DNA of 63,915 nucleotides, filler included. It is 9 parts of 9 records of this genome, joined end to end, with 100 filler letters (N's around TTAATTAATTAA, not from the genome) between each part and the next. Parts side by side here need not be neighbours in the genome. Positions count along the whole stretch, not along the records: positions 8,749 to 17,784 come from SRR7504441_6325; 8 more parts are not named here. One strand, given 5' to 3'. Under the pieces are notes generated by a model, which saw only the letters and a list, made by a program, of their open reading frames with translations, searched no databases and was not told the origin of the DNA. Both the position numbers and the translations under genes were made by a program. Positions 1 through 63,915 of this stretch are shown piece by piece. Position 1 is the stretch's first letter, and every line of letters begins with the position of its first letter.

Positions 1-206
1 GTCCGTTGCTCACCACCATTTGGTGTGTTTTGAGCATGCTTGACAAACTCGTCCGCGCTGTACCGCCGCCGGATGAAGAGTGTCACCGCCGACCGAGGCA
101 GTTCCCAGAAGGCCATGGCTGTGATTACCATCGTCGCAAACTCGCCGGGCCGCTCCAGAGACATGCTCTTCGGCCCGCTGTAGTGCATCCGGCTGGGCAG
201 CTCCAT
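1..206 (-). CDS. 5' part of a hypothetical protein, truncated by the window edge
   Basis: ATG at 206 opens MELPSRMHYSGPKSMSLERPGEF... A possible 36-nt GT-AG intron continues the frame to the edge. It is head-to-head with the gene at 272, like most gene pairs here. No family recognised. Confidence 0.3.
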   Translation of the reverse strand, partial: MELPSRMHYSGPKSMSLERPGEFATMVITAMAFWELPRSAVTLFIRRRYSADEFVKHAQNTPNGGEQR

Positions 207-271
207 AGTGTGACGCTTGCTCTACCCGAACGTCGCCGTGTAATAACGTACTTGACTTTCATCTAACGGCT

Positions 272-1342
272 ATGTCGGTGCAGCGAGTGGTGTCTCTTTT
301 GGCCTGGCTCGTGCTCGGCCGGGCGGTGAACCCGGCTTGGCCGGCGGAGTGGAGCCTTGCACGGAGTACGGTGGTCCAGCCGGGTGGGCCGGCCGGTGGC
401 TACTTCGATCCGGCACACCCCTGGGGGCTGGTGAGCCTGGACTGGGGGGTCGCATCGAGCATATGGCAGCCCCGCAACGCCTGCGAGGCCGTGTCCGTGG
501 AGGGCTGCCGGCGGCTCAAGGCGGCGGGCAAGGCGGTCAGGTGCTTAATCTACCACAACATGGAGCTCGGGCTCTCGTGGCTCGAGAGCAACCGGCAGGC
601 CATGTACGATCCGGCCCGCCGGCACTTCTGGCTGCGCTGGCCGAACGGCTCGATATACAATGAGCGGATCAGCTGGGGAGATCAATACTTTTGGGACTAT
701 CGGAACCCGGAGGCGGCCGAATATATGATCCAGGCGGTGATTCAGGCGGTCAACCACTCGGCGACGGACGGCACCTTCACGGACGACGTCGGGTTCGGAG
801 GGGAGCACCAGGCCGTGGCGCAGCGGCTCGGGCTGAGCGCCCGGGCGGTCTGGGACTTGGGGAACGCCACGCTGCGCACCTACGACCGGCTGGTGCGGGC
901 GCTGGTGGCCACGGGCAAGTTTAACTGGCAGTCGCTCGGGGCCTGGGGCGACTTCGCCGGACCCGGGATCAAGCAGAACGCCTCGGCGCCCGACCCGCCC
1001 TGGAGCCAGCCGCTCGGCTGCCTCGATTTCTTCCGACGGTACTGCGCTCAGCCAATGTCGCCGATGCTGATGGGGGTGGTGGGCGGCACACCGGTCAACC
1101 ACTCGATAGCGGCCTTTCTGATCGTGCGGGCCGAGATCGGCTACCTGGGCTGGGGCTGGGAGGGTGTGGTCAACCAGGACGTCAGGTGGGACCCGATGTT
1201 CGCCCTGGACGTGGGAGAGCCGAACGGCCGGTGCACTGAGACGGCCCCTGGGGTGTTCTCGAGGGAGTGGACACGCGGCCGGGCCGAGCTGGACTGCAAC
1301 CGGTGGGTGGCCGACCTGCAATTTGATCTACTTAAGTCATAG
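272..1342 (+). CDS. Secreted putative glycoside hydrolase (GHL15-like)
   Basis: 356-aa intronless ORF with a hydrophobic signal peptide. Motifs YFWDYRNPEA, DGTFTDD and C-terminal LDVGEPNGRC..GVFSREWTRG.AELDCN resemble hypothetical glycosyl hydrolase family 15-like proteins. Confidence 0.6.
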   Translation: MSVQRVVSLLAWLVLGRAVNPAWPAEWSLARSTVVQPGGPAGGYFDPAHPWGLVSLDWGVASSIWQPRNACEAVSVEGCRRLKAAGKAVRCLIYHNMELGLSWLESNRQAMYDPARRHFWLRWPNGSIYNERISWGDQYFWDYRNPEAAEYMIQAVIQAVNHSATDGTFTDDVGFGGEHQAVAQRLGLSARAVWDLGNATLRTYDRLVRALVATGKFNWQSLGAWGDFAGPGIKQNASAPDPPWSQPLGCLDFFRRYCAQPMSPMLMGVVGGTPVNHSIAAFLIVRAEIGYLGWGWEGVVNQDVRWDPMFALDVGEPNGRCTETAPGVFSREWTRGRAELDCNRWVADLQFDLLKS

Positions 1343-1482
1343 ATAATAACCATAATAAACTAACACAATCATGCGGCATCGGCGGCGGCTACTCGTTCGC
1401 TCGTTGGCCTTGTATACTGCGTACCGCCGAGCCAACAGGAGCTACACTGAGCCGGCTTCAACGGAAGCATCTCGGCAACAGC

Positions 1483-4400
1483 ATGGGCGAGCGGCGGGCC
1501 GAACTGCAGAGGCAGTTGGACGAGTTTGTGTCCTCGGGCCGGGCCCAGCTGGAGATGAGCCCGCAGCTCTCCGCACAGGACCGGGCGATGGTGCACCAGC
1601 TCGCCCAGCAGCTCGGGCTCGACCACCAATCCAAGGCAAACCGGCCGCCGCCACCGCTAACCCGGCGCAGGGGCAGGGCGGCCAGAGGTTCGTCTGCGTG
1701 TCCAGGGCCCAGAAGCCGGTGCTGCGGGAAGGCGCCGGCGAAGGGCTGCAGCACGGGGCGGCGGAGGTGATCCAGGCGATCAAGTCGGTGACCTGGGACG
1801 GTCGGCTGCCGGCCCGTGGATTCGTGATTGGCTACGAGGACCGGTTCCTCGGGCTGCTCGAAAAGTCGTTCACTGCGTTCGAGGGGTTCGGTGCTGAGAT
1901 CGCCGGGCTGGGCGGCCGGCGGGCCCTGGCGATACCCACCCACAGGATCCGTCATGTCAAGTACAAGGGCGAGTTGGTCTGGGACCGGGCCGCCAGATAC
2001 GATGTGCTGCGCCAGGTCATCTCCGAGGCATGCCAGGCCAGTCCCGCCGGCAGCCCGGCCGAGGCTGGAGAAGCGCTCGGTGTGAGCGCAGACAGACTGG
2101 CCTGCGTGCCACCGGACCGGCCACACACGCACTTTGTGTGCATCCGTGTCGCCACCACCAGCAGCGCCAATGCCGCCCACGCAGTGCGGCAGCACCTGGC
2201 TGGCCAGCGCGAGGGCCTGTCGGAGCTCTGTCTGCCGCCCGCTGCGCTGCACCTCACTTTGGGGTTGGTCTGCTGCCCTGACCCGGCTGCAGTGGCCAGG
2301 CTCGGCCGGCTGATGACCCAGCTTGGCCCGTTGTGGCACGCGCTCTTGGCGGACCAGTCGATCAGGCTGCACGGGGTCAGGAGCCTCCGAGGCGGCAGGC
2401 TGCTCTACACTCGGCCAACCCATCCGGAGCGGCTGGCGGCCGCCGCATACGCGCTGCAGGTGGCGGCTCACGCCGAAGGCTTGCTCAATAGGAGCCAGCT
2501 CCATTCGGTGTACGAGCCGCATGTCACGCTGCTCAATCTGCGGCCGCAGCATGAAGCGCTGATGCAGCCCGGTTGGAGCTGGGACCCGATCTCAGAGCTG
2601 GACTTTGGTACGTTGCAAGTCACCCAAGTGCTTGCGTGTGTGGCCGGACCCTGGGCGGAGAACCATGAGGAAGCCTCCCAGTTCTACCCCGTCGCGCACC
2701 GCACCGTACTGGCTCCGTTCTCGCCTGTGTCTGGCCAGCTGGTGGTCCTGCAGCGTGATGATAATGCTGCTGGACCAGTCGACCAAGGCGCGATCAGTGC
2801 TGACTATTACCAGAATATATTCGCCGGAATGCCGCATTCGACGGTCCGCGACTGCGTTGGGTCAACTGCAGCGCTTCAGGTGCAGCACAGCGCTGCGCTG
2901 GATCGGCCCGATCGGGCCTGGCAGCTGAGCCAAGGCGGTGTGTTGCTCGAGTTGGCTGAAGCGGCGCTCCTAGGCCTGAGCATGGTGTTGCTGGACCCAG
3001 GTCCTAACTGCCCGCTAAAAGCGATGGACACGCTGCTGCATGTCGGCCTGTGCGCTGGGTACATTGGTTGCGTGGCAGCGGCTCCAGGGTCTGCTGTCCC
3101 AGCCGAGGCAAGCCACCCACTTTGTGTGCAGACTCTGGATGGCAGCTCCACGCTCCAACTGCTCAGACCCAGCTACAGCTGCCTGCAGCTCACTTCTGAG
3201 AGCAGTGATCTGCTACTCACTACGTTCCCGCCCGCCTTTGAGAAGGTGACGGCCAACCACGTCACGCTCCGGTTTGCACCCTCCGCCAGTCAGCTGGACG
3301 AGCTAGCTAGTCAGATGGAGCCTGAAAGCGAGCTGAACGAACTCCGCGTGGTTGCCAGCTTGCCGATCAGTGTTCAAGAGCAGTACGGGATTCAAGCTGT
3401 GACTGTCCAGATCCCGGCCGGTCTGAGCTGCGCCAATGAGCATCCGCACGTCACCCTGTCAGCAAGGAAGGGAGTTGCAAACAAAACTTCGAACGATGCA
3501 CTGGCTAGCGCTGAAACTTTAGAGCCCATAGAGCCGCCTCTGACTGTATCTGCGAGGTTGGTTGTGGTGTACCGTGCTGGCAATATCCGGCGGGACCTTG
3601 CGGATCCGGTTCACGTTCGCTGCCTGACAAGCCAGATGCGACAAGGCAATAACAAGTCGGGCCAGGGAAGAGCCTCCGCCGTTGTCGGAGCTGCTCCAGA
3701 GGGTGCACCGAGCGAGTCGAATGACCCTGTGCGGATCCTTCACATCTTCGACTTTGACCAGACCCTGTTCATGACCACCGACCCGGTTATTGGCAGACTC
3801 GAGTACAAGGAGCTCACCGGGCGCGCCTGGCCACATCAAGCCTTCCTGGCTCACCCAGAATCGCTCATGTGGCCGTTCAAACAAGTGGCTGGCCCGGCTC
3901 TGGCGACACTGCGGGATGTGTCGGACCAGCGCGGTGCATCAGTCAGGGCCGTGATCGTGAGCGGTCGCCGCGCAGCATGCAAGCAGCAAATGGCTGCAAT
4001 GTTAGCCAGAGAGAATATGTCAGTTGACAGCATCATCCTCCGCCAGAACGAGTCGGAGCCCTCCGAGCTCAAGCCGTCTGGAGGTAAGGTGAGGTGGGAT
4101 CAAAACAAAACGCAAGGCAAAGGTCACGCGAAAGCGGCACTGGAGGCAACTGCCGAGTGGAAGGGTGAGATGCTCTCAGAACTGCTCGAGCAACATCCCG
4201 GACTGCGCCAAGTCCATATATACGAAGACGACCCAGCACACTTGAAGGCCTACTCGGAGATAATGACCCAGACAAGCCACAGCTGCGAGTTTGTACTGCA
4301 CGACGCCTCTGCTCCACAAGACGACGTACCAGGAGTCTTGGGTGTGCTACAACGGCACAACCGGCTTGCAGGTAATGGCGAGCGCAGGATTCACGCGCAG

Positions 4401-5576
4401 GCGGCGGCTGTGTTGAGAGATGCATGGTGCGAAGTGGTTGGATATGCTGGCAAGGATGCCAACTGCATTGCACGGATATTTGGCTCCAGCCGTCTGTGGA
4501 GGCGCTCGGATGTCGATCTCTGCCTCATAGGGCCCCTGAGCATGCGCAGCCATGCAGCTTGCGCCGAGGCACTCCAGGCAGTGCTGCAAGCGAGAGGAGT
4601 GGTGGAAACTTACATCGGCGCTGGAAGGGTACCCCGTCTAGCTTGCAGAGTCGCTGTTCGTTCTGACACCATGGGGGCGTATACTCTTGTGGAGTTGGAT
4701 GCTGTGTTTTGTCTGATTGCCGATCACGCCTTTGTTCAGCTGCCTGAAGCCAGCCTGAGCAACGAAGCAATCCATCAGCTGTGCCTCGACGCTGGGGACG
4801 CTGTCTCCCAGGCAGCCATCGACGGCCCGATCGCGTTTGATTCACTTCGTAAACGACTTGTAGGAGAGACTGGTGTGCGCCTACTGAATGTCAAAGAATT
4901 CGGGCGGGCTTTGGAGACGATCTTGTTTGGGTTGGAAAGGGCCCAGTTGAAATCCAACCTGAATGCCGGGGTTCGCACTTTCCAGTGGCAAGAGTGGATG
5001 GCTGAGTACTTGCAACAGTTGCCCGAGGCTCCCATCGGTGCTGATGTACTTGTATCCGGCTTTGTCCGCTGGGTTGCTAGCTTGAATTTGAAGGTCTGGC
5101 AAGACCGACTGCACAAGAGCGCCCAGCATTCAGTGCCAGTGGCCCTCTTGAGGGAACTGCATCAATTCTTCATCAGATGGGCCGGGCTGATCCAAAAGTC
5201 CGGCGATGCCGCCGCCGAGTTGCAGTGCTTGATTTCGAGCCAGGATCGGCCCAGGATGTGTGGGGGTGTCACTGTCACGATTAGTTGCGGCAGTGGAGCG
5301 AAGCTGTGGCGACTGCTGAAGGTGGCGGAGGTGTCTATGGAAGTGTCTGCGCGACGGTTGTTTGACGCCGGTCTAGTGCCACTAGTGACAACACAAGCCC
5401 ACGGGATACGTGACACTGCGTCTGCCGCTTCGATCAGCTTCGGGTTTCTCCAAAGAGGCTCAGGTGCAAATAAGCCAGACGCCGGAGTCGTGGAGGAGTG
5501 TCTAGCGCCGGCTCGAGACGCACTGGACGCCGCTTTGAGCAGCGAAGGCGGTTTCACTTATACATGTAGTCTATAA
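1483..5576 (+). CDS. Multi-domain RNA repair protein: R3H + MJ1316 (DUF504) + two 2H phosphoesterases + HAD phosphatase + pol-beta-type nucleotidyltransferase (LENG9 / Swiss-army-knife-like)
   Basis: Exon 1 (1483-1635; ...DRAMVHQLAQQLGLDHQSK) joins exon 2 (1671-5576; GQGGQRFVCV) across a GC-AG intron, completing the R3H domain. MJ1316 motif: WD..FVIGYEDRF..IPTHRI..LVWDR. HxT motifs at 2250, 2520, 3258 and 3447; FDFDQTLF at 3750; FGS..SDVD at 4482-4517. About 1352 aa. Confidence 0.85.
1636..1670 (+). other. 35-nt GC-AG intron
   Basis: AAG|gcaaac...gctaac...cgcag|GGG. Removal restores the R3H H-x-S-x-G motif and the reading frame. Confidence 0.85.
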
Positions 5577-5883
5577 TAGAATAGCCTCCGGCGAAGGCGA
5601 TGATTGTAGACTTTCAAAGAACAAACTTTTTTATGATCTGCTTAAAACAATTAACTAATATACAACCGTGTTGCTCTGACTGTCTAACTTTGGAATCGCT
5701 AGTAAAGGGGACCTAAATGGATTGACATGCAATAGGTGCTTCATAAAGTCAGTCACATGGGTGCCTCAGGACATGGATACTATCCTCATTATATCCTCGT
5801 CACTCTTCAGGCAAGCTTTGCCTATGCCAGTACTTGTACTGAATTATATTCATCACAGTAGCTTGATGAGTGAGCAGAGGTGC

Positions 5884-7725
5884 TCAAGCCATCTCACTGC
5901 GCTCAACGCCTGGCCTCAGCTGCCGCGAATCTGTAAAAGCCGGCGAGAGCGGCTGCTGGTCGTCATCCTTGACGTCATGCCCAGTGTCCCCGCCGGGCGA
6001 GTCGACCGACGAAACTTGCTCCATCTCGATCTCCGCCTCTGGACCGTGCTGGTTTATAAACGGAGCACAGGTCTCCCGATCGTCTCCATAGGTCATATGC
6101 AGGAATGAATAGGCAGTAAAGCAGAGCAGCCACGGCACATTCATCGAGAAGAAGAGTGCGTTGCTGAGAGCGTTCGCGTTGTTGAGGTTACACTCCACCT
6201 CGCGACGGTGCCCTCCGGCAGGTGCATCACCCTCAAAGCCAAACACCTACACACGCACAACCTGAGTGCGCAGTAGCCCGGTTCAGGCAGTGGTTGGTAC
6301 CTTGTCGGCAAGGACGCCGACAATCAGGGAGCCGAGGCATGCGGTGGCGCCTTCGATGCACCGGTCGAGCGCATAGATCGTGGAGCGGTACTTGGGGAGC
6401 ACAATCTCCGAAAATATGCACTGGTTCACAGGCCCACACCAGGTGACCGTGGCCCCGAATATGAAAAGCATGAGGCCAAACAGCCAGGCTTCGTGCCCTT
6501 TCGGAAGCAAGTACAGAATGATGAATGTGAGCGGCAGCCCGATCCCCACAGAGAACTGAGCGACGTATACTCGACCATGCCTTACATTCTTGGCTGATGC
6601 CCAGTCCACCTGCAGCCCCAATCAATGCAACCAGCCGCAGCTGCCAGATAGTCACGATTGGGCCTCCGAGGAATCCGCCCGCAATTTGGCCGACATTCCT
6701 GCACCCGCATCGCTCAAGCCCCCGATTAGTATTCGGCACGCACAGTCCGACTACGATTAGCGCGGCTTGCTGATTTGTGAAACAGCTTTCCTCGAGCCAC
6801 ATGGTCAAGAAACTGAGCGCGAACCAGGGCATCGATCCGACCGTGCCCTGGGCCAGAATGATCTGGAACGACCGTACTTTCATCACCTGTCCAGCCTCAG
6901 CCAGCTCGCATGGCTCTCAGGCAGGGCACTTCGCCGAATTCTTTTTTTATTTTACTGAAGCTGAGCTCTTCCGGCTCGCCATCGCGCGGTACGTCTTTAC
7001 CGAAGTAGAGCATCATGAATCCAGTGACCTGCCCCGACCGCTCGGCGTGCAGCCCGCCAGCTGCAGCACACCACACTCATCACTGCCAGCAGGAAGAAGG
7101 CGGCCCGCCATCCGGCGAGCCCGGCCACAGTAGTGGCTGCCATGACAGTGCCCAGGTAGGCCCCGAAGGTGGATCCGACCGCGCCGGTCACCCTGAGCAT
7201 CCCGAACGTCTTGCCGAGTCGCTTCTGCGGGTGCAGGTCCGAGTTGAGCGACTGAATCAGCGGCAGCACGAAGCCGAGCCCGACCCCGTTGATGGTGCGG
7301 AGGGCGATGACTGTGTTGAAATTGGTGGCCATGCCGATCCCGGCGGTGGCCGCCGCCCAGAAGAAGCAGCCGTACGCGATCAGCTTGACTCGATCGTACT
7401 TGCCGGCGAGGATCCCGGAGGTTGGCGACACCAGAGCCTGGAGCAGGCCGCGCATGAGGGTGAGTGTGCCTAGCTGGGACGGGGTGACGCCGAACTCTTC
7501 AGAGAGCTCGTGGAACACCGCCGGGAGCACCGTGAGGTCGGCGGCCTCCACCAGCGAGGTGAGGTTGAGCAACTGGAAGGTTCGGACCGCCAGTCCTAGG
7601 TCTGTCCAGCATTGCTTGGTGGCGCCCCAGCACTGGTTGGCCCCGGGGCAGGTCTCGTCCAGTGGGTTGAGCTCGGCCTCCTCCGACTCGTCGGGAGTGG
7701 GCATCGTGACGCCGGGGGATGCCAT
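5884..7725 (-). CDS. Major facilitator superfamily transporter (spinster-like), 6 exons
   Basis: MFS motifs GILAGKYDRVK and LRTINGVGLG plus multiple TM helices. GT-AG introns at 7029-7071, 6887-6929, 6699-6743, 6610-6655 and 6247-6300 join the ORF pieces in frame. The start could lie slightly upstream. Confidence 0.85.
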
Positions 7726-7812
7726 TCGTGATGACGGCGGTTGGTGGCGTTTGGTGCCCGGTGCCCCTTCGTCCAAACTGACAATGCCGTTGCTTCGGGA
7801 AGACAACGCTCG

Positions 7813-8379
7813 ATGTTGGCTGCATCCCGACTGGCCGCCCGGCCTGCATTCCGCTGCACGGGCCGGCAGATCTCGCCCGGTGCTCTGCTCCGTCAGCCGT
7901 GGTGCGACGCTGCTCGAGCCTGCCGCAGCCTCCGCCCCCGCCGCGGGCTATCGTCGTCCGCCCCTGCGTTCCCGCACAGCACGGAGCCCGGCTCCTTTGG
8001 GGCCCGGACCCCGTTCATCTTGATCGCGCGGGTGCAGGTCAAGCCAGGCAAGGTGCGCGAGTACCTCCAGGTGGCCGGGGTGGTCGACCAGGGCGTGCAG
8101 GACAGTGAGCCCGGGATGCTGCATCACACGTTCGACGTCTCGCCGGACGACGATCACGCCTTCACCTGGTCCGAGGTGTACCAGAACGACGCAGCGCTCG
8201 GAGCCCACCTGGCCAACCCTTGCGTCGGGGAGTATTTGGAGGCGCACGCGGCAATCTGTGAGAGCTTCAGCGTGGAGGTTTACGGGACGCTCAGCGATGA
8301 GACTGCCGCGATCGCGGCGACGCTGCCTTTCCCCGTCAAGATTTGGAAGACCATGCTTGGGTATTCACGGATCCAGTAG
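7813..8379 (+). CDS. ABM-type (antibiotic biosynthesis monooxygenase-like) protein with Arg-rich N-terminal presequence
   Basis: ARVQVKPGK...EPGMLHHTFD...FTWSEVYQND..L.AH matches the dimeric alpha/beta-barrel pattern. The N-terminus MLAASRLAARPAFR looks like a mitochondrial targeting peptide. Confidence 0.7.
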   Translation: MLAASRLAARPAFRCTGRQISPGALLRQPWCDAARACRSLRPRRGLSSSAPAFPHSTEPGSFGARTPFILIARVQVKPGKVREYLQVAGVVDQGVQDSEPGMLHHTFDVSPDDDHAFTWSEVYQNDAALGAHLANPCVGEYLEAHAAICESFSVEVYGTLSDETAAIAATLPFPVKIWKTMLGYSRIQ

Positions 8380-8648
8380 TGAGCAGAGAGCACGAGCTCG
8401 AGAGGCGAGCGCGCCGCGGACGCGGGGGGTCGAGCTGCTTGTGTACTCGTACGTACACTCGTGCACAACATTGCCCGAGTAGGCCGAGCTCGGTGCCTAA
8501 TGGCTACTGTATATACATGTAATTATTCACTCATTGCCAGTATATAGGCAGTGTGTCAATTACAAATACTAAACTTACTGACTTGCCGGCTCCAATGGCC
8601 GGCTTGGGCGATGACGGCGCGAAGGGCCTCGGGTGCACCGGCAGCCGA

Positions 8649-8748
8649 NNNNNNNNNNNNNNNNNNNNNNNNNNNNNNNNNNNNNNNNNNNNTTAATTAA
8701 TTAANNNNNNNNNNNNNNNNNNNNNNNNNNNNNNNNNNNNNNNNNNNN
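8649..8748. other. Artificial contig linker
   Basis: N run + TTAATTAATTAA (stops in all six frames) + N run. Confidence 0.99.
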
Positions 8749-9170
8749 TGGCTGACCGTGTCCGAATGGCTAGCTATGTTGGTTTGCCTGTTTTGCTGCT
8801 AATACATTTTGCATGCTTATTTGAACTCACGACGCCGGCTGGAATCCGTACCGAATCGATCGTGATCCTTGTATCGAGCTAACCTCGAACGGCAACCTCG
8901 CTAACCTGGACCGATCATGTCTATTTACTACTGCCTAGTTAAGTCTTATTTCCATTTTGCATTTTAATAAAGCTAAAATTCAATTTTCTGTGTCACCATC
9001 TACCATGCCGGCCGCGTGCCAAGTGCTGATCACAGATATCTACTGAGAACAGATCATAGAGACTGCTAGTCAACACTGTCCAATTCGATGGTATAGCAAG
9101 CAGAAGCTCGCATGATTCACACAGTTGGCACGAAAGTAATGAAGATACAATCGCGCATAACCCTTTGTAC

Positions 9171-12100
9171 TTAATTATTGTAATTTTGATGATGTCTTGG
9201 TTGAGGGAACCGTCGTTCTGACTCATCATGATAGTACAAACAATTTGCTCCATTACGGCACCTTCCATCCTTTTGATAAAACATACATGCCTTGGACTTA
9301 TAGTTCCAAGGTTTATTTTCTAGTGTCGCAGCTGATGGCGCCATTGTCATTGGAGCAATCCCCCCAGCTTTGACATTTGCAAAAGGGTTGCCACCAGCCA
9401 CTCCCTGCCAGCCCAACACTCAGTGACTCCTCTTTGTCAAGAAGCAGCGGTGGGCAGGCTAAGTGCATGCATGCATCTGTACAGGGGCTGGTAGACAACA
9501 AGATCGGACCAGTTTCACTGATGGCGCTGAGACATAGGAGTATCTGGGACTGCAGCAGCAGTGGCACACATGTGTACATGAGAACACGTGTGTGGCACTA
9601 CTGTTACAGTGCCAAGGAGAGCGAGCAACAGATGCTGATGGTGCTCATAAGCGAGACCAGAGGGCAACTATGCCTGCTACCCTAACCCAGGGCAACTCCC
9701 GCATCTTTAATTCTCGAACGACTGCACCAAACGCGAAACGAAGGCTGAACAGATGGCGAGCGTTTCAAAAAGGTGGTATGCAGGTTAGGGGAGATGGTAG
9801 ATACCTGGGAGGCCGCTGGGCCTGGCTTGGCCACTGCGTTCAGCAATGTCTTCAGCAGATCAGCCTCAGCGTTCCCAGAGCCGGCAGCTGCTGGTGGCAA
9901 TCCTGCTGGTGGGTGTGGCATCACGTTTTGAGCTCCAGGCATCATGCCTCCCGTGGGCTGCAGCTGGACTGTAGGCGGCATCCCACTGCCGCCGCCCATG
10001 CGTGAGGCGGCTGAAACAAGTAGATCTTCCATGTTAGATCCGCTCGACTGTTGCATCTGTGTGAGCAAAGAGAGCAGCAGCTGCGGATTGGCTCCCTTGG
10101 GAGGCTCTGGCGCCGGGGGTGGCGGTGGCAGAGGGCCTCCCATGCCCATTGACGGCGGCGGTGGCGGCGGGCCTCCCATGCCCATTGACGGCGGCGGCGG
10201 CGGGATTGCACCCGGTGGCTGTGGAAAAGCCTCGCCATTCTCGCCGACTTCTGTGACGGGGAACTCCTTGGTGAGTGCGTCAAGCGAGAGTGTCTGGTCT
10301 GCTGGTGGCTCCTGGATCACCATCTCGCTCAGACCAACGCTATAGTTGAACATGGGGGTGGTGCGGCATCGGGAGGCCTGGGCCTGCTTCTCTGTGCTCT
10401 GGAACTCGAGTTCGTGCACGCACGATTCTGGGATCTCAACCTCTGTCGGGGGCGCCCACGTTGTCGCTGGCTCCATCTGCTTCGACAGTCCGTCTACAGA
10501 GACAGAGAAGGCATGTGCTCCCATTGAGCTGTCCACAGGCGGCTGCCATGGTGCCATGTCGTCTGGGAACCCCTGTCGCTTGAGGGCAGCCTTAGCCGCC
10601 TTCTCTTCGCGCTTTTCGCGGCGTCGGAGCTCTTCTGTGGAAGCAACGCCTAAGCCCCATTTCGGCCACTCCTCCTGGAACGGCGAGTATGTCCGCACTG
10701 TCTTGAGCGCCGCACCCTCGGCCCATCTGATCTTGCGTGCTCGCGTCGGAGCCTCCCTTTGCGGATGGTCGGCTCCGATCTCATAACCTCCAGACCACAA
10801 CGTCTCCTTTGGCTGCAGCTGGACAGGTCGTGATTCGCGTGGGCTGGGGATCTTAGCCGCAGGTTGCAGCTGCACTGACTCGTCTTTGATGAAGCGCGCC
10901 CGGTCCTTCATCTGCTTGATGTGGTCTGCACTCATAGGGGCAGAACTATGATCCCGTCGATGAGCTGGTGCCGACGCGCGGTACCCAGCCCTGAATCGCC
11001 CGGCCCCAGAGTCGGCCCCACCGCCAGTTCCAATTGGCTTGAGGTCGACTTCACGCGGCTTGGATGCGAACATGTCGCCGTCGTCTGGCTTCTGTTGCGG
11101 TTTCTCGACGGCCGGCTTCTTGGCCACCGGTTCGAGTGTGGGCTGAGGGCGAGGCCGCTTGTTGCCAGGGAGGTCTCCAGGAACGATCTCACCTGGAGCC
11201 TCGTCGCCTTTGGCTGGGATGAATCGCGACCAAGCTGTCACCAGGTGCTTTGCCCGCTGTATCGTATCCTTCTCAGAGTCTTTCTCCAGTCGCTTGACAG
11301 TCTTGCCTATCCCACTCTTCTGCATGCCCTCCAGCGTCATCGGGATCAAACACAACACCCGGAGTACCATCCGAGTGACCACCGTGCTGCCCGTGGCCTT
11401 GGCGTCCACCATCCATTTGTTGAGCAGCTGCAGCAGCCCGCACTGTACCAGCTTGCGCAGGCAGCTTATGGACTCAGTCTCAGCCACACAATTCAGGACC
11501 ACCGGCCGGTCCTTGGGCGACACCTCGCCTCGCACCACGTTCATGAAGTTGAGTGCGGACACCGGGTCGCGCAGGCCACCGTCGCGGTTCAGGAAGGAGC
11601 GGATCGATGTCTCAATTGCCGACAACTCCGGCTTCTTGGCCTTGGGCTGGTCCGGCTTCGCGCGCTTTGTGAGCGTGGCGCGGCCGGGCGGGTCGAGCGG
11701 ATGCTTGAGGGATGGCCGCTTCTTGGGGAAGGAGGCTTGCCCGCCCAGGAGCGGCCTCGACCTGGACGCCTGGTTGAAAAACTGTCTAACCAGCTTCTCG
11801 GGCGTGCGAAGCTGCCTGGCGATCTCAGCCAGGTCGGCGTCCTTGCGCTTTGGCATCTGCTGGTACAACATGGTAAGCTTGCGCACCGCCTCCGGCTTGA
11901 TCGGGATCTGGCGGGCGCTCATCGACAGCCGGACCGGTTCGTCGTCGTCCGAGACGTCGTCCAGCTTCTCGGCGTCGATCAGCCGGCCGGACAGCGGGTC
12001 CAGACCCACGATGAATCGATACACCCAGATCAGCCGCTTGAGCTCCAGCCGCTGGCGCTTCTCGCACTCCTGCATCAGGCGGACCAGCTGCTCGGCCGGC

Positions 12101-12378
12101 GGCTCCGGCTGCGCTTCGGCCGGCTGCTCCTCGCGCACCGCGCCGGTGACGGCCGGCGGCGGCGAGACTGCCTGAGGCTCGTTGTGGGCCACCCCGACCG
12201 TGCCGACCTCCATCTCGGTCATCTCGCTGGGCTCGGGCGCGTCCGCCGGCCCCGCCTCTTCTGCGGGCGGCTCTACGGCGGGCGGCTCGACCGGGCTGGT
12301 GACCACATCGAGAAGGACCGTGTCGTCCATCGGCGAGCCCGGACTGGCCGCGCTGAGCTCCGCCGGCGGGTCCTCCAT
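9171..12378 (-). CDS. PNUTS/PPP1R10 - LUMINIDEPENDENS-like PP1 regulatory subunit (homeodomain-like + TFIIS N-terminal domain + RVxF + Pro-rich + CCCH zinc finger)
   Basis: Homeodomain-like KLTMLYQQMP..DLAEIARQLRTPEKLVRQFFNQ; TFIIS-N MTLEGMQKSGIGKTVKRL..AKHLVTAW; PP1-docking RKIRW (about 10723-10738). The last exon (9171-9404) encodes YKSKACMFYQKDGRCRNGANCLYYHD and follows a 400-nt intron (9405-9804). Likely start is MEDPP at 12378. Confidence 0.8.
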
Positions 12379-12521
12379 GCTGAGCGCGCCCGCTTCCGCT
12401 TGTCGCGTCGGCTCCGGGGCCTGCGCTCGGAGGACGGAGGTGGAGTCAGTCCGTTGATTGGCGTGCTGCCGGGTGCACGCCGGGGTGCAAGGGGCTCTAG
12501 CCCCCACCGCGGTGCCCGGGC

Positions 12522-12543
12522 GCTGCTGCTGCTGCTGCTGCTG
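12522..12543. repeat. (CTG)7 microsatellite in the divergent intergenic region
   Basis: gctgctgctgctgctgctgctg read directly. Confidence 0.8.
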
Positions 12544-12586
12544 CCCGCGAGCCGTGTGAGGAGTCTCTGATCGGGGCGGCGAGCGG

Positions 12587-15500
12587 ATGGAGACGCCAGC
12601 GGAGGACGGGCAGCAGTCTGCCTGGCGGGCGGCCGGCGCGCAGTCGCGTAGCCTGGTCAACCTGATCAAGCATGGAGGGTCGGCCGTGTCTGAGGACATG
12701 GACGTGGTGGACGGCAACACCGCGGGGCTGATGGAGGCGATCGACTTTCGGTACGTGCCCATCCGTTGGCTGTGCGGGCTGGTGCGGCAGCCGGTGTTTG
12801 GATCGGACGACCCACAGGCCGCCGACCAGCTGGACCACGCCGAGCTGCTCTACCGGCGGTACCTAGCCACCCGGAACGGGCCGACGGTCCAGCGGGCCTA
12901 CATGTTCGTCGGGGTCTGCCTGCTGTTCTTCGGGGGGGTGGTGCTGGTGATGGCCCTGGACGACTGGTCCGGCTCCTACGAGCCCGGGCACACCCCGTCC
13001 AACAGCGACCAGCAGCGGCTGCGCGAGCTCCGGCTCGAGCTGGCCGGGGCCTACTTTGGGGGCAGCGTGGCCGCAGGCCTGGGGGCGGCTGTCTGGGGCA
13101 ACCACCTTTTCGCGGTGGCCGCCACGCTGTGCCGGCACACGACGGTGCAGCTCGTAACAGCCACTGTGATAGCCGCCGCGCTGTCTTACGTGGCTGACGT
13201 GTACAAGCGCGAGTACGACGACAATGCACTCGACGTGCCGTTTGAGAATAGTTTCTTCACTGGGTCAATCTGCACCGCTGTACTTGTCATCTTCTCTCGG
13301 TATGGCGGAATGCAGTGGCCGGCCGCTACGCTGATGGTTTTCCTCACGTGCGGCTACTGGATCTATAAGATAGCACACGACCGGGTTCTCACTATTATCT
13401 CGGCTGTGCTTCTGTTCGGCTTAATCACTCGTATTTCGCGAGCAGATGACCGGAAGGAGCGGCAGTCGTTCCTGATGCAAGGGATGGGCGGAGTGATCTT
13501 CAATCGATACTTGCTGGCGGCCCGGCCGCTGTACCGATCCGACCAGACCACTGTGCTGCTCGGCAAGGATCTATGGGCCGAGGTGCTTGGTATGAGCTCA
13601 GTGGCTCTCAAGCTCACTAAGGTGCTCGAAGTAGACTCGGGCTGCACGCTGACCTTGTGTGGTGCAGTCTCTCGAGTCCTTTGAAGCCGAACTCCAGGCG
13701 CGATTCGGCCAAGAGCCGAGCCTGGACAGCTTGATACGCAAATCGGCTTTGCTGGATTCAAAGTACGTGGTGCCTGTAGTCGCTTGGCACGAGCATGTCG
13801 GCACAGCTCCTGTTCGGAACCTGGTCTCTGGACCGAATGCCGTCCCAGCAAATGACGACTGGGGCCGAGGGAGTGTACGGATGGAGCGTCGAGATGGTAG
13901 CCATCGGCGGCGCACCTCTTTTACCGATGATTGGGCCGACACTGAGACAATGTATTGCATTGCAATGCCTATGGCCCGGGGCAACCTACGCGACACGCTC
14001 GCCACAGAGGACTTTGCAGGCAAGGACGTGGTCCAGATCCAGACGCTTGCCCAAGAGGTGGCCGAGTGTCTGTCGCACCTGCACGCGAAGGGTCAGATTT
14101 TAGCAGACTTGCGCCCATCGAATCTCGTGTTGAGCAACGGACGGTGGAAGCTGATCGATCTAGACTCTGCAGTCCCGGTGGGCGCTCGGCTGCGGCAGGG
14201 TAAGTTCACCGAGGCCTACATGCCGCCTGAGGTTATGAAATACCGGTTGGTCACGCGAGGCTGCCAGCACACTTCTTTGGATCCAGTTGTTGCATCGCCA
14301 GCGTTGGACATTTGGAGCTTTGGGGTGGTTTTATACGAGCTCCTGACAGGGTTTCCTCTGTTTCGACACCAGCAGGTCACTGGGGCGCTCGCATCACTGG
14401 ACGAATGCCAGCGGCTCAAGTGCTGGCGAGAACTCTCCCGTCAGCAGCTTGCCATGATACTGAGCGAAGATGCTGCTTGCTCTTTGGTTCGGAGGGTCAT
14501 GGCAGCCGACTTAGTGGCCATGTGCTTGCAAGGTAATCCTGAGAACAGGATTGAATCTGTGGATCATATCCTTGCTCACCCGTTCTTCAGCGACCATGTG
14601 ATGGCCATGCCAGTATCAAGGTTTAGCTCGTCTTCGTGTATTCATTCTTCTGCCTCCCACCGCTTTAGCCTGCGATCGAGCACGTCGGAACAAGGCTTCC
14701 GAAGCAATGCACCTGACGTCATTATCTCATACTCCAGCTCCCAACTTGCTCAGATGAAGCGACTTCGGCAGAGCCTAAACATGCTTGGGATCAGCACTGC
14801 TGATGGCAGCCAAGTGCCGCCTGGGATGGACTGGAGGATTTGGTACTTTCAAAAGCTGGAGGGGGCAAAGGTGTTTCTTCCCATCTTATCCAAGACTTTC
14901 ATGAAATCGCCCGAGTGCAATGAAGAGGTGCTGCGCGCTCAAAAGAAGAATTTACCGGTCGTGGCTTGCATGGCCGATCGAGCCGGCTGCGAAGAGGTGG
15001 CAGCCGCAACAGATTTAGAAAATGACCTGCGAGAGCGGATAGCAACTTATAATGATTATCTTGGCAACACTATCCCCGCAGCTGGGGACCTCTTTGGTAA
15101 AGATTTGGAGGCGAGCACGAGATTCTTTGACTACCTTAGAATCCTAGTTCAGAATCTGCTCCCTAGTCTGGAAGAAGTGAAAGAGCAGTCGCCGCAAGCC
15201 ATTCTATTGTGCGCTGAGAGCGACATGAAGTTTACCCATGGCCTACGTGTACGGCTTGAGGATGTGGGCATCAGGGTGGATCTAGGCCGCACAGTGGCGA
15301 GCCATTGGCACGACGCCAAGATTCTGGTCCCTGTGCTATCAGACAGTTTTCTGTTTTGCAGTGAGTGCACCAAGGTCATGCTCTGGTGCACTCAAGAGAA
15401 GAATCTGGCAATCGTGCCGGTGCTGTGCAACTCGAAGGCGTACTCCGCCGTGATAAGCGCAAGTGGAGAGGATAGCCCGTACTTTGCACAACACCCAGGC

Positions 15501-16181
15501 CTGGCTGAGGCACTCCCTTTCTTGTGCAGTGTGCTGAATCGGTGCAACCGCATACCGCCAAACACAGACTTTTCGGACGACCCATCTGTGCTCGAGGAGT
15601 TGCGTATGGCCATCCTCGAGCAGGGCCAATACTCGCGGAGTATAACCAATCTTGTGGCACAGAGAGTGCCAAAGTACGCGGCATTGATTGGTTCGTCCAA
15701 ATGTGTGCCGCGCAGCTGTGAAGTCTTCCTGGATAATGAGCAAGAACACATGCTGGAGCTCTGCTCAGTGCTGCAGACGCAGGTTTGGTCCAGGCAGTCT
15801 GGAGCTGGGCCAGAGCCAAAGCGTGCGTCTGCTCAGCCAGAGAAGGTGCTAATTTCGCACAACCATCATGAGACTGCGTTGCGACTACAGAAAGCATGCC
15901 AGCAGCACTCGATTGAAGCAATCTTGCTACCTGTGGGTGATCTGAGATGGTATAGGTATCTCCAAGATGTGGAGATTTGCCTCTTGTCTCTTACACCTGA
16001 ATTTGTGAGGTCCTCTTGGTGCGAAGGGCAGCTCACATTTGCCAAGGACTGCCGCAAGATCATAGTTCCGGTGATCATGGATGAAGTGACGTTTGCTATT
16101 CTAAACGAGTTTGATGGCCGCGAGAATGAAATACCTTCATACCTCCTAGACGCGTCCATGCCAGCTTTCGATGCCGGATAG
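12587..16181 (+). CDS. Multi-TM Ser/Thr-type protein kinase with three C-terminal TIR domains
   Basis: Exon 1 (12587-13621) has about 6 hydrophobic helices and ends in VALKLTK. After a 46-nt GT-AG intron (13622-13667), exon 2 carries kinase motifs LADLRPSN, KLIDLD, YMPPE and DIWSFG. TIR-like units follow at about 14715-14970, 15190-15430 and 15840-16080. Confidence 0.85.
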
Positions 16182-16569
16182 TGAGGGAGTGTAGAGGTGC
16201 AATGCGGAATTTTCCGATTAGGTGATACTCAACACACACACAACATTAAACTAGACCTAATTGCTCTATAACTGCTCATCTATTGCTCATCATTCCGTGC
16301 CCTCTGCTTTACCTCTGCTTAGTTCGTGAGTTTAAGGAGCCTTATTTTGAATTTTGTAAAATCCCATGATTAATATAATAGATGAATTCATGAATTTTTC
16401 TATACCCATTTAATAAATATAGAACCCTGAGGAGAACTAATGATCAATAGCAAATAAGAACTACATACATGTACGTATTATGTACGTATTAAATCAAGAC
16501 TTAGTACTCGGTGTAGTTTTGAAATGCAGTGATGCGGTGGTAACCCTCCTACCAATCTGCTCGTCAGCG

Positions 16570-17603
16570 CTAGCCCGGCCATCGGGTAACCATGTAGTAA
16601 ATCACCACACCGATCACAAACAGAAACACAAGAATGACCAGCAGCAGCAGCAATACCTGCTTGTTGGGCCCAATCAGGTCGTGGAGCTTATCGGAGATGT
16701 CTTTCTTGACCTTGTCAGAGATGTTCTGCAGGTCCTGGTTGTTGTGATCCACCTTACTCTGCAGCTCCCGGATCCGCATGCTCAGTTTCCGCTGTTTTAT
16801 CAGCTGAGAATCTATCATTTGCACCTGCCGCACTCTCAGCGCCGGGCCATTCGCCCAGCTACCTGGCTCTCCTCCATCAGGTCGATCGACTCGATCTGCC
16901 CGCCCATTCAGCCACCCGCCGCCCTCGGCCGCGCCTTGTTTTTGAGCCTCTCCACCAGGTCGTCTGTGAACTCTTCGTTCTCTCGCAACCGACCAAACTC
17001 ATCACGCAGCTCGCGCAGCTGCCTGCTGTTGTCCTGCCGGTCCCGGAACCCAGCCCCGACCTCGACCACCACGTCACCCTCGAGTGCATCCAAGATCTGC
17101 TCGTGTGCGTGCTTCCTGCGCTCGTTGCGCCGCTGCTGCACGTCGAGCGCCTCGGCCTTCTCAACCGCCGAGAAGATCTTGGCGTTCTCGGCCAGGAAAG
17201 TGGCCAGATAGTTCTGCTTCCGGTCCACGTCCAGCTCGAGCTCGGCCATCTCGTCCTCTCCCCTCATGATCTCCCCGATCAGCGCCTGCTTGTAACTCAG
17301 CTCCTGTGCCCTGGCCTGGTGGAGCGTCTGCGAATCGCTCCCGAACTTGCCTTGCCGGTCCAAGTCCCGCTCGCGCCGGTTGGAGATCAGCAGCCACAGC
17401 TTGTCGTACCGGTCGAGCAGCTGGTCCCGCTGGCCGCTCAGCTTGCGCCGGGAGTACACGAACTGGTTTTTGAGCTGCTGCCGCTTCTCCTCCACCTCCT
17501 GCTTGTACTGGGCGAACTCAACTGCGCCCGCGCCCAGCCCCGGTTCGGACTTGCCCCCTGGGATCTCAAACGGCTCCTGATCGCCCGACGATGGCCAGAC
17601 CAT
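16570..17603 (-). CDS. Tail-anchored coiled-coil protein (SNARE-like)
   Basis: Three exons (introns 16896-16934 GC-AG and 16825-16862 GT-AG). Long heptad coiled coil ending in a single C-terminal TM, VLLLLLVILVFLFVIGVVIYYMV. Confidence 0.65.
16896..16934 (-). other. 39-nt GC-AG intron
   Basis: AAG|gcgcgg...gctgaa...ggcag|ATC. It contains the in-frame TGA that ends the 16908 ORF. Confidence 0.7.
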
Positions 17604-17784
17604 TGCTGCTCGCTGCTCAAGCCGCGCCGGTGCGTGCCGAGCCCCCACTGCCCACACAAATCTCACGAGTTCATATTACACGAGTTCGGTGAACTCGCAG
17701 CCAAAAATGAAGGTGCTCAGATCGGGCCGAGCATGAGCGGGATCGGGTCTAGGGGTGCCGGGGAGCATTCGTATACAAGCGTTT

Positions 17785-17884
17785 NNNNNNNNNNNNNNNN
17801 NNNNNNNNNNNNNNNNNNNNNNNNNNNNTTAATTAATTAANNNNNNNNNNNNNNNNNNNNNNNNNNNNNNNNNNNNNNNNNNNN
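17785..17884. other. Artificial contig linker
   Basis: N run + TTAATTAATTAA + N run. Confidence 0.99.
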
Positions 17885-20800
17885 TCACGCGGTGCTACAC
17901 ATCCGTATGGGAGGTGCTACACAGGCTGCACTTCACGCTTTCCTGTAACACAGACCTCATCCCCTGACCGCTGGAAAACGGACAAAGGCTGCATTGGAAC
18001 GAGTTACGGTGTTCCAGCAGTCAGTGGGACTCAATTTTGCTCGGGCGAAGCCGACTGTAAGAAGAAGGGAGCGGCTGCATGTGACGAAGACGAGCGCTGC
18101 GCTGGTGTTATGTACTTTCCTACATGGTCAACTTCTAATGTCCAGTTCTGCACTACAACCTCTACAATAAGCTGGTCTGGAGCCATCACTGCCCTCAAAT
18201 TTGCTGGGACGCGGCGAGTCCGGGCCAAAAACCACGTGACTTGTGATCAGACATCATCAGCTCTCACAGCAGCCGCTGCTCGAGGGGCCAAACAAAACTC
18301 GGATCTGTGGTTTCAGATCAAGAGGGCTCCTGCGAACTGGACTGAACTTGGGTTTGTGGAGCTTTGGTCGGGCGGGATGCCATGTTGTGAAGTCCCAGGC
18401 ACTTGCAGCAGCACACAGTGCAGCATAGCTTGCAGCAACACCAAGTGCAGCACTCAGTCCTACTTTAATTTTGCGAAGGTTGAGCATGGGTACACCATGC
18501 ATGTGTCGTCGTCATTAACTGAACCTGGTGTCCCTGAGATTTTCAACGTGGATTTTGCAAGTGCACCAGCCACCGCCAGCTCGGTAAATTGGGAAGGGGC
18601 TACTTCACCGACTGGAGCACCGACGAATGCACCAACGCACGGGCGGCGCCGCCGCTGTGGGGGCCCAGGTGAGCGCCGCTGTGGAGTTACCCGCCCAACT
18701 CGACAGCCAACTAGAGCACCAACTCCAGGACCAACTCCAGTTGGTGAAACTGGAGCACCAACTCCAAAGCCCCCATCAAAATATGTCTTTACATTCAAGA
18801 GCCTCGGCACAACCAGCACCCCTCCGGTCAAAGGGGATGCGTTCCCAAATTCTCTGCCGACACGCTTTGGCCAGGAAGTCGCAGCTGTCACGGCTGCGGA
18901 GGCCGCGGTTGCAGCTGATCAGCCAACGGTTGCACAGATCATTGAGGCTGCACACCTAGGACCCCACACAATTCCAGCCTGGCAGCTCAATCTGACGACA
19001 CCAGAAGTGGTGCGTGACCTGATGTCGAGGATCCTCCAGCTGGGCGAGGACGGCTCAAGCCCCAGGCTGTCGGGCGAGAAGGCGCACTCTAGCCGGCATT
19101 CACGCCAGCTGCTTGAGTCGGCATCAGCCAGTGACCTAGCAAGTAGCAGCTTGCTGCAGAAAATAGCCTACTTTAAGAACAACACAGCCTCTTTCAGCAC
19201 CGAGCAGGTCTACAGATCGGCCTACTTCACCAGTGTTGGGCACAACACACGATACTGCAGTGCCTTCACTAGTCTCTTGAGGCACCCGACCTCAACATTG
19301 CCCGCTCAATGTGCAGAGGAATGTTTGAAGCAGAGGCTGTGCAATACCTTTGCCACAGGCGCGGGAGCTTTAGGCTGCACCACCTACATAGGATGTGTGC
19401 TCTCCAAGCCTCAGAAGACGCAAACCTGGGATGCAGAGTATTTCGTGAGGAATATTCTCGATGGTGCCAGTGGTAATCTGACCTTTCCAGTCACAGGCCT
19501 GTGGGCCGGCAGCCAAACCCAGTGGACTGATGACGGTAGAGGATTCAACTTTGACCCGCAGCAGCTCAAGCAGGCGCATCTTGACTGGTATGGCAGCAAT
19601 CCCTTAACTACTTGGTACTGTGCGGTCCGACAATCTGAAAATAACAGGATCTTGCTCAAGACCTGGTCGCTAGAAGAGGCTCAGCTGGTGTTAGGCACAG
19701 GGTCGTCATCCAGCCTGCAAGCTATCATACCAATGATTAACGGGGTTGCTGGTGACCCTACCGACCTCGCAGCGAGCTGGTCCGGCGGGTCAGTGTTCTG
19801 GACTGATTGGCAACCGATGCGTCAAGCGTGCGAGCACGAGCTCCCACCCAAAAAGCGGCCACCACTCAAGATCACAATCCGCCAGTTGAGAAATGGGACC
19901 GAGTACATGCGAGCGAAGGTGACGCTGCATCTGCCCAGGGACGCAGTGGGTATACACACACCACGCCCAAGGTTGAGGTGCGCGTCGTGGAATGTGCAAG
20001 GACAGTCCGGCGTGTGCGTTGGTATCGACGCAGAAACCCAGCAAAGTCACTGCTATGGGTCGAGCACTGGCTGTGTGTGGGGCACCCCAAGTCAGTGCAC
20101 TTCGGATGCGGACTGTGTAAACCTGGAGACTGGTCCCAAGTTCAATAGTAATCAGACGTGCTACCAAAGAGAGAATGTCACACAAGACTTTACTACTGGC
20201 TTAGCATGGATGGATTACCCATGCACGCAGCCGGGACCGTATGCGCCCTCCCCGCCGTATCCAGTCAGCAAAGGATGTGCGAGCAGAAACGACTGTCAGG
20301 GGTTCTGCAACGAGAAGTCCAAGCTGAGCTACAATGCGAGCCAGGAGCAGCGGCCGTGGAAGCTAGTGCGTTACTTTAACAGCCTGTCTTCTACCACCGG
20401 GGAGATCTGGCGGGGAACACCTCGGCCGAATTCAAATGTCGGCGTCTTTGCGTCTCATGCATTGAATAGCTCCCTGGATATTGCCCAATGCTACGAGGCG
20501 TGCCAGCAGCACTTTATTGCGGCAGGCTTGCCGCTGTCGTCATTACGAGGATTTGCTCACTACAGGACCAAGCCTGCTGGGGGTGCGTCTGATGGCGAGT
20601 GCATGTGCTACGACCACAAAGACTCTGGGCAACCAAATGGGACTCTTGCGAGTGACCTGTTAGGGGGTTCAAGCTCGACAACGTTCCAACCAAACCGGAC
20701 AGCCGGCTGGGCCTCGTTTGCTGTGCTGTCGGATCCAGTGCTGACTGTTGCATTCGATTGGACAAATACAAGCTCTGGATGCACCTACAACAGCCTAGAG

Positions 20801-22508
20801 AACAAGTGCTTCATGAACTACAATGAACAGAGTCCGATTGCAGTTGCCGGGACAGAGACTTGCCCGTTGCCTCAGAACTTGGCTCGCTACTACCAAGGTG
20901 AACTCACCCTCGATCCGCGCGCTTCTAACTGGGAGATTGGCGATGCCCTTGTCATTCCAGATCAAAGAACCTGGCCAGATGCTGGTGTCAGTGCAGCACT
21001 CCCTCAGTACCAGGACCTGGGCACCAATGTATGCAGCAATAGGAGCGCCTATTGGGATAAGCGTAATCTAGCCAGCATGCAAAATGGTGCTGTGCTGCAG
21101 CCTCTCTTTCAAAAGGGGCATGCAGCGTTAGACCGGGAGGCTCTGGATGGCGCATGCCAGAGGCTCTGCGACAGCGACACCGGGTGCAGAGGCTATGCGG
21201 TTGCCTCAGATGCGTTCTGGAATGGTCCCGAGAGTGGCTACGTCTGTGCACTGTATTCAGAATGTGAATCCCCCCCACAAGGCAACCCAGGATCCCCCAC
21301 ACAGAACTACCACGGATTCAAAAAGCTGGCCACTCCAGGACCAAGCGGCCCATGGTGTGAGACTGGCTTGAGGTGGGCACTTCCAGGGAAAGATGTGTGC
21401 TGTCCTGCCAGCTGTGGACGCTGTGGAGGCTCTCAGTGCGGCAGTTACCCCGGGGGGCAGAGCCAGTGCTGTGCTGGAGGTATCGCAAGCACTGGCCAGC
21501 AATGTAGCACCAAATCATCAGACGCGTGTCTCATTCCTCCGTCTACGATTGCACCCACCTCTGCTCCAACAAGTGCTCCCTCCCTTTCTCCAACAGGTGC
21601 CCCCAGCGTCTCCCCCAGCTTTGCACCAAGTGATGCTCCAAGTTTTTCTCCCACTTCTGCACCAAGCTTTGCTCCCTCGTATGCTCCAACTCCTGTGCCC
21701 TCGTATGCACCATCACGACCGCCGACCAGGGCCCCAACTCGGCCAGGGCCAGGAATGGGGCTGCTTGCACAGGAAGCTGCTGCCAAAGCGCGACTGCGGG
21801 CAGTAATTGCCAAGGAGCTGGAGAGTAAACGGCTTGCACCTGCCAAGAGCGCGCAAGCGCGCGTTGCACAGCGACTAGGCAAGGAAGTGACATACAAAGG
21901 CTTGGCTGCCGTGATTGAAAAGAAGGCTGCCGAGCGAGCCAGCAAGCTTGATGCCAAGACAGCCGAGATCAAGCAGATGGCTGCTGAGGAAGCAGCTGTG
22001 AAAGCTGCCGAGAAGGCGCAAGAGAGCCACACCAAAACAAAGGAAAAGAATAAAGAGGTTGCAATGAGAGGGAAAATCGCATCCCAAGAACAGCAGGAGG
22101 GTGCTGCTACGTTACAAATGACTCTGGCCGCTTCTAGATACGATGTGGCTGCAAATGACCCAGGGAACTCCGTGCACAGCCTGACGAACCATCGAGCTGT
22201 GCTACTGGTAGGGGATGCGCCACAGAACAAAAAGCGCACCTTCTTGAAGTTTTCTGTCATGCCTGCAATGCAAGGCCAGGATGCAGTTGTCCGCGCAAAG
22301 CTTCACCTCTACAAACTGGCCGGCGATGATGCACCATTCGTGGTCTCCACTTCCGAGTGCACGTGGACACGATCGACCCTGACATGGTCACTGAGTGAAC
22401 AATTTGCCCAGGGCTCAGTAGTTGGATCGGGTCTGTTCCCAGCAGAGAATGGGAAATGGACTGCTGTGAACCTCGATCCGCTCCAGGTTGAACGAGCGAG
22501 AGCTCAGG
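17885..22508 (+). CDS. Internal fragment of a giant extracellular Cys-rich mosaic protein (PAN/apple-like modules, PTxAP/PSxAP stalks, coiled coil, DNRLRE-like domain)
   Basis: One frame stays open across the entire 4.6-kb contig. C..C...C..F PAN-like motifs (CAEECLKQRLCNTF, CQRLCDSDTGCRGY), Pro-Ser/Thr repeats, and C-terminal RTFLKF...AKLHLY...WT.STLTW. Confidence 0.75.
21545..21745 (+). repeat. Coding P-S/T-x-A/S-P tetrapeptide repeat (mucin-like stalk)
   Basis: APTSAPTSAPSLSPTGAPSVSPSFAPSDAPSFSPTSAPSFAPSYAP... Confidence 0.85.
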
Positions 22509-22608
22509 NNNNNNNNNNNNNNNNNNNNNNNNNNNNNNNNNNNNNNNNNNNNTTAATTAATTAANNNNNNNNNNNNNNNNNNNNNNNNNNNNNNNNNNNN
22601 NNNNNNNN
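22509..22608. other. Artificial contig linker
   Basis: N run + TTAATTAATTAA + N run. Confidence 0.99.
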
Positions 22609-22772
22609 GACTAAATAAATTCATGCAACTCAACTAGATTGGTCGTACCGCGGTTGCCTAGCTTTACCCAGCTTTATCACATCAAACGATTTGCTTATAA
22701 TTATTATACAATTGCAAGTACCGCTTAAGTACCGCTTAAGCGTTGTATTAGCGTTGTAAAATTATTGTAACC

Positions 22773-23864
22773 TTAAACCACCCGATGAAAAACCGCTTGG
22801 TTCCAATCCGAGTGTTGCTGCTTCCAGCTCTTAATGCGCTCTCGGCCTCGGGCGATTATTGGGAGCTCTTCGTCGGCGATCGCGATCTTGTACGATGGCC
22901 GTGCCTTGACTCGCTCCCAGTACGCAAGTACTCTAGGGATGTCAGCATACAGGTGATCCCAGCCAGCAGTGTCCATGCGCTCAAATATAGTAATCATCCC
23001 GACATCAGCTAGTGTATACACGTCGCCAGTCAAGTAAGGCCGATCATCAGCGAATGTTGAGTCCAGCCGCTCCAAATGCATCCGTGCGGACTTGGTCGCT
23101 ACGTGTGTCATTTCTCTAGCCTTACCAATCTTTGTGAGAAATGAAGGCCCGAGCAGTTTTATCAATGCAAACAGAACTGGCCTCTTTTTGTCGTGGTGAT
23201 GCACTAATCCATACAGCACTTGCCTGCAGGGTCTGCCTTAGCCTTAGGGGGAGCACTAGCAGTGCCTGTATGCAATCTCTGTCATCATCGAAACAAAGAG
23301 GGGCATCGAGATTCCGGGGAGACAGCACCCAAGCCTCTCATCTGTGTCCATTTCGCTGAAGTCGTGGGTGCAGGTGAGAGATGTGAAATGCACCCACTTG
23401 GCTACCTGAACACCAGCACATTACAACGCCCGGCACGCCCAGGTGGTTTGCCTCTTCCTCCAGCTCAGGAGGGTTGAGGGAAGGGCCCTCGAACATCTGG
23501 TCCACGTAAAGAATCTGCTCGTGCGATTCATACACAGGATGGCCGTTGTGCACAAGCACTGGGACTGTGCCCGACGGGTTGACTTTCCGGAACTCGGGGC
23601 TGCAAGCCGGCTCAGTTGGCTGCCCCGCGGGTCACTGGGTCACCTGCAGGTCTGATACCAGCCTGTTTCGACCAGGTGGATGTGGTTGGATTTGTATTGG
23701 ATGCCCTTCTCCGCCAATCCGACCCGCACCTTACCGCTGCACCCACTGAGCACGTTATGGTACAGCTCGAGAGGCTCTGTGTGCGGGAGCGTGATGTGCT
23801 CATTTAGCCCAGGCTTGGTCGTAATGCGGCGCATTGCTGCCAAGCCCAGCCGGTTGCTGACCAT
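22773..23864 (-). CDS. Glutathione S-transferase family protein with internal insertion (GDAP1-like), 4 exons
   Basis: GST-N motifs LYHNVLSGCSGKVR and VNPSGTVPVLVHNG.PVYES; GST-C motif YLTGDVYTLADV..YWERVKARPSY. Introns at 23600-23643 (GT), 23406-23451 (GC) and 23224-23265 (GC). Confidence 0.85.
23224..23265 (-). other. 42-nt GC-AG intron
   Basis: CAG|gcactg...gctaag...ctgcag|G. It contains an in-frame TAG; removal gives IAYRQVLYG. Confidence 0.75.
23406..23451 (-). other. 46-nt GC-AG intron
   Basis: GAG|gcaaac...gttcag|GTA. Removal restores the frame (EEE-VAKWV). Confidence 0.75.
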
Positions 23865-23987
23865 ATGGCGGGTTGAGCCGATCATTGGCGTCGGCCTCGA
23901 CTACTAAGTGCTCGGCAGTCGTCCAGACTACACACGCACACCGGATGCCGAGATCCGTTACGGCGGCCCGACTGCACCAAGGCACAC

Positions 23988-25091
23988 ATGGGTTCCTGCG
24001 CGTCTGGCGAGGCCCCGGCGGCCTCCCCTGTCTGCGTGGGGCGCACCGAGCAGCTCCAGCGCCAGGCCTCCGAGCCCCAGCTCACCCTCGAGCTCAGCCT
24101 GGCCTCCGGCGCCCCCGGTCGGTCGGCCGAGGTTCGGGCCTCCGAGCTTGTCTTGAGCCTCAAGCGGCGACTGGCGGACGAGCTGGTCGAGTGGCAGGAA
24201 CGGGACGCCCGGCGGCGGTTGGCAGATGAAGTAGTGCAGGCGATGCCGTTGGAGTTTGCGGGGGCGGAGCTCGAGAACGATTGGTCCTGGCAGCAGACCG
24301 GAGTGTGCGACGGGGCCCAGCTGGTGCTGGACGACCTCCAGCTGCAGGCCGACTACGAGGACTGGTGGGTAGCTACGGCCACCGTGCCGCACGAGGGCCT
24401 GTGCCTCTGGCTGGACGCCCGGACCGGCGTGGAGCTGGATCCCCATCGCCTCGTGATGAACCTCGATGTAGGGAACCGAGTGACCCGCTGGAGCAATCCG
24501 CTGGGGGCAGAACTCGACGCACTCCCGGAGCTCGTGCCCGACCGGGGGATCCGGCCGCCCGAGCTAGTCCACACCGAGTTCGGGCCGGGCGTCCGGTTCG
24601 GGTATGACGCCACGGGGCTGATTTGGCCTGCGCTGCCAGACGGGGTGAGGACTGTGTGCTCTGTGCACGAGTTCAAACGCGACCGGGCGCACCCGTGTCA
24701 GTTCTACATCATCACCGGCGAGGCGCAGGGGGCCTTCCACGGCGGTGAGACCGAGATCTCGACAGGGCATGGAGTGTGGGCTGGCGGCGACGCATTTTAT
24801 AACGGAACTATCAGGGTGGACTGCCAGCCAGCCGTGCCCGTCAGGGCGTGCCCGGTTGCTCGGTTTACGGACGGGCCATCCTGCGCGGTGGTGCAGTGCG
24901 AGGAGCCTGGCTGCGTCAACAGGCGAGGTCCTGGGATGAACAGGATCGGGCGAGACCGCAACTGTCATGCGTTTACCGGGATCGTGCACGAGTTGTTAGT
25001 GTATGACCGGAGGCTGTCCGAGGAGGAGGTCCAGCGAATCGAGAGGCACTTTCAGGCAAACTGGCCAGCGATCGAGGTGTTCGCTGACTAA
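23988..25091 (+). CDS. Protein with N-terminal acylation-like motif, ubiquitin-like segment and LamG/ConA-like C-terminal domain
   Basis: Starts MGSCAS. VLSLKRRL...LEFAGAELEND..WQQTGV.DGAQL is Ubl-like. LCLWLDA..VTRW and GIVHELLVYDRRLSEEE..IE.H match a jelly-roll signature. Confidence 0.6.
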   Translation: MGSCASGEAPAASPVCVGRTEQLQRQASEPQLTLELSLASGAPGRSAEVRASELVLSLKRRLADELVEWQERDARRRLADEVVQAMPLEFAGAELENDWSWQQTGVCDGAQLVLDDLQLQADYEDWWVATATVPHEGLCLWLDARTGVELDPHRLVMNLDVGNRVTRWSNPLGAELDALPELVPDRGIRPPELVHTEFGPGVRFGYDATGLIWPALPDGVRTVCSVHEFKRDRAHPCQFYIITGEAQGAFHGGETEISTGHGVWAGGDAFYNGTIRVDCQPAVPVRACPVARFTDGPSCAVVQCEEPGCVNRRGPGMNRIGRDRNCHAFTGIVHELLVYDRRLSEEEVQRIERHFQANWPAIEVFAD

Positions 25092-25360
25092 CTAGCCTGC
25101 TTCCACTTCTTGCTATCTGCTACAGTATTACTCACGCACAGTCATGTATTGTACAGCCAATCAATCAAGTCTTGCATCCTACAAGGACTTGCAACGTACG
25201 TACGAGTATATAAATTATTAAACGTACGTACGAGTACGTTTCCTTAACGTTTCCTGACTTTCAAGACTTGCTGTACTTTTTTATTTAGTTTCATTTGATT
25301 GCATCATTGTAGCTATAGTGCTTCAGCTGAGGTCGTGCTCATGCCTATCGGTCCCAATAA

Positions 25361-27382
25361 TCAATCCACCACAGGCGATCCGATTCGCACAGAGATTGCG
25401 GAGCCATCATAAGCTACCACCCTAGTCGGTTGAGCCGCCGGCTCCAAGCCGACGCCATAGCCCTTCGAGACCAGGACCACTTGCAACGTGCGTCTGCTTA
25501 GCATCCCAACGAAGCTCCCCACCCGCGCCGCCAGATGGAAGGTGGCTGTCGCCTCCTCCCAGTGCATGTCGATGGTGCTCGACTCATTCCGCCGCACATA
25601 TGCCATTGTGGACCCATCATCCTCGTATAGCGTGAAGAATGCGTCTGCTCCTCTATAGATCCGCAGCTCCAGTGGCTCGGGTGGCTTCTCTGCAGCGTAC
25701 TGGAGGTGCGGGCCCATCGGCACAATCGACCCAGCGCGTACGAACAAAGGGATGTGGTCGAGCACCAAAGGCACCCGCAGCGTGAGGCCTTGCGCGAACG
25801 GTTCTCCAGTCCAGAAGTCCACGAAGCTCGCGTTGCTCCGAGATTCGGTCTTTGGGAGGTAGCACAGCCTTTCAGTTGCCCGGTACTGAAGCACCGGGAA
25901 AACTAAAAAGCTCGGGCCGAACATGAAGCTGTCAGCAGTCTGGCGAACCGTCGGATCGTGAGGGAATTCCATTATCAAAGCTCTCTGCAGGGTACTCTCC
26001 GGCCCGCCGGGAGTGCTCACCTGGATGGCGAAGACAGAGTAGATGAAGGGGAGCAGCCTGTAACGGAGCTGGTGTGTCAACTTGATTGACGCCGTCACAT
26101 TTCCACCGAATTCGTAATACTCAGATCCTCCACCAGGGGTGCTCTGGGCACCCTTTCTCCCATGCTGACGCAGGACCGGGGTGAAACTCGCAAACTGGTG
26201 CCATCTGACCAGCAGCTCTCGATACTCCGGGTTGGTCAACTCGTCGAGTGCGTGGAAGTAGCCGCCAGTGTCCATGGACCATAGCGCGTTCCCTGAGAGT
26301 TGATAGTTGATAGACCCGGCCACAGACCGCCGGAGCGAGTCCCAGGTGCCGGAGATGTCCCCGCTCCACATGGATGCCCCAGTCCGCTGCATCCCTGCGA
26401 ACGAGCTGCGAGGCAACGCGAACATCCGGCGTGTGTCGCCCCAATCCCGCACATAGCCGTCGTGAATCGCGGTGGTCTCCATCAGGCCATAAGTCATCGC
26501 ATAGTCCGCTCCGTCCCCGAGATAATTCGGACCGTTCGGCTGGCAGTCGCAGCTATCAAGCCAGCTGAAGTCAACGCCAATTGCGTACTTGGTCCGATTG
26601 GCATACTCATAGTAGAGCTCTCGCCCAATAGGGTTGTATTGATCGCACACGCCGTCGACCACCGCCGAGTGGTTTGCGAGCGCCTCTCTGAGCGGCCCGT
26701 CCACTTGCGGCCAGTAAGTCACCATGAAGTGCAGCTTGTGCTTGTGTTTGAGCTCGACAGTCATCCCGGCCGGGTCCGGGTATCGCGAACGGTCAAACCC
26801 ATAATTGTCAAGGCTGTTGTGCACTGCTGGCCAGAAATACCAATCTTGGACGATCGTGTCTATGGGAAACTGGCCCTTTCGAAAGCCCTCCGCTGCTGCC
26901 AACAGGCTGCTCTGATTCGTGAAACGATCCTTAGAGTGCATAAACCCGAAGATCGCGCGCGGTGGCATCGGGGCCGAACCAGTTACTCGACGATACAGTC
27001 CGATTGAGCGCCCAATCGAACCACCGGCCAGGAAGTAGTAGTCGATTCCGGCGGCTGGCCTGTTGCTCTGCCAGCTGGTCAGGTTGCCGTACTGCGGGCC
27101 GCGAACCCACACGGCCGGCTCGAGTTTGTTGTCAGTCTGGGCCCAGGTTTCTATCTTGATTGGATGCCGGCCAGGAGCTAGCTGAATGCGGCCGAGTGTC
27201 GAAGGCGGAAGGTTGCACGGGTCGTCGAACAGGTCGATGACTGGCTTGCCAGCCACAGTCACCCGGGCCGCGTGCGAGCACCAGGCCAGCGTGGGCAACT
27301 TCAGGTACACCCAATGCTGCCCAGGCACCGTCACACTGATGGTCCCAGTGGCCTCACTCCACACTGCAGGTGTATCGTTGTA
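25361..27382 (-). CDS. Glycoside hydrolase family 31 (alpha-xylosidase/glucosidase-like), 5' truncated
   Basis: FPIDTIVQDWYFW, WLD, RSSFAGMQRTG..WSGDI, WSMDTGGY, ELLVRWHQF, FMFGPSFLV, IPLFVRAGSIVPMGP and LYEDDG. Confidence 0.93.
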   Translation of the reverse strand, partial: YNDTPAVWSEATGTISVTVPGQHWVYLKLPTLAWCSHAARVTVAGKPVIDLFDDPCNLPPSTLGRIQLAPGRHPIKIETWAQTDNKLEPAVWVRGPQYGNLTSWQSNRPAAGIDYYFLAGGSIGRSIGLYRRVTGSAPMPPRAIFGFMHSKDRFTNQSSLLAAAEGFRKGQFPIDTIVQDWYFWPAVHNSLDNYGFDRSRYPDPAGMTVELKHKHKLHFMVTYWPQVDGPLREALANHSAVVDGVCDQYNPIGRELYYEYANRTKYAIGVDFSWLDSCDCQPNGPNYLGDGADYAMTYGLMETTAIHDGYVRDWGDTRRMFALPRSSFAGMQRTGASMWSGDISGTWDSLRRSVAGSINYQLSGNALWSMDTGGYFHALDELTNPEYRELLVRWHQFASFTPVLRQHGRKGAQSTPGGGSEYYEFGGNVTASIKLTHQLRYRLLPFIYSVFAIQVSTPGGPESTLQRALIMEFPHDPTVRQTADSFMFGPSFLVFPVLQYRATERLCYLPKTESRSNASFVDFWTGEPFAQGLTLRVPLVLDHIPLFVRAGSIVPMGPHLQYAAEKPPEPLELRIYRGADAFFTLYEDDGSTMAYVRRNESSTIDMHWEEATATFHLAARVGSFVGMLSRRTLQVVLVSKGYGVGLEPAAQPTRVVAYDGSAISVRIGSPVVD

Positions 27383-27482
27383 NNNNNNNNNNNNNNNNNN
27401 NNNNNNNNNNNNNNNNNNNNNNNNNNTTAATTAATTAANNNNNNNNNNNNNNNNNNNNNNNNNNNNNNNNNNNNNNNNNNNN
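27383..27482. other. Artificial contig linker
   Basis: N run + TTAATTAATTAA + N run. Confidence 0.99.
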
Positions 27483-29921
27483 GGCATCCCGGCTGCCGAG
27501 AGTTGCCTCCAGTCGTCGGGAGGCATCCTGAGTAGCTTTTGCTTCCTTTTTGAAGCTATCAATCTCGTCCTTGAGCTTGGTGATTGCGTCATCCTTTTGG
27601 ACCACCATTTTCATCTCCTTTCTGTACCGGATCTCGGCCTCACCTAGTGCCTGCTTCATCTCGGCCATCGCTGCCTGCGCCTCCTCGGCCTTCCGGGCTG
27701 CAGATCCACTCTCCTTGGCCGCTGCGCTCATCTGGGTCTGGTGTTGCTTGTTCTTTTCAGCGTCAGCCGCGACCTGCTGCTTGAGTTCGCCCAGCTGCTT
27801 CCTCAGCCCGCCAGCCTCCTCCTCGGCCCGCTTTAGCTGCCCAGTCAGCTTCTTGGCCGCCGCCTGCTCACTCCCGCAGCTGGCATCGGCCGCCTCTTTC
27901 TCTCTGGTCATCTGCCTCAGCTCAGATTCGAGTCTGCGGCCGATCTTCTGTTCGTCCAGCAGCCGCTCGTTGCTGGCGGCCTTGGCCTCGTTCAGTTCTG
28001 CCTTGTGCTGCTCAAAGCACTGGTCATACACCTTCTGTGTGTCGGACAGCTTGAGCTCAAGCATCTCGGTCTTCGATTTTAGCTCCCGCTCTCGCCGCCC
28101 CCACTCCGACTGGCTCTCTTTCACTTTGTCCGTGGCCTCCTGCTCGCCCCGCCGATACCCAGATGCCTGTCCCCCGTCAGCCCGCCCCCTCAATCCGCAC
28201 CTGACTGCTCAGCGTCTGATTTTCGTCCTCCAGAGCACGCACCTGCCCCGGCTGGCGCCTGGCAGCCCCGGCTGGCTGCCTTGGCGCTGGCCTCGCGCAG
28301 TTGCTCCACTCGGGCCCTCACGTCCTCGGTGAGCTGCTCGTTGTCCTGCTTTAGCCTGGCCAGCTCCAGCTCCAACCGACTCACGTCCCGGGCCTTGGCC
28401 TCCAGCGCCGCCTGTTTGTCCCGCTCGGCCGCCAGCAGCTTGCCATCCATCTCAGCCCGCCGGGTGTCCGCCTGAGCCCTCTCGTGCGACGCACTGCTCG
28501 CCTCATCCTTGAGCTGCTTGAGCCTACCCATCGCCTCCCGCTGCACCCCGCGCTGCTCCTCGAGCGCCGCCCGGCTCTCGTCCAGCTCGGCCCGCAGGTG
28601 CGCCTTTTCAATCTCGGCGTTTCGCCCAATGTCCTCGGCCCTCTGCTCGGCCGCCAGCAGCTCCATCTGCAGCCGGGGCAGCTGGGCGCTCTCAGAGTCT
28701 CGCGGGCTGTGTTCGAGCTGCCCGCCCCCCTTGGCCAGCTCGGCCTGCAGCTGAGCCACTAGCCGCTCAAGCTCCTCCACCGAGCTGCCCCCCGCTAGCC
28801 GGCAGCTCGCTCGAGGCTGCACCGAATCTTATTGTGCACCACTTTGTTCTCGATTCTCTTGGCCCGCTCGGCAAACCTAAGGCTCGACACTGTCTCGTCC
28901 AGGTTGCTCTCGAGCGGCGAGCAGGTCACGATCAGCGTGGTCTTAGCGTTACCTGCCCCGAGTCAGCACCAGCCGGGAGTCAGCCCCGACCGCCCAGCGA
29001 GTCTCGCATCAGCCAGGTGAGCCGACTGTCACGGTACGGAATGTGTGTCCGGCCCGGCTCGGTGAGCGCGTTGATGCAGTTGCCCAGGGCCGAGAGCGAC
29101 TTGTTGATCCCGGCCGCCTCCGCAAACTGCTGCCCCGCCACCTTGGACTTTCGCACATCCTCCGAGCCCGCCAAGTCGGCCAGAAACAACTGCCCGCGCT
29201 GCGAGCCGCCGTCGGCCCACTCCTTGATCACGGTGAGGATCAGAATCGAGTGACTCCGCGATGAGGTGTCGTTCATCGCAGTGCGAGCCACCTTGCGGTT
29301 CTGCTCCCCGAGCACGATCAGCTGCATCACATTCTCCTCGCTCTCCACAGTGAACTCGGCCGCATTCTCGGCGTACACCCCGCGCCGGGGGCACTCGCGC
29401 ACCTTGAGCGGGCCGCGGGACGGGTCGACTAGGTCTGTGACTGTCTCCTGGTAGATCTGAAGGAAACTGGCCCGCACCTGCATCCGGGAGCGGCTGGCCG
29501 GGTCCCCTTTGCGGGCCTGGCTCCGATCGTGGTCGTCCACCGCCCCAAACACGTCTGCCACCGCCCGCGGGATCAGCCCGGCCGCCGGATCCTCTGCCGA
29601 GACGCATCGGCCGGTCTGCCCCTGACGGGCCGGTCCGAACATTGTGTGCGTCTTGCCGGATCCGGTCTGGCCGTAGGCGAAGATCGAGCCGTTGAAGCCC
29701 TGGCAGACGTCCGCCACCGTATCCTGCAGCGCGTACCCGTACAATGCCCGCTGCTCGGCGCTCCCGTCGAACACCTTGTCCAGCGAGAACCCGTGCCGGC
29801 CGGCCGCCTCCACCGTCACCCGGTCGCCGGTCAGACGGAGCGCCCGGGCCAGCCCAGGCTCGGAGGCCGGGCCCGGCCGGAACCGGGCCACCACCCGCAC
29901 GTTGCACGCAAACGGCTGCAT
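27483..29921 (-). CDS. N-terminal-motor kinesin with long coiled-coil stalk, 3' truncated
   Basis: VRVVARFRP, AYGQTGSGKTHT, MNDTSSRSH, DLAGSE, INKSLSALGN and HIPYRDSRLT..DSLG|GN. Introns at 28953-28990, 28785-28822, 28243-28279 (GC) and 28167-28200. Confidence 0.95.
28243..28279 (-). other. 37-nt GC-AG intron
   Basis: AAG|gcagcc...ggggcag|GTG. Restores the coiled-coil frame (ASAK-VRALEDEN). Confidence 0.7.
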
Positions 29922-30018
29922 GCCCCGCTCACTCCGCCCGTTCAGTGCGCATCTCACGCGCCAGGGTGGTTAACAACGGAACTTTACAGTCGTTTCTCTG
30001 AAGGCCCCTGCTGTAGGC

Positions 30019-31625
30019 ATGCTGATGACCCGCTGGTGCCTGTTGTGCTTGTTCTGCGGCGTGCTGCTGGGCTCGGCGGCATCGCCCAGCCGGCCGCACA
30101 TTGTCTTCGTGTTAGCGGACGACTACGGCTGGGCGGACGTCTCGTACCACGCGGCCATGTACGGCAACGGCTCCAATGTGATCAACACCCCGGCGCTGGA
30201 CCGGCTGGCCCACTCCGGGGTGCGGCTGGAGCAGTACTACGTCCAGCCGGTCTGCTCGCCCACCCGGGCCGCCCTGCTCACAGGCCGATTCTCAATACAC
30301 CAGGGGGTACACACCCCGTTCGTCGACTCATCGCGTGCGGGCTGCCGGCCGCTGCCCTCTCACTGGCTGCTGCAGCCAACGCGCTCCCGCTGGACGAGAC
30401 CCTGCTACCCGAGCTGCTCCAGAAGGCCGGCTACCGGACGGCGATGGTCGGCAAGTGGTGCGTAGCCGCGCGAGTGAGGGGGGAGCGGGTGGTGGCAGGC
30501 ACCTCGGGTTCCGTTCGTGGAAGCACACCCCTGAGCATCGAGGGTTTGACTACTTTTACGGGTACTATGCCGGCTCGCAGGACTACTGGAACCACCAGTC
30601 GCTGTGCTGGCCGGGCAAGTTTGCCAACGGCTGCTTTGAGGCAGCCAACAAGGGCGAGCCAGTCACCGGGCTGGACCTGCACCGGAACAACCAGACGGTC
30701 CGGACCGAACACGGGGTCTACTCCACGGACCTGTTCACCAACGAGGCGATCGGGCTGCTAGAGCGGCACTCGGGCGACCAGCCGCTTTTCCTGTATTTGG
30801 CGCTGCAGGCTGTGCATGTAGGGAATCGGCCGACCAAGGACCACCCGGAGTACTGGCTGGATCAAGCGCCAGCCGGGCAGATAGCCAAGTACAGCTGGGT
30901 GCAGGAGGCGGCCCGGCGTAACCTGAGCGGGATGGTGAGTGCAATGGACCAGGCGGTCGGGCAGCTGCACCAGGCGTTGGTCAGGACCGGGCTGTACCAA
31001 GACACGCTGCTCATATTCTCTACAGACAACGGCACGGCCCAGGCACTCAAGCTATAACCCGCCGTGTGCAGGTGGGCCGACCTCCGAGGCGGCCTCCAAC
31101 TACCCTCTCAAGAAGGGCAAGGGCAGTTTGTACGAGGGCGGGGTGCGAGGGGTCGGGTTCGTCACTGGCGGGGCCCTGCCGGACGCTGTGCGAGGCTCTG
31201 TCAACCGCAAGATGATCCACGTGTCCGACTGGCTGCCCACCCTCTGCCAGCTGGCCGGCTGCCCGGCCAACATGACCAAGCCGCTCGATGGCCGATCGGC
31301 CTGGGCAGCGATCACTGAGCCATCAGCCGAGCCGGCGCGCGACGAGATGGTGCACGACATCTGGCAGGGCAAGGCCTCGCTCCGGTGGGGGCGGTACAAG
31401 CTGGTGCTCGGGGAGGCCGCGGCGCCCGAGCTGTTCGATGTGCTGGCCGACCCGTCAGAGACGCGCAACCTGGCCGACCAAATGCCTGGCCAGCTGGGCA
31501 AGATGCAGGCCCGGCTGGCCGACTGGAACAAAACAGCGGTGCCTGATGTGGCCGGTCAGCTGGCTGCGCCGGTGCCTGAAGCCAACCCGCAGCTGCACGG
31601 CGGGGTGTGGCTGCCATGGGATTGA
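30019..31625 (+). CDS. Secreted/lysosomal arylsulfatase (ARSB-like, formylglycine-dependent), 4 exons
   Basis: Signal peptide, PHIVFVLADDYG, CSPTRAALLTGR, GKW|HLG, STDN|GG and KGSLYEGGVR. Introns at 30335-30375, 30458-30498 and 31032-31071 (GC). Confidence 0.95.
31032..31071 (+). other. 40-nt GC-AG intron
   Basis: ACG|gcacgg...tataac...tgcag|GT. Restores the conserved DNGG motif. Confidence 0.85.
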
Positions 31626-31882
31626 ACAACTCGCTTGCAATGACTCTTGAACGCATTGGATTCAACTAATTAATGTACAACATACCGGATTTAGTCCACG
31701 ATCGATCGCGATATTGAAGATCGCGAGCTATCCGAATAATCATAGAACGAAATTATATAAACACGAAATTAATAAAACATGATTAAAACATGATAGGTTA
31801 TATCTATGGCTCTTCCCCACTTTCTAATAAATGTACTTACATATACACCGATCGCGCATGGTGCCCAAGCTTTACCTTGTAC

Positions 31883-32923
31883 TTATTCAGGGGAACAACG
31901 CACTTCCGTTGCGTGCGAGCTCTCTGCATCGCAAGTCGTGTTCGAGAGCCCGCGGCCCACTTTCTCTGAGAACACGGCCATGTGCTCCCGCCGGCCCGAG
32001 TACGGTAGCCGGCCGTGCGCCCAGCGCAAGTTGTCGACCACTAGCACCTGTCCACTCTCGAGGAGCAGCTCCTGCCCGGCCTGGCTGTACGCTTGTTTGA
32101 GCGCTGCCAGCTCGGACTCCGTGATCTCTTCCCCGCCGGCCCAGGTGCAGTGCTTGGGTGCCGGCCACCCGCCCCCGGCCCGGCCCACAATGTCGTTGGC
32201 CTTGTGGTGGTCTACCAGGCTAGTCACCACCCGCAGCGCCCCGAGCGACCCATTCGGCCAGACTTGCCTTGCCACCGCCGGCGCCTGCCATGTGAGAAGC
32301 ACGCTGTCGGCCTCCCTGGCCAGCGACGCATTCGGACCGTACAACGGGTCTCGCCGCACTGCTTCCACCGCCCCCGGCCAGTCCGGCGCCAGCCGCTGCT
32401 GCCACAGTCCGGTGGCGTAAGGCCAGCCTGGTGACAGATCGGCGTCGCCATACCGCCGGAGGAATCGGACCCCCTCGGCCTGCAGCCGGCGGCGGAGGGG
32501 GGCAGGGATGGCGGCGGTGGCGGCAGCGAGGTCGGTCAAGGTCATCGCCCCGCCATGGTCGGCAGGCCGGCGGCACCCGAAGGCGGCCAGGTGGGGCAGC
32601 TGGTGCAGGTACGCGTTCTCGCTATGGGGCTGCACCGTCCGGTCGCCCGGGCTGCCGGCCGCGACCTCGTACACTGCCGGAGTGCCCCCGGCTGCCGCCC
32701 GCTCCACGCTACCGCCGGCGTAGTCGCCCAGGCGGTAGGTGAACCCTGCAGCCCTCCAGACCGCCTGGGCCGCCCGAGAGAGGTCGGCGGCCGTGAGCGG
32801 CCCGGCCGAGCAGCCACCGAGCAGCGCCCACCCGACCCGCAGCAGCTGCTCGGCCGCCGGCCCGGGAGCACACCCGGCGGCAGCGTGCACGGCCAGCAGC
32901 GTCACGCACCACCATCCAGGCAT
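31883..32923 (-). CDS. TauD/TfdA-family Fe(II)/2-oxoglutarate dioxygenase with signal-like N-terminus
   Basis: HSENAY, F.C..PA.HGG and VLVVDNLRWAHGRLPYSG.R motifs. Confidence 0.85.
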   Translation of the reverse strand: MPGWWCVTLLAVHAAAGCAPGPAAEQLLRVGWALLGGCSAGPLTAADLSRAAQAVWRAAGFTYRLGDYAGGSVERAAAGGTPAVYEVAAGSPGDRTVQPHSENAYLHQLPHLAAFGCRRPADHGGAMTLTDLAAATAAIPAPLRRRLQAEGVRFLRRYGDADLSPGWPYATGLWQQRLAPDWPGAVEAVRRDPLYGPNASLAREADSVLLTWQAPAVARQVWPNGSLGALRVVTSLVDHHKANDIVGRAGGGWPAPKHCTWAGGEEITESELAALKQAYSQAGQELLLESGQVLVVDNLRWAHGRLPYSGRREHMAVFSEKVGRGLSNTTCDAESSHATEVRCSPE

Positions 32924-32998
32924 CCGCTGATAAGCTCCAAGGTGGATCCAGAGCTCTCAACGGCTCATCTCCGGATCCACTAAAATAGCTCATTGAGT

Positions 32999-33680
32999 AT
33001 GGGGTACCCGGCGGCCGCGCGCCGCTGGGCCGAGAGCCGGTGCAGGTGCGGAGCATCGACCCAGCCGGCCGCCGAAGAGCCGACCACCGAGCCAGCCCAG
33101 CCGGCCGAGGCCCCGCCTGCCGCCGCCCCCGCCGACCCAGGTGCCGGCCTGCTCGCCGGCCAGCTGACCGGCCGCTCCAGCCCCCGCCGAGACCAAGCCG
33201 GCTGAGGCAGCCGAGCCGGCTCCAGAGCCCGCACCGGAGCCAGCCCCGGCCCCTGCCCCGGAGCCAGCACCGGAGCCAGCCGAACCAAGCCAAGACGTTC
33301 CAGCAGAAAAGGGACAAGAAGGAGAAAAAGAACCGGAGCCGGCCCCAGAGCCGGCGCCGGAGTCAGCCGCCCCTGCTCCAGAGCCGGAGCCGGCGGTGCC
33401 GGACGGTCCGGACAAGGCCAAGCTGCAAGAGTACATGGAGCGGCTGGTAGCGGTGTTCGAGGCGCCGGAGCCGGAGGGCGGCCGGCAAGCGGCGATTACA
33501 AAGGTGGAGGGAGAGCTCGGGATAGAGATCCAAACGCTGGGCGAAGTGACGGTGCAGGGCGACTCGCCCGGGGAGGTGTCGCTCAAGCCGGGGTACGAGT
33601 CACTGGACGAGATCTTCAAAAAGTTTACGCCGCTGATGATGAAGTTTAGGGAGGGCACACTCGATGGCGAGCAGCACTAA
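32999..33680 (+). CDS. Dually acylated (MGCGAS) Pro/Ala/Glu-rich protein, 3 exons
   Basis: ATG GG|intron 33004-33045|G TGC GGA GCA TCG gives MGCGASTQ. Intron 33141-33180 leads into EPAP repeats and the 33396-33680 ORF. Confidence 0.75.
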
Positions 33681-33885
33681 TCAATCGGTGGATGCAATGC
33701 AGATTGTACGGGGGTCCTGGCGATCGCTCGAAGCTGCGTCGCTCGATGTCACGCGCAACGCAGCCATCTGTCGTGAATGAGCACAGTGGGCTAAGTACTT
33801 ATACTACTACTACTACCCTGCAATCGTGGTGCACAGACTTACCCTGCAACTGGGGTATTGTGGCTCTCACTGACAATGAGATACT

Positions 33886-33985
33886 NNNNNNNNNNNNNNN
33901 NNNNNNNNNNNNNNNNNNNNNNNNNNNNNTTAATTAATTAANNNNNNNNNNNNNNNNNNNNNNNNNNNNNNNNNNNNNNNNNNNN
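33886..33985. other. Artificial contig linker
   Basis: N run + TTAATTAATTAA + N run. Confidence 0.99.
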
Positions 33986-34191
33986 AGGCCCTCTTCATGT
34001 CCTGCTCCACACCCTCGCCTGTGCGGTACAGCCCACCGAGGCGGCACTGCGCCAACGAATCGCCCTGTTCGGCCGCCTGCTGCCACAGCTCCAGCGCCTT
34101 ACTAGAGTTCTGCTCCACGCCCTCGCCCTTATTGATTGCACCGCGCCTCGTTGCCCGCCTGCTCCGCCTTCCTCATCATTGCATGTTTCAT
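33986..34191 (-). pseudogene. Sel1-repeat protein fragment, apparently frameshifted and cut by the contig end
   Basis: GEGVEQNSSKALELWQQAAEQGDSLAQCRLGGLYRTGEGVEQD is a clear Sel1 repeat. The upstream repeat-like piece (RKAEQAGNEARCN*) is in a different frame. Confidence 0.6.
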
Positions 34192-34536
34192 CGTCCTCGA
34201 TGCCGTCGCTCACCGCTCCCGGGGTGCCCATCATGATGCGGTCACTCAGGATTGCCGTTAGATCTTTGTCGCCCGCAGCAGCAGAGGCACGCCTGCACCC
34301 GAGACAGGCGGCCCGCTCCGGCCCGGCGAGTCTCGAAAGCTTCCGCTAGGCCAGGAGAGGTGCTTCCTGCACGGGAGCGAGGCGGCGATCGTGCCGGGCC
34401 TTCGAGATTCCCTTGTCATCTTCCAATGTTTCAGCTGCCTGGACGCCGCCGATGTCAACGTGTCAAGCCTCTCGTGATAGCCTGAAACAGACGTCGACGA
34501 CAACAACCCGACGGTTGGACATTATTATCGCCTGAA

Positions 34537-36807
34537 ATGCGAAGGATTGGCTGGTCGCTGGCGGTTGGGCTTGGCCTTTTGGTGTGGCTGGCGACTGCGG
34601 ACCTGCCCAACCACTGCCTGTGGGATCAAGTGCACGGCGAGTGGTCCTTCCACATGAGCACGCCGGACCACTCAAAGGCCGACAAGTGCTCGGACGCCTC
34701 CCGAAACTTCGGCCGGTCGGGCCAGAACTTTGGGCTGGGCGGCCCAAACTACGACGTCGACCGGGTGTTCAAGGTGCGGCTCTCCAAGCCCAACAAGGCC
34801 ACCGCGGAGGGCGCGGACGGCCGGGAGCTCCGGGGCACTTGGACCATGATCTACGACGAGGGCTTCGAGGTCAGGATCGACGACAAGCGCTTCTTCGCCT
34901 TCTCCTACTACGAGCACAGTGCCAACGGTGGGATCAAGTCGGTGTGCCACAAGACGTTCCCCGGCTGGTATCACCCGGCCTCCAACCCGGACGGTAACGA
35001 CTGGGGCTGCTACCACGGCACAAAGCACAACCCGCAGGCTTCGGACGAGGCCAGCCACCCGCCGGCAATCGAGCTGGGCGAGCCGAGGATGGACCAGCCG
35101 TACCAGCCCGAGAAGGCGCTTGTGGACGAGGTGAACAGCCGGCCGGGCGGCTCGTGGAAGGCCAAGCTTTACAAGAGCTTTGAGGGCCGGAGCATGGGCG
35201 AGCTGCACCAGCTGGGAGGAATGCGGCTGCTCGACGAGTACAAGAAGGTGCCGAGCGAGCGGTTGATCGAGCTCCAGGCCGACCAGTCGGAGGAGGACAT
35301 CTCGGACCTGCCCAAGCATTTCGACTGGCGGAATGTGAATGGGCAGAACTTTGTCAACCCTGTGGGAAACCAAGAGGCAACAGTCGGCCAGGCATGGGCT
35401 GACCTGGGGGCAGGCGTGCGGCTCGTGCTACGTGCACGCCTCGCTGGACATGCTCACCTCCCGGATCCGAGTCCAGACCAACAACACTGTCAATCCAGAC
35501 CTCTCTGTCGACAATGTGCTCGAGTGCTCCGAGTACTCACAGGGCTGCGCAGGCGGCTACGGCTACCTGGTGGGCAAGTACCTGCAGGACTTTGGCGGGC
35601 AGCAGACGAGCGAGCAGTGGCCGAGCTACGATTCGGACAACAAGGAGCAGTCCTTCAGCAAGTGCACTGGCAAGCCGGCCGTGCGGACTAGCGATTACTA
35701 TTACGTGGGCGGCTACTACGGCGCGTCCAACTGGAAAAACATGATGCGCGAGATCCACCAGAACGGGCCGATCGTGGTCGGGTTTAACACGAATGCCTGG
35801 TTCTACCATTACTCGTCCGGGTGCGCGCTCCGGGTGCGTTTAGTGCCTGACTGGTGAGGTAGGGTGTTTGTTGAAGAGGCTGAGGGTGCGACAATGAATC
35901 CGTGGCACGCCACCACGCACGCGGTGGTGATCGTGGGCTGGGGCGAGCACAAGGACCACGGAAAGTTCTGGCTTGTCAAGAACAGCTGGGGAACTGGCTG
36001 GGGCGAGGACGGGTACTTCCGGATGCGACGAGGCGTCAACGCCCACGTGATTGAATCTAAACCGGTCGGCTTCATACCGACTGAAGGCCCGGATCCCGCA
36101 GTCCGGGATAAGTACAGCAGCTACACGATGGATAGCGGCAACTCGCCTGAGCTCGGCGAGAGCGACTCTGTCGGCTGCGCTAGCCAGTGCCGCGCCCAGC
36201 CCTCAGCCAACCGGGGCGGCTGCCTGTCTGACTGCATCCGCCGCAGCCGCGCGCACCCGCACACGGCCGCAGTCCGGTGAGCCGTGGCCATGGGTCAGCT
36301 GAGTGTGCCTGGCAGCTCGGCCACTGCGATGCTCGCAGCGGCACGCTCAAAAGCTAAGGCCGAGCAGCTGATCGACAAGGCCCGGCAGCGGGCCAGTCGA
36401 GCCAGCCAGCCGCGCACTGAGTCGCTGCGAGTCGCGGCGGACGCCACCGCCGACCTGCACGTGGCTCAGGCGGAGGACGAGGTGGCTGCGATGATGAAGA
36501 GCTGGGCGGCCGACAAAGATGGTGCCCCACAGCGCGTGGTCGGAGCTGATAGGGGGCAGGCCGGGCGCGGTACGGGAAGGCCAAGGACGAGGCGGATCAA
36601 AGGCTCAAGCACTCAGTGGAGAAAGTCCGGCAAAGCCAGCAGGCGCTTGATGGGCCGGAAGGCGCACGGGTCGAGCAGGCTCGGGCCAAGAAGGCATGGA
36701 TCAAGGCCGACGCCAAGCTGCTCAAGGCCGGAGCCGATGCCAGAGTGGCCTCCCACCAGCTGAGGGCCGGCAGCACCCAAGTGCACACGCTAGATGAAAC
36801 TGTTTGA
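34537..36807 (+). CDS. CTSC: Cathepsin C (dipeptidyl peptidase I) with C-terminal helical extension, 5 exons
   Basis: Signal peptide + ADLPNHC; exclusion domain [56 protein letters not shown] and [15 protein letters not shown]. Introns at 35377-35413 (GC), 35821-35862, 36277-36315 and 36522-36559; the last two are less certain. Confidence 0.9.
35377..35413 (+). other. 37-nt GC-AG intron
   Basis: GAG|gcaaca...gctgac...gggcag|GCG. Restores the catalytic NQ-x-x-CGSCY spacing exactly. Confidence 0.9.
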
Positions 36808-37097
36808 GTGGCAACCGCTTCACTGCAACTATATAGCTAGTGTATGACTTGTGATAATTGTGATTTACAATGCCGTGTGTTGGCTTCCCTTGTTGGTCCT
36901 TGGAAGTATTCAAGCTTTAATACATGCCATTGTATATAAGCATTCTGATTTCAATCAACATACTCGACGGATTGAGATGGGATTCGCACCTAACCCATAC
37001 CTAACCCACACACCCGAGCTTAGATGAGCCTACGTACTTAATTATAACGTAACGTATTATAGCGTACTGTAATACTGCGTACATGTAAGAATACGAT

Positions 37098-38771
37098 TTA
37101 ATTAAATGCCTCTTGGCGCAGCAGCTCGGCAACGATATCGCCGTGTCTCCTGCCGTTATGCACCGCCCCGTTCATGTACCCCGCGCCCTTGGGGCTCCAC
37201 TCAGACCCTCCGAAGAACACCCGGCCGCCCGGCACCGCCCCGAACTGCTCTCTGGCCCGGCTGAGCACGTTGGGCGGCCACCAAGCCCCGTAGGCTCCCA
37301 TCACGTAAGGCTCCTCTGCCCAGGCCTGTCCGACCACGCTGCTCGGCCGCGGCAGCCCCGGCACGCCTTCAAGCAGCTTGTACCAGCCGTCGGCCCGTGC
37401 AGCGGCCGTCGAGCCGTTACCAGGCCAGCCGAAGCTGAACAACGCGCCCAGCCCACGAGGGCAGCGCTCGGTCGGCAGTGTGAGCGGGCTGTTGTCAATC
37501 ACGTCTGTAGGGAAGAAGCAAGTCCCGTTCGGATCCTGCTGGCTGTCGGCTGGGAGCGGCGGGAGCGCCTGGTACACCATGGGCCACATAACCTGACGGG
37601 CCGAGATATCCTCCCAGAGGGATCGGTTGGCCCTCCAGACCGGGCCTTGCTCAAACAAGGCGTAGTGCTTGTTGTAGTTGCCGATGTGCGCCGACTTGAG
37701 CATCAGCGCCACCCCCGGCGGCAGCGCCGGCTCCCAGGAGACATGTGCGCTCAGTGCGACAGGGGTGCCAGTTATGATGGCGTACTTGCCAACATAACTT
37801 TCTCCGTTGCTCGTCACAAACTCAACCGACGAACTTGTGTACCGGATCTTCCGGACCGGAGACGAGAGCTTGACCACCGCCCCGGCTTGCTCGAGCAAAT
37901 GGACCAGCCGCACACTCATTTGCTGCACACCTCCCACGATCCTGTAATTCTGTACATCGACTGCCATCGAGATCGTGCCCGAGTTGGACTTAACTGAATG
38001 CAGCCACCAGAGCGCCGAGCCCCGCCAGAAGATCTCTTGCCCGGATGAGCTAGCTGATGTGATCGAGATCCAGAACGCCGGCGGCAGGCTGGTTGGGTGC
38101 TGCAGGTTCACTTGATTGAGCCCCTGCGCTATCAGGTCCTCCTTAGTGATGTTGCACCCGACCGACCGCAGCAGCTCCAGAGGGGTCACCGCGTCCAGTC
38201 GCTCGGCCCCCGGGGTCTCCCACGGTTGGCCCAGCACCACGCTCGTGTACAGCTCGGCCATCCGGCGCTGGCACTCCGCCCCGGCCTGCGCCTGGCCGAT
38301 CCTGCTGCCGCTCGCATTCGGGCCGAAGAACGTGTCGGCCGCGCTTAGCCCAGGCGAGCTCGCCGGCGGGACCCGATCCAGCCAGCGCTCGACGGCTGGG
38401 TCCCGCCCGGCTGGGCCGACTGGGAAGCCATAGAGCGCCCAGGGCCACCCGTTGTACACCCCCAGATCGAGACGGTCGACCGCGAGGTCCCAGACGTCAG
38501 CGTCCACCTCGCGCTGGGCGATCCACTGGGCCCCGAGCTCGACCGTCTGGCCGCACACGGTGTGGTCCTTGGTCCGGCCGCCGATCCGGTCGCTCGCCTC
38601 GATGAGGCACACCCGGGGCTGCGGCGCCCCGACAGGCCGCTCACCCACCAGCCGCCAGGCGGCCGAGGTGCCGGCAAGCCCGGCCCCGAGCACCAGCACG
38701 TCGCACTCCACCCCGGCCGCCAGAGCAGGCAGCAGCAGCCCCCAGAGCCCAACCCAGCGCACCGGGACCAT
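37098..38771 (-). CDS. Secreted flavin-dependent amine oxidase (MAO/PAO family)
   Basis: Signal peptide, DVLVLGAGLAG, EASDRIGGR, VELGAQWI, W.EEPY.MGAY and FFGGSE..GYMNGAV.NG. Confidence 0.92.
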   Translation of the reverse strand: MVPVRWVGLWGLLLPALAAGVECDVLVLGAGLAGTSAAWRLVGERPVGAPQPRVCLIEASDRIGGRTKDHTVCGQTVELGAQWIAQREVDADVWDLAVDRLDLGVYNGWPWALYGFPVGPAGRDPAVERWLDRVPPASSPGLSAADTFFGPNASGSRIGQAQAGAECQRRMAELYTSVVLGQPWETPGAERLDAVTPLELLRSVGCNITKEDLIAQGLNQVNLQHPTSLPPAFWISITSASSSGQEIFWRGSALWWLHSVKSNSGTISMAVDVQNYRIVGGVQQMSVRLVHLLEQAGAVVKLSSPVRKIRYTSSSVEFVTSNGESYVGKYAIITGTPVALSAHVSWEPALPPGVALMLKSAHIGNYNKHYALFEQGPVWRANRSLWEDISARQVMWPMVYQALPPLPADSQQDPNGTCFFPTDVIDNSPLTLPTERCPRGLGALFSFGWPGNGSTAAARADGWYKLLEGVPGLPRPSSVVGQAWAEEPYVMGAYGAWWPPNVLSRAREQFGAVPGGRVFFGGSEWSPKGAGYMNGAVHNGRRHGDIVAELLRQEAFN

Positions 38772-38825
38772 CGCCCTTCAAAAAAAGCCGTTATTTCACA
38801 GCCACCGCGCCGCAGCCGGCACGGG

Positions 38826-39260
38826 ATGAGCAAGCGGCGCCGGGGGGCTGAGGCGGGGAGCAGCTCGCTGCCCGAGAGCACGCGGCGGGGGCTGGCGCTG
38901 CTGGTGGCGGGTCGGCGGGCTGAGGTCGGCGAGATGCTGGACGCCGATGGGGAGGAGACCGCGGGGCTGTGCGACCGACTGGCCGGGGTGATGCGTGTGA
39001 ACTCGCTGTCGGTGGAGGCGATGCTCGGGCGGTTCTTCTCGCGGGAGATGCTTAGCGAGCACGCGCTGGCGCTGGGGAAGAGCGGCAAGGGGAACGAGGC
39101 CACTCTGGCCGGCCGGATTGCCAACGCCTGGGCGCGAGGGCAGTTCCCACCGGCGGACGGGCCGACTGGCGATACATGCGCAAAGGCCGAAGCAGGGGAG
39201 GCGGGGGATGACGCGAGTGGCAGTAAACGTGCAAAGCCGCAGGCAGCCGAGGAGGAGTGA
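38826..39260 (+). CDS. Hypothetical protein (144 aa)
   Basis: ATG 54 bp from the divergent amine oxidase start. Basic N-terminus MSKRRR, helical core, and AT-rich sequence after the stop. Confidence 0.6.
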   Translation: MSKRRRGAEAGSSSLPESTRRGLALLVAGRRAEVGEMLDADGEETAGLCDRLAGVMRVNSLSVEAMLGRFFSREMLSEHALALGKSGKGNEATLAGRIANAWARGQFPPADGPTGDTCAKAEAGEAGDDASGSKRAKPQAAEEE

Positions 39261-39332
39261 TAAAGTGCTTAGTAATGGCATCACAATCATACTGACGAGT
39301 AAAGCTATAGAGCTGTACTGAATCGCCATCAG

Positions 39333-40442
39333 CTATCCGGCCAGCTCAAACTCGCCGTTGGCCTCCCGCTCGCGCCAGTCGCGCGGCCAAAACTTGCTCC
39401 GGTACGGCGCCTCGAACCGGTCGCCGTCCGGCGGATGACACCAGTAGTTGATGGCCATGTGCCCGCCCCGTCCCGACCACGAACTCACCTCATGGAACCA
39501 CCCGGCGGGCAGCCAGAGCATCTCGCCGGCCTCGAGCTCGCACTCAGCCCCCGGGGCTGGCACTCGGCTCGCCCGGCAGAAGTTTGGTCTGTCCTGCTCG
39601 CGCCCCGAGTCTTGCTCGGCTTCAAGCAAAGCCTCAAGAGCCCTCTCCATCTCCGCCTCGTCGCCCCCACCCGCAGCCCTGCCCAGCCGCCGCTCGGCTG
39701 CAGCTGCCGCCCGGGCCCCGATCGCGGCCCCGTCGGCGGCGGTGCGGCAGCCCTTGTAGTTGATCCGTCCGTTCGGATGCACTGCTACTATCTGGCCTCC
39801 CGTGCGCATCCGGTGCGCATCAGCCGGCGAATAGAGCCGGAACCGCTTGCGCCCGCGGAGCAGCACGTACAGGTTATCGTGGAAGTCGTGGTGCAGTCCG
39901 GAGCTGGCCCCGTCGGTTGAGTGCCCCAGCCACATGTTGATGTTCATCGGGACTAGCCGTCCGAGCAGCCCAGGCCGGAGCGGCAGCAGCCCGGCGCGGT
40001 GCAGCTGCTTCAGCGGCGGGGCCAACACCTCCGGCCGGCCCTCCCCGTCCGCCTCGAGCGGCTGGGTGGCCATGTACAGCTGTCCGTCCCCGGCAGCGAG
40101 CCGGGCGAGCAGCGAGCCCAGCCTCACCCGCCGGCTCCGGCCGCGTCCGAACCGGCCACCGGTGCGCTGGTCCACCTCCACCGCGGCACGCCCGGCGACC
40201 TCGGCCAGCTGCTTGCCCGACAGCCCGAGCAGCCCAGCCAAGTCGCCCGGCAGCCCGCTGATCTTGACCGGACGTCGCCGGCGGACGAACCGGCGCCAGA
40301 AGTCGCCGGGCGAGATCTCCGGCCCGATCGACCCGATGCGCGGCTGGTCGGCGCGGATCCGCCAGCCGGCGTACCGGTTCCACCGCGGGCGCCGCCCGGC
40401 CATTCGCCGAAGGGCCCGCAGCCGACGCCAGCCACCTCGCAT
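39333..40442 (-). CDS. JmjC/cupin-8 domain protein
   Basis: FVRRRRPVKI, NMWLG, SGLHHDFHDNLYVLLRGRKRFRLY and GEMLWLPAGWFHEV..AINYW. Start is 40442 or 40403. Confidence 0.9.
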   Translation of the reverse strand: MRGGWRRLRALRRMAGRRPRWNRYAGWRIRADQPRIGSIGPEISPGDFWRRFVRRRRPVKISGLPGDLAGLLGLSGKQLAEVAGRAAVEVDQRTGGRFGRGRSRRVRLGSLLARLAAGDGQLYMATQPLEADGEGRPEVLAPPLKQLHRAGLLPLRPGLLGRLVPMNINMWLGHSTDGASSGLHHDFHDNLYVLLRGRKRFRLYSPADAHRMRTGGQIVAVHPNGRINYKGCRTAADGAAIGARAAAAAERRLGRAAGGGDEAEMERALEALLEAEQDSGREQDRPNFCRASRVPAPGAECELEAGEMLWLPAGWFHEVSSWSGRGGHMAINYWCHPPDGDRFEAPYRSKFWPRDWREREANGEFELAG

Positions 40443-40498
40443 CGCAGCCGCAGCCGATTTATTATTTTTATTCGTCGAAAAGCTGTTGCAGACGAGCA

Positions 40499-41366
40499 AT
40501 GCAATCGCCAAGCAAAGTCGGCGATGCGTCCTTCTCCAGGGCCAACTACTGCCCACCTGGGTTCGGGGACAACGTCGGGGACAAGTGCGTGTATGGGGTG
40601 GCCCAGCCCGGCAGCCCCAAGAAGGAGTGGGCCGCCGGGGGATACAAGGCCTCCCCGTGGAGCGTGGGCGGCAACGCGTACGCCAGGCCCCAATACTCCT
40701 CCACCGCCTTCCAGCGCGAGCAGAGCTACCACTCGTCCCGCGTGCTCAATCCGACTCAAAAGTGCGCCCCCGCCGGCCCGCCGGCCGCTCACCGGCCGGG
40801 GGGCAGCATGTTTGACGAGTCGCCCAACGGCACCTCACTCCCTCTCACCTACGCCCCCGGGCCGGCGTACAAGCGCCAGTTCTCGCAGGTGACAGGCGGC
40901 CCGGCGGGGGGGCGAGCCGGGGTGGCAGGGCCGGTTCGAGGAGAACATCGATCAGCGGCACTGGTCGCAGGTCCAACATGAAGCCGCCATGATGCCGCAC
41001 CGGTCCACAATCTCGCTGGCGCACCCAGAATTCAATGTGGCACCCGAGGTGGTCCCACCATACGGGATTGACAAGTCCGAATCGATGATGCTGGCCGGTC
41101 GGAGAGTGAGCCACACAGCACCTCCGCAGGGCTGGCAAGGACAATTCGACTCGCAGCTTCATGTCCCCCGCAACCAGTGCACCGGCGGGCAGGCCGAGCG
41201 TATGTGCCAGGCTGAGTCAGTGCACCAGCTTGTGCACAACGGAGGCCCGCCGCAGGACTGCAAGCCAAGCCATGCGGTGTACGGCACGCAAGTGCAGGAC
41301 TGGCAAGGCAACATGGACTCCAACTTGTCTTCCCGTCGGCAGATGCGGGCTCAGGGCTACGACTAG
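40499..41366 (+). CDS. Hypothetical low-structure protein, 2 exons
   Basis: A 40-nt GT-AG intron (40889-40928) joins the 40499 and 40989 ORFs in frame. Followed by an AT-rich spacer. Confidence 0.6.
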
Positions 41367-41568
41367 CCGCTGACTCAAGTGTTGAGCGACCAAGATCGCA
41401 TCGCACTACTTACCTAGGCCCATGCTAAACTGATTTTTATTAAACAAGATGCTCTAAGGATTCTTATGTGTACATAATTATTATGTCATTGCAAAAGCGG
41501 GCATAAATTTAATACTTAGCCCCCCCTTAGCGCCCTTAGTGTCGCTACGGGGTTAATTAATGAAGTGT

Positions 41569-42633
41569 TTATTTGTATCCATCGCGGTAGCTCATCACTT
41601 GCGAGAGCATTGGGGCGTGTTGCTGAGCAATCCAACCGACAAGCTCGGCCAGCAGGTTGGCCCTGGGCTTGGTCAGCTTGAGCTCGGCTGTTCGATAGTG
41701 CGGGAACCGGGCGAATGGCCCGCTTGATACAGTCTGTGTCGGGTCATCGGGCCGGTCTTTGGGGACCACAAGCGCACTGAGCTCAGGCCGCAGCTGTTTC
41801 TCCCAAGTCCTGCACCGCCCAACATACACCCAGCCGACCATCACCGGCAGACCCGGCTCGACCCCCCAGTGCCGGTTGGCAACGGTGGTGAGCATCGTTT
41901 GAGCCACTGCGCCGCTCCCATCGTGCTGGGCTTGCTGCAGGCTGTTGATCACTCGCCCGTAATCCGACCGATCAAACACACGATTCAGAGTGTAATTGTA
42001 GCCAACCCCGGCTGCAGGGCCGACCCCGAACAGCCCGTTGATGCTGTCGTCCACGCTGTGCTCGCTGGTGTTGGCTAGGCCGGCCGGTGTGCTAGGATCC
42101 CACACATCCCGTGGCAGCAGTGGCGTGCCGGAGCTAATCAGGACCACCGCGGAGCGCACCTTGCGCCTGAGCAGCCCGAGCAGTCCGAGGTTGTCGATCG
42201 AGCCGCCATCCGACAGATACACCATCCGAGACCGGCCGTGGTCATTGGTTGGCGACCAGTATTCAGTCTGAGGATTCTCGAGCTTTGCCATCCAACGAAG
42301 TGCGAGCTTGCTCACGAGCAGCTGACCAAACGTCCAGCTGGACCAGCCGGCCACCTGCCATAGCGAGAGCAGCTCCGCCGGCCGCGGGAGCGAGAGCAGC
42401 CCTGACGCCCGTCCAGCCAGCCCAGGCTGCCCGTTGACGGCCGCGCCAAATGCATGAGGCTCGAGCATCCCACCCACTGTCAGGTTGATCGCCCGGCCGC
42501 AACACCCCGCAAATACCCGCCGACCGGCTGGACTGCCCATCCCCACATACAGCGGGCTGGCCTCTACGAGCAGCCCCCCGCCCTCCACCTTCAGCGGAGC
42601 CAGCTCTGCAGGGCCCTCCAGCGCCACCCCCAC
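41569..42633 (-). CDS. Patatin/lysophospholipase-like protein, C-terminal part (5' truncated)
   Basis: YLSDGGSIDNLGLLGLLRRKV (DGG motif) and C-terminal FPHY.T. Confidence 0.6.
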   Translation of the reverse strand: MGVALEGPAELAPLKVEGGGLLVEASPLYVGMGSPAGRRVFAGCCGRAINLTVGGMLEPHAFGAAVNGQPGLAGRASGLLSLPRPAELLSLWQVAGWSSWTFGQLLVSKLALRWMAKLENPQTEYWSPTNDHGRSRMVYLSDGGSIDNLGLLGLLRRKVRSAVVLISSGTPLLPRDVWDPSTPAGLANTSEHSVDDSINGLFGVGPAAGVGYNYTLNRVFDRSDYGRVINSLQQAQHDGSGAVAQTMLTTVANRHWGVEPGLPVMVGWVYVGRCRTWEKQLRPELSALVVPKDRPDDPTQTVSSGPFARFPHYRTAELKLTKPRANLLAELVGWIAQQHAPMLSQVMSYRDGYK

Positions 42634-42733
42634 NNNNNNNNNNNNNNNNNNNNNNNNNNNNNNNNNNNNNNNNNNNNTTAATTAATTAANNNNNNNNNNN
42701 NNNNNNNNNNNNNNNNNNNNNNNNNNNNNNNNN
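42634..42733. other. Artificial contig linker
   Basis: N run + TTAATTAATTAA + N run. Confidence 0.99.
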
Positions 42734-45700
42734 CACTTGACCATCCTTCTGTTCGGCCGTAGCCAATGTGGCTTGTGCTTCAGTGTTTGACTTTTGGCTC
42801 TGCGCTTGGGCTAGGCTTGTCTCAGCTTGACTGATCTTGATGGAGTCACCTGTTCTCTTGGCCAGTTCCACAGAGGCCAGAGCCTGCTGCTCAGTACGAA
42901 TAGCCTCAGCAGCATTGTCTCTATAATCTTGCACAGCTAGCTGTGTGGCCTTTTCCTTGGTTTCCTGCTGCTTCACCTTAGTCTCCTCCACAAGGGCACG
43001 CGCAGCTGAGATCTGAAGCTGGTCCCCAGCCGCTTGTGCAGCCTTTAGCCCAGACTCAGCCTGATGGACATCCTGCTCTAGCGTCGTGAGCTGCTCTTGG
43101 GCCCTCTCTAATGGGCCTGTCTCCTCCTGGGACGCCGGTTCTTGTGGCTGTGGTGGGATTGTTGCAGGAGCGGGTGCAGCACTCTGTGCTGATGCCACTG
43201 CTGCTGTGGGCGCAAGCGTTGGAACCACAGTGGGTGACTCAGTCGGCGGGTATAGGCTCCAGCAGATGAACTTGACTTTGGTTGCAGCAACCATGCCGCG
43301 TTGACTGATATGAGTGTCAGGAGATATCTTCAACCGCACTCGCTTGTGTAATCCTGCACCCATCTCGAAATCACCAAGGGATCTATAGTGCGGCTCTTTG
43401 TCTGAAGTGAGAGTGCTGATCTCTTGAACTGACTTGCCATCGCTTCCAAGAACCTCTATCAGGCCTGGTGTACTCGGCATATCTGGGGCTCGCGCTACAA
43501 AGAAGAACACCTCACAGAGAGAGTCAGTGACCAGCCGGGTACTAAAGTCAATGAAAGCTGCAAGGTCATACGTGTGCATCCCGGCCTCGCCACGTTGCTG
43601 GTGGTGGCATTCTGTCCAATTGCCAACCATCTCTGCATGAGGATCATCATAAAACACTGTCTGAATGGCTGCTCGCTCAGCAACTTGAATCTCCCAGCTG
43701 CCCTGAGACTTGCCCGAGCAGGTCAACTCACCACTGTCTCGAGCACCCAAGAACTCGAGGTCATCACTTCGTTGCAGCATCACGCTACTGTCTTCGTTGA
43801 CGGCCCCCATCTGCCCGGGTTCAGCTGAAGCCTTGACAAACCATTCGGTGCCCTCCTGAGGTTCCAACTCGGGTGGTCCGGCGCCAAAATACAACAATCC
43901 GCCTTCAGGCCGCTCGAATCGAACCTTGGAGCCGTATTCAACAAATGTTGTATCGTACCGCTCCGGAACACTGCGGACAGTCCAACTGGCCCGAAAGTTG
44001 GCAACCTTTGCAGATGCGCTCACAGTCTCACTAGTGAGAAACTTGCCATTATCAGAAAGCAAATACACCCTGTCCCCTAGCTTTATTGGTGGACTTGATC
44101 CAGCAGCCAGCCTCTCACAAGACATTGTTAGTCTGGTTGCAGTCACCAGGCCGATCCCGTTGCCGCCAGGTTGCAGCTGCACTCGCCGCTGTAGCCCATG
44201 CTCCATGTAGAAATTGCCCAGAGATATCATCTTTGCTGTACCTGTCATCCCTGCAAATGAGATCCGTCTCTCCTTCTCGCCGCCAATCTCATACACAATC
44301 AGCCGTGCATCTGGATCACCATCTGGCCTCGGGTCCACCCAGTAATTGAGCCCACAGAATGCGTCGTAAGGCAGAGCAGCTTTGAAGAGGAACCAAGCTT
44401 TCAGGTCGGCTGGTGCTTTGGGAGTATAGTGTGGCAGCGCACCTTGCTCGTCTAGCTTCCACTGGCTACCCCGCGTTACAAGGTTGGCATCATCAATGTC
44501 AACTTGAATCCTGCTGGTTGCTGGTAGTGGATCGCAAGCCAGCTTGATTGAACTTGCAGCAACATAGCCATCAGAAGCGCCAGACACCCGAACCCTGGGT
44601 TTGCTACCAGCGCTGAACGCAAACAGGCCTAGCTCAAGCCATCCAGATTGCTTACCTTGCAGATTAATGGTCTTTTTCTGCTCGCCAGTGAGTGCATAGA
44701 CACTCACTGGTGCTTGTGGCGAGAGGGTCTTGTCGCGGGGTGCAAAGTACCAGACTCGGCATTTGCTGTCAACCTGCAAGTCTGTAATGAACTCAAACCA
44801 GCTTGCCTGGTCCTGTGATCCCTGCATCACTGAAGGCAGCAATCCAGGCTCCTGCTTGATTGTCCACAGTCCCCAGCGCACGGTACGCAGTGCGTCTGTG
44901 CAGATCACTTGCTGGTGGAGTGCTGGTGGAGGAAGCGGCTGGCACACCAGCTTCAGCCTTGATGCTGTAATAAAGCCCTTGGCCATCTTGTTGAGCCCAA
45001 CAGAGACGCGCTGCCGGGTGCCAGCACCCATCTTGTGACTGCCCAAGAAGGTATATTTGCTACCCTGCCCAGCCCAATTCCGAATCTTGGCAGCGTCATC
45101 ATCAATGGTGTGGATTTTAATCAACCCCTCCTCAGTGCCATGGGCCATCCTGTGAACCCATAGCCACACCTCACACTCACTGTCTTCCCGCAGCCTGGCT
45201 GAAAACATTGCTCGAGCCCCTGTGTCATCTGCAAGCTCAGTCCTTAGATACGGGTGTTCTGCTCCACGCTGGCTCACAGTCCATGCTCCCTCCTTGGCCT
45301 CAGCCGGTGCTTCCTGGAGCGAAACCTCAACCACAGATGGTCTCTGGACACCACTAAGCTGCCACTGACTGCTTGGGTTCCCATTGTATACAGCTATACT
45401 GTCTAACTTCCCATCATTTGACGAATCCTTCTGGACCGACAGATACTGGTTCTTTGGCCCACCGTGCAGCAACACGGTGTCACCCAAGAACAGAGACCCC
45501 GTGGAACCCTCCTGCTTGAAGTTGAGTATTTGGTATTGTGCAGACTTGTGAGTGCTGCCCATTACAAGCTTACCTGAGGATGCACCAGCCATTGGAAATG
45601 AAAAGAACGAGCCAGGAGTATTGAGGCTCTCGAGTGCAATTGTGTCCCCAAATTGTATGAATCTGGTGGAACCAGGTGACACTGGTTGGGTTAGCCGCCA

Positions 45701-48700
45701 CTGAGTGTTGGGTTGGGTGCCAGCAATCTTGGGTGTGTCGACCAGCACTGGATTGGTCCTCATCAGCTTGTTAGTGGAAGGGGCAAGCACCGAGACAACT
45801 GATCCAAACTGAATGGGTACTTCTCCGGTCTGAAGCACCGAACATTCTAGAATGAGCTTGCTCACCAGCATGTATCCTGAAGTTTTGACTAAAGGCAGTG
45901 ACAGCCGAGCGCGCCGCTCCAGGCCACGTCTGAACAGGACCCCTGCAGCTACCACAGGAGCTTGAGGTTTTGTTGCTTTCTTGCCCTTGAATGAGATCTG
46001 GTATTGGCTGGATTGCCCACTGATATCGAACACAGTAAGGTCAGCAGCTGCAGTGCCAGAAGGATCCTGCCAAATTTCGAATCTCACATCACACCTGGCG
46101 TCAGTCTCAAGCACAGCTTTGAATTCCATCCATGTCAACTTGTCGCCAGCTGCAGCGCTACGTGCATATCCATCGTGCAGCTGCCATGTTCCATGCCACT
46201 CTGTGAGCGCTGCGTCATTGAAAGAGACCTCCACAATTTCCTTCACCCCTGGCGGCTCCTGATCACACCTGGATTCAGCAAACAACTGGATGGACTGGTC
46301 AATCCGCCGCTTAGACGCGCCCTGGCTGGCCAGAAGTACACAACTGGTTGGAGTTTGTCCAATTTGAGGAGTGAAGTCAAAGCAGCTGCACCAGTGCATC
46401 TCACGACACCGATTTTCACACATGTCAAGCGATGCTGGGGCCAGCTTGATAGAGTTGCCCGGAGAGCACTGTTTAGAGATAAGCATTTCAACTTGGTGTG
46501 CTGGGAGTGCACGGTGCCATACTCCAAGATTTGCAACGCACCCGTCAAATCGCAAGCCAGCATGCTTGTTAGCAGGTGCTGCCCCTATTCGAAGGGCGCC
46601 AGTAGCATCCCAGCTAGTGGCACTAGGATTGCCTTCAACTGTGGCCATATCAAGGGGCTCACCATTGGCATATACAGAGATCTGGCTGGTCTGCAGGTTT
46701 ATCACTAGCACAATATTGACCCACTCACTGCGAGTTACCACTCCTTTCTTGGTTGAGTCTGCATAGTCAGTTGGTGAGGTCATCAGTCGCAGTCCACCAC
46801 TGGGTGTCACAAGTAGCGCACTTGAGCCAGATGTGTCCAGCACACACATGTTGCTGGTCCATTGCTTCTCTGATGGTCGAATCCATACTGAGACAGTGGC
46901 TGATTCAGTGAAATGCCCTTGGCCTAGCCCCAACCAGCTTCCTTCTTTTGTTAGACACATTGCTCGACTGTTCTGCCAAGGCCCTGACCCTATGCTCCAG
47001 TCTCCTTTGGCAATTATCTGTGCCTGCTGCTTGGAGACATCTGTAGTGTCCTCGTCAAGTGGGAAGAAGCCAGCTAGAGCTTTGTGCAAGTCATCAACAT
47101 TGCATGATGCTGCCTGTGCTTGCACTGATTGCTTAGGCTCGGTTTTGGGCTCGAAAGGCTTGGTCGTGCTTGCACTTGGTTTGGCTTGTACTGGCAAGGC
47201 AATGCCTTGCAATGTTTCTTCTTTTGGTACAGGTGTATCTGTTGACCTTGGCTGTGCTGCTGTAGCTTGAGGCTCCTGCTCATTGGGTGGAAAGAATTGC
47301 TTCAGGGTAGGCTGTTCCGCATCCTGGAGCAGCCTGCGGGCCACCCCTGTCTGTGGACAAAGTTCAGGCCCTGAGATGACTCCAACCCTATCTACCTTCA
47401 CTATGCTGCCCCGCAGAAGCGAACACTGCTGGGACTTGACAACATAGCTGAAGACCTCACACTGGGGTAAGGCACGGCACAAGGTTTGGCAAGCGGCTGC
47501 GTCATGGACTGGGTCATTTGATGGAGGCGATGCTGGATTTCCAGCTTCGTACGCTGTGTCTGTTTGGAAGCAATCAGTTGAGAACCCTAGCTGCTGCGGC
47601 GCCTTACATGCCTTGGACAGCTTGGCCGAGAAGAGCTCCAGAATTGTCTGCTCCGACGCTTTTACGCCTACTGTCACCTGAGTGCATGTGGCTGTGAACT
47701 CAGCCTGCACAGTCCTCCGGGCTGCTGAGAGCTTGTACGCATCTGTGTTGCCAAGCAGCAGCTGCTCGCCTGATTCAGAGTCTTGCACAGTTAGCTCAGC
47801 CTCGCCCAACGCGATTCCTTCAATACGGAGCACATAGACAGCACCCAGCTCAACCACAATGCCAGACTGGGCCACAGAGCCTCCTGAGAGCTTGAGCTCG
47901 CCGGAGTTGAATCGCCTAAGCGTGCCCTCAGTCGAGCTCTTGACCCAGCGGTCCAAGGTGCTGATGATCAGTGGGTGATGGCATTCAGCTGTGTTGAACA
48001 CAGCCGGTGAAGCCACTTCCGTCACCGGCTTGAAGCATTTTTTCGAGTCAGCAGCTTCGCCTAACGCTCGCACTGGTGACACAAACAGGCTGGAGAGTAG
48101 GTTGCGTCCACACCGGTCGGCCCACTTGCTCATTGAACTGTCAGTGCTAAACTTCTGGTCTGAGAAGCGGCACTGCTTGCTCACCCTCTGTGCATCCAAC
48201 GAGAGCTCGTCATAGCTGCATACAATGTGATCTGACCGGAGAGCCGAACGCTTGAACCCAAGCAACTTGAATCCATTGGCCTCGCATACTTCGCTTTCGG
48301 GCGTAAAGAATCGGATCTGCCACAGTGTGGTGCTCTGCGCCCCAAAGTTGCTCAAAACTCGTAGCCTGAGGTATCTGCTTCGCACAGTGAACCCTGAAAA
48401 CTCTTTATACGTCCAAGAGCTGCGCGAATAGCCTTGCGAGAAGCGCTTGACCAGTTCCCAGTCTGGGCTGTCCAGCTTGAGAGCTGAATCGAGCTCAAAA
48501 TCGTTCATGGCCACCACAGGCACGGGCCTTGGGCCTGGTATCTCGGCCCTTGGTGTGTAGAGCCCCAGCTTTGTCACAATCTTGACTTTGCCCAGGTCGA
48601 ACGCCATCCATCCGTCCACCGACCGGAACACAAACGAACCGCTATATCCACTCATCACATTCCTGCAGCTCGCCTCCTTCAAGAAAGTGGCGCCACCGTC

Positions 48701-50625
48701 GTCTTTGCAGCGCTCACCGGCGGTCCAGGCCCCAAGCGGATGCACCCTCCACCGGAGCGCCTTGTCCAGCTCGTCAACCAGCACAAGCTCGTGCTTCTGG
48801 CTCGCCTTGGACCGGTCCTGCATTCCGAGCCAGCGCCCGTCGCTCTGCAGCATGAGCTCGTCCTGTCTCTGGCCCGATTGCACTAGTTGCCATGCGGCTG
48901 CACGCTCTCTTGTGGGGTCCAGCCCAGCCCCAGACAGCTCAACCACACCGGAGCTGGTGTTTGTGGTCACCCAGGTCCCGCACTTGCGGTCTATCTGGTT
49001 GCATCGCCAGCGTGACTCGATATACACACTCGATGGTTGGCCAGCCACACCATGCAGCTGCCAGGGAACCGCCAGGCTGCCCGGTCGGAACACTGCCCCG
49101 GAGCCTTTCCGGCTGGATCCCGGATAGGCCTTAAGCCGGTCTCCGCTGAAGCTCATCCATTGGCCTGGACAGAGCCCACTGTCCGGCTCGACGCAGCCGT
49201 TCCTGCTTTCAAGCAATACGAGCCTCCCGTCGATGGGTGTCTGCCACATGCCCTGATCTCGGTCCTGCCGACTGGGGTTGCTCCCGGCGGTCCGGTCTAA
49301 GACGAGTTGCTCTCTCAGGATGCCTGGGGAGAGGCTGGCGGGCTGGCGGGTGAGCAACCGGCCTCGGGCCCATACCGTGCCATTGGTGGCCACCACCAGC
49401 CGCGGCTCCAGCCCGCGCCACAGCGCGAAGCTGCCCGACCGGTCCACTCCTGCAGTCCATTGGCCCAGTCGCCGCCAGAGCAAAGCTCCGCGTAGCCCCG
49501 GGGCCGGGTGGCTCGTGTCGGTGGAGAGGAAGCCACTGGCCCCGGGGCCGTGTGCCCACACTCGGCCGTCCGCGCCGTTTACGAACCAGAGGCAACGGCC
49601 CTGCCGCCATAGTCCGAAGTGTCCGTTTGTGCTCTCGCCCACATGCCAGCTGCCCACAGCCACAGTTCCTGAGCTGTGCGGTTCCCCCGCCTGCTCTGGA
49701 CCTGCCGGCTCCGAGACCGACAGATAGCCACGTGACCCGGCGGCCCAAGTCGCCCCGTCCGTGCGCACAAAGAACTGGCTCCACTCACCAGTGAACCAAC
49801 TAAAGTGTCCATCGACTGTCTCTCCCATCTCCCATCGCACCGGAGGGCTGCGCGCCTGCGAGGCCGCCAGTGGTGCGGCCGGTTGGGCCAGCAGCACTGG
49901 AACGGCCAGTGGGACGTGCGCACCCGTCGGTGTGTCTGGCCAGGCCAAGAACCCCTGGCCCCCAAGTGGTCAGCCTGGAATGCCTATCCTCCCACCTTGC
50001 GTAGGGCACACCAGAGACGGCCTTCGGGCGTGAGCGCCAAGAGCGGTCGAGATCCGTGCCAGACCACCCACAGCCCGGCCGACGATTGGCCCACCCGCCA
50101 AGTCTCGTCGACACGCGCCACCGCCACCGCCGAGCCCACCTCCAGCTTGGGCACCGGTTCGGCGCTCGGCACCCAGCCTTCGCTGCGCCCGCCCGGGTAA
50201 GTGAAGCCCAGCCCGGTCATACCGCCAGATCCCGCGCCGCTGGGTGACGCACAGCTGCGCCCGCCCCGCCGCCCACAAGCAGAACTCACCGGTGGTCGAT
50301 CCTGCCAGCCGCCACCGCCCGGCCCGAAACCGTCCAATCGGCGACCCGAGCTGCGCCGCCTTGCTGACCGGCCGTTCTGACGGCTCCAGTGCCAATCGCA
50401 GCTGTTGCCCCCGGGGTGAGCCCACAGCCCCTGGCAGCGCGTCACCTGCCCATTGAGGTAGACGCCGAACCGGCCGTCGATACTCTGGCCGGCGCTCCAC
50501 TGGCCGCGCGCGACCCGGGGTCGCGGACTGGCCGCGCCGAGCTCGACCACCCGGACCACTGGGTCGGCCCAAGCCGCCGCTGTTGCCAGGAGGACCAGCC
50601 CCGCCACAAGCCGTCTGGCCCTCAT
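42734..50625 (-). CDS. Giant secreted mosaic protein (more than 2550 aa, 3' truncated): Trp-rich repeats, beta-trefoil-like, F5/8C discoidin, PAN/apple, LamG, repeated beta-sandwich modules, coiled coil
   Basis: Signal peptide MRARRLVAGLVLLATAAAWA. Introns at 50402-50445, 50183-50222 and 49955-49995 join into the 2420-aa ORF. Discoidin WMAFDLG..SRYLRLRVLSNFG; apple ACQTLCRALPQCEVFSY; LamG TVSVWIRP..WVNIVLV..VYANG..FDG.VANLGVWHRAL. Confidence 0.85.
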
Positions 50626-51357
50626 GGAGACAAACCGATCATTTAGCAGCTGCCCTCGCCATTTCTCCCAACGGGCTCTTATTATTATTTCAAGCGCGTG
50701 GTCCGTTAAAATTGCTCGGAGCGAGCAGTACGAACCGATGCTTGGCTGCACCTGGTCCGGCCCGGCCCAGCCCCAGCGGGAAGCCCACTCTCACGCCACC
50801 TGAGAGCTTATGTCGCGGAACCCTGTGCACTCGCGCAAGGAGGTGCCGCGGTCCGGCCGGATGAACTTGATGAGTTGGGAGGATGCGCCTCTCGCCAACG
50901 CGCTCGAGTCACGCGCATGCCATGCACCAACCGGCTCCGGCACGCGGCGCGCCCCTACGCAGAGGCCACCGGGTGCTCCGGAGCATGTGGTCGTCTCTCA
51001 TGTGGACGGCCAGGTCTGGGCTGCACCGCCGCCGCTGCCGGGCCGGTTCCCGTGCCTTGGATCTTGTACCGATCCAGAATTAAAGAAGCCGACTTCCTCG
51101 TCAGCAATGCCAGGATGACAGACCGCCGCCCCAAAACCGAGGTGGGCTCGGATCTGATAGGATCTGAATGTGCCTAATAAATTCAGTACGGCGTCCCGAG
51201 GTCATCAATACAAAAAATTATTTAACATGTATATTAATAACGATCATTACAAATCAATTGAAACAATTTGAGCATCGTTTTAAGCGTTATCCAGTACGGT
51301 GAAGCATCAGAGAGCTTCCCAACCTGGAGCAACGCGACCGGCTGAGCTTAGGCTGAG

Positions 51358-51549
51358 CTACCTGAACATCATGAAGCCACGAGCAAACTCATCTTTCGCC
51401 TCATGACTCACCAAAAACTTGGTCCCAAACTCGGCGGCGGGCAGCTGTGTTCTCATTTGATCAAGCTCAGCCGCCGGTCCCACCACTGCCAAGCTCAGCC
51501 CGCCGTCGCCCACAATCTTGAGCGCGTGTTTGAGCTCGGCATCCACCTC
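51358..51549 (-). CDS. C-terminal fragment of a hypothetical protein
   Basis: Frame open from the contig edge to a stop, followed by an AT-rich spacer. No family assigned. Confidence 0.4.
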   Translation of the reverse strand, partial: EVDAELKHALKIVGDGGLSLAVVGPAAELDQMRTQLPAAEFGTKFLVSHEAKDEFARGFMMFR

Positions 51550-51649
51550 NNNNNNNNNNNNNNNNNNNNNNNNNNNNNNNNNNNNNNNNNNNNTTAATTA
51601 ATTAANNNNNNNNNNNNNNNNNNNNNNNNNNNNNNNNNNNNNNNNNNNN
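51550..51649. other. Artificial contig linker
   Basis: N run + TTAATTAATTAA + N run. Confidence 0.99.
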
Positions 51650-51877
51650 CTGACTCCCGCCGCACTCCTTGCACTGGCTACGTCGCCGGCCGTGGGGACA
51701 GAATGTGCTTCGCTTCGATGCCGGCCTGGAGCCCGCCATCGACTCGTCCCCCACCGTGGTGGTGGTGGGCACGGGCGGCGATGACTCGACCACCACCGGG
51801 GTGGCGCCGCCCGGGGTCCGCGGGAGGTTGTTGGTATTGATCTGGACTCCCGGGGTTGGATTGGTGCAGTCGGTCAT
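51650..51877 (-). CDS. N-terminus of a CxHGRxRxxCKECGG-repeat (putative zinc-binding) protein, truncated
   Basis: FCPHGRRRSQCKECGGSQ immediately before the contig end. Confidence 0.75.
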
Positions 51878-52101
51878 GTGCGCCGCTGCCTGCGGCTGAC
51901 GTCAGCATCATGCTGGTGCTGTGCGGATCTCCACGCGGTAATTGCCGATAATTGCCGTTGCCTCAGAGTACGGTACTAGAATGGGATCATAGGGAGATCT
52001 CACATAAAGGGATCAAACAAGCACACGTCACAGGTGCGATTCACGTGAGCGCGCGTTTTAGGTACATGTACTGTTAATTTTTGTAGGTACCGAGTTATCT
52101 T

Positions 52102-55100
52102 TTAATTAAAACCGCGTCGCGGCCGACGTACCGGAGAGCTTCCCCTGCGATCCGCCGTGCTGATCCGTGCATTTTCCCATGCAAGCTCCTGGTCCTTAAC
52201 CACTGCCTTCTCCCACGCAAGCGTCGCCGCTGCCTCTTGCTCATGCTTCCGGGTGCGGATTTCGGCCGGGGTTAGATCGTTGGGGGCTCGTGCATGACCC
52301 CGTGCGAGGATTGGCTCAGGAGTTAAATCTCTGGGGGGCCTTGTTGCTGTGGTCAGGATGTGAATCTTAGTTGTCTTCCGCTCGTGCCTGTGGACCACAA
52401 GAGGCTCAAGCGACGGCGGCTCCTCTCGGGAGTGGACATCATCAAGCCTGTTCTGCAGTACACCCAGCCTGCACCAAGCAATGGTTAAGGACGAGCAGAA
52501 GTTGAGATGCTTACTTGGCCTTGTGCAGAGGTTCATTCGAATTGAGATCATTGTGCAACGAAGTCAAAGCGCGTTCCTTATGCAGTTCAGCAATCTCCTT
52601 TTCGAGCGCTTTAATTATTCTCTGGTACCACGATCTGCAGCCAGCCTTGATTCCCTGCCCAGCCACTGAGCCCGAACCAACACAAAGCTCACCAGCTGTC
52701 CCCGGGCCCAGTCGATTTGCTCTCGCAGTCTGGAGACGATCATGGCATGATCTCCCTCAAGATCCAGTGGCGCGCTGTGCTCTGGCTGCTGGGGCAGTTT
52801 GGCACTAGATGAGCTGCTCACAGGCTTGCTGACGTTGGCATTCTCAAGTTGTTGCTTGAGCTCAGCTGCCTGATCCTCCAGCGCAGCCATCTGCTCATAG
52901 GCCCCCTCTATGGTTTTGCGTGCAGACGCCCGAATCTCGGCGCAGGCCTCCTCGTGTTGGCTACGGGCGACCGCCAGCTCGTGCTGCAATGCAGCTATCT
53001 GGTCGCTAGAGTCCTGGCCTGATGGCCGTGCCTGGTCACTGGCCGCCGCAGCAGCACTCTCTGATGTTGGTAGCTTCAAGGCAGGAACTCGCCGCCTCGC
53101 TTCGGCTGCCGAGTTTGCTTTGGCAGCTGAGCTTGCCTTAACAGCCGGATTGGCCTCGTTGGCACGGCCCAAGTCGGCTTTCATGGAGGCCAATTGGCGC
53201 TCGAGGTCCCGAGTGTAGTCAGATTTGGGTGCATCTGGAGCTGGCTTGGCTGACAGGGCCTGCACAAGCATCAGCGCACAAGCAGCTGCTAGTGCTCGCC
53301 TGTTTTGACGCCGCCAACTCTCCCTTCAAAGAGACGACCTGTTGTTCAAGCCTTGTGATTGTGTCGGATTGGTCGTTGGACACAGCGTTCGTTGGCTGAG
53401 ACGGCTTGGGCGCGCGACGGCCGGCTGGAGGTGGGGAATGCTCTCCAGATCTGGCCCTGGACAGGTCGGTGCGCAGCTGCAGGTTCTGAGTCTGAAGCTC
53501 ACACAGCATCCGATGCATCTTGGGGTCCGCCTGCCCGAACCTAAGCCTCTCCAATAACCGGCTACGCACCGATCCCGCGCTTTTGGCCGCTTCTAGCTGT
53601 TTCTTAAGCGAGGCAAGCGCACTCTCTAGCTGCTGCACCTTGGCAGACTCGCCTGCTGGCACAGGCGCCGATCCCACGTCACTAGTCACCCGCTGACACC
53701 CAGTCAGCTGGCACCGCGCGTGCCACACCTTGCTGGCCTGCTTGTGCCCGAGCTGCTGCTTGAGTGTGGAGTTTTCGCATAGCATGCGCTGGAGCTTCTC
53801 GTGGGCTCGCACGTCCACTCCGGCCGCCCCTGCCTGAACCTCCAGCCGGCTGTTGGCTTCATCAAGCTGAGCCTGCAGCTCAGTGACTTGCTCCTCAAGC
53901 CCTGTTTCGTCCCGTTCTCTCACTGGCTCCTGCCTCAAGCTCAGCCACCAGGCGCTGATGATAGTATTAATGCGCACCGGGCTTGGGCCTTGCTTCAGCA
54001 GCTTGTTCTCTGTATCCAGCTTCCTGATGGTCCGCTCCAGCTTGGCGATCTCTGCATCACGCGACTGCAGACCGTGCGCCACCACCCGCTGACCTCCCGA
54101 CCCGCCCCGCTGTCCTGCTGAGCCCGCATCCCCGGTGGGCTCCGCCGCCGCAGCGAGCTCAACCTTCAGCATCCGCACTTGCGCCTCGAGCCGAGAAACC
54201 TCGGCTGGTGATCCAGCTCCAGGCTTGGCTTCAAGCTTAGATTTAAGCCTAAAGTTCTCCGTGTCCAGGAACCGAATTGTCGACAGCGCCGTGTCAATGT
54301 CCAATTCCTTTCCCGGCCGGACCGTCGGCCGCTTGGCCGGCACATCCACGAGCTGCTGCCTCAGCGCGGACAGTTCAGCTGCCTGCACCGCCAGCACTTG
54401 TTCTGCCTCGCCCTGCCCTCCAGTCAGCCGGGCCGCAGCACAGCCACACACCAACTGCTGATCAAGCTCCCGATTCAGCGTGTCCAGTTCCACCACCCGG
54501 CCGTCCTGGCCATCCCCCGCTCTTGCCTGGCCCTCCACTCGCCGGGCAGGCCACGAGCCGCCGACCTGTGCTCCTTTCAGCTGCTCACGGAGAGCTGAGT
54601 TCTCCTCGTCCAGCCTCCGTATTGTGCGCTCTAGCTTCTCCACGACCACATCCAACGGCTCCGATTGCTCAGCACCAGGCGGCTGCTGGGTCTCTGCGGC
54701 CTGCCGGAGCTCTTCGAGCTCCGCTTCCAGCCAGAGCTTTTCGCTCTCGAGTTGCTGCCCAGTGTCTCGCAGCACAGGCCGAGCAGCACCTGCATGTGTG
54801 CCTCCATGTCCCTGCAGCTCGAGGCCAGCTGGTCCCCCCGGGCCTTGAACACCTGGCCCAGGCTGGCCGCCTGCCCGGCCGGTCGGGCCCGCCTGGAGCT
54901 GTCCATGCATCTCCTTGAGCTGCGCTTTGTGCTCAGCAGACAGGCGAGGCCGGCCTCGGCCCGCCGATGGCTGCCCCGCAGGCGTATCCTGGCCCGAATC
55001 GCCCCGCACAGGTGCCCCCGCACCGCCGACGAGGTTGGTTCAGCTGGCGCCGGGCTCTCAGCTGCCCTTGCCCGCAGTGTGGCCAGTGCCGACGACTCGG

Positions 55101-55379
55101 TGAGCCCGGCATATTCAGCGAGCTCCTCGTCGCAGTCCTGCTCGGTCCACTGGTGCAGCTTGCTCTTAGGGGCCTCGCTCGCCTCGCCTGCCAGCAGGCT
55201 CGGACGGGCCAGAGCTGTGGGCACCGGTCGGGGATCCGAATCCGGGTATGGAGCGCACCGCTCTGACCGCTTCGGGCCACAGGTCCGGGTCCTGGCCGGG
55301 GGTGTGGCCGCTGCCTAGGCCAGCGCGGCACCTCCTGGGCTGGCGGCGCGGACACCTCCTGCTGGACCTTGCGCACCAT
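52102..55379 (-). CDS. Long multi-exon coiled-coil protein with repeated (L/I)R.LD.EN..LK motif
   Basis: Many ~35-46-nt introns, including GC-AG at 54853-54892, link heptad-rich exons. Repeats TIRRLDEENSALR, TIRFLDTENFRLK and TIRKLDTENKLLK. The 5' exon structure is uncertain. Confidence 0.7.
54853..54892 (-). other. 40-nt GC-AG intron
   Basis: CAG|gcgggc...gggccag|GTG. Switches to the helical frame VFKARGDQLASSCRDMEAHMQ. Confidence 0.6.
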
Positions 55380-55459
55380 GTGCCGACACACACGCAGGGA
55401 CCAGGCAAACGAATCAAAGGCCTCTGCCGTTGGCCAGCGAACAGCCGTGAGCGAACAGC

Positions 55460-55576
55460 ATGCTCGGCTACTGTGAGGAGGAGTATGATGAGAAGCTGGG
55501 CTACGTTGTCATGGACAACGGGTCCAGCATGATGAAGAGCGGTCTGTCCGGGGAGGACGCCCCCAAGGTTACCTTC
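55460..55576 (+). CDS. Actin-family protein (divergent actin/ARP), N-terminal fragment missing from the ORF track
   Basis: MLGYCEEEYDEKLGYVVMDNGSSMMKSGLSGEDAPKVTF matches the actin phosphate-1 motif DNGSGxxKAGxAGDDAP. Cut by the contig end. Confidence 0.9.
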
Positions 55577-55676
55577 NNNNNNNNNNNNNNNNNNNNNNNN
55601 NNNNNNNNNNNNNNNNNNNNTTAATTAATTAANNNNNNNNNNNNNNNNNNNNNNNNNNNNNNNNNNNNNNNNNNNN
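55577..55676. other. Artificial contig linker
   Basis: N run + TTAATTAATTAA + N run. Confidence 0.99.
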
Positions 55677-56207
55677 AATTTCCAAGCTGCCGAGATTGAA
55701 GTCTTTGAGTTGATAAATCAGATCTGACAATCATGTACGTTAAATCGTGCTTACAACCGGTGCGCCAACGGTCCGTCGGCGACTCGGTAGCTTTGCTACC
55801 GTATGTGTATGCCCCAGCCCTATCCCAGCCCTAGCCCCCAACATGCGAGTTTTAATCTGTCAACAAAGCGAACACAATCAGGTATGCACGATGCAATGGC
55901 TCCGAATAGTTCAATCGTTGCCTTTTATAACAAACGTTCTAAAACCTCCCTGGAGTGTGGCACAAAGCTACCCCTCATGTTCTCACGATCTCCAATATCA
56001 CCTTCTAGACTCCATGGTGCATGTACTTAACATGTACTACGTACCACCGGAGGAGATTCGACGGATCCCGGCGGATTCGCATTTCACATTTGCAACTTAA
56101 GTTTTATGAATGAACATTCATTAAACATTCATGGGACTAATCATGGATTTTAATCGCACACCGAATCCACCATCGTGAATTAAATAAGTCGAGATCGCAG
56201 GGCTACT

Positions 56208-57590
56208 CTACTCGCTAGGTTTCTTCCGGAACGCTTTTGGTCTGCTCGATTTTGGCTTTTTAAACTGCACTTGGGGCGCATCGTCCGACAGTTGTTGCGC
56301 TAGTCCGGCGAGCACTGCCTTGTCCACCACGTCCACCAGCAACGGATCCTCTTCCTTCTGCGGCCGGCGCTCGCCCAGGGCAGGGGCGGGGCAGCCACCC
56401 GGCGGCTGATCACAATCCCAGCCTTCTCCTGCTCTAGCTTCCGCTTGTTCACCTTGGGTTCGACCGGCTTCTGCACCGCGCCAGTTAGCCTCGCGCTGCG
56501 GGCAGGGCACGTGGTCGACGTCCTGGCCGGTCTCCACGTCCCTGACCACGGTCTGCCACTTGCCCATCCCTGTGTTCTTATCGCAGTTCTCGGCCACCTC
56601 AGGCTCGTACCGCATCGGGGCTTCCTGAGCCTTGAGCTTCTCTATGTAAACATCGGCCTCGGTCTTGGGCTTGTTCCACTTTTCGGCGATCGAGAGCACC
56701 TGCCGCCCTCTCTCGCCCGCCAGCTCCTTGACTGTAGTATTAGGATAGTATAGTATGATGAATATAGCCGCCAGCACCTTAACCCGATCGTCGTCGTTGG
56801 GCACCTCCTCCTCCACTTGCTGATTCAGGTTGGTGGGCACCTGCCGCCCGCTACCCCCCCACCCCCACCGAAGCTCACCCGCCCCGCGAACCCCGGCGGC
56901 AGCCCCGCGCCATCGCACACAGTGTCGGCCGCCTGGTTCGCGCGAGCCATCCGCTGCGCCAGCTCAGCCCCGGCCCCGCCCGCCGGCACCTGTGCGGCCG
57001 CCTGGTGTGCCCGCTCAACAAACCGCGCCCTGCGGCCGCGCTCACGCCGCCCCCGGCCCGGCCGCACCGCTCGTCGTCGTTGAGCAGTCCACTGGCCTCG
57101 GGCAGCGCGTCCCCGCTGGCCAGCCCGCCCCGCGGCTCGTCGGCCCCCTCGGGTGCCTGCCCCGGGCCCCAGCCCTTGGCGTCCCGCCGGTCGTTGTACA
57201 TTGCAGTCCGGGCCGCCTTGTCGATCGCGCGGAGCTCTTTCTGCAGCTCGCGCTCCTCGAACGCCTCCTGCCCCGCACGGCTCGGCCCAGCAACAGCCCG
57301 GCCCAGCGCCTGCTCCTTCTTCTTGCGGCTGAGGTGCATCCGCTTCTTGGTCTGGGCGAGGGTCACGAGGCCGCCGGGCGGGGGCGGACCATGTTCTTGT
57401 GCTGGTCGCCCGCCTCGTGCTTGAGCCGCGACTGGCCGCCCGCTGGCCCGGGGGCGGCGGCCCAATCGCACCATGGGGGTGTCCACCACCCATCGGTCGC
57501 AGACGTCGCAGTGATACTTCTTGGTGCTCACCCAGTAGTCCGTCCTACCCCCGCCAGCTCAAGCACACTGGCCGCCCGGCGTACTCACAT
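56208..57590 (-). CDS. U1-type (matrin) zinc-finger protein, WBP4/FBP21-like, multi-exon
   Basis: The spliced N-terminus is MTDYWVSTKKYHCDVCDRWV.DT..SRLKHE.G..HK. It also has ELRAIDKAA, a TGMGKWQTV motif and a basic tail (VQFKK..AFRKK). About 7 short introns. Confidence 0.8.
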
Positions 57591-57780
57591 CGTGAGCTGC
57601 TGATTCCGTTATCCGTGATGATTGTGTCCGTACAAGGTTACTGCGTACGCATAGGTGCTCGAGGTGCTTCAGCTTATCACAGCAAGTCCTGACTGAAACT
57701 ATTTTATATACGTATCAATTATCGTGAGATCATGATTAGTCGCTTTAATCACGGTGTCCACGAGCTCACGAGCTTATTGA

Positions 57781-58841
57781 TCAGGGTTCATGGCTCTTCC
57801 GCCGGGAGTTTGTCTTCAACTGCACAGCGTTCTCCACGAACATTAGATCGCGCTCTATTGCTACTTTGGTCTCTTGCTGGTCTTGTAGCTTGCGCTCTCT
57901 CGCCTTGTACAAAGCTCGCGCTTCCTTGCTTGAGCTCGAATCTGCTGCTTGTTGTACCGAACTCTTCTTCAACTCCGCCAGGCTTTGGTCCGCACGCTGC
58001 TGCTCGGCCTGCAAAAGCTCCAGCAAAAGCTCCAGCGTCCCAAGCTGTTCGCGATCGTTGGCCCAATGGAACGAAGCTCGACCGCAGCGATTTCTGACCC
58101 TCAACTGGGCACCTCGCTCAACTAACCACCTAAGCAACGGCCTATTTCCTGCTGCTGCAACGTAGTGCACTAGCGTGCAACCTTTGGCATCGAGGCAGTC
58201 GGCGGAGCAATACGTTGGAATCAGGGCCTCGAGCAGCTGTTGGTGATCGAGCATGGCGGCTATATGAACAGGCGTTTGTCCTTGGGTGTCAAAGTGCCTG
58301 AGCTCCATCTTACATTCCACGATCAGAAACTTCACGCCGGCTACATGCGCCTCCGACCATCTGGGCCGGTGTGACGAATCAGGTGGGGCTGTTCCTCCAT
58401 CTTAATCCGCACTTGTCTAAGCTCCCCTTCCGCGCATGCAATAAAAAGGGTCTGAGAGTCGTAATCGAGCTGCTTTTTTAGCTTCTCTTGGCGCTGTACC
58501 TGTTCTTCGGTGTCCAACGCCTGCTGCCTTTGCCGCTCAGCCAGAGTGAGCTCGTCCAGTTCGCCCTGCCAATCCACCACCACCGTGCACTCGGGCACCT
58601 GCCCAGTCTGCGGCCCGGTGGCACTCTGCCGCACCCCGTCCCGGATCAGCGCCGCGTTGGAGAGTGACAGGTTGGGCCTGGGCCGGTGCCCCCTGGGCGG
58701 CAGTGGGGTCTTCACGTGCTGGCACGGCCCAGCCTGCTCGCCCATCGGGGCCCCCTCCAGCGTGCCCGGTTTGGGTGTCAGCTGGCTGGCTGTTGCGATG
58801 CCGCCCCCCGGCAGGCGGCGACTGTCGGTGTTGGCGGCCAT
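57781..58841 (-). CDS. Ankyrin-repeat protein with C-terminal coiled coil; frame break near 58350
   Basis: LFIACAEG, GQTPVHIAAMLDH, GCTLVHYVAAAGN and GRASFHWA. The two ORFs (58341-58994 and 57781-58335) are out of frame with no plausible intron. Start uncertain (58841 or 58745). Confidence 0.75.
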
Positions 58842-58872
58842 ACCGGTGGAGCCCGCCCCGGCCCGGCTATCG

Positions 58873-60640
58873 ATGCCGGAGCTCTCGGAGCTGACCAGCG
58901 AGCCGCCGCCTCGCTCGCTGCCGGAGTTGGGCCAGATGCTCCACAGGCTGGGGGCCCCACAAGGCGGGGTGGCTGGGCTGCTGGCGGGCCTCAAGCAGGC
59001 GCTCGGCTCGCCGGAGGCCCAGGCAGGCTTCGTCGAGCGGACCCTGCCCCAGATGCTCCAGGCAGCGGCCAGCCTCCCCGCCGAGCTCCCCAGGCTGCCC
59101 CAGCGCTCCCCAGCAGTCTATACTGGGGTGAGTCACGCATTCTATCTATTCTGCGCCCTGAGTCTGTGCAGGCTGAAAGACTACAGTACACCCAGCAAGC
59201 AATTCGCAGGGAGACACTCAAGGCTTCTGTGGCATACTCAGACTTGGATTGCGCCGTCGTGTGTGTCCGGCCCGGAGTCGGACTGGATATCCGACTAAAA
59301 GCTGTGGTACATTGGCTCGCAGCCGCTGCACACGGACAGGAGCTCCGTTGGCATGCCACATCGGAGCCAGAGCTGCTTGTTGGATGGGACTTGGAGGCAA
59401 CTTCTCGCCTATTGGCTGAGCATAAGGCCTCAGTCGGACTTGTTTGGGAGTGGCTGATGCAGTACAGCAAACTAGCCCCAGGTGGCGGTGCAGTGGCTTT
59501 TGTGAAGGCGAACGCTTTGAGCCAGTTTGGAGCAGTAGAGTATGGAAGCTTGACCCACGGGCACACCCCGGCCCAGCAGCGCTTACGAGCAAAATTCATG
59601 ACGGAGCACTCGGGAGCAGTAATCGAGGCCACAAAAGCTGAGCTTTTAGGTCTTGAAACAGAGCTTGAGCATGAGAGGATGGAAATGCAAGAGCTTCAGC
59701 AAGATGTGCTTGCTGCTGAGAAGAGTGCCGCTGCAGCATGTGGGGAGATTAACAAGAGCAAAAAGAATTTTGCAAGATTCTCTGAGGCTGCTCAGATTAC
59801 TGCTGGACTACTCGAGGAGGCTGAAGACGAGTTATCTGATGCTCAACTGGTTTTAATACAAAAGCAAGAACAGGTCAGTGCGGCCAAGGATGCAAAGAAG
59901 CAAGCTATCAGCGCTGCGGGCCGTGCTGACTCTGAACACGAGGCTTCAAAGCAATTGACCAAAGCTAAGAGCCTGGATTATGCTGAAACTTTACAGGGTG
60001 TGAAACATGCCTCGCTCCATCACGAAAGAAAGCACGCTGAACATCAAATGGCTGTTGAGAATCCTGTGGGTCTTTCTAGATATGCTATTGAGCAGCTGAA
60101 AGATGAGGCAGCATCATCAACAGTTACGCTTCAAGCTGCTGAAAAAGCCGCAGAGCTTGCAAAGCAAAAGCAGGAAGAAGCAGAGCTGCCCACCAAGATG
60201 CCATGGCAGCTGTCCGGAGAGCACGCCAGAAGCAATCAGAAGTTCTACGTGAGGAACTCCGCACTGCACGCCAGAGTGCCCAACCCTTGTTTGTCCGTTT
60301 GGAAGGCCTCCTCAAATCGAAACCAAGCTCAGGACTAGATGTTGCGGTAAAATGGCCGATCGACAAAGTTTCTAGTCAATTGCCTGATGCAATTCTGTCT
60401 AAGCCTGCCCACGCAGTATGGACAGTAGAAGCAGTCGTTGGTTTGGCACGAGCTGTACAGTACTGTCAGGGGCAGCAGATATGGAACCGCCAAACTATTT
60501 TCTCAGGGTGTGCAGACAGTAACTGGTTCCAGCCAGGATATGCTAGGGAGTCCAAGCATCTTACAAGAAAGTGGAGGGAGTTGGTCGAGTGTGGATGGGA
60601 CTGTGCTGTCGAGTTGGAGAACCAATGGAAAGAGCACTGA
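58873..60640 (+). CDS. Protein with degenerate PARG-like N-terminal region and long coiled coil; frameshift near 60185
   Basis: FVERTLPQMLQAAASLP and DIRLKAVVHWLAAA..GQELRW resemble the flanks of poly(ADP-ribose) glycohydrolase. Intron at 59128-59171. The coiled coil continues in another frame after about 60185. Confidence 0.55.
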
Positions 60641-61050
60641 CTAGCACTGACTACTGAATTCTTCTTGAGATCTTGATCTTCATAATTATGTTCGTAACTT
60701 TGAGGCGCGTAGCGCTGAACCCTACTTCAGATCCAGGCGCGTTTATAGATAATATTCGGTCAGAATAGCTAAAGTGTTGGCCGATTCAAACCCAGCGGAG
60801 CCCTCTCCCACGGGTCTTGCGCGAATCAAAAGTTTAAATAGTTACAAGTAACTAGTCTATTAATTAATACACCAATTGAAAGGAATTCGAAGTCATGAAT
60901 ACAAACATAATTTTACTCAGAAACTCACTTAGGTCACATGAACCAGGAGAACTGGGAATCGGAGGATGTGCTTCGTGAACGTAAAACTAACGTAAAACCC
61001 GCGCGTGTCACTGTGGTCAGCTTGTACGGTGTGTCAGCTCATCTCTTTCT

Positions 61051-63915
61051 TTATTTATCTCCAGGCTTGATGCCGAGCTGCTCCTTTGCAAGTTGCATCG
61101 CCCGCACCGCAGCCTGGTTAGCCGGCATCCCTTGGCTGGTCAGCTCGCCAAATATTTGCTTGATTCTTGCTCTCAGCTGATCCTGCACTTGCTCCTTAGC
61201 GGGAGCCGGATTCATCTCAGCGTGCGCAATCTTCATCGCCTGTACTGCTGCCTCGTTGGGCGCGGTCCCGTTAGCGCACAGCTCGGCGTGCAGCTGCTTG
61301 ACACGAGCCCGGAGCGCGGCCTTGCTCTTTTCCTCCGCCGACTGCTCCACCGCCAGGCTCAGCTTGATCGCCTCCTCGAGCTCTAGGTCGGGCGCCTCCA
61401 CAGCCTCGACAACTGGCGGTGAGAGCGACAGCTCGAGCGCTGCAGCAAGCTCTGGGTCGATCTCAGGCTCATCGACGGCCATTTCGGGTGTGCGCTGGAC
61501 TGGGTTGGCTGGGGCCTGGGCCAGGATGGCGGGGTCCGGCTCGGCTGGGCTATCGGCCAGTGGGCTGATCGGAATGGACAAATGCAAGTTGGCCCCTGGC
61601 ATGCTGAACCCTGCGGCCTCTGCAGGCAGCTCCTGCGCCGCGAACGAGTACCCGCACTTTGAGGCGCCCGAGGCGAAGGCGAGCGCGAGCAGCACCTGGC
61701 GGGAGTGCGGCTGAATGCACGAGATGCTCATCAGGTCGCCGTGTGCTGTCACGCACCCGACGCTCTCGGAGCAGTCGGCCTGGATCACCACCGGCCGGTC
61801 GCTGTTGTTCTGGGCGCAGTAGGTGAGCCCCTCCCCCTCTTCCACCAGCCAGGTGAGCACCCCGCCCACTGGGCGCGGTCTGGCCATCTTGGCTGCCCCG
61901 TCGAGCAGCGCGCACGCCACAGTCGGCCAGCTCGCGTCGTGTCGGACCAGGGTTATTGGGAGGCTGCTGTGCACCGCGAGCACCGCCCGGCGCGGGCTGG
62001 GCGTGTGCATCTGGTTGAGGCAGATCGGCTGCACAATGTACCCGAACCCTGGCTCCAGGATGCACTCTCCCCCGCACAGGTCGCCCCGGGTCCTCCGTAG
62101 GTAAGCCACGCACTCATACGCGGGCGGCCCGTCCGATCGCTGCTGCGGGCCACGCTGCCGGAGCACGGCGAGCCCGATGTCCACGTTGGCCGAGGCGTTG
62201 CCCTGGGCGCTCTCGCGGACGATGTGCTTCTCCTGCCATAGGGCCAGGTCTATCTGGGTGCGCTGGGTCACGGTGAGCTCAAAGCTCTGCCCGGGCCCGA
62301 CCTGCGACGGGAGCCACACCGGCATCCGGGTCTCGCACCAGCCGCTGTGCACTCGGCAGACCTCCAGCGCGGTGAAGTACTCCTTGACGTCGCTCAGCCG
62401 CATCCAGAAAATGGACATCTGGTCGTACATGGCCACCCCGGCCTGATTGGCCACCCCCAGCTCAATCTTGAGCCTGTCGGTCCACAGAGCTGAATCGCGG
62501 CCCCAGGCGCCCTTCCAGGTGCGCGGGGCGTTCTCGCCCCACGGGTTGCGCACCTGCACCAGCCGCTCCTGCCGGCCGTCCACCTGCACTTCGCGCACAT
62601 CGAGCACTCCGTACGCGTGCGGCGCCTGCAGCCCCATTTCTTCGACGATGTGATCCTTGCTCTTCTCGCACCCCTCGGCGATGCAGCCCATTCCCATCAG
62701 GTAGCCGGCCTCTCTATACGAGAGCATCTTGCTCCAGAGCAGGTCGTCGTTCGGGTCGTCCTCCTCCTGCTCCAGCCCGTCCAGCGCGAGCCCCTTGATC
62801 AGCCGCTCGGTCCGCTCTTGGATTCGCTCGGCCCGGCGCTGCTCACGCCGCTCCCGGACTTGCCGGGGGACGTACAGCTCGATCCGCTCGGTCGGGCAGC
62901 CGGTGAACAGCTGGAGCGCCTCCGAGAAGGTGCCCGATACCAGCCCGCCATAGCTCCCGTAAAGCTTGGCCGAGGCCTTCTCAAGCAGAGGCACCCAGAG
63001 CTGCCGGCGGGCCGACTGCAGGTACGAGAGCGACCCGCCCCGGCTGTAGTGGATCATCTGGCCGTTGAGGAAGCCCTCGAAGATCTTGGAGGAAGGGAAG
63101 AGGTCGTCCACCAGCACGCCCTTCCACTGGCCCGCGTGGTGCAGTCGGATCTGGTACGCCCCGTTCGGGTTAAACCGCTGGGTCACAAACAGCCGCCGGA
63201 TCAGCTCCGGCCGGCCGGCTACTACGGAGAGCGCCCCGGCGAACCAGCAGTTGCCTATGGCGCCCTGGCACACGTCCTCTGGCCGGGCAGCCTCCCGGAT
63301 CAGCTCCCAGCTGGCCCCGACTGTGGTCTGGGCCACCTGGTCCCGGAGGAAGTGGGTGCACATCCGGGTGACCAGCTCGGCCCCCTGGGGCATGTGCCCG
63401 TAGATCATCTCGCAACCGGCGCACCGCGTGCCCGGCCGACGCCACTGGGTGGGCCGGTTGACGAAGGCCGTCTTGGCGATGTTGGGGGCCGCGCTGCCGC
63501 AGTTCTGGCAGCAGAGCTGGTCGAGCTGGCTGTTGAGCGTGTCCAGCTCGGCCTGCGAAGTGGGCAGGTCCGGCACCGGCGGTAGCGGATTCCGGTGGCT
63601 GCAGAGCATGCACCTCCAGGAGGAAGCGTCCTCGGCCCGTATGTACAGCGACCGGTCCGTCGGCGGGAATTGGGGGTCCACGTACGGCTCGCCGGCCGCC
63701 TGGCAGTAGGCGTTGATCGCCTCCACCGCCGACTCGTCGATCAGCACGGCTTCGGCGTCAAATCGTTCGAATTCGACTGCCACAGGCTCGGCCGGCTCCT
63801 CCTGCTGGAGAGAGAGGGCCAGGGCGGCGGCCAGATCCGGGTTGTCCTCTTGGTCCGGCTGCTGGAGTGAGAGCTCGAGCGCCGCCGCCAGATCTGGGTC
63901 CTCCGGCTCCTCCAG
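61051..63915 (-). CDS. Calpain-family cysteine protease (SOL/calpain-15-like) with UIMs and Zn-ribbon insertion, 5' truncated
   Basis: YVDPQFPP, QGAIGNCWF (Cys), LWVPLLEKA.AKLYGSY, HAYGVL (His) and VRNPWG (Asn). UIM-like DPDLAAALELSL occurs twice at the N-terminus and twice near the C-terminus. The frame is open to the window edge. Confidence 0.93.
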   Translation of the reverse strand: MEEPEDPDLAAALELSLQQPDQEDNPDLAAALALSLQQEEPAEPVAVEFERFDAEAVLIDESAVEAINAYCQAAGEPYVDPQFPPTDRSLYIRAEDASSWRCMLCSHRNPLPPVPDLPTSQAELDTLNSQLDQLCCQNCGSAAPNIAKTAFVNRPTQWRRPGTRCAGCEMIYGHMPQGAELVTRMCTHFLRDQVAQTTVGASWELIREAARPEDVCQGAIGNCWFAGALSVVAGRPELIRRLFVTQRFNPNGAYQIRLHHAGQWKGVLVDDLFPSSKIFEGFLNGQMIHYSRGGSLSYLQSARRQLWVPLLEKASAKLYGSYGGLVSGTFSEALQLFTGCPTERIELYVPRQVRERREQRRAERIQERTERLIKGLALDGLEQEEDDPNDDLLWSKMLSYREAGYLMGMGCIAEGCEKSKDHIVEEMGLQAPHAYGVLDVREVQVDGRQERLVQVRNPWGENAPRTWKGAWGRDSALWTDRLKIELGVANQAGVAMYDQMSIFWMRLSDVKEYFTALEVCRVHSGWCETRMPVWLPSQVGPGQSFELTVTQRTQIDLALWQEKHIVRESAQGNASANVDIGLAVLRQRGPQQRSDGPPAYECVAYLRRTRGDLCGGECILEPGFGYIVQPICLNQMHTPSPRRAVLAVHSSLPITLVRHDASWPTVACALLDGAAKMARPRPVGGVLTWLVEEGEGLTYCAQNNSDRPVVIQADCSESVGCVTAHGDLMSISCIQPHSRQVLLALAFASGASKCGYSFAAQELPAEAAGFSMPGANLHLSIPISPLADSPAEPDPAILAQAPANPVQRTPEMAVDEPEIDPELAAALELSLSPPVVEAVEAPDLELEEAIKLSLAVEQSAEEKSKAALRARVKQLHAELCANGTAPNEAAVQAMKIAHAEMNPAPAKEQVQDQLRARIKQIFGELTSQGMPANQAAVRAMQLAKEQLGIKPGDK

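Follow-up and report, generated by a model that had tools for sequence, protein, structure and literature searches.

Metal-independent RNases leave RNA ends that carry a 2',3'-cyclic phosphate. The cyclic phosphodiesterase (CPD) of tRNA ligase leaves a 2'-phosphate, and the healing half of the fungal and plant Trl1 consists of a P-loop kinase and a CPD of the 2H type. Another 2H domain, that of AKAP7, is able to cleave 2'-5' oligoadenylate. LENG9-type proteins possess a CCCH finger, an MJ1316 domain (defined in Pfam as an RNA cyclic-group end recognition domain) and an AKAP7-like 2H domain; among the titles and abstract openings listed in a search for papers on LENG9 or MJ1316, we found no study of LENG9 function. 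Finally, the 'Swiss Army Knife' (SAK) RNA repair proteins, whose name is carried by the Pfam family HAD_SAK_1, were reportedly defined computationally, by Burroughs & Aravind in Nucleic Acids Res in 2016.

The locus described here lies in a window (the whole stretch of DNA analysed, 63,915 nucleotides with filler included) and is a gene of a marine microbial eukaryote, predicted to encode a single fused polypeptide of about 1352 aa. Its main frame extends stop-to-stop from 1359 to 5576 on the plus strand (1405 codons). Exon 2 (1671..5576, plus strand) opens with the last strand of the R3H domain, comprises 1301 codons followed by the stop codon at 5574-5576, has a GC3 of 0.95 at its start and, over its length, aligns with 1300-1900-aa relatives. 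This 1301-codon frame is intact and retains all four catalytic motif sets. The predicted domain order within one reading unit is R3H, MJ1316, AKAP7-type 2H, second 2H, SAK HAD and C-terminal nucleotidyltransferase: four catalytic modules with active-site motifs (two 2H domains, a HAD phosphatase and a nucleotidyltransferase resembling poly(A) polymerase) and two predicted RNA-binding modules (R3H and MJ1316). An earlier sequence-only reading of the same DNA had proposed the fusion of these six domains, and it holds as one reading unit; every position cited there was verified, and profiles recovered the folds that it had named, the first 2H domain and the HAD domain above Pfam cut-offs, the second 2H domain with a profile of the relatives, and the nucleotidyltransferase with a family profile and Foldseek. 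Its remark that the protein has no ligase domain agrees with Pfam scans of the whole ORF and of pieces, in which neither a ligase family nor zf-CCCH was matched; RWD is absent from the protein as well.

The MJ1316 domain (1779..1988, plus strand; PF04457) scores 55.5 bits against a Pfam cut-off of 26.3 (E = 9.6e-15), which bears out the motif block recognized earlier, and retains the conserved blocks WD, GY.DRF.G..EK, IP.HRI and VWD. It is followed by a 2H domain of the AKAP7/LENG9 type (2127..2648, plus strand), matched by AKAP7_NLS (PF10469) with 57.3 bits (cut-off 24.4) and carrying its HxT motifs as HLTL at 2250 and HVTL at 2520. In the PDB, this domain finds AKAP7_NLS proteins by sequence (E = 7.4e-8), and the family profile matches AKAP18 with E = 6.9e-42. 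The second 2H domain (3144..3590, plus strand; HxT at 3258 and 3447) appears to be of the tRNA-ligase CPD-like type and is recognized by the relatives' profile, which matches its first half with 40.6 bits (E = 9.6e-15). Its own Pfam matches are sub-threshold (LigT_PEase 19.7-19.8 bits; tRNA_lig_CPD 14.2-18.1 bits, cut-off 23). Among the 30 relatives scanned, 7 do pass the 23-bit threshold for tRNA_lig_CPD (maximum 38.3 bits), and both HxT motifs of the window's domain fall in conserved alignment columns. The two complete HxT pairs are thus located exactly where they had first been placed.

The two 2H domains are separated by a region of ~158 residues (137-160; 2670..3143, plus strand) with no detectable family, and no Pfam match was obtained over 2700-3239. 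In relatives, the same position is occupied by a linker and a P-loop polynucleotide kinase, with a Walker A motif of the form GxPGSGKS present between the 2H domains in 31 of the 37 relatives examined. The sequence-only reading had taken this region for a polynucleotide kinase that has lost its P-loop. We found no measurable kinase similarity there, and the proposal is not supported: Walker A was not found in the window's protein, a kinase profile matched 6 residues of the region (E = 0.43), hhalign against the kinase returned a probability of 0.1%, and in a shuffle test the observed score was reached by 80 of 200 shuffles (z = 0.15). An atlas comparison yielded a lead to AAA_33 clusters, but at only 0.76-0.77, below the reliability level of the tool. 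Since relatives carry a polynucleotide kinase at this very site, a kinase was lost here; the intervening residues cannot be demonstrated to be what is left of it.

Downstream lies a HAD phosphatase of the SAK-1 family (3735..4319, plus strand), for which HAD_SAK_1 (PF10307) scores 37.5 bits in the whole ORF and 41.5 bits in the isolated piece, both above the cut-off of 25.6. The DxDxT motif begins at 3750, as previously noted, within FDFDQT at 3747-3764, and HAD motifs I-IV, with the S, the K and the DD, fall in columns that hardly vary among 39 relatives (D, D, T, S/T, K and D); the domain also contains a lineage-specific insert of ~25-30 residues. Passages of Iyer et al. 2021 (PMC7824862) present the SAK HAD family as a linear-phosphate phosphatase of RNA repair.

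The C-terminal part of the protein (4335..5573, plus strand) corresponds to a nucleotidyltransferase resembling poly(A) polymerase, built from a catalytic, a central and a C-terminal RNA-binding domain. The GS (4482-4487) and DxD (4509-4517) motifs stand at exactly the positions reported before, and a third Asp is found at 4698-4700. In an alignment of 40 sequences G62, D71, D73 and D134 are invariant (numbering of the piece 4299-5573), with S63 completing the GS motif. For this piece, Pfam poly(A) polymerase families gave no match at E<=10; the family profile matches yeast and bovine poly(A) polymerases in the PDB with E = 6.4e-7 to 1.9e-6. An AlphaFold2 model (pLDDT 87.0, pTM 0.88) was compared with known structures using Foldseek, and poly(A) polymerases fill the first 14 ranks (E 4.1e-12 to 1.5e-9; TM 0.57-0.69 over 477-517 alignment columns at 12-14% identity), including 1f5a, 7q72-74, 1fa0, 2q66 and 4lt6. 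Terminal uridylyltransferases rank after them, and neither OAS nor cGAS occurs among the matches listed. The model consequently indicates, with high confidence, the canonical three-domain poly(A) polymerase fold.

Proteins matching the window's protein are numerous in the libraries searched (507 at E<=1e-3 and 23 at E<=1e-30). Dozens of them are 1300-1900 aa long and align over several stretches at 28-34% identity, with E-values down to 1.2e-70; because even the nearest relatives are this distant, functional transfer from them is loose. They come from sponges (Halichondria panicea XP_064394612.1; Oscarella lobularis XP_065834305.1), a choanoflagellate (Salpingoeca urceolata, EukProt), a jellyfish (Sanderia malayensis, EukProt) and oomycetes (Aphanomyces euteiches proteins). 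The family as a whole takes in oomycetes and algae as well as sponges and cnidarians. When 30 long relatives were scanned with Pfam, AKAP7_NLS was found in 29, MJ1316 in 26, AAA_33 in 29, HAD_SAK_1 in 23 and a C-terminal R3H in 17, and a single one, an Aphanomyces protein (P0026), bears an RNA_ligase domain (PF09414) at its C-terminus. The family profile also matches polynucleotide kinases (Pnkp1, E = 8.4e-10; PNKP, E = 2.3e-7; T4 Pnk, E = 2.1e-4).

Relatives and the window's protein share a collinear series of MJ1316, AKAP7-type 2H, second 2H, HAD_SAK_1 and poly(A)-polymerase-like domains, and R3H is common to both. Unlike the window's protein, however, the relatives possess an intact kinase between the 2H domains and a C-terminal R3H, and many have an N-terminal RWD and/or CCCH, neither of which is present here. 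The R3H domain is C-terminal in 19 and N-terminal in none of 55 relatives scanned; the window's protein ends exactly where relatives run on into R3H, and no R3H was found downstream of the gene, so that the domain appears, from these comparisons, to have shifted from the C-terminus to the N-terminus. Given that the relatives share the domain order yet keep the kinase and the C-terminal R3H, we regard the window's protein as a derived variant, that is, a stripped-down and rearranged member of a widespread multi-domain family of RNA-repair type, as judged by sequence comparison. The domain order had initially been considered unfamiliar from any characterised protein. This overstates the case: the kinase-less, R3H-first form is new, but the same order with a kinase and a C-terminal R3H is widespread in public eukaryotic data; widespread as the architecture is, we found no report in the literature of any family member characterised experimentally.

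What might such a protein do? On balance, we favour damaged or processed RNA 3' ends as its likely substrate, as befits a member of a eukaryotic multi-domain end-healing family. In the pathway that we infer, with regard to substrate, step order and nucleotide specificity alike, R3H and MJ1316 would grip an RNA ending in a 2',3'-cyclic phosphate, a 2H domain would convert the cyclic phosphate to a monoester (a 2'-phosphate in the case of the tRNA ligase CPD, which the second 2H domain resembles), the HAD phosphatase would take off the phosphate of the opened end, and the polymerase domain would lengthen the freed 3'-OH. In full-length relatives, the kinase would additionally phosphorylate the 5'-OH partner, preparing it for a ligase. 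Because its lineage lost the kinase, the window's protein would be confined to 3'-end healing and tailing. The 'heal-and-tail' activity suggested by the sequence-only reading is therefore compatible with the retained catalytic motifs, as a prediction. The presence of two 2H domains in one chain finds no explanation in such a simple linear pathway; since the AKAP7-type 2H fold cleaves 2'-5' oligoadenylate, the first of them may have another substrate.

The same chemistry could also serve a housekeeping purpose, namely 3'-end remodelling or decay-marking of particular cellular RNAs rather than repair or conflict, which we consider unlikely, albeit the best placed of the alternatives. Small nuclear RNAs, tRNA ends or fragments tailed for degradation might be among the targets. 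Retention of the family across eukaryotes as distant as sponges, a choanoflagellate and a jellyfish fits an 'institutionalised' role, the loss of the kinase takes away the step that prepares for ligation, and the polymerase module belongs with canonical poly(A) polymerases. The gene lies among ordinary housekeeping genes, and neither defence nor ligase genes lie close by, but gene neighbourhood carries little weight in eukaryotes. Moreover, the RNA ligase fused to P0026 points to heal-and-seal repair in the family, and the target RNA cannot be named from sequence.

The N-terminal placement of R3H depends on a predicted first exon (1483..1635, plus strand; codon starts at positions leaving remainder 1 modulo 3), which provides the ATG, the first 51 codons and the bulk of the domain. 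Pfam detects R3H in the ORF 1336..1770 (37.8 bits, E = 2e-9, cut-off 26.8), with profile positions 4-48 of 60 in this upstream frame and the last strand in the main frame; the ATG at 1483 is the only one in the R3H frame after the stop at 1333-1335. The domain becomes whole only after removal of 1636-1670 (plus strand), a putative 35-nt intron with GC..AG ends and a branch-like CTAAC motif ending 9 nt before the AG. Across this segment, GC3 drops from 0.92 to 0.72 in the R3H frame and rises from 0.38 to 0.95 in the main frame, which at 1371-1635 is non-coding in appearance (GC3 0.38-0.63). When 3165 frame-restoring deletions were evaluated against the relatives' R3H profile, the best were exactly 35 nt long, with starts at 1631-1637 and scores of 62.6-64.0 bits, and among G[TC]..AG pairs 1636-1670 leads by 10.5 bits. 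With a profile of the relatives' C-terminal R3H, the spliced form reaches 63.0 bits, as opposed to 47.9-50.5 for frameshift or read-through forms, a single-base frameshift repair costing 12.5-15.1 bits. Codon bias and the homology scan thus agree on the hidden R3H exon and GC-AG intron proposed at the outset, an exon that automatic gene callers would probably overlook.

Less probable than the housekeeping role is the possibility that there is no intron at all, the 35 nt being an assembly indel or a disabling insertion in a decaying gene, or the R3H frame being a separate short ORF, with the large protein starting elsewhere (e.g. at the in-frame ATG at 1371). Thirty-five nucleotides is indeed very short for a spliceosomal intron, GC-AG introns are a minor class, no independent contig was found over 1300-1887 and no close relative for comparison, and the gene combines an earlier kinase loss with a GC3 that declines along its length. 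Nevertheless, the GC3 switch falls exactly across 1636-1670 and leaves 1371-1635 non-coding-looking in the main frame, the R3H split over two frames is best restored by taking out 35 nt that carry GC..AG ends and CTAAC, single-base repair scores distinctly lower, and the long frame is intact with its four motif sets; introns of the neighbouring transporter gene, judged by eye, seem to measure ~46-54 nt.

A role in nucleotide signalling, with 2'-5' oligoadenylate or cyclic nucleotides as messengers that the nucleotidyltransferase would synthesize or lengthen and the AKAP7-type 2H domain would break down, was raised by the sequence-only reading and draws on the AKAP7 type of the first 2H domain and the known activity of AKAP7, but it is very improbable, given the full-length match to three-domain poly(A) polymerases with no OAS or cGAS among the matches listed, the Pfam definitions of R3H and MJ1316 as nucleic-acid end or strand binders, and the polynucleotide kinase and RNA ligase carried by relatives.

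Returning to 3'-end healing, we tentatively propose, with somewhat less assurance than for the substrate, that the lineage remodelled an ancestral heal-and-seal enzyme of SAK type into a dedicated 3'-end heal-and-tail machine, in which the kinase was deleted, the two 2H domains, the 2'/3'-phosphatase and the full poly(A)-polymerase module were kept, and R3H was moved to the N-terminus via one of the shortest known GC-AG introns (35 nt). If so, cleaved RNAs would not be religated by this protein; their cyclic-phosphate ends would instead become tailed ends, in a repair, rescue or decay-marking pathway without a characterised counterpart. The variant amounts to a natural experiment: with no kinase left but the other four active sites retained, it suggests that selection can act on the 3'-end branch (opening, dephosphorylation, extension) by itself. 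For annotation of this genome, the moved R3H and the putative 35-nt GC-AG intron are minor but concrete points, and the family offers an accessible target for learning how RNA ends with a cyclic phosphate are handled by MJ1316 and LENG9-like proteins.

Compared with known systems, the protein resembles LENG9-type proteins in that an AKAP7_NLS-type 2H domain, with its two HxT motifs, comes after MJ1316; it differs from them in lacking the CCCH finger and in being much larger, the LENG9-type module covering just the first fifth of its length. The Trl1 healing cassette is copied in the relatives, as a kinase followed by a tRNA_lig_CPD-like 2H domain, whereas the window's protein appears to keep only the 2H half, with both HxT motifs (though at most 18.1 bits to Pfam tRNA_lig_CPD, under the 23-bit cut-off), and has neither the kinase nor an adenylyltransferase/ligase domain. 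With SAK proteins it shares a HAD domain that passes the HAD_SAK_1 gathering score and an organization in which end-healing enzymes and RNA-binding domains are fused into one large eukaryotic protein, to which relatives add a kinase and one adds an RNA ligase. Unlike SAK kinase/ligase fusions, it has no polynucleotide kinase or RNA ligase and its R3H is N-terminal; its 2H domains match the AKAP7 and tRNA-ligase-CPD families rather than SAK-named ones, and in the Pfam copy used no other SAK-named family, 2H and PTP included, was listed at E<=1 for the window or E<=0.01 for the 30 relatives. The three-domain fold, GS, DxD and third Asp are shared with canonical poly(A) polymerases (yeast Pap1, bovine PAP, S. 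pombe Pla1), yet these stand alone in the cleavage/polyadenylation machinery, whereas the window's polymerase domain is fused behind healing enzymes. The family joins in one chain a LENG9-type MJ1316 and 2H module, a tRNA-ligase-type healing cassette, a SAK HAD phosphatase and a poly(A)-polymerase-like enzyme.

The repair gene (1483-5576) lies on the plus strand, where the main frame is open for 1405 codons from stop to stop (ORF scan, 1359..5576). A Pfam scan of this frame, run with the standard code and curated cut-offs, placed three domains above threshold, namely MJ1316 (55.5 bits), an AKAP7_NLS 2H domain (57.3 bits) and HAD_SAK_1 (37.5 bits, or 41.5 when scanned as a piece); an R3H domain (37.8 bits) was found in another plus-strand frame, within an ORF at 1336..1770 whose sole ATG is at 1483. 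By motif check and alignment, HxT motifs are located at 2250, 2520, 3258 and 3447, the HAD DxDxT at 3750, GS at 4482 and DxD at 4509-4517, every one exactly where the sequence-only reading had put it. Motif sets are intact for both 2H phosphoesterases, for the HAD phosphatase (DxDxT) and for the polymerase, which is of the Pol-beta type, and two RNA-binding modules accompany them. Neither a kinase nor a ligase is present in the protein, and the Pfam scan detected no CCCH or RWD domain. Over 1483-5573, GC3 drops steadily in the 5' to 3' direction (0.92-0.95, then 0.83, 0.76, 0.65 and 0.61), and overall GC declines from ~0.69 to 0.57.

GC3 over 1483-1635 is 0.92 in the R3H frame versus 0.38 in the main frame, which reaches 0.95 over 1671-1800. 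Because GC3 is high in the R3H frame up to 1635 and in the main frame from 1671 onwards, the coding frame switches within ~35 nt. The stretch in between, 1636-1670, has GC at its start and AG at its end, and contains a CTAAC that ends 9 nt before the AG. Candidate products were scored against an R3H profile derived from 19 relatives, each contributing its C-terminal copy of the domain: the main frame alone obtained 0.6 bits, twelve single-base frameshift models and plain read-through obtained 47.9-50.5 bits, and the product with 1636-1670 removed obtained 63.0 bits, with the domain covered to its last strand. When deletions that restore the frame were scanned without bias (3165 in all), the top seven were all 35 nt long (starts 1631-1637, 62.6-64.0 bits); when only G[TC]..AG pairs were considered, 1636-1670 ranked first with a 10.5-bit lead. 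After the ATG at 1371, the main frame has no other until midway through the first 2H domain, and its GC3 pattern over 1371-1635 looks non-coding. Quite probably, then, a 35-nt GC..AG intron at 1636-1670 joins the R3H exon to the main frame. Short introns appear to be normal here, since the neighbouring MFS transporter gene (5884-7947, minus strand, convergent with the repair gene; Pfam MFS_1) seems by eye to contain short GT-AG introns of ~114 nt (6887-7000), 46 or 22 nt (near 6620-6665) and 54 nt (6247-6300); an intron of 35 nt would nevertheless be among the shortest. A metagenome contig scan for close relatives in which the intron could be compared returned 27 pattern matches, 0 of them confirmed by tblastn. 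As a genome-wide guide to intron style, GC3 frame switches were rejected as far too unspecific in DNA this rich in GC.

A word-indexed search for homologues of similar length scored 8000 candidates and retained 0 at E<=1e-3. An exhaustive HMMER search of the protein library, with a query of 1200 residues (1779-5378), matched 507 proteins at E<=1e-3, of which 137 reached E<=1e-10 and 23 reached E<=1e-30; the best matches are 1300-1900 aa long and share 28-34% identity over two to five matched stretches, with no closer relative in that library. When 30 long relatives and then 25 more (55 in total) were scanned with Pfam, a recurrent order emerged: [RWD]-[CCCH]-MJ1316-AKAP7 2H-AAA_33 kinase-second 2H (tRNA_lig_CPD-like)-HAD_SAK_1-~400 aa without Pfam assignment-R3H. 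Among the 30 long relatives, AKAP7_NLS and AAA_33 were each detected in 29, MJ1316 in 26, HAD_SAK_1 in 23 and R3H in 17. The uniqueness suggested for the architecture is therefore overstated, as the domain order, apart from the kinase and the position of R3H, recurs across relatives of 1300-1900 aa. Individual members carry additional enzymes, such as a C-terminal RNA ligase (RNA_ligase, PF09414) in P0026 from Aphanomyces, a NUDIX domain after the R3H in P0013 from Salpingoeca urceolata and an RNase_T exonuclease in P0080, and some shorter forms (P0072, P0085, P0121) contain neither the kinase nor a second 2H domain. The family core appears to be a platform for interchangeable RNA-end enzymes. 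Five of ten clusters looked up were named; members come from sponges (Halichondria panicea, Oscarella lobularis), a choanoflagellate (S. urceolata), a jellyfish (Sanderia malayensis) and oomycetes (Aphanomyces euteiches, A. cochlioides), and the database labels of the named relatives are 'uncharacterized', 'hypothetical' or clearly wrong.

Besides lacking CCCH and RWD, the window protein differs from its relatives in two features, the first being the region between the 2H domains, which comprises ~160 residues in the window versus roughly 280 in relatives. A Walker A motif of the GxPGSGKS type is present in 31 of the 37 relatives examined, the six exceptions being short or truncated, and a regular-expression search recovered none in the window protein. 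A profile spanning the kinase-to-2H region in the relatives aligned to the window protein only from where the second 2H domain begins (E 9.6e-15); the kinase part of the profile alone matched just 6 residues (E 0.43). Alignment of 2670-3149 with the family alignment by hhalign yielded a probability of 0.1%, and in a semi-global alignment shuffle test of the region against the kinase z was 0.15, with 80 of 200 shuffles equally good, whereas three divergent true kinases gave z of 7.7-71. In an Atlas feature search, AAA_33/CPD and CNPase clusters scored 0.76-0.77, which is below the tool's meaningful level and provides a lead only. The sequence-only reading had seen here a degenerate kinase, on the basis of a strand preceding the P-loop and a SAD motif; these letters are real, but statistically no better than chance, and a kinase relic found no support in any of the four tests (profile, hhalign, shuffle and Walker A search). 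We conclude that the window protein has lost the kinase.

The second feature is the position of the R3H domain. In the relatives it always follows the ~400-aa Pfam-less region, being C-terminal in 19 of 55 and N-terminal in 0 of 55. In the alignment, the window protein stops exactly where relatives continue into the linker and R3H, and 3' of the gene there are stops, AT-rich DNA and then the convergent gene. Because the N-terminal R3H of the window, including its preceding helix, fits well to the profile of the relatives' C-terminal R3H, the comparison suggests that the same module has been relocated rather than newly acquired.

For the C-terminal piece Pfam returned nothing, and a direct sequence search of the PDB produced a chance match only (E 0.4). 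In a 40-sequence alignment of this piece (4299-5573), G62, D71, D73 and D134 are invariant, with S63 and R68 nearly so. The family profile matched the poly(A) polymerases of yeast, bovine, human gamma and fission yeast over ~240 positions (E 6.4e-7 to 6.6e-5); it also matched AKAP18 (E 6.9e-42) and ASCC1, the polynucleotide kinases Pnkp1 (8.4e-10), mammalian PNKP (2.3e-7) and T4 Pnk (2.1e-4), and the SMUBP-2 R3H domain (1.1e-8). AlphaFold2 run on the single sequence of the C-terminal 425 aa gave an unusable model (pLDDT 46.8); with the 40-sequence alignment, pLDDT was 87.0 and pTM 0.88. The top 14 Foldseek hits to the latter model were all poly(A) polymerases (E 4.1e-12 to 1.5e-9, 477-517 columns, TM 0.49-0.69), followed by the terminal transferases Cid1, CutA, URT1 and GLD-2 and archaeal CCA-adding enzymes. 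Given the invariant residues, the profile matches and the modelled fold, the piece is a complete poly(A)-polymerase-like module, with catalytic, central and RNA-binding domains.

The window is eukaryotic, gene-dense and rich in GC (0.48-0.70 in 500-nt steps, first 10 kb). Upstream on the plus strand, a GHL15-like glycosyl hydrolase gene (209-1342; E 3.4e-13) is separated from the repair gene's ATG by just 140 nt; the spacer, 1343-1482, must hold the 3' end of the former and the promoter and 5' leader of the latter, and has an out-of-frame ATG at 1371. Besides the MFS transporter, GHL15-like and repair genes, the window encodes Med26/TFIIS, JmjC/cupin, kinesin, calpain, cathepsin C exclusion domain and GH31 ORFs. 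An 842-codon kinase-TIR fusion (13653-16181, plus strand; protein kinase E 1.3e-23, TIR E 7.1e-19) is possibly an immune or signalling protein in a microbial eukaryote, and a 2427-codon ORF with PAN, Laminin_G_3 and Golvesin_C domains (42686-49969, minus strand; domain scan) probably encodes a large protein of adhesion type, either secreted or at the cell surface. Contigs from two metagenome runs, one marine and one aquatic, are mostly 95-99% identical to parts of the gene over 1300-5700, at low depth, so the organism or a close strain is present in natural waters; the runs' shares of sampled words are only 0.10 and 0.09. These contigs are scattered over the gene (151-505 nt), with only one dissimilar 35-nt piece over 1300-2554, and none of them covers the intron.

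2H enzymes of the tRNA-ligase-CPD type open 2',3'-cyclic phosphates, RNA-repair HAD phosphatases remove terminal phosphates, and poly(A)-polymerase-like enzymes add nucleotides to a free 3'-OH. Iyer et al. 2021 (PMC7824862) cite the SAK HAD family as removing terminal phosphates in RNA repair. The window protein would most likely bind RNA with a cyclic-phosphate end, open the cyclic phosphate, strip off the phosphate and then add nucleotides. In relatives, the kinase would ready a 5'-OH partner for a ligase, a branch that is gone from the window protein. The sequence-only observation holds and its interpretation is largely reasonable, apart from the unsupported kinase relic and the overstated uniqueness. 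In the literature searched, which did not extend to the defining SAK paper itself, no publication on the biochemistry of the family was found; the only 'Swiss army knife' in PMC11090510 is in the title of a cited work on Cdc48. Among the matches listed for MJ1316 and LENG9, MJ1316 did not occur, and no title or abstract start dealt with the function of LENG9.

The nearest named class is that of the 'Swiss Army Knife' (SAK) RNA repair proteins, a computationally defined class reportedly established by Burroughs & Aravind in 2016. The window protein resembles it in possessing HAD_SAK_1, but differs in having no kinase, no ligase and no other SAK-named Pfam domain. With its kinase lost and R3H at the N-terminus, the window protein is a derived member of a family that is known but uncharacterised.

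Follow-up and report, generated by a model that had tools for sequence, protein, structure and literature searches.

TIR domains are used throughout innate immunity by bacteria, plants and animals alike and, to our knowledge, nearly all mechanistic work on them comes from these three groups. In the portion of a recent TIR atlas that was available (10.64898/2026.04.30.722052), several TIR clades restricted to eukaryotes have no characterised member, and the Dictyostelium protein TirC is an NADase TIR restrained by a membrane tether. The closest published architecture to the one described here is that of choanoflagellate Kinase TLRs, which in the available text of Richter et al. 2018 (PMC6040629) are arranged as LRR–TM–Pkinase–TIR, and of Kinase TIRs, which comprise Pkinase and TIR without a TM; both were named there as unique to choanoflagellates within the data set of that study. 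A literature search under kinase–TIR fusion names, which covered titles and the starts of abstracts, returned nothing on protists; Telonema or comparable architectures may feature in supplementary file 6 of PMC6040629 and in Supp. Table 1 of the TIR atlas.

The window, i.e. the whole stretch of DNA that was analysed (63,915 nucleotides, filler included), consists of nine joined parts of one genome. Positions 12587–16181 of its plus strand, which carries every part of the gene described below, lie within a single ~9-kb piece (8749–17784) and form a genuine gene with two exons, which comes from an uncultured marine protist. Exon 1 (12587–13621; 345 codons) encodes a soluble N-terminal stretch, the six hydrophobic segments and the strands of the kinase N-lobe as far as VALKLTK. 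It is followed by a 46-nt GT..AG intron (13622–13667), which joins position 13668 in frame, and by exon 2 (13668–16181), which contains 837 codons plus a TAG stop (16179–16181), so that the spliced product spans 1182 residues. The ATG at 12587 is the first in frame downstream of an in-frame TGA (12557–12559) and also the earliest in any frame past the start of a divergent minus-strand gene, and exon 1 displays a coding signature, with in-frame GC3 values of 0.88–1.0 versus GC2 values of 0.40–0.58. Unspliced translation through the intron ends at a stop at 13682–13684. The in-frame intron had been proposed in a preliminary description of this DNA, and its splicing is supported here because the kinase N-lobe homology runs unbroken over the exon junction, with a spacing of 11 between the VALK lysine and the helix-C glutamate that is equal in P0008 and P0009, two transcript-derived homologues from Telonema. 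A division into two genes, one for a TM protein and one for a kinase–TIR protein, was rejected, as kinase strands 1–3 share the exon 1 ORF with the membrane segments.

Independent metagenome contigs agree with the gene at 0–3 differences, its 1182 codons contain no frame break, and every domain is conserved with respect to the relatives. Metatranscriptome contigs from two runs are identical to the gene at 14146–14412, 14902–15052 and 15092–15242, which hints at expression, with the proviso that RNA libraries can contain DNA too; no RNA contig from the metatranscriptome runs covers exon 1, the 5′ end or the intron. A tblastn search within the window retrieved only the gene itself and no second copy, and Rfam and tRNA scans of the whole stretch gave no matches. 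The motifs listed in the preliminary description (VALK, LADLRPSN, DLD, SPECNEE, SECTKV and SWCEGQ, together with the missing glycine-rich loop) were all found in the translation.

Database searches yielded 167 proteins when the cut-off was E ≤ 1e-3, of which 42 remained at E ≤ 1e-10, with ~40 related proteins coming nearly all from marine metagenomes, and Pkinase plus TIR_2 were present in six of the best ten of the 167. P0160 is a metagenomic homologue of 1231 residues encoded by a single ORF on a 3801-nt contig; its six hydrophobic segments come first, followed by the kinase, TIR1 and TIR2, and an EF-hand separates TIR2 from TIR3. It thus represents an independent full-length copy of the layout originally suggested for the window protein, in which six membrane segments precede a kinase and three TIR domains, all of which were found. 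P0008, P0009 and P0012 have full kinase N-lobes and short soluble N-termini. The protein is a member of a family, conserved among protists, that unites a kinase with three TIRs in soluble as well as membrane-anchored forms. The protist origin proposed earlier is likewise supported; relatives come from Telonema and uncultured marine protists. A search of viral contigs for relatives found none, and L001, the sole locus from an alignment-based collection scan, was discarded as a false positive consisting of a wrong-frame match on a bacterial contig. Elsewhere in the window, an amine-oxidase ORF (37101–38777) has its closest matches in the diplonemids Namystynia (59%) and Flectonema (47%). Because this ORF is on another of the joined contigs, the kinase–TIR gene was not assigned to diplonemids. 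A literature search combining diplonemids and TIR domains retrieved nothing.

The membrane region extends over 12908–13435 (residues 108–283), and a Kyte-Doolittle scan placed its six hydrophobic segments at approximately residues 108–124, 153–181, 187–203, 221–237, 246–262 and 267–283; those of P0160 occupy comparable positions. The Pfam scan of exon 1 assigned no family, LRR included, phmmer with the membrane part gave zero matches among 151 relatives, the BLASTP comparison with the P0160 N-terminus yielded E = 0.29, and a word-indexed search for longer proteins with the membrane part found none. In the ESM Atlas, this part matched only unnamed eukaryotic ‘transmembrane protein’ clusters (0.93–0.94) plus one cluster bearing AC_N. 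The latter is carried by 33% of the members of that cluster and provides a lead only, towards adenylyl-cyclase 6-TM modules.

The protein kinase (13499–14597; residues ~305–655) is split by the intron. Its Pfam Pkinase match (PF00069; gathering score of 31.7 bits) reached 84–87 bits over profile positions 65–263, with E-values of 1e-23 to 2e-24, and the remainder of the N-lobe is encoded by exon 1 and aligns with P0008, P0009 and P0160. The best PDB match was phosphorylase kinase gamma (E = 1.1e-12). The residues with established roles in kinases are all present, namely the strand-3 lysine K342 (VALK; 13610–13612), the helix-C glutamate E353, the catalytic aspartate D492 (14106–14108) and N497 within LADLRPSN, and the metal-binding aspartate D509. 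DLD (D509–D511) stands for DFG and LAD for HRD, with leucine replacing histidine, and YRSDQT is found in place of the glycine-rich loop GxGxxG, which is also absent from the relatives, where stretches containing S-x-T occur instead. The activation segment SEAYxPPE is conserved and HxDxKPxN is retained in most relatives; in P0012, the catalytic aspartate is lost and HGS replaces HxD. Given the missing loop and the leucine in place of the HRD histidine, the kinase may be weak or inactive.

Downstream of the kinase, TIR1 spans 14712–15182 (residues ~694–850), TIR2 spans 15195–15587 (residues ~855–985) and terminates in a conserved LNRxNRIP motif, and TIR3 spans 15840–16178 (residues ~1070–1182) and includes a conserved CEGQLTFAKD stretch. 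The TIR2–TIR3 linker (15588–15839) is helical (model helices 300–372); it is occupied by an EF-hand in P0160 and P0016, and the Pfam scan of the linker of the window protein gave no match. The three TIR domains of the preliminary description were recovered only in part with the Pfam TIR_2 model (PF13676; gathering score of 28 bits): TIR1 alone reached 44.4 bits, TIR3 alone remained slightly under the cut-off (25.3 bits; E = 2.4e-5), and TIR2 alone had no Pfam match and required profile–profile comparison. The whole C-terminal region scored 69–72 bits in two stretches; with an E-value of 7e-19 for TIR_2, and with those of Pkinase above, chance does not account for the matches. BLASTP related TIR1 to TIR2 with E = 3e-7, and hhalign of family profiles against TIR1 gave probabilities of 98.5% (E = 2.1e-15) for TIR2 and 98.4% (E = 7.1e-15) for TIR3. 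The TIR2 and TIR3 profiles found the TIRs of TLR15, MyD88 and RPS4 first, with that of TLR15 as the top PDB match (E = 0.047 and 0.021, respectively). The only PDB match of the TIR1 family profile at E ≤ 0.01 was the Cat1 TIR (9mud; E = 6.6e-5), with Glu aligned on Glu; phmmer with TIR1 alone against the PDB returned chance-level matches only (aldehyde decarbonylase, E = 0.028). At the level of sequence profiles, these comparisons show all three units to be homologous to TIR domains.

An AlphaFold model of the TIR region computed with 68 sequences had a pLDDT of 90.6 and a pTM of 0.73; the single-sequence model was useless (pLDDT of 34.5). Model residues 9–160, corresponding to TIR1, matched the TIRs of SARM1, SPARTA and Hydra TRR-2 with a Z-score of 15.9 and rmsd values of 2.3–2.6 over 123–132 residues, and this predicted structure shows TIR1 to adopt a flavodoxin-like β-α TIR fold. 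The listed structure matches fall in model residues 2–166, i.e. in TIR1, bar 8qlp_E (8–315). The presumed fold was thus borne out by structure matches for TIR1, and for TIR2 and TIR3 it is covered by the model itself, in which β-α elements follow the TIR order with pLDDT values mostly >90. Foldseek with all three domains was discarded as a fold test, as TIR matches were mixed with unrelated multi-domain Rossmann-like proteins.

The conserved TIR glutamate is necessary, though not sufficient, for NADase activity. According to hhalign of the unit profiles and to profile alignments with solved TIRs, its column holds E765 in TIR1 (14925–14927; SPECNEE), V915 in TIR2 (15375–15377; SECTKV) and Q1133 in TIR3 (16029–16031; SWCEGQ), in agreement with the earlier reading that only TIR1 keeps it. 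The relatives behave alike: when the column was counted over 152 of them, Glu was found in 140 of the 148 TIR1-type domains covering it and in two of the 28 TIR2-type domains, which have a hydrophobic residue family-wide, and the 32 TIR3-type domains have Gln (19), Glu (7), Arg (4) or Lys (2). The alignments show a family-wide pattern in which the glutamate at the putative catalytic position is kept in unit 1 only, and its retention in one unit and replacement in the other two argue for selection on a catalytic function over a purely structural one. The EGQLTF motif of TIR3 is highly conserved, and all 12 aligned sequences have its Glu, which precedes the canonical position by two residues; the label ‘pseudo-TIR’ may undersell this unit. 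TIR domains commonly have a Trp four residues before the Glu, which is absent from TIR1, where the sequence reads E-C-N-E-E. Models of Thoeris ThsB and other bacterial defence TIRs (PADLOC, NCBIfam) gave no match at cut-off; faint matches below it were ThsB on TIR3 (E = 0.0045; 14 bits), ThcB4 (18.4 bits; cut-off of 220) and FxsC_Nterm (22.4 bits; cut-off of 130).

The best overall explanation, to which we assign a probability of roughly 55%, is a polytopic membrane protein with a cytoplasmic divergent kinase and a compact three-TIR module, functioning as a switch, tethered to the membrane, for signalling or cell death. The kinase would be activated by a stimulus on the membrane part or on receptor clustering, and once active it would permit NAD+ cleavage by TIR1, leading to depletion or to a signal derived from ADP-ribose. 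TIR2 and TIR3 would be non-catalytic partners that restrain TIR1 or provide TIR–TIR contacts that otherwise come from neighbouring subunits. That this protein cleaves NAD+, is active as a kinase and serves in immunity is our inference, and in the available parts of the respective sources precedents are found in the membrane-tethered NADase TirC (10.64898/2026.04.30.722052) and in the choanoflagellate kinase–TIR fusions (PMC6040629). A speculative elaboration, which we consider unlikely, views the three TIRs as an intramolecular asymmetric pseudo-oligomer in which the Glu-less units offer the partner surfaces that neighbouring subunits give to other TIR enzymes, thereby completing or gating the TIR1 active site, and the kinase serves as the switch, along with the EF-hand in relatives. 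The family would then be widespread and would provide marine heterotrophic protists with signalling or suicide based on NAD+. If true, a membrane-tethered TIR assembly would be built into one chain.

The TIRs may instead be assembly domains only, as TLR and adaptor TIRs are classically viewed, with the fused kinase as the output that replaces a recruited IRAK-type kinase and with no NAD+ cleavage. We regard such a non-enzymatic scaffold as possible but doubtful. It follows a logic proposed, in the available text, for the choanoflagellate Kinase TLRs and Kinase TIRs (PMC6040629) and is consistent with the lack of the Glu in two of the three TIRs, with the missing Trp in TIR1, and with TIR2 and TIR3 profiles that meet TLR15, MyD88 and RPS4 TIRs first. 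However, a glutamate kept in nearly all TIR1-type domains and replaced in units 2 and 3 is hard to explain without a catalytic role, the NADase Cat1 is the only PDB match of the TIR1 profile at the threshold above, and the tied top structure matches include the NADase TIRs of SARM1 and SPARTA, although the Hydra TRR-2 receptor TIR ties with them. Compatible with either reading of the TIRs would be a pseudokinase that binds without phosphorylating and operates as a regulatory or dimerisation module. The family-wide absence of GxGxxG, the LAD and DLD substitutions and the HGS of P0012 point in this direction; against it stand the presence of K342, E353, D492, N497 and D509, the conserved SEAYxPPE and the HxDxKPxN of most relatives, and on balance we find an inert kinase rather unlikely.

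A start near M297 or M300 would leave the membrane part outside the mature protein and produce a soluble kinase–TIR protein like those of Telonema. The short soluble N-termini of P0008, P0009 and P0012, a membrane region without detectable sequence relatives and an exon 1 without RNA cover would be in keeping with this, but the membrane segments share one uninterrupted ORF with the kinase N-lobe, this frame has high GC3 and low GC2, no ATG occurs between the divergent gene and 12587, and the six-segment N-terminus of P0160 is likewise fused to a kinase, all of which makes a soluble start very improbable. Finally, since the window is made of joined contigs and metagenomes are the sole source for the organism, an artefact of assembly or annotation, or a pseudogene in decay, was considered. 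This is scarcely credible for a gene that is wholly inside one piece, is matched almost exactly by independent metagenome contigs and keeps an intact frame and conserved domains throughout.

The kinase plus three-TIR family supplies a defined case, open to experiment, from protists that are abundant in the sea, in which one catalytic-looking TIR is hard-wired to two conserved non-catalytic TIRs and a kinase, in both anchored and soluble forms. As a natural experiment, it bears on the interplay of catalytic with non-catalytic TIRs and on the restraint of a potentially lethal NADase. It also extends the kinase–TIR fusion past choanoflagellates, to which the available text of PMC6040629 reported it as unique within one data set.

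In comparison with known systems, the SARM1 TIR (9mw2, 6o0u) is a tied-best structure match to TIR1 (rmsd of 2.4–2.5 over 129 residues, with 19% identity at the Z-score of 15.9) and has the Glu at the catalytic position. Unlike the window protein, SARM1 has ARM and SAM domains, and TIR1 lacks the Trp before the Glu; the octamer mechanism is not implied. Cat1 (9mud), a CRISPR-associated TIR NADase whose Glu aligns with that of the TIR1 profile, is an effector from bacteria whose activator, named in the PDB title, is cyclic tetra-adenylate (cA4); it has a single TIR and no kinase. As described in the available part of the atlas (10.64898/2026.04.30.722052), TirC combines a single TM helix with a single TIR that was recently derived from bacteria, and both TirC and TirE are without a kinase. 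Mollusc Tolls, in the accessible portion of PMC4929906, share tandem TIRs on a membrane receptor with the present protein but are of the animal TLR type; their ectodomain consists of LRRs, the TIRs number two and a kinase is missing. The TM–kinase–TIR×3 layout had been noted as unfamiliar from model organisms; the kinase–TIR fusion itself has its precedent in choanoflagellates (PMC6040629), and it is the six-segment, three-TIR form that differs. Within the limits of the available text of that study, Kinase TLRs and Kinase TIRs have in common with the family a Pkinase immediately followed by TIR in one chain, anchored and soluble forms, and an uncharacterised function, whereas the window protein departs from Kinase TLRs in having no LRR ectodomain, six membrane segments instead of one and three TIRs instead of one. 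The lineages also differ, with Telonema and uncultured marine protists here versus choanoflagellates there, and the likeness is one of domain order.

An ORF scan of 12587–16181 returned two long plus-strand ORFs in different frames, which a 46-nt intron with GT..AG ends (13622–13667) joins in frame to give a predicted spliced product of 1182 residues. The start codon at 12587 is preceded by an in-frame TGA, and no other ATG, whatever its frame, lies between it and the start of a divergent minus-strand gene encoding a Med26/TFIIS-type domain. Without splicing, the first ORF would stop 21 codons on from the intron start, and the second would encode a kinase lacking its N-lobe. The junction splits this lobe, with VALKLTK (strand 3) closing exon 1 (12587–13621) and helix C (SLESFEAEL) opening exon 2 (13668–16181). 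The resulting Lys-to-Glu spacing of 11 residues is identical in P0008 and P0009, uninterrupted and transcriptome-derived homologues from Telonema subtile, which supports the two-exon kinase of the preliminary description. In the predicted frame, exon 1 has a GC3 of 0.88–1.0 versus a GC2 of 0.40–0.58, which looks like a coding signature. An independent homologue, P0160 (1231 residues), is encoded by one ORF on a 3801-nt contig and has the same layout, namely six hydrophobic segments, kinase, TIR1, TIR2, EF-hand, TIR3 and coiled coil. Contigs identical to 14146–14412, 14902–15052 and 15092–15242 were present in two metatranscriptome runs, bearing in mind that RNA libraries can carry DNA, and none of them reached the intron or exon 1. 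Of note, third-position GC drops steeply from 5' to 3' (from ~0.9 to ~0.6) in both divergent genes (9685–12378, minus strand; 12587–16181, plus strand), and their 200-bp intergenic region contains a (CTG)n run at ~12520–12545. At 16240–16312, 71 bases of AT-rich 3' flank are swapped for 11 others in one metagenome contig (run X2), probably reflecting strain variation in the 3' UTR.

The kinase matched Pfam Pkinase at 84–87 bits over profile positions 65–263. The closest solved kinases, at low similarity, were phosphorylase kinase gamma (E 1.1e-12), followed by Aurora, TTK and DYRK, all ordinary Ser/Thr kinases. The Lys, Glu, Asp, Asn and Asp needed for phosphotransfer are all kept (K342, E353, D492, N497 and D509), and we regard the domain as a predicted kinase that carries its catalytic residues. 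As first described, VALK is present, DLD replaces DFG and there is no Gly-rich loop, its place being occupied by YRSDQT; LAD stands in place of HRD. Absence of the Gly loop and a D-[LF]-[DE] motif are family-wide traits, HxDxKPxN is kept in most relatives, and the catalytic Asp is lost in one, P0012. The six membrane segments claimed earlier were recovered as hydrophobic segments at residues 108–283, similar in position to those at 122–298 in P0160, and show the protein to possess a polytopic membrane anchor. BLASTP detected no significant similarity between the two membrane parts (E 0.29), and that of the window's protein had no relatives in Pfam, in phmmer among the relatives or in a word-indexed protein search, with the Atlas look-up providing leads only. 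Because the number of segments is even, the N-terminus and the kinase–TIR part would lie on the same side, presumably facing the cytoplasm. P0008, P0009 and P0012 have complete kinase N-lobes with short, soluble N-termini, and the P0160 cluster is membrane-anchored.

Of the three C-terminal TIR units, TIR1 matched Pfam TIR_2 (44.4 bits), TIR3 fell slightly under the cut-off (25.3 bits, E 2.4e-5) and TIR2 had no Pfam match. The C-terminal 498-residue region was modelled from a 68-sequence alignment with a pLDDT of 90.6 and a pTM of 0.73, compared with a pLDDT of 34.5 for the single-sequence model. In the VIA second look at the Foldseek matches, model residues 9–160 aligned with the TIR domains of Hydra TRR-2, SPARTA TIR-APAZ and SARM1 at Z 15.9 (rmsd 2.3–2.6 over 123–132 residues), and Z was at least 8 in 130 of the 999 chains aligned. 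The TIRs of RUN1, RPS4, RPP1, TcpB and TLR15 were among the matches listed by Foldseek itself. All but one of the VIA matches listed lay within unit 1, so the fold match speaks for TIR1 alone. TIR1 and TIR2 are related by BLASTP (E 3e-7), and hhalign, with profiles built from relatives, linked TIR2 to TIR1 (98.5%, E 2.1e-15), TIR3 to TIR1 (98.4%, E 7.1e-15) and TIR2 to TIR3 (97.7%). The first PDB match of the TIR2 and TIR3 profiles was the TLR15 TIR, weakly (E 0.047 and 0.021), and in the model both units have their predicted secondary-structure elements in the order of unit 1. The three units initially reported were recovered, TIR2 by sequence and profile comparison and not by Pfam. A similar N-x-IP...F motif closes each unit (about 15032–15070, 15530–15570 and 16110–16170), its TIR2 form, LNRxNRIP, being among the most conserved stretches family-wide.

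E765 of TIR1, V915 of TIR2 and Q1133 of TIR3 share one column in all alignments, in keeping with the original assignment of the catalytic Glu to TIR1 only. This column pairs with the conserved Glu of the TLR15 TIR and of the NADase Cat1, the sole solved protein at E ≤ 0.01 for the TIR1 family profile (E 6.6e-5). Domains from 152 relatives were sorted by unit type. Among 166 TIR1-type domains, 148 covered the column, with Glu in 140, Gln in 5, and Leu, Gly and a gap in 1 each. TIR2-type domains (38, of which 28 covered it) had Ala (8), Leu, Ile and Val (4 each), Glu and Ser (2 each), and His, Met, Asn and a gap (1 each), and TIR3-type domains (33, 32 covering) had Gln (19), Glu (7), Arg (4) and Lys (2). 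These counts argue that the putative division of labour among the units is old and conserved. TIR domains commonly have a Trp four residues before the Glu, which TIR1 lacks. TIR3 is apparently under conservation for something: its CEGQLTF motif is strongly conserved, with a Glu two residues ahead of the canonical position in 12 of 12 sequences of family alignment A3. In the predicted proteins P0005, P0015 and P0157, family similarity is lost directly after QLTFA in TIR3, which suggests an unrecognised intron in those genomes; the window's gene, unlike these, reads through the site uninterrupted.

The TIR region was used as query in an exhaustive search without a profile: 167 proteins had E ≤ 1e-3, of which 42 had E ≤ 1e-10 and 8 had E ≤ 1e-30. 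Among the best 10 of the 167, Pfam assigned Pkinase plus TIR_2 to six and TIR_2 only to three, and one had an EF-hand pair followed by TIR2- and TIR3-like units. In the 68-sequence alignment A1, which includes many fragments, TIR_2 was found in 46 sequences and Pkinase in 10. Twenty-eight family proteins were looked up: three bear a species name (P0008, P0009 and P0018, all T. subtile), three are EukProt entries whose species is not given (P0020, P0037 and P0026), and 22 come from assembled metagenomes or metatranscriptomes (ENA, JGI, Logan and a single MERC entry). The gene defines a conserved marine protist family. An EF-hand accompanies the TIR2/TIR3 units in some relatives, lying between them in P0160 (residues ~1039–1063) and ahead of a TIR2-like unit in P0016 (160–228), and is reduced in the window's protein to a degenerate remnant in the TIR2–TIR3 linker.

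Contigs matching the gene's DNA occur in two metagenome runs of marine or aquatic origin (X1 and X2), with 0–3 differences, and in the two metatranscriptome runs (X4 and X6), with none. As far as the evidence goes, its source is an uncultured marine protist. It lies on the 9-kb piece 8749–17784, one of nine contigs separated by spacers of 44 N, TTAATTAATTAA and 44 N (8649–8748, 17785–17884, 22509–22608, 27383–27482, 33886–33985, 42634–42733, 51550–51649 and 55577–55676), in which TTAATTAATTAA provides a stop in all frames. Because the contigs were joined artificially, linkage and taxon are not transferable across spacers. A diplonemid origin was set aside since the diplonemid-like gene is on a different piece: among named relatives, this flavin amine oxidase ORF (37101–38777, minus strand) is closest to Namystynia karyoxenos (59%) and Flectonema neradi (47%), both diplonemids, the next being bacterial (~25%). 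A 1405-codon ORF at 1359–5573 (plus strand), with MJ1316, AKAP7 2'5' RNA ligase-like, LigT and HAD_SAK_1 domains, is predicted to encode an RNA-repair protein of the 'Swiss army knife' type.

The protein comprises a compact three-TIR module, one unit of which bears the Glu. TIR enzymes need self-association for active-site formation. A membrane or clustering signal would activate the kinase, which would then release or complete TIR1, and TIR1 would cleave NAD+, with TIR2 and TIR3 possibly serving as partners or brakes built into the chain. The EF-hand that relatives carry between TIR2 and TIR3 suggests extra Ca2+ control. That a membrane tether can restrain a TIR NADase is documented for Dictyostelium TirC (10.64898/2026.04.30.722052). 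The main alternative is that the TIR module is purely scaffolding and the kinase is the output, a logic already proposed for choanoflagellate Kinase TLRs (PMC6040629); against it stands the selective retention of the Glu in unit 1. Because of this retention, we prefer, at a probability of roughly 0.55, the enzymatic reading with a predicted NAD+-cleaving TIR1. The observation in the preliminary description stands, and its interpretation is supported in part.

With SARM1, the likeness stops at the TIR fold, and the protein reached no cut-off of the PADLOC and NCBIfam defence families. Tandem TIRs occur in mollusc Tolls (PMC4929906) and in Dictyostelium TirE (10.64898/2026.04.30.722052). The eukaryote-wide TIR atlas on EukProt describes several uncharacterised eukaryote-only clades, and its main text never mentions kinases (10.64898/2026.04.30.722052); its supplementary tables may list these Telonema proteins. 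The architecture had been considered unfamiliar, which holds for the full layout of six segments, kinase and three TIRs, no description of which was found in the literature searched, but not for the Pkinase–TIR order. The latter is common to the choanoflagellate 'Kinase TLR' and 'Kinase TIR', reportedly unique to choanoflagellates within the authors' data set (PMC6040629). The window's protein falls outside the Kinase TLR definition, with no LRR, six segments versus one TM, and three TIRs. It belongs with the kinase-coupled TIR signalling proteins, as a new variant.
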